Positions 1 to 64,000 of a stretch of 64,000 nucleotides of DNA are shown here, piece by piece. The stretch lies in assembly GCA_051294375.1 (NCBI GenBank), contig CM119267.1, positions 18,020,992-18,084,991 on the forward strand. The letters are read 5' to 3'. Both the position numbers and the translations under genes were made by a program. A model generated the notes under the pieces. The model saw nothing but the letters and a program-made list of their open reading frames with translations, was not told the origin of the DNA and searched no databases. Position 1 is the stretch's first letter; each line of letters begins with the position of its first letter. This DNA comes from Paraspadella gotoi (taxonomy: Eukaryota > Animalia > Chaetognatha).

Positions 1-6099
<6,099 letters not shown>

Positions 6100-8068
6100 G
6101 TTCTGATTTGGACAGAATGGAAACGAGAACTCGAAACAAAAGAATTGGTGAAACGCCTGAAGAAAAACCGGAACTAAAATTTTGACAGTGACTGCCCGGT
6201 ACAATTTGAACGAAGACTGGGTGATAGGTTTCTACCATAACAAAAACAACATCGATTCTCTGATTCGGAGACGGACTTTTTTACTTAATTTCTTTTGTTT
6301 AAGCTGTGCTATAAATATGAAGATTTTCCTTTCGCTGATATTCGAGCTTCACTCTCACTGCACGAATCACACTTCGAGATGCCCCGAGTGACGGACATAT
6401 ATATGCACTCAAATGCACGCATAATTTAAATTTGCATATTTAACGCATAATAATTTCAATATCTTTTCTCTCTCAAGCTCTTCCTTGATTTTTGTACCAT
6501 GACCCTTTAAATTATGTATTAATTTATCTAATATGGGTGGGGAAAATTTTGCAATTTATGAGAAAAAGTGTGAATATTCATGTATAGATATCCTTATGAA
6601 AAATATGAAAACTAAATCTTGTTATTATATGGTCTTCAAAAGAAGATAATGCAGGATCGCCCGATGCTTGAAAAACATGATTGAGCCGAAAACATTCATT
6701 GTGATAATTTTGTCGCGCCGATAGAGGGCCGGCGTTGACGCGTGTTGCTTTAATAACCGATGCTGTGAAACATGAACGGATTTAAAAAAAAATTGATTTT
6801 ATTTTCAAAAAAAAAACTTTGCCCAGACTCAAGACGTAGTACAGACAGTAAAGAATTATAATGACCAAATTTTAACAATTCCAACAAATCCCGTCTTATA
6901 TCCAAATATTTAAATGCCATATTAAAGTGATTTACTCTGTCCCTTTTTTAACGTATTCCACTTGGTCATCATGAAGCAAGTAACTGTGAATGAAATATAA
7001 TATTAATGATATAACTCGTTTTTGAATGATTTTGTTAAATAAAGTTATGATCAATCGTGCACTTCACCCGCTTTAGACGAGAAGCTTGTTAGATATTGGC
7101 ATATTTAAGATTCAGTAGTTTCCCCCTTGGAATAAATTTCATGAGTTCTTGTCGGATAATGCTATGAAACTTACGAATGAAATTTATTCTATGTATTAGT
7201 ACGCGCCGCTACATTTTAATTAGGCTGCTTTAAATGTTAATCTTTTATCCTTTTTACGTGCGTACAAAAGACATGATTTTTTTCAAATTTGGATATTTTT
7301 GTGGTTTTAATAACTATCAATAACTAGATTTTAACGTTTCGTAAGAAAATAAGTGTTGATTTCCAATTTTTCAAATTACGTATTTGTGTTTGTTTCCACC
7401 GAAACCTCATGTGTCATTTGTGAGTTACACAACTGTCATATGGATGCAAATATACAACATTCAATTAAATTTATTTTACTTTGGGCTAACAACTTACAAA
7501 ATTTTGACGTTTTGCACGAAGTTACTGTTAATAAGAAGCTAGCTATGTAATTTTTGAATTCATAATTGTTCTGCCTGTTCAGTGCTTTACTTATCAAATT
7601 TATCACGGACAACCACGAGTGAAGGCCGCAGGCAGTTTCCTTATCAAATGAAATTATCAAAAGAATTTCGCGATTAAATTTTTTTTGTCATTAAGCTAAG
7701 CCCTCGACGACCGCAACCAACCTCATGTACCACCGGTCGGTGTAAAATAAGCCAGCTTTGCCTATAAAATGAAGCAAATTCAAAAATATTTTTGCAAAAG
7801 CCGCAGAATTTTAAATGAGAATAAATAGCAAAATATCAAGCATAAAATACAATTGTCTTGATTTGTTAATTAAGAAAACAATTTTCAAGAAATGTAATCT
7901 TGAGATTTGAGTATTGATAATGTTATTAATGTTTCCCGGCCGTGTTCTTTTGTTGAACGCCCTCCGCTCGAGTTTCCTAGATTCTCCGACGTTCTCAAGG
8001 ATTTTTTTGTGGGCAGTTTTTGTCCTGTACGGTCTGGATTGGAGAAAAAAATCAGCCTCTCAGTCTGA

Positions 8069-8183
<115 letters not shown>

Positions 8184-8837
8184 AGCTAGAACTCTTTGAC
8201 ACAACCCGGGTCATGGGGATGAAAATGGCCGCTTACTTCTTATACGTATGTACGTATGTATTTTTTCTTCAGTCCCGAGAGCGGCATTAAATTAACGGCT
8301 CGATCAAGCCTAACTCTGCCTGGTGCGTACAAGTCGGCATCCGGTGGCGCGAAAGCGCGTTAGTCACACAACCGTCGGCGTCGTCGTTGCAACTGGTCAT
8401 CGACGGGGTTGTCTTCAAGGCCCCGTTTCGAACGGTTTTAATCACTATTTTTTAATACATAACGCTTATTAGTGATGTTGCCGTTAAACCGAAAAAATAA
8501 AACTTGAGCCGTCCGTCATCGGCAACATTTAAACCTCAAAAAGCATTACCAAAAGGACTAATTCTTACTTAGGTATACGTTACATCAGTTAACCGCAATG
8601 TATTTTGGTATAAAAATATTTGAATAAAAATATAAACCATTTTGACACAATTTCCAACCACAAAGCCCCCAAAGAATTTCATATTACTCATCTTTAAAAA
8701 AAAAAATTATCAATTTGATATTTTGCCGGAAATATTTTCAATTATTTCTTATTTAAAAGCTTCTGGTGAAGTATATTTAGAGAAGTCATGGAGCGGATGT
8801 TCAAGTAATTCGTTTGATATTGATCACAGGAGGATTA

Positions 8838-10981
8838 ATGGAGGATCCCGAGGCCGATCGCTTGATGGAGAACGGCGAGACATCTCTCGCGAGAACTGCT
8901 GATGAACGACAGGGTGAGTCGCCAACTCCGTAATTCATTAAAACCTTTGGACGAGCGACTCCTCACTTCCTCCGGTTCCCCCCCCCTCCAGCCTCCCAGG
9001 GAACTTCTTGGTACGTCGCCGTCTTCCTCGTAGTCAACGCCGCTTTAGGCTCGGCTTTTCTCAATTTTCCGCGCGCCTTCGACGAGGCGGGGGGCGTCGC
9101 TTCTGCATTAGGGATGCAGAGGTGATTGGAAACTTCTCGTGTTGTCTGTAAATTTGGGGCTTATTAAAAGCAATTTCATGAGCGAGCCTTTTTTACCTGA
9201 TTTAGTGGGTTGCTGGTGATTGCTTCTGGAACTTTGATCATTTTGGCCTTCTGCTCTGACGCTTGCAAATCGGCCACCTATCAAGACGTCGTCTTGGCCA
9301 CTGTCGGCAGGAAAGTCGGCACATTTTGCTCTTTCGTAATCTTCGTCTACTGTTTCGGAACCTGCATTACCTTTTTAGTCATTATCGGTAAGACGAAAAA
9401 CACGGCGGGTGGAAGTTGATCATTTAAGGCTACCGAGCTCTGGTAGATTCATTACTGGTAAAAACTTTTACGCAGTTCACATATTTTGCGTGACCTTTTA
9501 GGGGACCAATGGGACCGATTCTTTTACTCATTTACTGGCGATCAATACTTCTGCCACAAGTTTTACATGGATCGTCGCTTCACCATCGTCGTTTCCTCCA
9601 TCTTTTTTATCCTTCCATTTTGCTACCCGAAGCGCATCGACTTTCTCAAGTATGCCAGCGCCGCCGGGGTTCTCGCCAACGTATATCTCGACTTCCTCCA
9701 AGTTTATCTCTATTACACGGGTAAGTCGAATCAGTTTTCCCAATAGAGTAAATTGAAGAGGCAAGATGAAAGTTTCTTGTTACATACAATTAAAGGTGAT
9801 TACGCCAACCAAACCGGTGAAATCAAGACTTCTCCCCGAAGTTGGACGGACCCTTTTCTGGTTGCTCCGACCATCTTCTTCGGCTACCAATGCCACGTTT
9901 CAGCGGTTCCCATCTACTCATGTCTTCGGAAACGAACGATTGGTGAATTCCTGAAAACAGTATTGACGGCTATGCTGGTCTGCGCTGTCACTTACTCAGT
10001 CGCCGCGACATACGGGTAAGACGCCCTTTTGAAGAAATTTGTATAATTACTGGGTTGAGCTCAGCTTTACATCGTTTTAAATCGATTTGGCGCCAAAAAA
10101 AAAAAAGTTTCTCGTAGGTATTGGACTTTTGGATCGAACGTCGATCCTGATGTTCTTTCTAACTACAACGCCAAAGACCCTCTAGTACTCGCCGCCCTCA
10201 TTGCCATGGCCTTCAAGACCTACACCACGTACCCCTTGATCATTTTCTGCGGGAGGACGGCCTTTGATTCGCTATGGACCAGCTCCTGGCGATTGAGCGA
10301 AGACGAGGCCCAGGCTGGCGAAAGGAGGAGACGGGTGACGCAGGTTTCGATCTGGTTTCCGGTCACGCTCCTGGTCGCTGCCTTCGTGCCGGGTAGGTTT
10401 TACTCTGGTTTGCCTTGGTTTTCCATGAATTTTTTACGTAAGAAAGAAAGAAAGAAAAAAACTAAGGCGGAAGGCAAACTTGCACTGTTAAGAAAGTAGC
10501 GAGATTGGACTTTCAATTTAAACTAAAATGTAAAATATTAAAATATCAAGGAGTGTTGTGATCTAATTGACCCAACTTCTGAATAATCCCTCTTTTTCAT
10601 CAAAACTAAGGCATCGAATTCGTGATTCCGGTTCTCGGTGGATTCGCCGCTTTCTTCGTTGTCATCTTCCCCGCTCTCTGTCTTTTGGAACTCTCATTAA
10701 AAATGGGCGATCAACTTGGATCGTCAAAGGACAAGGAATCCGAATCTGCCTCTGTCGACTCAACTCCGTCGCCGTCGCCGTCGCCCCCAAACCACGCCAT
10801 TCAGAACGAGAACGACACCACCGCCGTCTTCGTTCGAGAGACGCGCCAACGCCAGAAGTTAAAGCAAAAGGCGTTACTAGCGACGGCGCTCTTTCTCACT
10901 GTTTTTGGCGCCTTTATGTTTGGAATTATCGGTACAAACAGCGTCTTGGATATCGACTACAAGCAACCGCTTTGCCAATGA
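8838..10981 (+). CDS. SLC38 family (SLC38A7/A8-like) amino-acid transporter, multi-exon
   Basis: Exons translate to GTSWYVAVFLVVNAALGSAFLNFPRAF, YCFGTCITFLVIIGDQWDR, ILPFCYPKRIDFLKYAS, PTIFFGYQCHVSAVPIYS and YPLIIFCGR, which are Aa_trans hallmarks. Many TM segments; GT-AG introns. Confidence 0.88.
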
Positions 10982-11958
10982 ACATTTTTTTTCTTTTAAT
11001 ATTTTGTCTCCACCAAGCTGGCTTGGTATATGTAATTATAGGTGATTGTTTTTAGAAATTCTAGAAATTACATGACTTGTTAAAATTTGTTAAGCCTCCT
11101 TTTTGAAACATTCCCCAATTTGTTACAGATGATTAACTAAGAATTTTTAAACTTGTGTTAAGAAGTTTAGCTAAGTTGCGCTTCCATCTTCTTCGTGTTC
11201 AAAAGTGAGGGTTCACTTCCGCGGAGAAAGATGTCAAAAATTCACTTGGAAATCGAGAGACTCTGTTTCTTTAAACTGGAGATTCTCAACTTTCTCAAGC
11301 ATCATATCGGGTACATGCCGAAAGTCGCCACCATTCGGAGAGTGCCCTCGCCAGACTGATCTGTGCAAAATAAAATGGATTGGAAGATGAAAAAACGTGA
11401 AACTATTCCTGTGGATTCATCTCTTAGTTTTTGGCTGTGACTGTCAAAAGATTTTTAAGATAAATATCACAACCAAAAAAAAAAACAAAAAAAACCAAAC
11501 AAAGGCGGTAAAATTAACCCCGATACCACGAGATTTTACAAAAAATCTGTGATTTATTGCAAACACTTGTCATACTGTCTCCATCTGTGATTGCTGGGAA
11601 CGTCGACTCCAGCATAATGCCATTAACCATGCGTTGGTGAAAATATAAGGCGAAAAGGGGGAACTTTGTGATTTGTAAATTTGTACAAAAATAATTACCT
11701 ACGGCTTCCACCATACGCAAACTCTATGTAAAAAAAATCCGTGCAACCGGAATAAAAAAATATATACCTATAAATCACTTGTTGGCTGTGTTCCACCAAA
11801 AAAAAATAAACATAAATCCGATATCAACATCAACCCTAAAAAGAAGCGAGATGTTCACTTAAAAACAAACTTATATGTTGACAAAATTCTCGACCTGATT
11901 ACTTGCGGCGTCATTTATTCAAACGCTTCCAAAATAATTTACATTAAACGTTTTTGTA

Positions 11959-14900
11959 ATGATGGCATTTTCGATGGATTCTATGGAGGCTGCCCGAGCG
12001 GCTTTGGCGCTGACCGAGGTCTCTGGCCCATCCCTTGTCGCTTCTAAAGGTAGTGTAATATTTTTTTTGTTAGTTTCTCAGCCCCCATAATTGTAGAAAG
12101 AAGGTGTTGAAATGATTTTGAAATATTATTTTTTTAAATCGGAGGTCTGTTTTTCCTCAAGGTTTGCCTATGCCGCCCGGGTTCTCGTCGAAGGACGATA
12201 TGCACCTTCCACATACTAGTGGAATTCCGCTTGTTGGCGGCGTCGGAATCGGCCGAGGAGGCGGACTTCCACTTAGCGGTGGCGGAAAGGAAGCAATGCC
12301 CGGCCTTTCGGGTCTTTCAAACTTTGGCATGGCTAAAGAAGGAATGCACGTGCCCGGCCTGCCACCGGCTTTGGGATCGGGCAAAGAAGGTAGGAAGTTC
12401 TTTCTCTCCGCCATGTTCGCGTTTTGCTTTTCGTTAGTTATTTGTATGTCAAATACAATCGCTGCGATTGATGGTGCCGGTTTGACTTCAGGGGGCAACA
12501 TTTCTTACGCAGGGATGCAATTCTTCGGCGGGTTGCCGACATCCCTCGCTTCCAACAAGGACTCGATGCCGCTACATAGTATGTTTGTTTTGCATGCGAC
12601 TGTGACCTCGGAGAATATTGTTTTTAATCTTCTTAATCTTAATTTTCATGCCATTCATTCAGGTATGCATATCACGGGAATGATTCCGACTTCTCACGGT
12701 TCCAAAGACGTTCACCATCACCACCACCACCATCATCCACAGTCGGCGGAAATGAATTCTCATGGAGGTAAACTTAATTAAGAAAGATTTATTTCTGTTG
12801 GCCATCGCCCGAAATAACTCCCTAATACCTCTAAAGCCATGCTCCCCGGAGTTGTGACTTCGTCACAGGGTGACGCCAAAGAGGTGGTTCACCACCATGC
12901 ACACGACGCTAAGCAGGAAGCAGCTATGCAGCTGTCCTCGGCCGAAGTGACGTCGTCCTCCACCAAGGCGGACGCTCTTCAGCAACACGCCGCCATCAAT
13001 AAGGGACAGATGACGGAGGCTAATAACATGGATATTGGCAAGAACATGCCGCCGCCCGGGGTCAATTGGGGGATGCAAGGTGAGGACGGCGCTGAGGAGT
13101 TATTCCCCTTTCTTCCGTTTGAATTATCACAATGACTCCAATCGCAGCCACGAATCACACACCCCCTCCGAATTCCGTCAATCGAGGGCGTGGTCGACCA
13201 AGAAAGGACGAATCCACCCAGTCCGTTTTCCCAGGGTGAAATGAATGCATACATATGACATTGGCTTGATTACCTTCCACAGTCACCAACGAACTAATAT
13301 TTTCTTTTTTAACTACTTCAGTCGTATGGTTTGCTACTGCGGCGGTCGTCCCTTGAATCCAACAAACGATAAAATGTTATCCAATGACCACAATGCCCAT
13401 TCTGGGGTAGGTTATGAATAAGAGACAAAGCCCGATATAGCCTCTTTTCGCATTTCAATTTCTAATATTTTAGGCTTAATGATTTTCGTTTTGAACAGCA
13501 ATTTCAACTGTCGGATCAAAGCCAACAGCCAATGATTGGAACAGAGAGCGAATCTCACGCGAAATCTTCAATCGCGTCGAACTCATCGAGCAGCGCGAGC
13601 GGGCAGGTGAGAATGCGGTCACGTGCTAATCAATTTATGGCGACAATAGTATTTAAAAAAAAATATTCCCCTCTTCAACCACAGCTGATGGTTGCCCCTT
13701 CCCGTTGCGATGTATGTGGGAAACTCTTCAAGACGAAAGGGTTGCTCACCCAACACATGCTCGTTCACAACAACATTAGGAAACATGTTTGCGTATTCTG
13801 TGATAAGGCATTCAAGCAACAGGGTCACTTGGAAACGCACACCCGGACGCACACGGGCGACCGCCCCTTCAAGTGCTCTATGCCAGATTGCGACAGGAAA
13901 TTCACCCAGTTAGCCAATCTTCAGAATCATTTGAGAAACCATGACAATCCCAGAAAGCGGGGTCGGAGAAGGGGCGACGGCATGGCGGCGGCTCACGCGG
14001 CCGCCCTCACGCTGGCCACGGGTCTCCAGCCGGTGACTCACGCCCAGTGGATCCAGGGGATGGGGATCCGTCTCGAAAACGGCGAGTTCCAGTCCATCAA
14101 GGACGTTAAGGTCATGGACGGGCCGCTGCAGCAGCCACCGCAACAGCAGCAGCAGCACGGGCATCAGCAGCAGCAGCAGCCTAAGATGATGGCCTTCCGA
14201 GGGAAGGGGCGTCCGCGTAACGAGGACAACAAGATTGAGTCTCAGTGCTACTCTTCCCTGCCGGGAATCTGCGGTGAGACGGTGACGTTGCAGCTACTGG
14301 GATCCCCGGACGGGGATCCGAGCAAGAAGCAACAGCAGCACTTGGGGATGAAGGAGAATGAGAGCAACAACGCCCCCTCCGCCGGCGGCGGACTGGATCA
14401 ACAGTCGTGCAATCATCACGTCAACCCCGCCGATATGGCGGCCGACGTGGTGACCCCTTCCCCGTCCGACAGCCTGCACTCAGTTGGCAAGCAGCAAATG
14501 GTCGCGGGCATGTCGGACATGAGCCCCATCCCTTCCGAATCTGGACACGTTCATGTTCATGGAGATCACTCAAAGCACATGGTGCCCATGCACCCTGTCG
14601 CTTGTCCCGAATGCTCCAAAATGTTCACGAATAAAGGGTTGCTTACGCAGCACATGCTGGTGCACACCAACAAGCGAAAACATGTTTGTTCATTTTGTGA
14701 AAAAGCATTCAAGCAGCAAGCGCACTTGGACACCCATTTGAGGATTCATACTGGTGTCCGTCCGTTCAAATGCAGCATGCCCAATTGCGAGAGGACTTTC
14801 ACTCAGTTGGCCAATCTTCAATATCACATACGAAACCACGACAGCCAGCTCAGGCGGGCCGCGGCGTCCATGCGAGAGAGGGTCAGGTGCCCTATCTGCT

Positions 14901-14980
14901 TCAAGGCCTATGACTCCACCCCGGCGTTAGAAAGACACATGTACGAATTTCACAAGATATACGACAGACCGCGAAATTGA
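11959..14980 (+). CDS. C2H2 zinc-finger transcription factor (two 3-finger clusters plus a C-terminal finger), low-complexity multi-exon N-terminus
   Basis: Last exon has 7 C2H2 motifs with HTGDRPF/HTGVRPF linkers. Upstream small exons are Gly/Met/His-rich. The start codon and N-terminal exon structure are less certain. Confidence 0.85.
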
Positions 14981-15233
14981 TGTGAATTTTTTTTCCTTCT
15001 AATTATAAGCATGATATACTCCTTGTAAACTCCACACAACAACACAGTGTCCCACCATTGTCTCCACGCCCGACCGAAAAACGCACCCCTCCCTTACAGA
15101 ATATTTTCGTTTGCGTTTTTGGTTTCGATTTAAAGTAGAAATTGTTTACAACTGTGAAACGTTTGTATACATTTCTTTGTGCTTTTGTGCGCACGATTTA
15201 TTATCGTGTGGATGTTCTGTGTTTCAAGCCAAA

Positions 15234-15236
<3 letters not shown>

Positions 15237-15303
<67 letters not shown>
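15237..15303. repeat. poly(T) homopolymer
   Basis: About 67 consecutive T downstream of the zinc-finger gene. Confidence 0.95.
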
Positions 15304-15305
<2 letters not shown>

Positions 15306-16589
15306 GGGCGCGACAAGACTCTCCAAGCGAGTTTATTTAGCCTTAATCGTCTTGAGCGATCCGCGAAACATTCGACGACTTTTTACTTGTTTTTTTTTTT
15401 AGCTTTCAGCAGTTCATCAAATTTTTATTTTAAATTTGAGCATGAAACCCCACACCTTCAGTACAGAAAAGACAATCTTCTTTTTTTTATGGCATATGGG
15501 CTGTTCTAAGTCTAGCGAATCTCACCTATACTATATCCATCTATTTAACTCCCGTTAAATATTTAAAAATTCTTGACACTTTCTAAATTCAGTCAAACCA
15601 AAGTTATTTTCTTTATTTACTTCGAGTCATTTTTTTGGGAATAAAAACCTGTTCTTGGACCGAATTGTCTAATGTGATTTTTCGTATATATATATATACT
15701 AATCGTGATACAAGCTACACACAAACGCTAATTAGAACTAGATTTACTTTATCCCCATATTTCCCCTTTCCCCTTCTATCACCTTCCATCTCCCTTCTCA
15801 TCTACCGCATAGAAATTCTTTTTCTCTATCTCGCTCTCTCTCTTTTTAACCTGCACTCTGCATAATGCTAGCGTCTCAGCTTAAGAACTCGATATTATTA
15901 ACTTTGTGTAGTTATTTTAACCAGTCTTGTCAAAAAAAAAAAAATCTGTACTAGAGTTCTCAAATTCATCAAACTTGTTTCTGTTTTTCTGCATAGGATG
16001 AAAGTTTATATTTATTTTTTGTTCTTACCTAGATGTAAATAGTATTGTTTAAATGCTTAAAAATATGAAATTTCATTCCTCACTGCACGTTGGTGGGTTT
16101 AGTACTCTTTTAATGGACATTTTCGTAGAGAATACTGGAAACCGCTGATTATTTCGTACGATTTCGCATCGTAGGCGTCTTCCCGTGCGTTCATATTCTG
16201 AAGCCGTTGTAAGGTTACACAATTACCGAAACATTTTTTATCCTACGTACGTATCCTACAACAATGACTTGATTACCTCGGACCTATGCAGTCCGTTGAT
16301 GAATTTGGGAACACTCCTTATAAATAAATATTTAACTTGTTTGAAAAGGATTTATTATTGTCCCATCAGTTAAATCGACGAGTCAAAAATGTTTATTATT
16401 ATTACATTTATTACCATTACTATTATTATTCTTATTTTCCTTTGTTTTTCGTTGTTCAGTTTATTTTTAGGCGAACAAATCCTGCTTGTAGACTTAGTTT
16501 ACATAAAAAGATTTTATCGTTTGCATAATCACTTGTGATCATTTACAGTCGAGTCAGTAAAAAAAAAAAAAAAACTAACTTCTTGTATC

Positions 16590-17900
16590 ATGACAGAATA
16601 CGAGAACTATAGTATTAAAGCCAAAAATTACGATGCGACTCGTGTGCCAGCCGGTTTAAAAACCATATTCTCACTCATCGAATCGACTGTTTCTGCCCGA
16701 GTTTTGGACGCCGGCGCCGGAACCGGAAATTATGCGTTTCCCGTCGCTGAACGCGGTGCACACGTTTCCGCTCTGGAGATCAATGAAGGAATGATTGAGC
16801 AGATGCAGGGGAAAAAAGAAGCTCTCGACAACCTCGAGGGAAAGGTTGATGTCGTTAAGCATTCCTTGTTGAAACTTCCGCTCCCGTTTGAAGATGATAC
16901 TTTTGATTTAATAATGCTTAATCAGGTAAAGATATTGATTAATTTAAACAAAAAGATGCAGCGTTTTATTATTTTTTTTCTAGAAGAAAACTTAATTATA
17001 GGTGGCTCATCATCTGGATGCTGAAGCACCATTCTCGAACTTGTCGAAACTCATAACCGAGTTCTATCGAATAATGAAACCTGGCGGTCGATTTTTTATG
17101 AGTACCGTTTCTAAAAAACAAGGAGAGGGATTTTGGCTAGCGCCTTTTCTTGAAAGGCTTAATTTGAGTGATCGCCTAGTCCCCAATAGGGTAGCCCCGG
17201 TTGAAACGGTGAGAAATAAATTTAAATTATTTTATTTTCATTAATAATAAATATAATTTGTTTGATTTAAGGTGTGCACCATGCTTTTTGACAATAAGTT
17301 CGTGGATGTTCAACAGATAGTAGACCACGAATTAAGTAAGTATTAAGATATAATAAACTGTGGCAGCACAGCTTAAAGCTGTCTCACTGCTGTCCGTCCT
17401 CAGCCTCGTCTCAATGGCTGAGCAGGCTAAATCTTCTCTTGTCAACCGTGCGTCCCGGGTTCAATCCCTTGGTATCTCGGTTCTGGCTTAAATGTGACGG
17501 AGCCGGTTTAAACATGCCAGTGACAGGAGGCGGTCTCTGAGGGTCCACAGCCCCTACGACAGTTTGTGAGATACCTCGAGCCCCGGGTTTCACGGTCAAT
17601 CCTCCCGTTGCCATAATATGCGTTGTCGTAGATATATAATGAATTATTTCATATTTAATTTTGAAAATTTCTTTATCAGTTTTTGGGGTTCAATATTTCA
17701 ACTTTACTAGTCTCTTTGACGACCGTTATCGTGCTGGGAACAGCATGTATGCCCGTTTCACTGAAGCCGAGTTAAAATCACTTATTGACTTGGTGCAATA
17801 CGAGATGCTCGAAGGCGATTTCATAAAAAATATTTATGAAGCGGAAAAAAAACGGAAAACGAATGGACATTCTGTTGTTATCATCGCAAATAAATTATAG
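16590..17900 (+). CDS. Class I SAM-dependent methyltransferase (Methyltransf_11/UbiE-like), copy 1, 4 exons
   Basis: Motif I VLDAGAGTG, post-I ALEINEGM, motif II LPFEDDTFDLIML, motif III FYRIMKPGGRF. Introns at ~16926-17001, 17208-17271 and 17336-17679. Confidence 0.85.
17358..17632 (+). mobile_element. tRNA-headed SINE-like element in intron 3 of methyltransferase copy 1
   Basis: GC-rich island in an AT-rich intron. Pol III A box TGGCTGAGCAGG (17415-17426) and B box GGTTCAATCCC (17458-17468), with a GTC anticodon-like loop between them. Similar AGATAT(AT)AAT flanks on both sides. Confidence 0.55.
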
Positions 17901-18026
17901 CGGGATTGCACTCTACGTTGTACGCACTGCGTTTTCTGTTGATTATTTCCAATTGGGTGATTCTTTTTTTTACTGTTGATTTATTGGTTGACCTTTTAAA
18001 TCTTTTACAATTTTTTTCTAGCCAAA

Positions 18027-19463
18027 ATGTCTCTTTATCAAGTTTATAATGACTATTTTAAAAAATCTAGTACTATGACGAAATTCGTGTGCCCGTTGGT
18101 CTTGGAACTGTTTTCTCTCTCATTGATGGCATAAATTGTCCGCGCGTACTTGACGCCGGGGCCGGCACAGGGAGCTATGCTTTTCCCGTTGCTCAACGGG
18201 GCGCGCACGTCACGGCGTTGGAAATTAATGAAGGTTTGGTGATCACGTGAATACATTTCTCCACAGCTTTATCTCAACCTTGGCAAAAAATGACGAAACA
18301 GACGGCCACTGACGGTCCAAAGCTTCGAAATTCAGTCGGTGAGATGCTCCGCGAAACCTCCATTACCATTAACTGATTAAGGTATGCGAGAGCGAATGGA
18401 GGATAAGAAACGAAAGATGGGCGACATTAAAGGAAAAGTGGACCTCTTGACGCTTTCATTGCTAGATCTGCCTCTTCCGTTTCAAAACAACGAGTTCGAT
18501 TTTGTTATGTTTCACCTAGTAAGCATTAATAATTTAATTAGACTTATTATTTGTTTTATAATTATTCAAGTTACCCCGCGTTTGAATTCTGTAATTAGGT
18601 GGCTCATCATTTGGATTCGTCGCCTCCTTACCCTAATTTGGTCAAGGTTCTAAGCGAGTTCCATCGCGTTCTCAAACACGGTGGCCGTTTTTCCATGCTA
18701 ACTTGTACGAAGGAACAGACCGAAGCGATTTGGATGACACCTTTTCTGGTCAAACTTGGTTTCCCTGACTTTCACGCCCACTCATCCATGGCACCAGTCG
18801 AAACGGTACAATCAAAGTACTATTCATTTGCGTGGTCTATAAATGACGATATTATTGCTATTATTTTTTTAGTTTTTTTTTGTATAATTGCCGTGGAGTC
18901 ATTAAGGGCTTAAAATCTTTAGTGGTTGCTGGAGGATCGCCACCACAATACTCCTCTTGTTGCGTCCACACCTTAAATGTTAAAATCACTTTGGAAACCT
19001 TGTCACGTTTATCTCGCTGCAGATTCGTACCTGCAGGGACAACGATAAGATATTTTTTATAACGATGATACATTTTTTATAGGTGCGTCATCACTTGTCA
19101 GAACTCGGTTTCCTGGATTTACGGGAAGAAGTCAACACCGAGACGGGTAACTTTCGTTCGGACATTTACATAAACTTAATTACTTAATAAAATGTTCTCT
19201 ACCGCTAACTTCTTTTTCCAGTGTTTGGTGAACGTTACTTTGACTTTACCTTTTACTTTACGCCCGCTGGAAGATCCAGTTACAGCATGTTCAGCCGCAT
19301 GAGCGACGAACAGGTTCAAGCATTCGTAGATCTTGTTCGCCGAGAGATGTTCGATGGAGATTTTGTTGAAACTATTGCCGCCGCCGAGCGTAAAAGGAAG
19401 AACATCGGAATGACCACTTTCCTTCTGGCTAGAAAAGAACTAAAATTGGAATCTGGCCATTGA
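18027..19463 (+). pseudogene. SAM-dependent methyltransferase copy 2 (tandem paralog) with an apparent 1-nt frameshift near codon 15
   Basis: Homologous to copy 1 (YDEIRVPVGL...RVLDAGAGTGSYAFPVAQRGAHVTALEINEG, LPFQNNEFDFV, FHRVLKHGGRF). The ATG frame (18027) stops at ~18135, and the homologous frame is preceded by TAG at 18068-18070. Could also be a sequencing error. Confidence 0.65.
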
Positions 19464-19838
19464 TTGTCTCTTAGATTTTTTGGGGGGGTATCATTATTTC
19501 GGTTTAAAGTCATGTTTTAATTACTTTATAATACATAAAAACCGCAAAAAAATCTTATTTTATTAGTTTTTGAGAGTTAGCAAGTAAGGTTGACGAGTGA
19601 CGAGAGCCGACAAGGGTTTCAGTCTAGAGGAAGTTGCTCTTGCCGATGACCGACGAGCCATATTTTTTATATATTTTTAGCTTCAGCTCGAAGTTTGTGC
19701 AAATTTAATTAAGGAAGTTTATTGAATAGTATAACGATAAGAGCTACAGCTGCTATTCGACAATTTCCTTTTTGATCTTCATAGTTATTGAAGTTACATA
19801 ATGTTTTAATTGTCGTTTGAGATTTAACAAACAGCTCT

Positions 19839-20093
19839 TAGAGAAAGCAAAGAATTTTGAAATTTTAACAACGATTTTTAATTAAAAGTTGGACATGTTT
19901 CTCTCTCTTTCTCTCTCTCTCTCTCTCACACTCTTCTTTTACACAAAATGTATTGTTGAATGTCATATGCTGATGAAGGCTTGAAGTAAACAAGCCGAAA
20001 CATGTCCAACTTTTAATTAAAAATCGTTGTTAAAATTTCAAAATTCTTTGCTTTCTCTAATAACAATAAACAACGAAAAGAAAGGATTATCGC
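19839..20093 (+). mobile_element. Short Penelope-like (PLE) insertion: inverted repeat + (CT)n + hammerhead, 13-bp TSD
   Basis: Perfect 64-bp inverted repeat 19838-19901/19997-20060. Direct repeat AACAAACAGCTCT at 19826-19838 and 20094-20106. Hammerhead core inside. Confidence 0.75.
19968..20010 (+). ncRNA. Minimal type I hammerhead ribozyme (PLE-type)
   Basis: CUGAUGA-A-[GGCUUG aaguaaa CAAGCC]-GAAAC-AUGUC: intact catalytic core, 6-bp stem II, palindromic ACAUGU stem III region, GUC cleavage triplet ending at 20006. Confidence 0.8.
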
Positions 20094-20630
20094 AACAAAC
20101 AGCTCTAAAATATATACTTTCTCTTTCTTTGCAATCCTAAATTGGTGATAAAATGTAAATTAATGTTTTTTTATTCTTAAACTTTGCATAGTTTTATAAT
20201 TAGCTCATTTTTTACTATGATTCTCCACCTTTTAGTAATTATGAATTAAAGAAATCATTATTACCACCAATTGTCGATATATAGGTCAATTATTATCCGG
20301 AATGGTTGCTTTTTGTTATTGCACCGAATAACTATTTCCTTCTTTCGCTCTCAAGCCGGCGCTAAAATCGCCCTTTGAAACTGTCCTTCATTATCGCTCT
20401 AAGAGAGGAATAAAAAGTCAAAAAGACCTCTATGATCATGTGGTCATTTGCCTTTTTACTAATTATTTCATTTTCGTAGTTAACCATTTCAATCACATGG
20501 CCAATCCCCTTGCCAGAAAAAACTCAAATATGTAAGTTTTTGGGGAAATCTTGCGAAAAAGAAAAAAAATCAGTTCTCCTTGTGACCTCTTTCGATCTGA
20601 TTACGACTCACACTTCCAAGACTCCCGATA

Positions 20631-21480
20631 ATGGCTACGACGGAGAATGGGGCGACGACGATGTCGATGCGATTGTCCGATTTGAACGATGAAGAGCGTT
20701 GCGAAATATTGCGCCAGAGGAAAATTGCTCCGTCCGTCATCGGTGTAAGTAATTTGTTTCGCTCGCCTGAGAAAAGCAGAGCCCGCAATTCCTCACTTTA
20801 CAGAATATACTACATACATACATACTGCATATAACATAGTGAATAGTCAGGATATAGTAATGAGTAACATAATTAGTCAATGGTCAATATTGGTCATGCA
20901 TTTCGTTGGAATTGCTCGACAACAATTTAATTGCGCGATTAACGATATTATTCTTGCGACATATTCTCCGTCTCCACAGCGACACGTCACACCCGGTGGA
21001 TCAATAATTCACGTAGTTCCTAAAAGACCTCGTATAACGACCTCCTCTTCGCCGCCGTCTTCGGCTAAACAAGTTCCTTCGTTAGCGTCGAAAAATTCCG
21101 AATCACAAGCGGAAGACGATGACGTTATTTTCTTGGATGAGAGGCGACCGTCTCCAAAAAAATCCAAGTCTAACGAGACTACCTCATCCGAGCCGAATGC
21201 TGTGGAGGACGAGACGACCAATGCTTCTTCGTTTTTACCCGCCAAAGCGGACGGCGTCAAGACCGTCGACTGCGAGCGATGCGGAAAATGCATTCCTTAC
21301 TTTTTCGGTCGCGGAATCGATCATCACTTCGCCGCTTATCACGATGAACCGCCCGTTGGGCTGAAGGAGATTCCAAAAGATACTGGAGTATCTTATGAGA
21401 TTTGCATCCATTGCAAATTGTACTACGATCCTTTCTGCGTAAAATATCACGGGGACCAGTGCTCGAAAAAAGCTGGCTGA
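20631..21480 (+). CDS. Orphan two-exon protein with C-terminal Cys/His (zinc-finger-like) motifs
   Basis: Exon 20631-20745, phase-0 GTAAGT..CCACAG intron, exon 20979-21480 in frame. Motifs CERC-x13-HFAAYH and CIHC-x10-HGDQC; SIM-like DDDVIFLDE. Confidence 0.6.
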
Positions 21481-22327
21481 AGAATAGGGCAGGATTTTAT
21501 TGAGTCAGGGAGGGCGGAGGATATTTCCATTGTTAAATTCCATTGCATGCGTTTGGTTATTTTAATTTTGTCAGCTTTTTATCAACACAGTCATGGGAGG
21601 CGTAATAAGAATCGTCTCCACAGAGTACAACCTTGCATACGTATAGTATTAATAAAAGGTTGCTGTAAATGTTTGACTCGGGAGCATTGATCTTCTAGTC
21701 TTCCTTTTTACTTATTTAATCTGGACTGAATGTGTCTATCTGATTAACCCTGGTAATTGGGTGATGAATTGACCCATGATTTAATTCGGTATTTGAGAAA
21801 AAAAACATTCCAATAAGTCTTCATTACAAGACCTAGTGCCTTTTGCTAAGTTTTCTGCTAGCTCGGTGATTTGATAGCTAATATTGGAACTCTAATTATA
21901 AAATTCAACTACGTATATTTCTGAGAATGTGTCCATGTACGCCTCCTTACTGATCTATGTACCATATATAATATATATCAAGTTAGGTATATTTTTTTAG
22001 AATATCCGACCGAAAGCTCTTTCATTATTTTAGCCTCTGTTGTCCAAATTGTACTCTTATAATTACATATCGTTGACCGCTAGTGGTCAATGGAAAGTTA
22101 ATTGTATTTAGACTAGATAATTTTTGATCCATTTTTGTTTCTATTTTTTAAAAGCTACATTTTTTCTCAGACTTATTTTAGGTTTCTTTGCAAGAACAAA
22201 TGTTTATACACTGGCTTAACTTTAACAGTGCAATAACCTGAATGACCTGCAAACGTCGCAAATACCTAAACCGAACTAGGAAACCGAATTCAACTCTATT
22301 ATCTCGTCGACAGTGAGACGGGCGAAT

Positions 22328-25300
22328 ATGTCGGCGACCGACCCGGACGACATCGCCCACCTGGAGGTGAACGCACGGGCGTCGGCGCTTAAGCAGGTCT
22401 GCAACATGCTGCAGAGGCCCGATCAGCTCGAGAAGATTGACCAGTACAAGAGGCGGCTCAACCGTAAAAAGGCATCCGTTGACGCCATGCTCAAGACCGC
22501 GCTGCAGGTATTAATTCTGATTTTATTCTCAACTCGTTTTTATTTTTCGCCATTTCTACGTCAATTCTCACTCACTCGTTTAGTCACAATTGGACGGCGT
22601 GAAAGACGGATTATCCAACATGCAGTCGGCTGTGAAGGAATTAAATCAAGTCAGGGATAATCTCGAGGACGTGAAAACTTCTTACAAATCAGTTGAATCC
22701 CTTTACACTGTCTTGAAAGTGAGTTTGAGAATTATTTGCAATTCTATTTATTTTTTCGAATTAGGTTATGAAATTCGTAATTTTAAACATTAATAGTATT
22801 TAGCTTCCTGATTAATTTACATAAAAATTGACTATCACAGGACCTTCGCGACGAAAACCTCAAACACATTCAATACGCCGCTGCCAAGGATAATCTCAAG
22901 CATATCTTCACCGTTCCAGAAATTGTCGACAAATGCCGGACCTACATTATGGAAGGTGAGAGGCTAACACCTGTACCAAGTATAATTTTGTTCTTATCAA
23001 TTTACCCAAAAAATTCAGGCAAGCTGCTATCGGCACATAAGGCGTTGATGGAGCTAGAAAATTCTCGCGACGAATTGATGTTCGAACTGCATCGCCTGCC
23101 GCAGCAAAGCCCCACCGACAGGAACACCCTCAAGCACTACTTCAACGAGGTCGATAAACTCAGCGACGAGCTCGCAAAACAGGTACATAAACGAATATTT
23201 AGCGGAGGTATTCGGTTGATCACGGAGTTTTTTTTTAACCCTTTAAACCATTCACTTATTTGACCTTTTCCCGCTCTCGCGCCGGCCAGCTGTTCCTCGT
23301 CCTCCAGCGTTGCATCAACACGGTGCGAAAGGAGCCGACGGCGCTGGTCACCGTCCTTCGCATAGTGGAGCGCGAGGAGCGTCTCGACGCCCACTGGCGC
23401 GACAAGAACGAAAAGACAGGCTTCATGCCCCAGGGTCGCCTCAAACGCTGGCGGGAGAAGGCCTTTAAGACGATGGAACACTCCTGCATCACCAAGATCG
23501 AGTGCCACGTCATCGAGGACAGGCAGAGCAACAAGATGTGGCTCGTCAAGCAGCTCGAGATGACGAGAATTCTGTTGTTGGAGGATTTGAAGGTGCACGC
23601 GCTCTCTTGTTTCGTTTTCACAGAGCAATTCGAATAACAGGGAGGAATTGTTATACTTCAGGTGGCCAAAAACTTGCTGCCGAACTGCTTTCCGCCATCC
23701 TACGAGATTTTTGACAAGTACGTTGCTTGGTACCACAGCGCCTTGGCCGCGCACTTCCGGGGCCTCATCAAGGAAGGGCTGGAAGGGTCTGAGATCATTC
23801 CGATGCTGTCGTGGCTAAATATCTACAAGTCGCCTGAAATGCTCATGCATCCGGATTTAGAAGTAAGATGAGTTTTAGAATAATAATTATAATTATAATT
23901 ATTTTAATAAATTGAAATTTCTTTGTAGGCGGACATTTCCAAAGTTCCCGATTTGTTAGAGCAAAAAGAAGTTGAGGGGTTGATTCAACGATATCTCGAC
24001 ACCACTAGAGATAACATGACAGAATGGATGCGAAACTCGCTCACGTCCGACAAGGTTTATACTTTTGTTTTAATAAACTAAAGTCATCCATTGTTATCAT
24101 AGACAAGAAAATGTTTTTTCGCTTTTTCAGGTCGATTGGTTTAAGGAGAAAGAGCCTGAATCTGATGGAGACGGTTATTATCACACTTCGCTACCAGTCA
24201 TTGTTTTTCAAATGATAGAGGAGCACCTTCAGGCTAGTTGTCGGAATATTTTTTTTTTATCATGACTTCATAATTAAAATTATTAGGTCTTTAAATCGTT
24301 AGGTGGCGAACACGATTTCGGACGAGCTGACGGCGAGAGTATTTCAACTTTGCTTGGAACAGTTAAAAACGCTGTTGGATTATTACAGAGCCGCGATTCA
24401 AGTGAGTGGGATGGATAACTGACCCAAATCTTGACTCGTCCTGCTTGCAAAATCGACTTTCTTTTTTAGGCGTACAAAAACAAGCACTTCGAAGACCGGA
24501 AGCAATTTTGTCCCTTCACCCTTTTTACCATCGCCGCCATCAATAACTGCGGCTCCTTCCAGGAGAATCTGACTAAAGTCGCCAGCAAATACGGCAATCA
24601 GTGCAAGTCCGCCAGCATCAAGGATTTTAACTTGGACAAGCAGGTGAGAGAGACTCGAGAAAAAATCGTCGCGAACGCGAAAGACATGTTATTTAACTAA
24701 GTTGACCGTAGGTGGCGGCGATCTTTGAAAAGTTAAACCACACTGCCGACGAGACGATCAACTATTTGCTGGATGAAATGTTCCTCGACTTGGATGCTTG
24801 GTTCGCTCATCTCGTCACCAAAAATTGGACGGCCTCCAACGAGAGTCTGGACACCATATGCGTCACAATCGAGGACTACACGCAGGTGGGAGAGAAAGGG
24901 ACGGTAAGGGTTTGACGGGTTTAATTTGTCAGGTACAAATTCATTGTTAAAGCTTTTCTTGAGCACTGTACTGAACTTCTTCAGGATTACATCCACATGA
25001 AGCCCAAGTACTTTCAAAAACTGATAGAGGTAGCGTTGGACCGCGTGGTGGCTAATTACATTCGGAGGCTGTTATCGCGTTCCATCACTTTCACTAAGTA
25101 CGAGGAACGACTGGAGGTCGGCGAAAAGATTTGTAAAGACGCCGATCAAATTAAGGTTAGCCTTTGTAAAGGATTTCGTGTACGAAATCGCGTTTTAAAC
25201 GCTCATCTATCGACTAAAGGCTCTGTTTAATAAAATCGGCGGGGCTTCGTTCCTCCGACAAAAGCGCGGGTCGCCGACCGACGTCCTTCCGATTCTGGCC

Positions 25301-26134
25301 GAAGTTTTGAAGCTCAAGGATCCGACGATGATGAGCTTGGAGCTTGGGACTTTGGTCAACAAATACCCGGATATTCAGAAGGACCACTTGGTCGCCCTCT
25401 TGTACCTCAGAAGCGACTTGAAGGTAAAAAAGATAGAGGCGAAATTAGAGAGAAAGGGGAGGACCCGATCGCCAGCCAATGTCTGTCTTTTTCGCTGTTA
25501 AATAACCCGTCTCGTTGGGTTAATAACGCAATTCCCCTTATATTTAACTGTCTGTCAAGTAACGCGTTATGTAACCTTTTTTTCCTGCTTTTTTCGATCG
25601 AAACCCTCTTCCTTAATTTTTCCCAGTTCATGGATACTAGCAAGATAATCCATACTTGCATAAATATTTGATCTCGCCGAAGCGAGAATCATTCGTTCAG
25701 GTTTTATGTTTAAATTTTATAAGAATTTTGCCAAATTTTCATTAACCGTTTTTTTTTTTTTGTTTTTTTTAAAAATAAAAACTTGTCGGCGTTTCTTCTC
25801 ACACTAATCCATGCGATCGCCTTCCCTTTGCCGTGAGAGATGCGTTTTCTTTTCCATATCGTTGAAATTAGACTGTTCGTTGCGCCGCTATTTTGTCCGT
25901 GATGCGGCGTTATCGAAGTAGTATTTTCACAACGCCGCAGTATGTTGTTGCCCTAAGTTCTGAGAAATAAAGATTTTTTTAGATATATTTACCCTATTCC
26001 TTCATTTTTGTCAGGGTATGGCGCTGCAGCTGGTTAACGAAACACTGGGTGAAGATTTGGACGAGAAGCAGGCCGAAGTTAGGCGAAAACAGGGAGCCAA
26101 CGCTCGGACAGTCTTCAGCCTTGTCAAGTTGTGA
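22328..26134 (+). CDS. EXOC3: Exocyst complex component 3 (Sec6), ~14 exons
   Basis: [91 protein letters not shown]. Consistent splice phases to TGA at 26132-26134. Confidence 0.93.
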
Positions 26135-26679
26135 CACTTTTTTTTCGCCGAATTTAACTCTCATTCTCAAGTGGTGAATCTCTGAAGCCATCGCTGATAG
26201 AAAAAAACAAACTAATGGCATCATAAGCAACTGCACGCCCAATAATCTCTGTAAAACAATCGTGCATGCCGTACGGTTGATTATTCCCAGCTATTGTCTG
26301 CGCAAATAGCAAGTCCCCCAAGACTGTTATTCAAGTTTATTTATTGTCCGGACTGGAAACTTATACTAATTTTATTTTTTATTTTGTTGATAATAACTCG
26401 TCGCGTCAATATTGATTTTAATGGCTTTTTTATTTAATTTTTGCTACCCTGCTAGATTTTCAAACTTCCAACGAAAAAAAATTCAATTTTGGTTAAAGAT
26501 TAATAAAGATAAATAGATAAAAAGATAAAAAATAAAAATAAGGTAAATAAAGATAAAACTATCAATTCGACTGATACATCATGTCGACATAAAGTTGCGG
26601 ATTTTTCTTGGCTGAGATTACAACATAAGTACTCAAATTTAATTCGCTCGTTTATCAAGTCGAATTTTGACTTTTCAAA

Positions 26680-29600
26680 ATGATTCGGGCTGCGGGAATG
26701 ACGTTCAGCCGGCGCTGTATTCAAAATGCGGCGCGACGTAAGGGTCAAAAGGCGCGGGAATATTCCACGGGTGAGTTCTTGCCGGGAGGGATAATAAGTC
26801 GAAGCTTCGTTCTTATCGGTTATCCTCTTTATCCCCCTCTATTTACTGTAGCTCAAAAGGGCAGCGGTTCCATGGCTAAAGTAGCGGCGGCGGGAATCGC
26901 GGTGGTTGGCGTGGGTGGCGGGATCGCGTACGCCACGGGTTACATCTCTCCATCGATGCTGATGTAATTTTTCTAGAGTTTTCCTTTTCATTGTCATTAC
27001 TCTTTCAAATTTGTATGTAACCTAATTTTTTTTTAGGCCAGTAGACCAGAAGCTAAACGATGAAAACAATTCTTCCAACACTTCCCTCTCTGCAGCCCCG
27101 GCGCGTTTAACCGGTATGCAATTGGCAATGCTCAAGTTTATAATATAGTAAAACTTATTTTTCCCCCCCATTTTCCCCTTAGGTTCTGGCGTCGTTCCCA
27201 CGCCTCCGATCGACGACTCAGCGGAAACGTCTCTACTCAAGAGCAAGAAAAACAAAAAGGTGCGCGAGACCCACGTTTTATTTATTATTTTTTTCAACTC
27301 GAATTCGTTTCGTTTAATTTAAAAGTTGGACGTGAAGGAGGAAGAGTTGGGAGACTCCGCCGGAGAAGTGAGTCGGAAAGAGTGAGTCAAAATTAATAAA
27401 ACACGACGATATTCAAGCCCCCGTTTTTTGTTTTTTTTGTTCTACAATACACAGTCCGCCGTCCCAGACGATTTCACCGCCATCCCACCGCCTACCGACT
27501 ACGTTGCCACCTTCCCGGCCGCCGATGCTGAGGCGACGGAAACGTCCGAAACGACGGGGCCTGTCGTTCAACCTTCGGAGACTTACGAAGATACTGTGGC
27601 GGCGCCCTCTGAGGCTGTCGCTCAAACGCGTAAGTACAACTCCATATAAATTAGTTTTTCATCCATACTTAGGATTCGAAAGATGAGTTTAAAATATTTC
27701 ATTATGGTGTAGAATATCTCCTCGCTCCCGACGTTGTGGGTCGAATTAACCAGATGGATTCGGAGTCGTTGAGTGAGAACCAGGCCCTCACGTCTATTCT
27801 CAAAGAAGCTCTCGAAGAGTCCGCCAAGGTTGGTCGCATTGTTGCATTAATCCGTGCCTCTTTTAGACAAAACGAGTTTTATTGTTGCTCAGGCTGCCTC
27901 GGACGCTATGGACCGCCTTTCCGATGCCGCGGAGGGGGTGAAAGATTATACAGCATTGCTCAAGAGAGCTATGGACGATGGCAAGCCGGAAGACAAAAAG
28001 GTAAATATTTTTCTGTTTCGTTCCAGTTTGTTCAAAATACAATTCGAGGCATCTCATTTATAAAAGAACGCTTGGGATAAAGCGGTTCAATTGTCATCGG
28101 AAAAAGATCAAAAGCTGGTGGCCGCCAATGAAGCTTACGCCAATGCCAAAAACTCCATCATCATCGCCTTGCAAGCCGTCGACGGTGGCAGAGCTGGCGC
28201 CAAAACCAGGTTTGTTCTGAGTTGTTCGGAAATGAAAACTTATGTTATTAAAAATTAATATTAAAAAATCGCCAAGGGACAACCCTGAGATCATCCGCGT
28301 CGAAGAGAAGGTTTACCGGCTGCGTCGTGAATTGGACGATCGGCTGGTATCGCTGGAAAAGTCCCAGTCCGACGCCCGTATCATGAAGGCCTTCTCCGAT
28401 CTCGTGGAACAGGGCAAGCAGCAATTCAACGCCGAGCTTCAAGCTCTCATGCCTGATATCAAACTAAATGAGACTGGTCAGTTTTCAGTGTTAAAACTCA
28501 AGCAGAATAAACAAATTGTCATTTTGAGCTTTCTCGAATTCTTTTTCTTTCCTGTCTCTCTCTCAGGATCGAAGTTGTCGGAAGCGGAGTTGAACCTTCT
28601 CATCGCCTACGCTCACCGATGGATCATGCAACTGCAGCGACAGTTGGCGGAATACCAGTTCTTGGAGGAACAACGGCTGACCGAAGCCCTGTTGCGGCAA
28701 AAGTCCGAGGACAAAGCGTTAGCGGAGATGGAGTTGCGGGAGGCGTTGGCGGATCAATTGAGTCGGTTGGCCATCGAGGTTTGACAAATGGCAAAAGAAA
28801 AACAAAAATCATCTTTTGTTTCTCGTTTTATTTTGTTAAAAAAATTACAACTCATTCACAGAAAGAAAGAGCGATATCGGCGGCGCGCAGGCAGGCAGAG
28901 GAGGACCTCCTGTCTCAGCTGAAGCGTCAAGCGGCCGCCCATAGTCAGCACCTCAACGAAGTCCTCGCCGTTCAGGAGGAGGAATACGGGGAAAGGCTCA
29001 AGGCCGTCCTTGTCGAGGGAGTTGCGGCTGAAAGGACTAAGTTGGAAGGTAAACGCCAGAGAAAGTGAGTTTTTGAAATCACGATCAAGCCATGACTCTT
29101 GGTCTATGATTAACAATGTAGAAATGGTGAGTCAAGCCTTCGAACAGCTGAAGGGAATCGAATCTGCCATCGAATCCCGCGCGCACCTGGAAAACTCCGC
29201 GAGGGAACGCCAAGATTTGTGGGTAGCTGTCGCGGCGCTGAAGAACGCCGTCGTCGACGAGCACCGAGTCCCACTAGGTAAGAGGAGAAAGATATTTCCT
29301 TGGATATTTAATTTGTGTTAACTATTTAATTAAAAAGGATCAAATAAATTTTCAGCCGAACGCGTGATTGCCGTCGTGGCGGCGGCGGGAGGAGACTCCC
29401 TTGTGGAGACTCTTCTTGGCGCTATCCCCGACGAGGCGTTGGAGGAAGGAGTCTATTCTGATGCCCACCTAAAGTCGCGGTTTCAGAAAGTTAGGGAGAT
29501 TTGTAAAAAGGTGAAAGATTGGTCGAATGAGAGATTTAAATTTAAATTATCGCGCTTTTACTCGAAAGCAAAATTGATTAGGTTTCCATGGTGACGGAGA

Positions 29601-30086
29601 AAGGCGGTCTTTTCCAAACGGCCCTCTCGTACGTAAACTACAAAGTAACTAACGAGTCCGTTTTGGTGAAACCGGCGGAGGAGGTCGATCCCGAGTTGGA
29701 CCCCATGATGAAGATCGTTTGTCACGCTCAGTGGTGAGATACGTTTTTGACAATACGCAAATGATTGGAAATAAAATTACATTCGTAAAACCCTTTGACC
29801 GGTTGATCGTCAGGTACGTTGAACACGACGACCTCGAAAGCGCATTGCGATGCATGAATCAGTTGCGAGGAGAACCGAGGCGTTCGGCTTACGACTGGAT
29901 CGCGGATGCCAGGATCGCCCTTGAGACCAGACAGGTTAAGAGAGATGAGTTTTTATCTCATAAAAGCTTTGAATAGGATAGAGATCGACGATAATATTAT
30001 CCGTTTACTCTCAGGCCATCAACACTCTTTATTCGTGGGTCTCCGCGCTGAACGTCGGACAATTCCCGCCCGAAATGAAAAACTGA
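26680..30086 (+). CDS. IMMT: Mitofilin / MICOS subunit MIC60, multi-exon
   Basis: N-terminal Arg-rich presequence plus TM segment (VAAAGIAVVGVGGGIAYA), coiled coil, LNLLIAYAH, QLKRQAAAHSQHL, EGVYSDAHLKSRF, DLESALRCMNQLRGEPRRSAYDWIADARIALETRQA. Confidence 0.9.
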
Positions 30087-30948
30087 TCTCTTTTTGTGTC
30101 ACGTTTCCCCCTGCCGTCCTCCTCCTCCTCCTCCTCCTCTCCCTTCTTGCCCCCGTTAGCCAAATGCTACCGTAAAAACGTGATTCACCCCAACTCTCCC
30201 TCGCCGAGCATCCTCGACGAAGTCACGCGACGACAAGTCACAAGATTAATTTCGATTAAGAGCCGAAGACCGACGCCGACTTATGTACCAAATTCATACC
30301 CGGGCAGCTCCCCGCCATCATTAAAAAATACTGTTGTTTCGAAGATAGATAAATTCCGCTGCGGCACCAATGGGCTGGCGACATCAACCGTTTTTGTATT
30401 GGATAGAAATCGCGCGCGGAGTCAGCGTTTTCCCGTCGGGTATACACAGCTATCTTCGTCTAGGAAGTTAATCGTCAGCAAGTTTTTAACAGCATCATTC
30501 GGTTTTTGGTTCGAGCATCCTACGGTTTGCTCGGATCTTAGTGATAATAATAGACTTTTCTGTGCGGTTACATTTTTTTTTTTCGGGCTAATTTGTTTTA
30601 ATAAATAAGATATATGTTTCGAATGAGCCATAAAGAGCGCAAGTTTTTTTTGTTTACATAATAATTAATAATAATTAATAATTCGGATAATATACGTATT
30701 TGGCTTTCGTACAATATACTATTTAATATATTTTACTACTTTTTAATTCTCCGATGCTCGAATCTACTAGTACCTTAAAGATTTGTTATTAACGAGTTGT
30801 TTGGTTATTGCAGTCGTTCGCTGCGAAACTGGGATTTTGTGCCGAATTTACATCATTCATGCCTTCCGTTGAATAGATCTCATTCTCACTAAACGTTAAC
30901 TAATTTTTTTTCGTCAAAACGAAAAATAAAAACGAAAAAATTGCCGAA

Positions 30949-32638
30949 ATGGCATCTGGGGGATCCCAATCCCCGGATGTACCGATGGAAAAAAAACTCA
31001 GTCCCGGCGAATCTTCGACATCGACACAAGCCTCGTCGTCGAAAGAAGACGGCGGCGGAGCTTTGAAAACTCCTCCCACGTGTGTCATCGTCTTAGGAAT
31101 GGCCGGATCGGGAAAAACCACGTGGATGCAGAGAATCAACGCCTCTCTACACGCAAAGGTATAACCAAACCGGCGCGCTCGCTTCGTATACCCTCCTCGA
31201 TTTTTTTCACGGAGTTACGTTTTTCGCAGAACAAACGTCCTTATGTGATAAACTTGGATCCCGCGGTTTTGGAAGTTCCCTACCCGTCTAATATTGATAT
31301 TAGGGATACAGTGAAGTAAGTTTCCCATATGAAAAAAATTGCGGATTGCGAAGCGTTTTGAGGAAAGAACGGGGCCCATGCTCCACATATCGTTTAAATC
31401 AGGTACAAGGAAGTAATGAAGCAATACTCGTTGGGCCCGAACGGTGGAATCGTAACTTCGCTGAATCTCTTCGCAACGCGTTTCGATCAAGTTCTCAACA
31501 TTATCGAAAAGCGAAAGGTGTGCTTAATTAAACCTTTGTCGAGTTTTCTTTCCCTTGTCGCCAACTCTGTTTCCTCTTCCAGAACGAACTCGACTATGTC
31601 TTGATTGATACGCCCGGGCAAATAGAAGTTTTCACGTGGTCCGCTTCTGGGTGAGTAACTCGACTAGCCCGGCTTCCCCCCCCCTTTTCTCCAAGCTTAA
31701 TTGCTTCTCACGTCCGCTCCCTTAATTCGTCTTAAGCTCCATCATCGCTGAGACCCTCGCATCCTCCTTTCCCACCGTGGTCGTCTTCGTGATGGACACC
31801 CCTCGCTCCATGAACCCAGTCACCTTCATGTCCAATATGCTTTACGCCTGCTCAATACTTTACAAATACAAACTTCCTTTCGTCGTTGCCATGAACAAGA
31901 TCGACATTGTGTCGAACCGTTTCGCCGTCGAATGGATGCGGGATTTCGAAGTGCGTTTGACGAAAGGTTTAGTCTCTCCATAATCGGATAACGACGGTTT
32001 CACAGTCCGCACTTCCATATAGGTGTTTCAAGAGGCGCTTCAAAATGAGACTTCCTACGTTTCGAATCTGACTCGATCGATGAGTCTCGTATTGGACGAA
32101 TTTTACGCCGACCTCAGGACCGTCGGAGTTTCGGCCGTTACCGGCGAGGGGACGGATGAATTCTTTCAGGTCAGTGCCAATGACTTCTAGCCTTAACTGT
32201 TTTTGTATTCGCAGAGATTATAAGTCATTGATTATTGTATAATATTCTAATTTCCCACGATTATTTTTATCCGCCCTTCAGGCTCTCGACTCTGCCGCCG
32301 AAGAATATGAGCGCGACTACCGTCCTATCTACGAGCGCCTCCGAGCGGAAAAAGCGAAAGAAGCGGAGGCGGCTAAAGCGCGCGAGTTGGATCGCGTGGC
32401 ACGGGACATCGGCGAAGGAAAGCCCATCCTTGGGGGAGGCGGCGCCATTGGCAGATCCGATCGGGAAAAAAAATCCGAGTCGAGTCGCGGCGGAACTGGA
32501 TTCGGGCTGAACTTTGGCGTGGTTGGGGAGGAAGAGCAGCCTGAAGAAGAGGAGGGCGAGATAGATGAGGAAGACGAGGAGGAGAAGCGAGAATACGAGT
32601 CCTTTAAGAGATTCTTGGCGGCTCAGGACAAAGAGTAA
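30949..32638 (+). CDS. GPN1: GPN-loop GTPase 1, 7 exons
   Basis: [10 protein letters not shown]-loop, [29 protein letters not shown] (GPN loop), [33 protein letters not shown]. Confidence 0.95.
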
Positions 32639-32752
32639 TTTTATCGCTTATTACGTACTTGTTTTTTTATTGTTTTTCGTTAACCCTTTTTTCGCTTCTT
32701 TTACAGATTTTTTTTTTTAATTTAAATTGACTTTTTTGTCATTGCTCAACTG

Positions 32753-35123
32753 ATGCATTCCGCAACGAGATTGGACGAAAGCTCAAAAGCCGATCCTATG
32801 TATGACTCGGCGCGTTCCACACGCATCAGCGCTCTCGATCTTCCGGCGGAAATCTTAACGCGCGTCTTTTCGTACCTCCACTTGCACCAACTCTTCACTT
32901 CGGCGGCGCCCGTTTGTCGCCGATTTCGAGACATCGCCTTCGACGCCGCTTCGCCACGGCATGGGAGTTTGATTAAGTTGGGTCGCGACTGGCGTCTCTG
33001 GCACGATTTTGGAGAGGCGTTTTTGAAGAAACTCCCTTCACCTATTTCATTCGAAGTAAGATATAAAATTGTGGACTTTTTTACCTATATGTACCTCAAC
33101 CCTAATGATGACTAAATTTAAGGTGGACTACGATTCTTTCTACGAACGTCGCGTAAAAGATCGCGACATGGAGCTATTCCTCGTTGGCCTTCCGGATCCC
33201 TCCGGCGTGGAACAGCGGCGTTCCATGATTCGGGCCTTGCGACTTTGGCCCAATATCTGCCGAATAAAAATCCACCACATTTCGCGGGAGCGATTTTCCG
33301 ATCCCGTTATTCGCCTTCATTTTCCGGTCAACAAGGGAACGCGTATGGAGCTGCGCGGCGATGGGGCGAAACGACGGGACTGCGCCGCGGCGACGTTGGA
33401 GTTTGTGAGCGAAGCGTTGGAGGCCCGGGTCGATCTTAAAGAGTTAGATCTGCGACTGATGTGCGACTGTCCGCGGGTTTCGCTGCGGCGGATGGGGTCT
33501 ATGGGGCCCCACAGTCGGAACAGGTATAATCTATAAAATACGGTTTTTCGGGGGATTATAAAACATTGGGAACATTTGATGACTGTGTTTCGTTTATCCG
33601 ATTACAGATTCCCCCGTTTCCATAATCAACACGCTCGCCTTATATCCTCTTCGAGTCCCAACCTAACTCACCTTACTCTCTCGAACGGCATCACAGAAGA
33701 GGCTGTTCTCACCCTAGCGGAAAACCTCCCGTTAAAGCGATTACATCTGCAGGACGCGTCCGCGATGGGCGACAAAGTCCTCCTTCGCCTCCGAAAGTTC
33801 CGTCGCCTCGTCGATCTCCGGTTAGAGAATCTGGACGAGTCGTTGCTCAACGAATCGTGTTTGAACCGATTTTTAAATGCCGTCGACGAGCCCGACTCTC
33901 CCGCATCGAAACTAGATATTCTATGGTTGCGTTTTCTAGCTTACGAGGGGTCCGCCCTTCTCGATTTTAGCGGCTGCAAGGATTTGGTCGAGTTAAATCT
34001 TCGCATCTTTCTGGACGACAACTCGGACTGGTCCTCGTTGACCAATTTATCCAAATTGACCTTTGAGCGACCCGAGGCCGACCACGATTTGAGCCTGACC
34101 GACGTAGAAACTGTCGGAACCCGCGGCGCTTTTTTGACGCATTTGCAGAGATTGCGAGATTTGAAGATCGACGCTTACGATCTGCCTTCGCCCGCCCGAG
34201 CGGATCATGTGTTCGTACATGTGTTCCAAAAGTTGGAGTCTCTCTCGGTGATGGTGGCGTCTCGTCGTCACAGCTTGGAATATCTCAAGCGCCTCTTGCC
34301 TTTTTGTCGTCACTTGCGAAGGCTTAAACTGGAGGAGTTGAACCTGTTGCGGGACTCCGACGGCAGCATTGGCTACGATGTCTGCGCAAGGATCGCCGCT
34401 ATAAACTTAGAGGAGCTGGCCATTACGTCTACTAGCCCCTCCGGTTATGACTCCGGCGAAAGCACAGTAGACGACATCAAAGCTCTCCAATATTGTCTTC
34501 ACGCTATGTTGACATTGGATTACGTGCCACGACTGACTGTGGTCTCGCTTCAAATGGTCTTTTTTGCAACGGACCTCTTTCGGCGGATTTGTTATCGTTG
34601 TTCAGCGTTGAAGTCTCTCACGATTTCCGTAGATACCGAGTGGCAGCGTGAAACGCTCATGGCAAGCTTAGACCTTGAAATTGGAAAAACCTCTGTTCTC
34701 GCTTCTGACTTGCCTGAACTGCGGCACCTCAGTCGTCTCGAGTCGCTCTCGATCGACGTCCGATTTGACGTCGCCGCCCTCGACGATTCCGACGATTCTT
34801 ATATCCACGATTGTTGTCTCGAGCTTCTCCGCATCTGCGCCGACACCTTCCCTCCCGACGATGACGGCGATTTTCTCTCCCTGTTTCCGCGCGCCAAGAG
34901 TTTCGTAGTGAGACCGGATCACGGCGAGGAATTTTCGGCTATATCTTACAACCTTCGTCGTACAAGCACCGGTGATGTGAGACGCTTCCTCTCGCTGCCA
35001 CCCTGCGTCGATGGGTTCGAGCGACGGGAATGCTGTCTTCCAATTTCAATTGATGATCTTTTAACGCCACCCACCTCAGAGGAGCCGGCTTTTAGTATAT
35101 TTAAAAAAATGTTCGGTTTTTGA
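32753..35123 (+). CDS. F-box / leucine-rich-repeat protein, 3 exons
   Basis: N-terminal F-box (LDLPAEILTRVFSYLHLHQLFTSAAPVCRRFRDIA) followed by LxxLxL repeats. Introns at ~33056-33122 and 33524-33607. Confidence 0.8.
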
Positions 35124-35332
35124 TGGGCATCTTTCATTAAATAGTTCAAAAATTATATAACTCTTCGAATGTCCGACGTTTATTCTCAGTTTATTACAAC
35201 TTTTTTACCGAATGCTGATTTGTGCAGCTGTGTTATTTCCTTTTATGTTTTATGCGCATCATTTACGATATTTTCTATATTTTTACAAACTATCTCGTTG
35301 ATTATTAATACCATTTTATTATATTTTAGACC

Positions 35333-36684
35333 ATGGAGCCCATGGAAATAGATTCGAACTCCCAGTCTCAATCGTCCTCGCAAAAAAACGTTCCCGCGAG
35401 TAAAAAACCAACTTACGAACTTCCTTGGGTTGAAAAGTACCGACCTCAGAAACTCAGCGACGTTGTTGGAAATGAGGACACCATTAGCCGTCTCGAAGTT
35501 TTCGCCAAACAGGGTAATGTTCCCAATCTTATCATTGCCGGCCCTCCCGGCACGGGCAAGACCACTTCCATACTCTGCCTTGCGCGAACCATGCTCGGCG
35601 CCGCCTTTAAGGACGCCGTTCTTGAGCTCAACGCCTCGAACGACAGGGGCATCGACGTCGTCAGAAACAAAATCAAAATGTTCGCTCAACAGGTCCCTTG
35701 AATGAGAGTTATTTTTGATAATTCGGGAGAAATGGTTGCCTTGAAATGATTATTGATTAAGACCTAATGTCAATTCTCAGAAAGTGACGCTACCTAAGGG
35801 AAAGCATAAGATCGTGATATTAGACGAGGCAGACTCGATGACAGACGGCGCTCAGCAAGCGATGCGCCGAACGATGGAGATTTACTCCAAAACGACTCGT
35901 TTCGCTCTCGCCTGCAACGCCTCCGACAAGATCATCGAACCCATTCAATCTCGTTGTGCTGTCCTGAGATACTCAAAGCTGTCCGATGCGCAGGTGTGAG
36001 GACTGATGTGATTAAAATAATAGAGGTCGAACTTAATTTTGTCTCTTATTTTATTGATCCTCCTAAGATCCTCAGCCGCCTTATCACTGTCGCCGAGTCG
36101 GAAAGTGTTTCTTACACTGACGACGGTCTCGAAGCTGTCATTTTTACTGCTCAGGGCGATCTTCGACAGGCGCTGAACAATATACAGTCGACCTTTCAAG
36201 GTAACTCGATTATATTATCGACAAATGGAATTATCATTTCGATGTACCTTCGCGGGTAGGCTTCAACCACGTAGACTCGACCAACGTCTTCAAAGTGTGC
36301 GACGAGCCGCATCCTCTGCTCATCAAGGACATGCTAAATCATTGCGTCAACGGCAATCTCGAGGAGGCATACAAGGTGCGATGAAGAAAGAGGCGGAATT
36401 TTTGAGGTTAAACTCGCGTTAAATAAAATACTCTTCTTCGTCTCCAGATAATGAATCATCTGTGGAAGCTTGGTTACGCATGCGAGGATATCATCACCAA
36501 CGTCTTCCGCGTTTGCAAAACTCACCCAATGGCGGAATTTCTTAAACTCGAGTTCATAAAAGAGATTGGCTTGACCCATATGCGCATTGTCGAGGGCGTC
36601 AACTCGCTGCTGCAGCTCAGCGGACTTTTGGCGAAATTGTGTCGCAAGAGCGCCGACCCGAACGTCGTTAATCCTCGAGGCTGA
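35333..36684 (+). CDS. RFC2: Replication factor C subunit 2, 5 exons
   Basis: [72 protein letters not shown]. Confidence 0.95.
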
Positions 36685-37325
36685 CGAAATTACGGATCGG
36701 AATTAACTTCGTTTTTCAAAACTTTATTGCTTTTGTTCCCTTTCGCTTAAAATTATTGATTAACTGTTATACTTGGTACAAATTGAACGTTAAATTCCTG
36801 TCCTGTCATATTTATTTTAACTTCAAGTTTCATGAACTGCGACAAGATAAGTAAAGTATCAAGTTTTTTAATCTTAAAAACTCGATGGGGACCGTTCGAT
36901 ATCAAGGCGATAAAGTTTTTGAGAAATTACTTTTTTTTATTCGTTCAAAGTTGTTAAAGTCACGATTATTATCAGCAAAAGCCTCATTTTTAAAATTTAT
37001 CGGAGAGGTACATCGTATGAAATTCGTGCTTTTCTGGTTCCTTTTTACTCCGAGTTGACCTTAAACTTGTTTTGTTATTTTTTACACTTTTTCAGTACCC
37101 CCTCCACCCAGGAGGAGGTTTTTTACCTCAAACGTTTTTTGTCGGGAAATGTTAAAAACACAAAAGGAATTTGACATTATTTAATCAAGACTTGAAGAAA
37201 ATCTCCTGAACCGAGGCGAATTGCGTGTTTCTCAATGTCGCTCTACAAATAAGGGTCATTGTACTGAAAAAAGGAAATGCTATGATCTTCGCAAAATTTT
37301 AGTTTAAACTCGTATAACGAACGTC

Positions 37326-38234
37326 ATGCGGCAAAAGGCGAAAGAAAAAACCGAGAACGACGATAAAAAGGTACGGAGACATTTGGTCGGCTTTAATAAT
37401 TTTATTAATTAATTTTATTACTAGTTATAATGTTTATCGGTTTAGTCGTCCCGACGCGGGATGTCCAAGTCGCTTCCTCCTCGACAATTACGCGAACGCG
37501 ACAAGAAAAAACCCAACCCCGACGAAAAACCTCGAAGCAAATCTCAGCCTCCCCCGACGCGCAACCGCCGCGTCGCGCAGCAGCGTCCGGCGCCGACACG
37601 GAAATCAAAAACGGCGCCGCGATCCAAATCTTTGAACTCTTTGATTGCTTCGCCGAAAACGAAAGGCAAAGCGAAGGTTAAAGACGCCAAAGACGGAAAG
37701 AAAGATGTGAAAGACGCGAAAAAGAAAAAAACCGATTCCAAAGACGCGAAAAATTTAAACTCCAAAAAAGAAAAGGAAAGCAAAGGAGAGGAAAAAAGTA
37801 GAAAAAACGAAACGGTCAAAGACTCGAAAAACAAAAAAGAAATGATTAAGGAATTAAAAAACAAAAAAGATTCGAGAAGTGGGAAAAATGAAAAGGAGAA
37901 AAAGTCGTCGTCCGATTCGTCCGAGTCGAACGACCCCGACGAGGTTCAACTGCCGCGTCGACTCCGCGTCAAGAGAGTCGTCGATGCCGTGTACACGATG
38001 GAGACGGCCTACGGATTCGTTACCCCGCTCGTTAGACGCTTGTCCCTCGGTGGCGTCGACGAAGATGCCGAGGTCCCCTCTTTAAAGAACCGTCGTCGAC
38101 TTAAGCCTGAGCCACCCATCATTGGACTGACAGGAATTCTGAGCGGGCGGGTGAGTCGCATGACCGAAGTTGGGGAAAGACCGGTCTCTGCGAGACACCA
38201 CCCGCTCGATTCGATGCATCCGTTGAAGGCTTAA
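37326..38234 (+). CDS. Lys/Asp-rich basic low-complexity protein, 2 exons, unknown function
   Basis: Exon 37326-37370, GTACGG..TTTAG intron, long open exon with KDAK/KDSK repeats. No recognisable domain. Confidence 0.55.
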
Positions 38235-38474
38235 ATGAAACTTCGCGCATGATTGATGTTTATTTGTTTATTTCGCGACATCTCTATCAACTTTTCCTAT
38301 TAATTTTACACTAATTTTCCGTCCAATTTTTTTCACGCTTGGAATAATAACTTCTACAATGTATATTTTTTAAAAAAATCATTGAGCAAAATAAATGTTT
38401 TTTTCGCTGTATTGGGCGATTTTTATTTCAGAAAATGTAACAAATTTTTTAAAAAACTAATGACAATATAAGAA

Positions 38475-39470
38475 CTATCCACACGAACAGTCGTTCTTTT
38501 TTCGTCGCTCCTTATCGCTTTTTTCGGTTGAAGATGACCAGCTGGAGCAGAGGCTCCCGTCGACATTGGACTTTCTGTAGAGTCTCAACCTCATTCGCCT
38601 CATCGACTCCTCCTCCTTTTTTCTGAGGCTGTAGATGGCGGGGGAGCTGTCGACGGGGGTCGACTGACCCGACGGCGATGTCGACGACTGCGTGCTCCGA
38701 CCGCCCACAGGTGTCGGTACCGATCGTTGCGAAACGCCGCAACGCGCCTCCAATTGCTTGCTGAGAAGGGGAAAAAGATGTTTTAATTTTCTACGGTTCA
38801 ATTAACTGATTAACGCACACAGGAGAAGACAATTTCATGCATGAAAACATTTTTTTTATAATTTTTCACCGATAACTGGCCCTCTGTTTGATAACGATCC
38901 GCGCGAGATCACGAAAGACGGTGTTGATCTCGTCGGCACCAGATTCTTCCAGAGCCGTGACGCGATAAGAGCCATATAGATTGTGGCGGGTGGCGAAGCG
39001 TCGGCCCGCCTCGGGCGTAACCACCGCCCGTCCGCGCTCCTTGTCGGTTTTGTTGCCCACCAGGACTGCCGGGGTGGTTCTGAAGGGGATCTGTTGATGG
39101 GACTCGGCCAGCCATCGGGGCAGACTGTTGAAAGAGGGAAGGTCGGTCACGTCGTAGACGAAAACAATTGCGTCTGTTCTTCTGTTAAATAAAAAAACAA
39201 AGCAAAAGGGGATTATTAACTTTTGTTATTATTAAGTCATCTCTATCGTTGTTACCTGTAATACTGAGACACCATGCTTTGTCTGAACCGCTCTTGACCG
39301 GCGGTGTCCCAGAGTTGTATCTTGGCGATTCGGCCGTCGACGGCCAAAGTCTTATCCGCGTAGTCAAAGCCAATGGTGGCTGTTGGTCGAACATCTGGGA
39401 TGTCGTAGCAGAAGCGCGTCGCCAGCGCCGACTTCCCGACTCCGGAGTCGCCGATCACGATTACCTTCAT
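38475..39470 (-). CDS. RAB33: Rab33-like small GTPase, 3 coding exons
   Basis: GDSGVGKS, TIGFDY, LWDTAGQERFRQSMVSQYYR (the SMVxxYYR signature is Rab33-like), VLVGNKTD, C-terminal DCSCG. An additional upstream exon is possible. Confidence 0.8.
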
Positions 39471-40269
39471 CGGCTCGCTCTGGCCGAAGAATGAAGCAAA
39501 TTAGAAAACCTACTTTAGTTTAATCTGAATGGAGTATTTTTCTCGGGCAAAGGCTTTGATTCAAAATTCAATGATTCCCGTCATTTATTTATATCATTAG
39601 ATAATCATCTCTTACACTTTATTAATAATCCCCCAAAAAATCTCGACCCAGGAAAATGAATTAGAATTCGGAGAAAATATTATTCATTATATTGAATTTA
39701 AGTCTTAAAAACGTTGAGCCACTAAAATACTTGATAAAAAATTAACTGAGAGACATATTCCTCGATTTGAACAAAGTAATAAAATCATTCAGATCTCAGC
39801 AATCCCTCTTTCGAAAAAAAAAAAAAAATTGCAGGACCAGAATCTAGAATAAACTGGGGATTAGGATTTTATAGTCTTATCCCCTTTGTAAAGAATTCAA
39901 ACAGAATTTCGCGGATCTCGCCTGTTGTTATTTTTACAAGACGACCTCGACCACAAAATAAATTCTCATCAAAAAGTCTAGATTTGAGACTTCAAAATAA
40001 AGATTTCGTCAAGGATTTCATCTAAGCTTACCGTTTCGTCATTTCTGTCATATTGCAGATCTTCAATGAGATGCGAAGTCACGACGGATGGAACGTCATC
40101 CATCATCTTTTTTGTTCGACGCAGTTTTACAATTTACATGGAGAAAACATGCGAGCGAAAATGAGATTAAACCAAAATTTTCTTGTCGATCGACTCTGGT
40201 ACCCGCTTGCCAAGTTAAGGATCCCGTTCCTTTTTCCTTATCCAGCTTTGACCCTTTCAAAGTCAATTA

Positions 40270-40275
<6 letters not shown>

Positions 40276-40317
<42 letters not shown>

Positions 40318-40384
40318 GGAGAGAGAGAGAGAGAGAAAGCGGGAGAGAGAGAGAGAGAGCGAGAAAGCGGGAGAGAGAGAGAGC
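40276..40384. repeat. (GA)n microsatellite with AAGCGG interruptions
   Basis: Direct inspection. Further (CT/GA)n tracts at ~40593-40638, 42957-43012 and 49503-49544. Confidence 0.9.
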
Positions 40385-40478
40385 GGGAGCGACCCCCAAA
40401 CCCTGACGCCGATCAAGACAAAGAATAAAAAGGAAGACAGTCCTGCGAGGGTCACGGGTCGAAAGGGGATCGTTCGTG

Positions 40479-40549
40479 GTCACATGACACTATCAGTTCT
40501 TGCTGATCCAGTATGCGAGTTAACCCCTCAGCGCTCTCGGTCACGTGAG
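40479..40549. promoter_or_regulatory. Paired extended E-boxes (CLEAR/USF-like) in the divergent Rab33-cyclin T region
   Basis: GTCACATGAC (40479-40488) and GTCACGTGAG (40540-40549) lie between (GA)n and (CT)n tracts. Confidence 0.35.
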
Positions 40550-40588
40550 CGTACCCTGTAAAAATTCCTTTCTTTCTTTCTCTCTTTT

Positions 40589-40641
<53 letters not shown>

Positions 40642-41039
40642 TTTAGTTGTTCGAGTCGAGGTCGAGTCGGGACGATCTCTCAAACAACGAAACTGTTTCG
40701 TATCAGTAGGCCGCCCCTGATATCTGAAATCTTAACCCTCGTTTGTTTTCTCAGGCTGTGATACAACAAGGATGAATGTTTAGGAACGAAATACTGTCAC
40801 AGTGCAAAGGAGCGAGCGAAAAACAAAAAAAAAAAGACTTTTCGATGACGGATAATCTTACAACTATCGAGATTATAAAAACTTCTTTTCAAATAACGCC
40901 TCTCCCTTACGCCTTTCTTTAATAAAATATTTCCCGAACACTCCGCGAAAATAGTGATAAAATTACAGAAGAAGCCCCCCTCTCCTAAAATTGCACGCGA
41001 AGCGGAACGAAATTCGTAAGGGACGCGGTTGGACGCGGA

Positions 41040-42954
41040 ATGGAACTGGGCGGAAATGGCGTCGGCACCGAGAACCGATGGATCTTTGCCCAGGAACGCC
41101 TCGACGACGCCAGAAAACGACTCGCGGCGGCGGCGTCGGCGGCGACGTCGGGTGACGAGCGAGAGACGCGGCAGTCGCTCAGCGCCGCCGTTTTTATTCA
41201 GGTTCGCTGTGGGTGAAATCGATCCTGTTCGTTGCACGATTCGCTTTCACGGTAATGAATGTATCGGCAGGAGATGGGCGACAAGCTTCAGCTGAAACCC
41301 TTGGCCATCAACACCGCCATCGTATACATGCGTCGTTTTGCAATTTTCCACCCCGTTGCCGACGCCGTACTTCCTCCCCACGTCCAAGCCCGAGAGAGAT
41401 TAGTTCTTCGACACGTGAGTTTTTTTATGTCTACATACAATATATGTTTTATTGTCTCGGCTTTCATGTCGAGCAGTTGAGTTTCCGAGGTTTTTGTCCT
41501 TGGTCTTGGTACAAAACAAAAAAAAAACAAGATGTTATGTATCTGTTTCTGAGATTTCCAGATTTTGAGTTTTGTTGGGTCCAGAATTATCTAAAATGCC
41601 GGGGGGGGGGCAGCTCTTTTTGAGCTCTTTTCTTTATCTTACTTTCACTAACATCTTCACTTCTATCCCTAACAACTTATTTTTCCCTTTCACATTTTAT
41701 TCTTAATATTTAACTAAATTATTAATTTCTCTTTGTTATTACTAGTTTAGTATTAAGTTTTTCCATTTATTTTTCTGTTGTACATTGCTAAATGTAATTA
41801 TTTTCTCTGCCTCTGTTGCTTCTCTCTCTCTCTCTTAATTTTTTCACCTTTCAAGTTTCAACCAATCTTATCTTCTTCCCTGTCCTTACCTTCACCTGTC
41901 CTCACATCTGACCACTGTCCTTTCTAAATTCTTTGTTGGAATCTCCTCCTCTCTCTCTCTCACTCTCAAAGCTAATGTTAAAGAGAGAAAATTGTTGATT
42001 GTTAAAAATCGCAGAAGAAGACTCTTAATAAAGAGTTGAAACTTGTCCGACTTATATCCAATAATAAATCGTTGTTGACCTTAAAAACTGTTTTTCCTAA
42101 CTAAAATTATTTAAAATTATTTAAAAATTTGGAACGCTAAATTTTATTTTCTCACGCAGCGCTGCTTTTTTTTTAGTCTGGCAGCGGTCCCAATACACGA
42201 ATCGATTGAATCCTGCGACCAGCCTATCAAATTTTCTCTCTCGTCTTCCCCCCTCCCCCCCACCTTTTGTTGAAATCGGTTAATTTATCGTTAATAGTCG
42301 AGATTAAGAATTTCGGTTTCGAATTATGCTTGGAAAAAGATTTTTATATTATTTATAAACAATTAGTTAACATTTTGCATAGTTGACAACTATTAATCTC
42401 TCCGTTTCTTCAGACTCTGGCGGCCGCCTGCATATTTCTGTCTGCCAAAGTAGAAGAGCAGCCGCGAAAGCTGGACCACGTCGTCAGGACGGCAGCTTAT
42501 TTAAAACAAAGACTACATCTTCAGCAAAACACAGAGCTCTATTACCAAAAGACGCAAGTTAGTTCCGGGCTGTACCGGTTTATACTCGAATCTCTGATAT
42601 GCTTCTTAAACAAAGTACTTAGTTATAAACTAAAGAGAAATTTTTGAAAAAACAAAGGAACTTCTGACCGTGGAAAACGTCCTCCTCCAAGTTCTGGGGT
42701 TCGACATCGCCGTCGACCACGCCCACCCTTACGTCGTTAAACTATGCGTGCATAAAGTCCCGAAAGTTTTCGCCAATAAGGTAAATTTAAAAAATTGCCT
42801 TCAGGGGAAAAAAATGAGAATGTCTTCGGTAGTTCGATGTTGATATTCTCACTTCTATACTGAATCAGGAAAGAGGGATACCTAGTAACCAGATATTTTT
42901 TGGCCAGATTTTCTATTCTCCGACGTGAGCCGGTTTCTTTTTCGCAGCTATCAC

Positions 42955-43014
<60 letters not shown>

Positions 43015-45483
43015 CCACACCCTTAGGCCTACGCGAACTGCACCAACTCATTGCTACTTACCGACTTCTGCCTCAGATTTCCGGCGCGTATCGTCGCTCT
43101 CGTCTGCATTATGCTGACCTCTTTCGTGAGTTAAATATGAGCGTTACAATCTGGGTTGGCAAAAACCCAGCCCACCGGGATTTTTGGTTTTTTTGGGGTT
43201 TTTTTTAATTCTTTTTAAGATATAAATTTAAAGTGTATATACTTCTTAAGTGATTATATTATATTTTATTATAAAAATATACTAATTATATTTAATAATG
43301 TTAATTAATTAATATTAATATTAATTAATATTTTTTATGGTAAACAAAAATCTAATAAATATAAAGATATATAGATGGAAAAGGCCTTATGCCAAAATAG
43401 CTTGTCCAGAATCAGGGGCAAGATGGTTAATTATACGAATGGATTCTTTTTATAATGGCTTTACCAATTTTTTAATAGAAGTTTTTAATAATCTTGAACA
43501 AATTGGTTAACTTGTGCTAAATATTTCAATATATAATTATATTGAAATTAAATTTTTTTTATAAATAGCTTTAAAGGAACCCTAACCTTGTGTTAAATAA
43601 TAACGAGAGAATATCAATCATTTTTAATATGTAGTTCTTAACCTTATTTGCGATACTGATAGATATTGATATTAAACATGGAAAACATAGGTTTAGGGTT
43701 ATTTTTTATCATTAAAATTTTTGCTTCAACAATTTATTGTTTAATATTAAAAAATTATGTAATTTTAAAAAAAAAACTTTAGTGGTTTTTTTAGCTGGGT
43801 TTTTTTTTGGCGGGTTTTTTAATGCCAACCCTGGTTACAATACTTTCGTTTAGCCGAAGTAAATCAGACCAACTCATATCAGATAATTTTTTGTTATCGG
43901 AGCCTTTTCGGCCGATATCACGGAGACACGAGTGCAAGTGTTGCCTTCGTGTTTCGTAACGAGATAAGGGCTTGTCTCAACGTGGCCGGCGAGGAATGAC
44001 TCGAGAATTAGTTGCTAGATTTCAAGAAAATTTTCTTTAATCAGGAACTCAAACTGAATTTTCCGATGGATGGGGATTGGCAGGAGTTGTTGTCACCGGG
44101 ATTTACGCAAGAAACTCTGACCGATTTGTGCAGGTTCGCGCTGGTTTCGGTTTAAGTATCAAGCGATAAAGACGTGTATTTCTCGACGAATTTTCTCTTA
44201 TTTAAGTTTTTATTTATTCTTGTTGCGTCTACAGCATACAATTGTATGCAATAATATGTAATTGTACTCATTTCTAATAAAAACGAACGAATTCTTTTTA
44301 AATTTAATAATAAATCGTTTTCTTTACATTTTCTTCGTCAGGGAGTTCGGCGACATTCTTTCCCGGGCTCCGACCAAGTTTCGTCGCCCCATCGACGGTC
44401 CTATTCGCAATCCGACCTCGGCGACTCCGGCGCCCTCCTTTCCCTCCCACATCCGCCTGCCCTCGCCCGTCACCGCGCCGCTCGTCGCAGCGCATCCCGT
44501 TGTTCTTAGCGGCGGCGCTCACGCCATCGTCAGCGCCTCTGGCGTCACCCAACTCCCGGTCATTCTTTGTTCGTCGGAGAAAGAACAGCTCAATCCCCGG
44601 CGTCGTCTGATTTCGTCTTTGGCGCCGAACCGCAAATCCGCAACGAACTTGGTCGCCGTCGATGCCAACGCCTCCTACGTGCCGGTAGTCGTGTCCCGAC
44701 AGGATCTCGCTGCCGAATCGAAACGGGAATCCCGAAAGAGGGCGTCTACGGGACAATTGCAACTCGCTCATCACCGTCAAATGTTGTCGCATCATCAGAT
44801 GATTCTAGAACAAACACAACGAGATTACTGCGACGAGAAGAGACAAAAACTAGCGGCGGCGGCGGTAGCGGCGGCGGCGACCAACACACTGTCGCAGTTT
44901 CGGCCGGCGATGAGCGGCGTCTCGGTTTCCTCGTCGGCAACCGCCCTTCTCGATGCCGCTTCCCTGTTTCCGCTGGCCGAAACGACAACGAAGACTTTCG
45001 ATGCGAACCCGAAACTCTCCCAATGTGCTTTCAACGATTTGTCCAATGCCATAATACCGCCTGCTTGGTCTCAAGGTAAGATCATAATTAATTTTTATTT
45101 TATTTTTTAATCTATCGTTGACTTATTAATATCTCTCCTCAGTCCCGACACCATCTTCGCGAAACCTGAGACTCTTAACGACTTCGAAACCCGTGGAAAA
45201 TACGCATCGATTCCCCAACTCGGCCATCTCCCACTCCACCGGCGTCTCGTCGATTCAATTGGTGAGGGGTCACGCCGGCGTCATCGTCGAGAACCTCACG
45301 ACGCTCGAGTCCGAGTCTCAACAGCCTCTTCGTCAGCCAGCATCGTTGACGTCGACGCAGTCGGCGGTGTCCTTGGACTCGGCTCTCTTTCAAGCCCTCG
45401 GCCCTCAATATTCGGCGCCAGCGGTGTCAGGGGAACTGCAGGGTGTCGTCGGAGCCCCCCAGATCTTTCACTACGCGCCTTGA
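41040..45483 (+). CDS. Cyclin T-like protein (divergent), 8 exons
   Basis: NRWIFAQERL, FIQEMGDKLQLKPLAINTAIVYMRRF, LAAACIFLSAKVEEQPRKL, ENVLLQVLGFDIAVDHAHPYVV, AYANCTNSLLLTDFCL: two cyclin boxes of the CCNT type, then a low-complexity tail. Confidence 0.82.
42008..42052 (+). ncRNA. Degenerate PLE-type hammerhead motif in cyclin T intron 2
   Basis: ucg-CAGAAGA-A-[GACUCUU aaua AAGAGUU]-GAAAC-UUGUC-cga. Core U4 is replaced by A; 7-bp stem II; 3-bp stem I. Confidence 0.6.
43151..43833. mobile_element. Non-autonomous hAT element (MITE) in cyclin T intron
   Basis: 8-bp TSD GTTACAAT at 43143-43150 and 43834-43841. 11-bp TIRs CTGGGTTGGCA / TGCCAACCCTG (1 mismatch). Subterminal AAAAACCC/GGGTTTTT motifs; AT-rich non-coding interior. 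Confidence 0.85.
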
Positions 45484-46368
45484 GAAACGAGAGTGAAAAA
45501 TATCGAAAATTGTCTGACATTGGACTTCGGTTAGCGGGGCGATCTGACCGTCGACTTAAGACACTTAATTTTTTTTCCTCCCTGAGTTGTTCTTATAACT
45601 TCGAAGCAGACGTAGACTTAGTGTTTGTATTAGGCTGTTCCCCCAGCTCCTCAACCCCAGGGTTTATCAATCCAAAACAATAACAAGGTCTCCTTTCTCC
45701 CGCGCTTTAACTTCGAGATTGCAGTTTTTCCCTACGTTAGATCCTCACCCTAATTATATTTGCCGAGAAATGTTTCTCAGAGAATACTGGTTACAAATAT
45801 AGGTCGGCAACGTTACTATTACGTGTGGGTTTTTTGTTTGTTTTTTTTTTTTTCATTTACTTTTTAGCGCTTAGTTTTCATGCATTTTTTTATTCTTTTA
45901 TTTAATCTTTATAAGTTACTCGTCGGAAACAGTCATCCTCATCACCCCCCCCCCACAGACTGATGATAATGTTACTATTCTTTTTACCATTATTGCCTAT
46001 TTAAAAAGTGCAAACAAACAAAAAAAAAATTCTAGTCGCCATTGTTCCCGTTAGTTAGGCGTTGGATTCGTTCTTAAAATGTCCTACATAACGCGAAAAA
46101 AAAATTGTGTAATTCTCCGAGCTTTTCTGTGATATAGTCTTCGCGTTGTTCTAGATGTAATTTCTCTCACTTGTCTGTTTTTTATTTCGCTAAGTAACCA
46201 CGAATGTTCCTCACTGACTTGATTTTTACTTTATTTTCAATCTCGTCCTGCGTAAGCCTTGCCAAACAAAAAAGGGTTAACCGATTCACTCTTTGACTGT
46301 CTCTCTTTCTCGATGACAGATATTTTCTCGCCTTTGGTTTTTGAAACATTCGAACATAAAAACTCACG

Positions 46369-47560
46369 ATGACGGAAGTTTGGAAATCTTTGGGAAGAAA
46401 ATACTGTGAGTTCTGCGACTGTTGGTTCGCCGATAACAAAGTGAGTACCGCAGTTTACCACAAAAAAAAAAAGCAGTTGGTGTTTCCCCGTCGACTCTAC
46501 TATTCGATCTCTATTCATCTCTTAGGTTAGTATTAGTTTTCACGAAAACGGCAAGCGACACAAGGAATCGGTGGAGAGAAAGGTTCAAGAAATCGCCAAG
46601 AAGGGAACGGAGCGGGAACGAGCGTTGAAGAATGAAAAAAATTTTTTGGAGGCGATGGAAAAAGGCGCCGCCAAGGCCGTGCAGCGTGATATTAAGGCGA
46701 ATCCGAGGTGAGAAGACTAATCTGTCATTGCGACATTGGACTCGATAATTTTCTTTTTCATGTCATTTAAAAACTAGAATGATAAACAACTATTTCGGCG
46801 ACGACGTTCCGATTCCCGAAGAGTCCGACTGTGCCGCTCCTCCGCTCCAATACCCGTCTGAACCCGAAGGCGATGATGGTGCTCCGCCTATGCAAGGACC
46901 TTCTCTGCCGCCCGCCCCCAAGAAACTTAAGAAAGAGGAGGAAGAGGAAAAACCTGTCGCGCCCAAACTCAAACCTAACAAAGTTTGGCAAGAGGTTCAA
47001 TCTCCCGAGGGCTACAGTTACTACTGGAACGTGGAAACAGGTCAAGTGACTTGGACGGCGCCGCCAGGCGGTTACGTTTCATTGTTGGAGCAAGCCGCCT
47101 CTACCCCTGGCGTCGTATTGTACGACGACCCCAACGCCGAAGAGACAACCGTGGAGACGCCTGAACTTTCTCAGTCACAGACTGGCGCCGGCTTGGTTCA
47201 TAAGAAGAGTTGGAAGGAGCGAGCTTACGGAGGGTGGAGTAAAGTAAAAAAGAGGTAATTTTTTTATCCCTAAACTTCCCGGTTTGTATAACATTATTTT
47301 ACTTTTTATTTTCTAGTGAAGTTCAGTCGGTTGACCTTCAACTTCCTCAAGCTACAATAGACGCCAACGCCGAGCGAGATCGTCTCGCCGCCGAAGCCGC
47401 TTCAGCCAGCGCCGATGCCAAAGCTATTCAGTTCAAAACAAAAACGGTGGGGTCACTGACTTCGGCTCCGTCGTCCTCCAGAGGTCCCGCCGCCATCACC
47501 TTTAAAAAGAGAAAGATCACATCGGGAGCCAACAGCCGAACGAGAGGGGACGACAGTTGA
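46369..47560 (+). CDS. WBP4: WW domain-binding protein 4 (FBP21), 4 exons
   Basis: MTEVWKSLGRKYCEFCDCWFADNKVSISFHENGKRHKE (U1/matrin zinc finger), WW domain WQEVQSPEGYSYYWNVETGQVTWTAP, AYGGW, VDLQLP, FKKRK. Confidence 0.88.
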
Positions 47561-47792
47561 CTCAAAATGTACACTTGCTTATTCCTGGTTGTTAATGTTA
47601 TTCGTTTAAATTTAATTATTTTTAGTTTCGATTTTCAACGCAGCTGATAGAATGTATGTCCAACCTCTTCAATTACTAATATAACCCCCCAATCCTTTTT
47701 TATTTTACTTCCTATCCAGCTCCCGTTTCGAATTCTCAATTTTATTTTAACTTATGTTGTTTTTATTTGTACCTAATTTCGACTCTTTCCCG

Positions 47793-49497
47793 ATGGCTTT
47801 TTTGTGCCGACTGTTCTTCATCCCATCTGTTCACCCTCGTCCTCGTTCCCCGTCAACAGGGGGACCACTTTTCCGCGGACTCGTTGCTCTCAGTATCGTT
47901 GCTTTCTTCAAGACTTCGCCTTCAGTGGCTTCCTTGGACGAAACTCTTGAGGCGCTTGAGGGGTGAGAGAAACTTTTTCAAACGGGACCTTTCCCAACTT
48001 TTATTATTATTCTTGACGGTTCCAGGATGACGGCCGTAAATCAATTGACCCGAGGTCTCTGCCTCACTCATAACTGCCTCCGGGTTCACCGACCCGACGA
48101 CCTTACCAACTTTTATATATCCAAGTTCGGAATGCGACTCTTGGGAAACCTTACGACCGAATCCGGAGAGAAATGGACCTATCTTGGGTTCGCCGAGAGT
48201 CCCGGTAAAAAAAAAAAGCTTTGCCTTTAACAGGGTCCGTGGGGCATTGGGCGCTTAATTCTAAATCACCTTATTTCAAATCTCAAATCAGGCATTTTGT
48301 GGAATCCGACATCCGCGTATTTGGAGTTGCGGTACAACCCAAACGCACTTGATCGTGAACCGTACGCGGCGTCGAAAAATGACGTAAATTTATTTTCTGA
48401 AAACCGGACCCTATCCCTGTCTAACGTCGATTATCCTTTTGTCGAAGCCAGGTTTACTGGAAAATCGGCGTGACGACGCCGGACGTAAACGAAGCGGCGT
48501 CTCGCCTTCGTGACGGCGAGGTCGTCGTCGCCAACGGGCGTCAGTTGGAAGACATCGGTTTCTTAACAAATCTCTCCGACCCCGAGGGTTTTTCCATAGA
48601 ATTACTTCAGCACGACTTTGAAAAGAATTTTAAGTAGGTAGTAAACCGTTTAAAGGTATTTGTTATTGATAAATACGGAATTAGGTTTGTTCCGTATATT
48701 AAATTTTAGGTAACTTTAAAGAAGAGCAATAAAAGTGAATATAAAAAGTTATTGAAATGTAAAATCCACATTTTTGACTCCGACAAAACAAAGTGTAAAT
48801 AGCATTTCGCTTTTAGGAGATTAACTTTTCGTCGAGGTTATCATATGCTTTTCTTAATTCATGTAATTATCGGTTTTAATGATTAATAAATTTATCAAAT
48901 TTACACAAAAGCTAGATTGCCGTTCACCGTTCACAAACTTTAACTAATAAAAATTATTCTCTTCTTATCCTACCTGACCTCTCCTCCCCTCTCTCACCCA
49001 CCCCCCTACCCCCCCAAACAGTCGATCCACTCCTTCCTCTTCGCTCTCCCTCGGATTTCCCCTCACCCTCGGCCAAATCACTCTCCGCGTGGCAGAAGCC
49101 GAGGCCAGTCTCCAGTTCTATTGCGATCGACTGGGAATGAGGCTTCTCTCGCGACAGAGAGTCCCGAATCTCGGTTTCACGCTTTACTTTCTTGCTTGGA
49201 CCGACGAGGAACCGCCGAATCAGGTAAACCGTAAAGGAATAAAATATAGTTATTTAATTTTGTTTTAAGTAGTAATTTATTATTTAAATAGGAGCGGCCA
49301 TATGATAATGTTTTCTTTTTAAACATTTGTAAAAAAGGACGTGGATGCAGTTGAAAATCGCGAATGGTTGTGGAAACGTCCCTACACGACCCTGGAACTT
49401 CAGCATGGGTCAGTCCGTCCGCGATACAATGCCCCGGAGGACCACGAGGCCGGATTCATGGGCCTCAGGGCTCATTCATCCAAGTGAGCGGGAATTC

Positions 49498-49549
<52 letters not shown>

Positions 49550-50126
49550 CGCGAATGTGAGAATGAATGGTGTAGAAATCGGCCACAAAAGGTTTCGAAC
49601 GGTCGAGTCGAAATCGAGGCTCGCGGTCGCATATACAAAAGCGACGGTCGAGGGTAAAAAACGTGGGTCTCTCGCCGTCGAAGATAAACAATAGCTGAAT
49701 GTTGGGGACGAGGAAGAGGAGGAAAAGGCGGACGCCAGTGAGGATAAGGGGCTGGTGAACAGGGAGGAAAAAGTAAGTCGATTCGAACGATGGACGCGAA
49801 ACGTTTGATGAAAAGAGACGAAGACGAAACCAGATCGCAGATGTAGCTGTCGATCCCTCGTGTCGATCCCTCGTGTCTCCAAACAATTACAAGGGGGGCG
49901 GAAGAGAGAGAGAGAAAGGACTCGTTTCTTTTTCGAAGCCAGCATCTGAAAACTAATTCATTTTTCACGTTTTTCTCCCAGCGTTCGTCAATTGTCCTCC
50001 TACTTCGAATCACTCGGGTTGACGATCGAGAACCGAATTTCGGACCACGATCCTTTTAGTCTTCCTGCCTTCACCGTTCGCGATCCGGACGGAGTTCCTA
50101 TTACTTTTAATCAAATTGCCCTCTGA
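47793..50126 (+). CDS. Two-domain VOC/glyoxalase I-like (lactoylglutathione lyase-like) protein, ~8 exons
   Basis: THNCLRV..FYISKFGMRLL, LSDPEGFSIELLQ, GQITLRVAEAEASLQFYCDRLGMRLL..FTLYFLA, ENREWLWKRPYTTLELQH, VRDPDGVPI. Confidence 0.8.
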
Positions 50127-50782
50127 TTGACTTTTTTAAATGGATTGAAGTATTTTTATTATTTTTTTACTCGCACGTGAATTAAAAAAAAATTGATTAC
50201 AATCTCTTCGACTTTCAATGAAAATAAACGGACTTGGATTGTAACGACCATTTAGTATTTACAATTTTACTTTTCATTTATATTAATAATTTAATCGATT
50301 GTTTTAATCTGATGGGCGTCTTTTGGTTCACAATCCGCTATTCGAATCGGGTTTTTATGTGTTATTTTGACATTTATATTTTTTATCGCTTTGCGTTTGC
50401 GACGATTTTGCTGTGGTTTTGCACATAAGTGTCGTCGTTGTTGTTTTCGTCGGCGTTCCAATTTATGGATCGCCTTTTTTATGATTAAATTTGGGTGTCT
50501 GAAGCTGAAAATTTATATACAGCTTCTCATCATCGATGTGCTTAAAATTGAGTCAGGACAGTTATTAAATGTTTTGTTTACATTTTATCAAAACAAAGAA
50601 AAAATTTTCTTTTATTTTTATATTTCTTTCTCTCTCTCTTTTCTCTTTTAATTATATGTCTCTCTCTCCCTCTCTTTTCCCTAGTCACTGATAGGGAAAA
50701 AACGAGTCTGCAGCTGGCTCTGCAGGGGCTTATTCTTTTTCTCTTTTCTCCTCCTGCTTCTGCTGCTGCCTTTTGATTTCTT

Positions 50783-50813
<31 letters not shown>

Positions 50814-51424
50814 GCGTTTTTATTAAAAAAAATTTGAAATAGGATTGAACTCGTAAAATTAGGCATCGCATTCGTGTATATTATCATTTTGTATCGCAAC
50901 ATCGGGTTTTTTATTTCGTTTTTTTTTCTCAGGATAGGGTAGTCTGGTGATTTTTTATTTTTATTAAGAAAATTTTTTTTCACATCTTGTCATGTAGCTT
51001 TCATATGATACCTCACATGATGCATTAAAATTATTTTATGATAGCATTATGACATAATCAGTCATAACTATTATATTAGTGAATATTATGCTTTTAAATT
51101 ACAGTTATAGATGGGTCTTCTGTAGCTCTACAAAATATATGAGTTTCGATCATTTCAAAAATTTTATAACAAAATTCAATTATCATTTATACCTTAAATA
51201 TGAAAAGAATTGGATTGATTTTTTAACCATAAAATAGCCAAAGCATACTTTATCTGTTGGTGGTCTTAAAAATTTAAATTAAAATAAGCATAATCTCATT
51301 TGCATATTTTGATATTTTTTTACCTTTCCAAATTTCTTATTACTAGGTAAGTATTTTTTTATTGTTTTAAGTGCATAACAAATTACTTGATAAGCTTTAA
51401 ATTAAGCTTATTTTAGAGAATTTA

Positions 51425-51666
51425 CTAGTAACCTGACGACATCAAGCGACGGAAGTTCGGTTCTGAAGAGACAGTAATTATTGATAAGTGTTAATGACAG
51501 AACCGTTCAATATAAGCAGTCCCTGAGCTTCGGATCAGGCTGTAACACCATGTTACAGGCGGGTTAAGCGCCCCGTCCCTCTTAACTGCCAGACCACCAC
51601 CGGGCTAGAACCCCGGACCTTTGGGTTGGGAGGCGAATGACTTGCCTCCGGCACCAATGGCCGCTG
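51425..51666 (-). mobile_element. tRNA(Gly-CCC)-like-headed SINE candidate
   Basis: Minus strand GCGGCCATTGGTGCCGGAGGCAAGTCATTCGCCTCCCAACCCAAAGGTCCGGGGTTCTAGCCCGG has A/B-box-like motifs and a CCC anticodon-like loop but a broken anticodon stem. It is followed by a GC-rich body with hairpins. Confidence 0.5.
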
Positions 51667-52325
51667 ATGAACGGTTGGTGGATTTTAGTCCACCATACAT
51701 CCCCCCTCCCGTAGGGAGAAGTCTGATGCGTCTCTACAGTGAATTGTTGTTGTTGGTGGAAAGTTCATCACCAAGTTGAGGCATGTCGCCTGATGTGTTG
51801 TGGGCGGTAAGTGCATCGCCAGGTTGAGGCATGTTGCCTGAAAGTTGTTGTTGCTGTTGTGTTCGGAAGTTGGGCTCACCAATGAAGAGACAGTGTTTTT
51901 TATCTCGGACGCTTAACGCCAGACTTCCCTACTCAGGGGCTGCGTCTGCAGATTAGTAGAGTGGAGCATTTGGGAACATAAATTTTATTTGAGTGAACAA
52001 ACAAGGATTTTTAGATGTGACATCGTATGATTAAGAAGTACAAAAAATATTTTGCTTATATTGTATTTATTATAATATTTCCTTAGATATATATCCTTAG
52101 AAAATTATTAAATTTTCAAAATAATTCTTTTTTTATTTTTTATTAAAGATTCTGATTCTTCATAAAAAGTTAGATCAAAAATATAAAATGTTATTAAAAA
52201 TTTTAATGCTTTCAGTATCAAAAATTGAAAAAAGGTTAAAATATCCCTTTTTTATGCTCTGTAGTAGAAACTATTATATGATGACACGTTTTAATTATTT
52301 TTCGCAGCTTTAACCTAAAAATTAA

Positions 52326-54660
52326 GGGGTGAACTAGGGCAAATATTTTTTTTAAATAGGTATTAGACAATTTTTTGGTTTACTTGGTAGTTAACTGAAT
52401 AAAAGTAGGCAATTTTTAATTGAGGAAAGGATCTTTAAAACTAAGATATAACTGATAAACTTATGATCTAATTTGTTAAGATTTAAAAGGGAAATGTTAT
52501 CTTTAATAATTTGAAGCCACATAATATTAAATTAAATATTGTAATCTAATTGTATTCTATTGTAGTCTAACCTTGTATTGTATAGATGTTCCCTTTATTT
52601 CCAGAAGAAAACACTGACCTCCCCCTCCCAAAATGAGCTACAGATATAATAAGCAAATAATATTTTTAAAAGGTAATATATAAATAAAATATAAAAATAT
52701 AAGATAGTGAAAAAAGTAATTTTGCAAATTTTTATATAAAATTAAAAAAATAACAAAATAGTATAGACTAGTAACAAGGTACGCTACAATAGGATATTTT
52801 TTGGTATTAATTTTTAAACAATCTTTATCAAATATAAAACTTTAATTTGCTCAACATTGAAATTCAGTTTTAGCCCAAATATTTTTAATAAAAGATATAA
52901 TAATTTATAAAAAAAAATTAATAGCTAAGAATATGTTTGGTATTTGGTTTTTGGTAACAGGGGTTGGAGTCTATTATATAATTATTTTTAATTAAGATAA
53001 ACATTTTTCAGTATGTTCAAGAATGTCATTTTTTACTTTGTTAATAATAAAAAAATAGGAGAATTTTTTTTATTTGAAAATCATATCCATAGGATATTTA
53101 CTTTCCATATCGAGCTCGAATTTTTTAATATAATCAGCTAGGGAGGTATTGAGTAATCCATATCATATTCTGCAAAGAATTTTAATGAGCTTTGATATTC
53201 TAAATAAGATACAAAACAGTTTTGGGCGATTTGAGTCTTGTGTACATTTTTACATCATCTTTGATCAAGGTTTTAATCTTGTCAATCATATCAGGATACA
53301 ACTGAATACGTTACATTGCAAATATCTTTAAATGTATGCATCCTTATTGTTATTACTACTTTTTTTATTATCTGTTAATTTTTGTATTTATCAATGAATT
53401 AATCTTCTTTAATAATTTTATTGGTTCTGGGTCTTGTAGTAGCAAAGTAGTTTACATACTTATTGCTGATACTCATATTTCATGCCATCTGGGAAAAGTA
53501 ATTTTTGTGCTTAAAATATAATAATAAGAAATTGAAAATCTAGTTGATAACGAAATTAAAACAATAAAAGAAAATATATTGTTTTATTTATTTTTATATT
53601 TATATATTTTATATTTATATATTTTTATAAATATATAAATTTAGATATTTATTATTTATTATAATAAATGATATTATTATTTATATTATTTAATATAATA
53701 TTATTAATTTATTATTATTATTATTATTAATTATTATTATAATAAAGAAAAACATCGATTTGGGAAACGGTGCTAATTTTATTTAGACCATGCATTCAAA
53801 CCATTTAGCTGTTTCATTATTCAAGGCCAGAGAAATTGTGGTGAGGTAAAAAATTATTTACAAATAAGAGAAGGTGAGATGCATGGAAGCCAATCCTGGA
53901 CCACCTACATCCCGGACGAAGAACAAGAGGGGGATGAGGGATTAATCCCTTTTTGGTTGAAAGTTTCTCTCTCTCTCTCTCTTTCTCTCTCTCTGAGTCT
54001 CCTCCTCTTCCTCTCACCTTCTCTTATTTGTAAATAATTTTTTACCTCACCACAATTTCTCTGGCCTTGAATAATGAACCAGCTAAATGGTTTGAATGCA
54101 TGGTCTAAATAAAATTAGCACTGTTTCCCAAATCGATGTTTTTCTTTATCAAACTACTCGGTGCATGAGAGAGACTTAACAATCTATTATTATAATAATA
54201 ATTATTATTATAATAAATGATATTATTATTTATATTATTTAATATAATATTATTAATTTATTATTATTATTAATTATTATTATAATAATAATATTAATAA
54301 TTATTAATATATAATTATAATTATATTAAATATATTATAATATATTATATAATATATTATATTAAATAATAATAATATATAATAATAATTAATATATAAT
54401 TATTATTATTATAATTAATTAATAATATAATAATAAATAATTAATATTATTAATAAATTATTATATTATTTAATATAATATATATTCAATAAATAATATA
54501 TTATTATTATATTATATATTTATATATTTTTATATTTATAAGAAAAATATTTTCATTCAGAAATTGCTTATCTTAATTAAGAAAAATTATTTCTTTACCT
54601 AGGCAATTTCAATAACACTTTGCTCAGTTAATCAGGCAAAATATTACTTAAGTTCACCCC
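52326..54660. mobile_element. Non-autonomous TIR element, Kolobok-like termini, with nested Penelope-like insert
   Basis: ttaa|GGGGTGAACT ... AGTTCACCCC|ttac. Perfect 13-bp inverted match including flanks (52323-52335 / 54651-54663), with weak similarity continuing inward. Confidence 0.5.
53742..54149 (+). mobile_element. Penelope-like fold-back fragment
   Basis: 138-bp inverted repeat 53742-53879/54012-54149 (2 mismatches). Decayed GIY-YIG C-terminal-like peptides (ID/WETVLIL, KAREIV, DAWKPIL), a degenerate hammerhead at 53913-53967 and a (CT)n tract in the spacer. Confidence 0.65.
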
Positions 54661-55786
54661 TTACAAAAAATATCATAAACATATTTTACATAAGTTTTTC
54701 AGTTTTTTCCGGCGAATCCAAAACAGTTCTTAAAATTAAAAAAAAAATGTTTTGAAATTTTATGATTTTATAAGAATAATACTATAAAAAAATTTAATTA
54801 ATAATACTGTTATACAAAATTTATTTGAAAAGGGACTTAATTATTTTTTATTACATATACAAACGCAGCAAAAAAAACCCTTGTTCCATTAGCCATAGCC
54901 GATGAAATTTAAATGCTAATGTATACAGCGTTAAAATAATCTATCATGACCATAGATTATGGTATTAAAATATTTTTTTGGCAAAAATGCTTTCTTCTGA
55001 GGGTACTCGTCTAATTAAAAATATTATATTACTATATAGAGCAAAAAATATTTTTTTAAAATTCTAAAATTTTTTGATGGATTCTGATAGAGCATAAAAA
55101 GTTAAACAAGAAATATAATTACAGCTTTTAAAAATTCTTACGTTTTCTATGTGAAAATATAAAAAAACTGATAAAATCATCGAAAGATGACGATGATGAT
55201 GATTTTTTACAGTTTTTCTTATTTTTGACACACTTATCGTAAAAATATTTAAAAAAGAATCATACTTTGTGTAGACAACTTTTTATGAGCTATCTGAATC
55301 TGGTCTTAAAATTTAAAAATTCAAAAAAAAATTTTTGGCCTTTCCTATCTATAAATAAATATTAAAAAATTAATTACTAGGGTATAGAGCCATATTAGAA
55401 ATTTTTTGTCCATTGAAAGTATTCTTAAAAATGTCTAAATATTCGTTTGAGCATGTACTCGCTCTAAATTTTTGACTCACCCCATTGAGTGCGGCTACCC
55501 CTAGTTCCATCGCTCAATCTTTTCATCATTCTACCCTACTGATTAGTTTATTTTTTGACAATTAAATTTTTTTTTTTTTTCAGAAACTGTAACTTTAATT
55601 TTCCTCGGTACTTTATTATTTTTTTTAATTGACGATCGCAAAATATATTTTTTCTTTGTTTATAAATTAATTTTCTTTTTTCAAATTTTATTTTTTTTAG
55701 TATCAAAATTTGTCGTCAATCCAGATTTTTCTCATGCGATTGCGACGATCCTTATGCTTTTAGGATTTTTTTATTTAGATTTTACC

Positions 55787-58700
55787 ATGATCGCTACTGA
55801 CACTTTGTGTAACCCATACATGGAAACCAAGTCGCATCCCGAAGAGGCTGCGGCCGCCGCCGTAGCCTCCAACGCACCCGCGTCCTCCGCCCATTCGCCG
55901 GAAGACGCTAACGTCGTCGGAACAGCGTCGCCCCCCGTCATAGCCACCTCCAGCGGGTCGCGTGCCGATTCTCCAGCAACGACGCCAAAGCGCGCAGAAG
56001 CAACCTCCGTCGACGACGTCGCCAACGCCGTTGACAGAATGTCCATCGAAGAACCGGAAGGGGCGGCGACGGAGCCGGAACCGCCTCAGGAAAACGAAGA
56101 GGCGGAGCCCGAAGAATCGAGAAATGAAGACCCCTCTTCGCCCGCTCCCCCTTCGCCCAAACCCGTCGATGAAGAAGCGTCGACCGAGGATCCGCCGGAG
56201 AATCTTCAAGGCCTCATCTCTGACGAAGATGACGAAGAAAAATGCTGCAAGCTGTGCAATCGCAAGTTCGACCGCCCTCGTATCCTCGGCTGCCTTCACG
56301 TGTTTTGCCACAGATGTGTCACCAACCTGGTGGAGGGAGGCGGTTCTGGCCCCTCGGCCGAGTTTGAAGACGAGGAAGATGAAGAAAAGCTCTCTGGCGT
56401 GGATGGGGCCGGCGACAAGCCCCTGCCGCCCGAGACGGAGAAGCTGCTCAATGGCTTGACCAAGCTTATGAAGCAGCGGAAGAAGGCTGCCGCTGCCGCT
56501 GCCGCTGCTGGCGATAACCCCTGTCCCTCCAACCCATCGAGCGTCATCGTCTGCCCGGCTTGCCAGCAGGAGACCCGACTGGCTCCCGGCGGCGCCGCCT
56601 CGGCCGTCGAGTCTATGCCTCTCGATCACGTCATGGCCGCCATGGTGCAGGTCAACGCGGCCGAGAGCAACGAGGACCCGGTGTGCACCTCGTGCAAAGA
56701 CCAGGGCAAAGCCGAAGCCTCTTGCCAGGATTGCGCTAGTTTTCTGTGCAGTCAATGCGTCACGGCGCACAGGTTTATGCGCTGCTTCGAGAACCACTCG
56801 GTCATATCCCTCGAGGATCTCGCCAAGCAGGACGGCGGCTCATCGCGCGTGCAGCAGCTCATGCACAAGACCCCGCTCACATGCGCGGAGCACCCCGCGG
56901 AAATTCTAAAGCATTTCTGCCACACCTGCGCCGTTCCGATTTGCAACGAGTGCCTCATCGGCTCCGGTAAGTTATCAGTGTCTATCATAATTCAAATTAA
57001 AATTTCAATGTTAATTATTCGTTAATAAAGGTGGGAGAACTGGTGGCTTGATTAATGCAAGAAAAAATCATTTTCAATACTTTTTTGAAAAGTTGGAAAT
57101 ATTGTTAAATAAATCAGTAATTTTAATATGGTATATATTCATTAATTTTACTTGACAGGCAACCATCGCCAACCGCAGCACAAGTCTGAGCGGATTCAAG
57201 ACATCGAGATACCTCAGAAAGAAGAGCTTCAAGTTCTTCTTAACGAGTCCCGCTCCAAGGTTATCCTCTGCCAACGGGCGTCTAGCTCTCTCGAATCTTG
57301 CCTCGGCGACCTGCAGCTTCAGCGCGACAACATCAAGGGTCAGATCGACGAGGCTTTCCATTCGTATAAGGCCTTTCTGGAGCAGCGGCACGAGAGCCTC
57401 ATGAACGAGTTGGAATCGTCCCACAAGCAGCAGGAGCTGACTATCATGGAGATGTTTCACAACGTCGAGAAGACCATCGAAAAGATCGAAGACGGCACCA
57501 AATTTGCACAGAGGATCCTCGACAACGGCAACGCGCAAGTAAGTCCTTTCAGGCGATAGCAAACTGTACAATGCCATGCTAATAATTTTTTTTATAAATT
57601 TAACACCAGGCCATCTTAAGCGTGAAAAAGCTGATTAGCGACCAACTGCTGTTTCTCATCAACAACACTCCGAACCCTCAGTTGAACATCCATCTTGAGT
57701 TCGACTCCAATGCCGCGCAGTTCAAGGAAGCCGTTAATAAATATTACGGTAGCCTCAAGCGTCCCTCGGGCGAGGCCATCGCTGCCAATGGGGCCAATCA
57801 CTTCGCCACTTCGCCGCAGTCCTCGGACTCTCCGGCTCCATTTTCCGTCACATCCCCCTCTTCTGGAGGCAGTTCCTTCATTGGCGCTTCTCCATCGCAG
57901 TTCGGGGCCCCTCCAGCCACCGCCCTCGGAGCTCGGGATAACGCAGCTGCTAACGCGATCGTAGCAGCGACGCTGGGTAGCGAAGATTTGAGCTTGTTTG
58001 GCTCTAACCCGGGTATCGCATCGCAATCGTTCGGCGCAGCTAACCGCATAAGGTCCGTTGGCGCCTTCACCGAAGACGCCGCTTTTTCCGACCCCGGTTC
58101 TATAATGCCGACAAACCAGAGCAACTCCGGTCTCCGAGTCGGCGGTGGTGCATTCGCACCGTACCCACAAGATCCGTCCAGAGCCTCCGCCGCTGTCGCT
58201 CTCAAGCCGCCGGCGACGGTGTCGTCGGCCATTGTCGGGGCCAATAGCCGCCCAGGGGCAACCATCGGATCCAATCTTGACGTGACCGAATTCTCGCAAA
58301 GTAATCAGTTGACGGAGATTCTCCAGCAGGTGAACGAGCAACTCGGAGGGGCGGGCTCTGGCGCCGCCGGGGCTCTTGGCGGAATCTCTCCAGCTCTGCT
58401 GGAAAATATCGTTGAAGGATTGGGCAGCAACTTCTTTAACAACTTCGACATCGCGTCTCTCTTGTCCGGCGAAGAGCCAACGGTCAATAATCAGGTTACC
58501 CAACAGCCTCAGCCCCACAATCCCCAACATCAGCCAAACCTGGCACCGGGCGCGCCCACCCAGCGTCACATGGGTCCTTCACCGCTTCCCAGTAACCATC
58601 CTACCGTTTCGGGAATCCAGCGCGGCCCCGGAGGTTCCCCTAGCTCCTTGCACGATCAACACCACGGGGGCGGACAACCCCACGCTCAGACCCAGCACGG

Positions 58701-60600
58701 CGGTCATCACGGAATAGATCATCGCTCCTCGTCGCGTAATTCTCACTCTCCCACTATTTCTGAGAGTGGCATTTCCATGGACGGCTCGAGCCAGTCCGGA
58801 GGATCGGCCGGTTCCGGCTCCGCCTCCATCGCTACTCGCTTGGGTCTCGGCGCTCAGAATTTTGGCGGGGCCGCCACCGACGCCGCGGCTCTTTTCAAAC
58901 CGGGCGTGTCGCTCGGTGGAGTCAGCGTGAGCAGTTCCGGCCAGATATGCATCAACGGCCAGGCCATTCCAGGAATCAACATCAATAACCTTGACGGACC
59001 TGCCGTGTCGCAGCTCCTTCAGGCCCTTCCCAACAATCTGGGTGGAGGAGCTTCTGGTGGCGGTTCAGTCACTCCCACTTCGGGCACTGGCGGAATAGAG
59101 TCCTCCCCTTCCGGAGTATTGGGCGGTGGCAGTGGCAATTCGCGCGCACTTAGTTCTGTGCGAGACGTCTCTGACGCGCAGGTTCTCCTGAATTGTAGCA
59201 GCGGCAGTGGGGGACAGATTGGCGGACCCGGTTCCGGCCCTAACCCTAATTCTACGTCCTCTGCCGGCGTCCTCTCCAACATCGGCTACTTCGACCCGTC
59301 CTCAACGCCGCGCCCCAGCACTCCGCAGATCCATTCGGAATTCCACCATCCAGACAGCGGTCTCATCTCTCCCGGCGGCTCCGGGTTCGGTGGTTCCGAC
59401 GGAGGACGCACTGGCTCTTCGGCCGGCCGCGCCGCCGTTGCGTCAGCCGCCGCCGTTGGCTTTCCCAACTCCCACCCGCCATACCCGGTGCGCGGCCCCA
59501 ACTCAAAGTGCCAGGCCATGCAGATTCGTCACAAGTTCGGCACCCTGGGACCCGGCAAGTGCCAGTTCAACTCGCCGCACGGGTTCTGCCTCGGAGGAGA
59601 GGAGAACATCGTCGTCGCCGACACCAACAACCATAGGGTGCAGGTCTTCGACAAGAGCGGAGAATTCAAATTTCAATTTGGAATCCCGGGACGCGACGAG
59701 GGTCAGCTGTGGTGAGTCTATCTTATTCTATTTATTTTTAGAACGAACTTTTCTTTTCACGACCTATTCGCATTCAGGTACCCGCGTAAAGTAGCCGTGC
59801 TGCGCTCGACGGGCAAGTACGTGGTATGCGACCGCGGCAACGAACGATCTCGCATGCAGATCTTTACAAAGAACGGACACTTTATTCGTAAGATCGCCAT
59901 CAGGTATAATCCAGTTCAGTAAAAGGTTACCATTTTGACGCTGAGTGGGCTATAAAGTTTGACTATTTCATTCGCAGGTACATCGACATCGTGGCCGGGT
60001 TAGCCATCACCTCTGGCGGCAACATTGTGGCTGTTGACTCGGTCTCGCCGACCGTGTTCGTCATTGCCGAGTCCGGCGAGCTCGTCCGCTGGTTCGATTG
60101 TAGCGATTACATGCGAGAACCCTCTGACATCGCCGTTTCCGGCAAGGAGTTTTTCGTTTGCGACTTCAAAGGTTAGACTTTCGATTTTTTTCTAGGAATG
60201 AGAATAAAAATTTTGAATAGGACATTATGATGACTATGATTACTGTTTAACTTTTTCGATGCTTTTAACATCATATCGAATGAATTCTCTAGGACACTGC
60301 GTCGTGGTTTTCAGCGAGGAGGGTCAGTTCATGCGGCGCATCGGATGCGAGAACATCACCAACTTTCCCAACGGCATCGACATTTCAGACGCCGGCGACG
60401 TCCTGGTCGGCGACTCCCACGGCAACCGGTTTCACGTGGCCGTTTTCCAGCGCGATGGATCCCTGCTCTCAGAATTCGAATGCCCCTACGTCAAGGTTAG
60501 CCGCTGCTGCGGCCTCAAGATCACCTCTGAGGGCTACGTTGTCACTCTGGCGAAAAACAACCATCACGTCCTCGTCCTCAATACCCTTTACATCACCTGA
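55787..60600 (+). CDS. brat: TRIM-NHL protein, brain tumor (Brat/NCL-1) type, with RING, two B-boxes, coiled coil and NHL propeller, 6 exons
   Basis: NHL sequence [123 protein letters not shown] is Brat-diagnostic. B-boxes CTSC..CQDC..C..C..H and CAEH..FCHTC..IC..C. Confidence 0.92.
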
Positions 60601-63600
60601 GAATGAAAGAGGCCTGGCGACATTGATGAAGTAGAAGTCAACGCGTTGTTTCTCAACTCTGATCAGATGCACCGATTTTTACTCTAATTTAATTTCTTTT
60701 TACTTTTTTCTTTTTATAGTACTTTTATTTTTGTCTTTCGGATTTCTTTCTCATCCTGCTCTTCAGTCTTTGTCTTTTCCTCTTATTACCCCCATTGAAC
60801 CTATATTTTTAAAGTTTACTCTTGCCTCCTAATTAAAAAATCTTCGAAAGATAATAAGTTTACCATCTTCAAATTTTATTATTTCAAATATTAAATACGG
60901 TGATCCTCGTTTGTGTTGGCTCTTTATGGTAAAAAGGAGGTGCGATCAATCGGAAAGATATTATTTTTACGCGAAAAAAACTGACAGTCCTCTATCGACT
61001 GCGAGAGAATATTAATTTCAATATTAAACGATAATTATTAACGGTTAAAACCAACTTTATCACAAAAAACTAAAGAAATTACCGGCCGACGTTTTGTGTC
61101 ACGTGGTACTAATAATTATTTTTAGCTCGTACGTTTTACTTGTGTAGAGTAGAGAAATCGTGTGTTTGTCTCTCACTTATATTTTTTGGGGAAAAGGGGC
61201 TTCGGTATTTTTTTTTTTTTTTTTTTTTTATATACAACTCAAATAAGCATTTTTTCTGTGTATTTATATTTTTTAAATGATTGAAGAGACCGACAATCTG
61301 TTCTTTTAGATTATTGTAATTATTATTTAAAATTAAAATCGGTATTATGTAAAGTCTAGTACATTGTTGGTCTATTTAAATATCAGTTAGAGAAATGTCT
61401 TATGGTCTCTGATGGATTATGTGGAGGTCTTGCTATTTTTTAGTCGCTTAGCACGGCGTTATGAATACTGAATAGTAAACTGCATCGGAGTATTTTAGCC
61501 CTATACATATATCATGAATGTATTCTCCTGTTCCATCCCGGCCATTTTCGTTTTCGTCTGGCCTGGTGAGAAGTGTTTTATTTAAAAACTGAAAAACGTA
61601 TTCGTAGGCTATAGTTGTTATATTTACTTTTACAATTATAATATTTTATTACAATACCGCTCTAACTAATACGCTGATCGCTTTATAAGGGCCACCACGT
61701 AATCCTTTAATCCATCGCACGAGTTAATAAAATAATGTATTTTCGCCTTCGATTTTTGGTGCTCTGATTTTTAATCGACTTTATTCGTCCTTATTTTCCC
61801 CAATTTTTTCGTTATATACTTTAGCTTTACTTCAACAACTTAAAAACCCTTTTTCTCTTATTATTTGAGGTAACGATAGTTATATATAGTTCACTCCTTT
61901 GGCAGTTTTGAAACGGACCCGTCGAGACGAATAATTTTATATACGCAGTGATTTGCCCAAATTTTTTTGGTAAATTTCAACTTTTTTTAAACCGAGTTTC
62001 TTTCTCGAAGGTGAACATTGCAATAAATAATATTTATTACCCGCACCTTCGCTCGATTATTTTTTATACCTAAAATTGTCTTTTCGGTCCCGTTTCCATT
62101 TTGTCATACGAGTAGTATTACAAAGTTATGATTTCATCCATAGAGTAGTAGTCTTCTTTTCTGAAGAATTTTTAAAGATATTTTTTTTTCCTTTCATTGG
62201 CGCGTGACGGGAGGTGGATGATAATAATGGGATTTTTTGTAAGTAAAAAAAATCCTTTATATAATCCCCCTTCCTAGCCTCCAACTATTCGAACATATAC
62301 TATTGACACGATTTTATTGTACGTTGGAATTTATTGGTTTACCAACTTTTTAAAACCCGTAGAAACTTCGGAGCGACATCGCGATTTTTGCGATGTTGCA
62401 ATGAAGAGGTGAATTGCTTGAGAACTGGTACACTCTCCAGTGTCTTATTTGGAAGGATTTAGCTTTTTGGTATTCATATCACGAAGAATTTCTATCCGTT
62501 CCAAGCAAACAGGTAACACAAGAGTATTGTAGTTCGTCAATTTTGCTATTCGGGTAGAATTTCTATTTTTTTCCCTTTTTTAAATTTAGACTTTAAATTT
62601 AGGTCAAGTTCGTTTGGCCAAGTTTTTTTATGTATGCATCTCCTATTATTAAGCCGATGAGCCCCTTTTTGGGATCATCAAAAAAAATTTAAAAAAACAA
62701 AAAAATATTAAAAAAAAATATTAAAAAAATCAATCAAAACAAAAAAAATATATATATATTAGAGATGAAACACTTTTGGTGTTAACGTCCTTTATTTATT
62801 TCGTTCGTTGTGTTCCTTTACTGTCTTTCGTTTGCTAAATGTTTACAGTATCCACAGTGACTTTCGTCGGGAATTTTCCAGTATTTTTGATAAGGCGTAT
62901 AACAGAAGATGGTTAATTTTTTTTTTTGACTTGGCTAAACTTGGATGATTCTCTAAATCGTTTCATTCTTGGCGAAAGTTCACGGCGGATTATGTTCACA
63001 TAAGTAAATTGGTAAAGGTCTACTATGGGTGGGCAGGCTGCTTACTTTTAGACTAATGCTCAATTATTCTCTTTCTATAAGATTCTAAACATAATTTTAA
63101 ATCCTCTTTGTTAAACGGTAACCTTTTTTTTTTGTTTTGAAACGGAAACAGTTATTGTCTTTGACAAATGTTTACGATAAGCTATTATTAGGCTGTCTGT
63201 AACGAACATATCGCCACCGTTTACACTCTACTTATACTCTTTAATCCCACAAAATGATAATTGAAGATTTCTTTGTATATATTCACTTTAATCATAAAGA
63301 CTATGGTCTTCCTTATTTTACCCTTTTGCAGTCGCGAAGGAAGTTAATTTCGTGTTCTGTCCCCCCTCACTGGGCCGAGTCACGTGGGCCCTGATTTTAG
63401 CCTTTTTTTACGGCTGTTTTACATTAAATGCCGAATTTTTATCAAAAGAATTTTCTTTTTCTTTTTCTTTATCCAATTTTTGTTCTTGTAAATTTTTCAG
63501 TGGTCTTAGCCATTAAGGATTTGACCAAATATATTTTATAGGTGTATAAGCATTTTTGAAATTATTTAGCATATGATCTACTGTACCGTTGTTTTTCTTT

Positions 63601-64000
63601 ATGACGATGGAAGCTCATGGAGGGTTTTGAAGTAGTCTACAATGGTTTCTCTGAAATATCACCGATGCTCTCAATAAAGCCCGATGTAGTTTTAAATATT
63701 TTTGCTACCTGTGTTGCATGATAAATAAATACATGTGAACGTTTTTTTGCCTAGTTTATTGAAAATGTCCGTTTGGGTTATTATTTCAATATAGGGTGTT
63801 TCCTTTGTGCTTTTTTTATACAAGTCACTTGTAAAAATGGGCAAAGGCAAAGATAAGTTTTTTAATGATAATTAGTAACAATGATTTTATTTACCGAGAG
63901 CCTGGAGAGTTATGTCTTGTATTGTATTTCGTGCTTATATATATATATATATATACTAAAGTCGATGGCTGTCAATGCAAACGAGAAACTACAGTTAGGT

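What the first reader, a model, noticed from the sequence alone, without database searches (positions are those of the whole stretch)
19826..20106. Intact minimal hammerhead ribozyme inside a young ~255-bp fold-back retro-element with a 13-bp TSD
Seen: CTGATGA-A-GGCTTG/CAAGCC-GAAACATGTC (19970-20006), a perfect 64-bp inverted repeat (19838-19901 vs 19997-20060), a (CT)n tract and flanking AACAAACAGCTCT direct repeats. Known: Penelope-like elements carry minimal type I hammerheads with a palindromic stem III (here ACAUGU) that can cleave as dimers, and they often insert as inverted arrangements. Inference: this is a tiny non-coding, ribozyme-bearing PLE derivative that inserted recently (arms identical). 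The left arm is complementary to the GAAAC strand and cleavage site, so a read-through transcript would fold into a 64-bp dsRNA that switches the ribozyme off or feeds endo-siRNA production.
Basis: partly seen in the sequence, partly recalled or inferred. Interest (0 to 1): 0.8.

Follow-up and report, generated by a model that had tools for sequence, protein, structure and literature searches.

The report
Fold-back stub of Penelope retrotransposon
This 255-base hairpin-shaped insertion with a hammerhead-ribozyme motif is real and belongs to a repeat family that is abundant in this genome, and it is likely an ordinary truncated insertion of a Penelope-type jumping gene whose mirror-image arm would be a by-product of landing rather than a ribozyme off-switch.

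Summary
In detail: a hammerhead core (19970-20006), perfect inverted arms, a (CT)n tract and a 13-bp direct repeat. Inverted arm + one-sided 30-40-nt tail + short TSD is the published layout of endonuclease-bearing Penelope-like element (PLE) insertions (PMC3846280, PMC8557442). In 8 laid sequencing runs the body is highly repeated, while the arm-(CT)n junction sits near single-locus depth, so the fold-back was likely made at this site. The same hammerhead core in other genomes often has the same anatomy (11 of 20 loci, against 7 of 127 controls). No empty site was seen, so 'recent' means only under about 5% arm divergence. No PLE protein was found beside any copy, so the master element is inferred. 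The arm would block the ribozyme in a read-through RNA, but transcription is not shown, and siRNAs from inverted Penelope copies are already published. The scan has reported such stubs in many other genomes (124 notes matched). One small new lead: a tail motif, ACAACG, at the same offset in other hosts. Verdict: new member of a known kind, low interest.

The parts
19826..19838 (.). Left copy of the 13-bp target-site duplication (TSD inferred; empty site not seen)
   Evidence: last base overlaps the arm by 1 nt
19839..19901 (-). Inverted, 5'-truncated, tail-less second copy (left arm), reverse complement of 19997-20059; ends inside the catalytic core
   Evidence: record joining arm and (CT)n at depth 20.7 (X8) and 19.4 (X2, X4)
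19902..19941 (+). (CT)n / pyrimidine tract at the inner junction; whether it is part of the family body is unresolved
   Evidence: skipped by read laying; a longer (TC) run in X8
19942..19967 (+). Repeated body upstream of the ribozyme motif
   Evidence: high summed depth from about 19942
19968..20008 (+). Type I hammerhead motif: 2-bp stem I, core 19970-19976, unpaired A 19977, 6-bp stem II 19978-19996, GAAA 19997-20000, palindromic stem III 20000-20005, predicted cut after C20006
   Evidence: matches the variant described for D. virilis Penelope in PMC4209133
19997..20059 (+). Right arm: 3' part of the ribozyme motif and the body up to the tail-less end (+53 from the cut site)
   Evidence: many other records stop at 20060
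20060..20093 (+). One-sided 34-nt tail, 71% A+C, with ACAACG at 20070-20075; 3' end at +87 from the cut site
   Evidence: predicted hairpin 20042-20088 with the tail-less end in its AC-rich loop, z = -2.1; other copies stop at 20094
20094..20106 (.). Right copy of the 13-bp target-site duplication
   Evidence: repeat depth falls to flank level after about 20097

Best explanation
The element is a repeated hammerhead-bearing sequence flanked by a 13-bp duplication, and it is likely the 5'-truncated end (pseudo-LTR plus tail) of an endonuclease-bearing Penelope-like retrotransposon whose inverted arm would have been made during this one insertion. Shown: the anatomy, the repeated body, the near-single-locus arm junction, and two recurring 3' ends. 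Inferred mechanism: the element's endonuclease made a 13-nt staggered cut in AT-rich intergenic DNA. Reverse transcription started from both cut strands at two internal sites on the element RNA, +87 (tailed) and +53 (tail-less) from the ribozyme cut site. One copy ran about 190 nt, to the (CT)n tract; the other stopped after 63 nt. The two were joined head to head, possibly through a TTTC microhomology. The ribozyme is a passenger. In the master element it would need a partner copy (palindromic stem III, 2-bp stem I); at this locus any read-through RNA is predicted to bury the cut site in a 63-bp duplex, so it is likely silent here.
For: Layout equals the published PLE insertion: adjacent inverted 5'-truncated copy, 30-40-bp tail at one end, 8-10-bp TSD (PMC3846280 passages; PMC8557442 passages). 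Ribozyme type equals the D. virilis Penelope variant: 2-bp helix I, 6-bp helix II with a 5' bulged base, palindromic helix III (PMC4209133 part 2). Body depth is about 100-2,000 times the flanks in 6 of 8 runs and about 10-45 times in X2/X4 (summed contig depth, not copy number). The arm-(CT)n record is at depth 19-21 in 3 of 8 runs (X2, X4, X8). Other copies stop at 20060 or 20094, and a 500-nt record at depth 138.5 (X8) runs on past 20094, as a longer master would. The window differs from the run majority at 20012, 20033, 20036 and 20053, and both arms carry these letters, so both came from one source copy. In 46 metagenome loci with the same core (36 distinct): upstream inverted arm in 11 of 20 eligible loci against 7 of 127 control anchors, Fisher p 3e-7; exact 12-13-bp TSD plus a one-sided 35-42-nt tail in 4 of 13 arm-bearing loci. 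In the anole PLE, reverse transcription starts internally, 85-92 nt after the ribozyme cut site, and does not need ribozyme cleavage (PMC11167929).
Against: No reverse transcriptase or GIY-YIG domain was found beside any copy: 0 of 63 and 0 of 72 ORFs from the related loci, 0 of 18 window ORFs scanned out of 38 listed. No genome is held, so the master element is unseen. The empty site was not seen, so the TSD is inferred. Depth falls towards the 3' end instead of peaking there, which a simple 5'-truncation series does not predict; divergence filtering and tail-less copies may explain it. The arm-(CT)n record has only 24 letters on the (CT)n side. The twin-priming step is not shown; PMC3846280 proposes self-priming on an antisense template instead. 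The related loci were picked by a pattern taken from the window, and many look like related families, so they are not independent.
Confidence: 0.7

Rival explanations
1. The roughly 190-nt body is itself a complete non-autonomous unit (retrozyme- or SINE-like PLE derivative), transcribed on its own and moved in trans by PLE proteins; the inverted arm is still made on insertion.
For: No PLE ORF seen; depth peaks on the ribozyme and just upstream of it; one record in X1 joins 20094 back to 19971, a head-to-tail junction; animal retrozymes are reported as non-autonomous pLTR derivatives (bioRxiv 10.64898/2026.07.22.740005); a weak second match at 41942-42076 also begins with a (CT)n tract.
Against: Metazoan retrozymes are tandem arrays with canonical type I ribozymes (PMC7229834 passages); this copy is single, with a weak-stem variant. 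A multi-copy sequence continues past the tail. The tandem junction is one record in 1 of 8 runs. The second window match is not significant without the (CT)n tract or with the RNA model (7.6 bits, E 7.3).
Confidence: 0.18
2. One reading: the whole fold-back is a young, self-contained element whose left arm is a built-in antisense switch or siRNA source for the ribozyme.
For: With the arm, all 10 nt of GAAACAUGUC are predicted paired (unpaired probability 0.0, against 0.62-0.89 without it); arm duplex -90.4 against -6.0 kcal/mol for the stem III dimer; the element lies about 380 nt downstream of the predicted stop of a same-strand methyltransferase-like gene.
Against: The arm junction is near single-locus depth; arms of many lengths and inner ends occur at unrelated loci; the layout is the usual PLE insertion product; no empty allele was listed in 8 runs; selection on the arm is not shown.
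Confidence: 0.05
3. A plain body-plus-tail copy inserted first; the left arm came later by a local DNA template switch or repair event.
For: The arms are identical although the copy differs from the family majority at several sites, which also fits a later local duplication.
Against: The arm starts exactly at the TSD and at the family's tail-less end (20059/20060); the same one-sided-tail geometry inside an exact TSD recurs in 4 of 13 unrelated arm-bearing loci, with the tail on either copy.
Confidence: 0.05
4. Assembly artefact (hairpin chimera) or chance motif.
For: Perfect inverted repeats can come from library or assembly artefacts; no listed record spans the whole element; Rfam score is far below threshold.
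Against: Flank-to-arm continuity is seen in all 8 runs (13-54 letters into the arm), tail-to-flank continuity in 5 of 8, and the arm-(CT)n join in 3 of 8, across 3 studies; stems I and II covary in related motifs.
Confidence: 0.02

Closest known systems
Insertion units of endonuclease-bearing Penelope-like elements (Pen2a_Av of Adineta vaga, PMC3846280; general scheme in PMC8557442 Fig. 2 legend)
   Same: Adjacent inverted 5'-truncated copy, head to head; 30-40-bp tail at one end only (34 nt here, 31 bp in Pen2a); short TSD; hammerhead motif in the terminal repeat.
   Different: No ORF and no second direct pLTR here: only the terminal ~190 nt plus a 63-nt arm. TSD 13 bp against 8-10 bp. Clade and master element not identified.
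Hammerhead variant of Drosophila virilis Penelope and similar motifs in flies, rotifers, shrimps and mosquitoes (PMC4209133)
   Same: Type I; 2-bp helix I; 6-bp helix II with an unpaired base at its 5' end; small palindromic helix III that implies a dimer.
   Different: No bulge in the middle of helix II; no AG splice acceptor next to helix I (none in 19902-19969), whereas the D. virilis intron ends there. Cleavage untested here; it was low even in engineered forms in that paper.
Poseidon element PAc of the green anole (PMC11167929)
   Same: 3' end 87 nt after the predicted cut site (85-92 nt in PAc, from +111-118 minus +26); two 3' ends separated by the tail; an AC-rich stem-loop near the ends; AT-rich target.
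   Different: Here the tail-less end (+53) falls in the AC-rich loop and the tailed end lies 3' of the stem; the text read does not give the second PAc site, so the two sites cannot be matched one to one. No protein or assay here.
Metazoan non-LTR retrozymes (PMC7229834; bioRxiv 10.64898/2026.07.22.740005)
   Same: Short, non-coding, type I hammerhead, high copy number, PLE-related.
   Different: Retrozymes are tandem arrays of 150-450-bp units with mostly canonical ribozymes that release circular RNA; this is a single copy with an inverted arm, tail and TSD.

Membership tests
PLE-type type I hammerhead motif | Catalytic core CUGANGA...GAAA with an NUH cut site | tested here: met
   19970-20006, GUC at 20004-20006
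PLE-type type I hammerhead motif | Stem II with G10.1-C11.1 and an unpaired base before it | tested here: met
   6 bp, 7-nt loop, extra A 19977
PLE-type type I hammerhead motif | Small palindromic stem III | tested here: met
   ACAUGU self-duplex, -6.0 kcal/mol
PLE-type type I hammerhead motif | Stem I closing the 5' and 3' ends | tested here: inconclusive
   2 contiguous pairs only; 26 of 35 related motifs have 3 or more; 2 bp is reported for D. virilis Penelope; closing it costs 3.1 kcal/mol in a monomer model
PLE-type type I hammerhead motif | Self-cleavage (as a dimer) | not testable with these tools
   Needs an assay; unconstrained cofolding of two copies did not give the active dimer
Rfam hammerhead families | Score at or above the gathering threshold | tested here: not met
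   RF00008 14.9 bits against 48.5; nothing at threshold in the window
Endonuclease-bearing Penelope-like element insertion | Adjacent inverted 5'-truncated copy, head to head | tested here: met
   19839-19901 against 19997-20059
Endonuclease-bearing Penelope-like element insertion | 30-40-bp tail at one end only | tested here: met
   34 nt, 20060-20093; other copies end at 20060 or 20094
Endonuclease-bearing Penelope-like element insertion | Short target-site duplication | tested here: inconclusive
   Exact 13-bp repeat at the family boundary, but no empty site was listed in 8 runs
Endonuclease-bearing Penelope-like element insertion | Dispersed, repeated family | tested here: met
   Summed depth far above flanks and many distinct loose ends in 8 of 8 runs
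Endonuclease-bearing Penelope-like element insertion | Linkage to an RT + GIY-YIG ORF in a master copy | tested here: inconclusive
   None in 135 ORFs from related loci or 18 window ORFs; no genome held, so masters could not be searched
Metazoan non-LTR retrozyme | Tandem units, each with a ribozyme | tested here: not met
   Single motif at this locus; one head-to-tail junction elsewhere in run X1
Metazoan non-LTR retrozyme | Unit-length linear and circular RNA | not testable with these tools
   Only contigs could be laid
MITE / fold-back DNA transposon | Terminal inverted repeats reach both ends and the whole unit is repeated | tested here: not met
   34-nt asymmetry at the right end; inner junction near single-locus depth

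The most novel reading that the evidence does not exclude
The tail carries a conserved cis signal for Penelope priming. ACAACG, about 10 nt beyond the tail-less end and on an AC-rich hairpin loop, sets where the reverse transcriptase starts, in hosts whose elements share little else than the ribozyme core. Two primings around this signal would make every fold-back stub and, as a side effect, an antisense arm that silences the stub's ribozyme. Basis: motif at tail offset 11 in the window and at offsets 5-12 in 7 of 13 arm-bearing loci, against 41 of 4,020 background windows. The motif was picked by eye after seeing these sequences, and the loci are not independent. Two paper searches (listings only) and one scan look-up did not show it.
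Probability: 0.25. Interest if true: 0.45.

Novelty: new member of a known kind. Interest (0 to 1): 0.2.

Why it matters
As it stands this is one more stub of a known retrotransposon class and matters little. Its use is as a clean record of a poorly understood insertion mechanism: two 3' ends 34 nt apart, a 13-nt stagger, and an inner junction. If the tail motif proves to be the priming signal, it would give a direct mutational test in the existing in vitro Penelope system (PMC11167929) and a way to find element ends in new genomes. The regulatory reading (off-switch, siRNA) would matter only if read-through RNA or small RNAs were shown at this locus, and the principle is already published for Drosophila Penelope.

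Tried and rejected
Rfam scans gave no supported hammerhead; the snoZ30 and snoU82P hits are far below threshold and were rejected. A type III reading of the motif was rejected by eye: the bases flanking its stem I would be A and G. A covariance model from 35 related motifs scores the window motif at 41.2 bits, E 8e-10, next best 9.8; this is circular, because those motifs were found with a pattern taken from the window, so it is not counted as support. Only stems I and outer II, which the pattern did not fix, are informative (88.9% of cells paired, 0 of 500 shuffles as high). No whole genome is held, and the metagenome records cannot be searched whole. The core pattern had 0 matches in viral contigs and 0 in genome contigs. 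No PLE protein: Pfam on 63 and 72 ORFs, and a scan with recalled RT/endonuclease motifs, were blank. Right-flank cover was missing at 20116-20187 in X5, X8 and X9, and the (CT)n tract was skipped in all runs; neither is used as evidence. The apparent stop of related arms at the ribozyme's 5' edge was an artefact of my query boundary and was dropped. A second copy at 41942-42076 (68%, E 1e-4 with the (CT)n tract) is not significant without the tract. Lunse et al. (PMC5785218) is not held and is known only through a review. The readable supplements of PMC11167929 held none of my terms; its figures and GenBank file, and the supplements of the bioRxiv preprint, were not seen and may bear on the tail sites and the motif.

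Full report
1. Observation. An exact 13-bp direct repeat lies at 19826-19838 and 20094-20106, and 64-nt arms at 19838-19901 and 19997-20060 are fully complementary. The 13-mer is the only non-low-complexity repeat of that length and spacing in the window. One arm base is shared with the repeat, so the element runs 19839-20093 with a 63-nt arm, and a 34-nt segment (20060-20093) is present at the right end only. The hammerhead motif has an intact core, an unpaired A, a 6-bp stem II and the palindrome ACAUGU as stem III, with the predicted cut after C20006. Stem I has two pairs. Rfam gives no supported match.

2. Setting. The window is eukaryotic; an animal is inferred from introns and from a RING/B-box ORF followed by an NHL-repeat ORF. 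No genome is held. By my reading of the sequence, the element lies between a methyltransferase-like gene that stops near 19460 and an ORF that starts near 20630, both on the + strand. No reverse transcriptase was found in 18 of the 38 long window ORFs that I scanned.

3. Family in this organism. Nine runs from three studies hold the stretch; I laid eight. They come from seven listed samples, probably six data sets, as X2 and X4 give the same contigs. Summed contig depth over the ribozyme is 206,901 (X1) and 276,299 (X6) against about 100 and 210-260 on the flanks at 85% likeness. At 90% likeness the peaks are 2,271-58,646 against 12-36 in X7, X8, X9 and X5. X2 and X4 show only about 1,100-1,300 against 28-128. 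These are not copy numbers, but the body is clearly a large family. At 85% many records fit only 19969-20007, so other families share the core. Depth returns to flank level just after 20094, which is the TSD boundary. Other copies stop at 20060 or 20094, the two ends seen here, and one 500-nt record at depth 138.5 runs on beyond 20094. One X1 record joins 20094 back to 19971. The record that joins the left arm to the (CT)n tract has depth 19-21 in X2, X4 and X8, near single-locus level, with 24 letters on the (CT)n side. The window copy differs from the run majority at about six places in 20007-20093, and both arms share those that fall inside the arm. Together these say that a repeated body was inserted here and that the fold-back is local.

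4. Age. Flank contigs run into the left arm in 8 of 8 runs, and tail contigs run into the right flank in 5 of 8. No empty-site joint was listed, although contigs cannot prove absence. The flanks differ between samples, and X8 shows a longer (TC) run. Zero differences in 63 bp allow up to 4.6% divergence. The insertion is young on a phylogenetic scale but seems common or fixed in these samples.

5. Relatives elsewhere. The core pattern found 46 metagenome loci, 36 distinct after dropping 10 redundant ones; their hosts were not identified, and many look related. Stem I, which the pattern did not fix, is paired in 121 of 140 cells against 75 for shuffled partners, with changes on both sides at all four pairs. 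An upstream inverted arm was found in 13 of 35 testable loci. In a fixed test it was 11 of 20, against 5 of 28 in the mirror direction and 7 of 127 control anchors. Four of the 13 have an exact 12-13-bp TSD and a 35-42-nt tail on one copy only, left or right. So the window's anatomy is generic for this ribozyme type. Against the reading: none of 135 ORFs from these loci matched a reverse transcriptase or GIY-YIG model, so the link to PLE proteins rests on the literature.

6. Comparison with print. PMC3846280 (passages) describes the typical Penelope insert: adjacent inverted pLTR, 31-bp tail on one copy, 8-10-bp TSD, and pLTRs sufficient for integration in trans. PMC8557442 (passages) gives the same scheme for all clades. 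PMC4209133 (parts 1-2 of 4) describes the variant with 2-bp helix I and palindromic helix III in D. virilis Penelope, opposite-strand motif pairs 100-700 bp apart, and low cleavage even in dimers. PMC11167929 (parts 1-2 of 4) shows two internal priming sites that define the tail, and that ribozyme cleavage is not needed for insertion in vitro. PMC3681739 (passages) reports siRNAs that match the inverted regions of rearranged Penelope copies. PMC6765202, PMC8969392 and PMC7229834 were read as passages, and the 2026 retrozyme preprint as part 1 of 5 plus passages. The scan itself lists 124 notes with these words in at least 32 genomes, none near this place or with this sequence. Those notes gave me the two-priming wording and the lead to PMC3846280; they are not evidence.

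7. Mechanism. Shown: anatomy, repetition, two 3' ends, local junction. Inferred: a staggered endonuclease cut, two reverse transcripts primed at +87 and +53, early termination, and head-to-head joining. Self-priming on an antisense RNA (PMC3846280) is an alternative for the joining step. The predicted tail hairpin is modest (z = -2.1, 9 of 200 shuffles as good). The ribozyme needs a partner for stem III (-6.0 kcal/mol), and cofolding did not give the active dimer.

8. What may be new. ACAACG lies at tail offset 11 in the window and at offsets 5-12 in 7 of 13 arm-bearing loci, against 1% of background windows. It was chosen after the fact and the loci are not independent. Listings from two paper searches did not show it. 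It is a lead for the priming signal.

9. Verdict. Real feature, new member of a known kind. Confidence 0.7 in the truncated-PLE reading and about 0.9 that PLE-type machinery made it. Interest 0.2.

Noticed in passing
window 17345-17640 (+): Insert of about 300 bp, apparently in an intron of the first methyltransferase-like gene, with tRNA-like promoter boxes (box B at 17458; labels recalled) followed by a twister-like stretch at 17505-17576 (Rfam twister-P1, 20.8 bits, gathering 67.2, E 0.055). It resembles the tRNA-head plus twister repeats noted earlier in this genome; possibly a solo terminal repeat.
   Followed up: partly
window 41942-42076 (+): Weak look-alike of the element: (CT)n tract, decayed core, similar downstream bases (68%). 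Not significant without the tract or by the RNA model.
   Followed up: partly
window 53573-54346 and 55041-55339: Two AT-rich inverted repeats; the first has 145-nt arms, 97% complementary. Possibly MITE-like or other fold-back insertions.
   Followed up: no
window 16590-19460 (+): Two tandem SAM-dependent methyltransferase-like genes; Pfam tested on the first only, the second read by eye and seemingly disrupted near its start.
   Followed up: no
window 19902-19969 (+): A pyrimidine-rich, AG-free stretch of 68 nt directly upstream of the ribozyme core; D. virilis Penelope has an intron that ends at helix I. No acceptor AG is present here.
   Followed up: no
runs X2 and X4 on window 19400-20600: Left-flank contig depth 128 against right-flank 28, and far lower repeat enrichment than in the other runs. 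Unexplained.
   Followed up: no
L003, L005, L008, L039, about +44 to +318 from the cut site: Inverted repeat downstream of the ribozyme rather than upstream; not examined.
   Followed up: no
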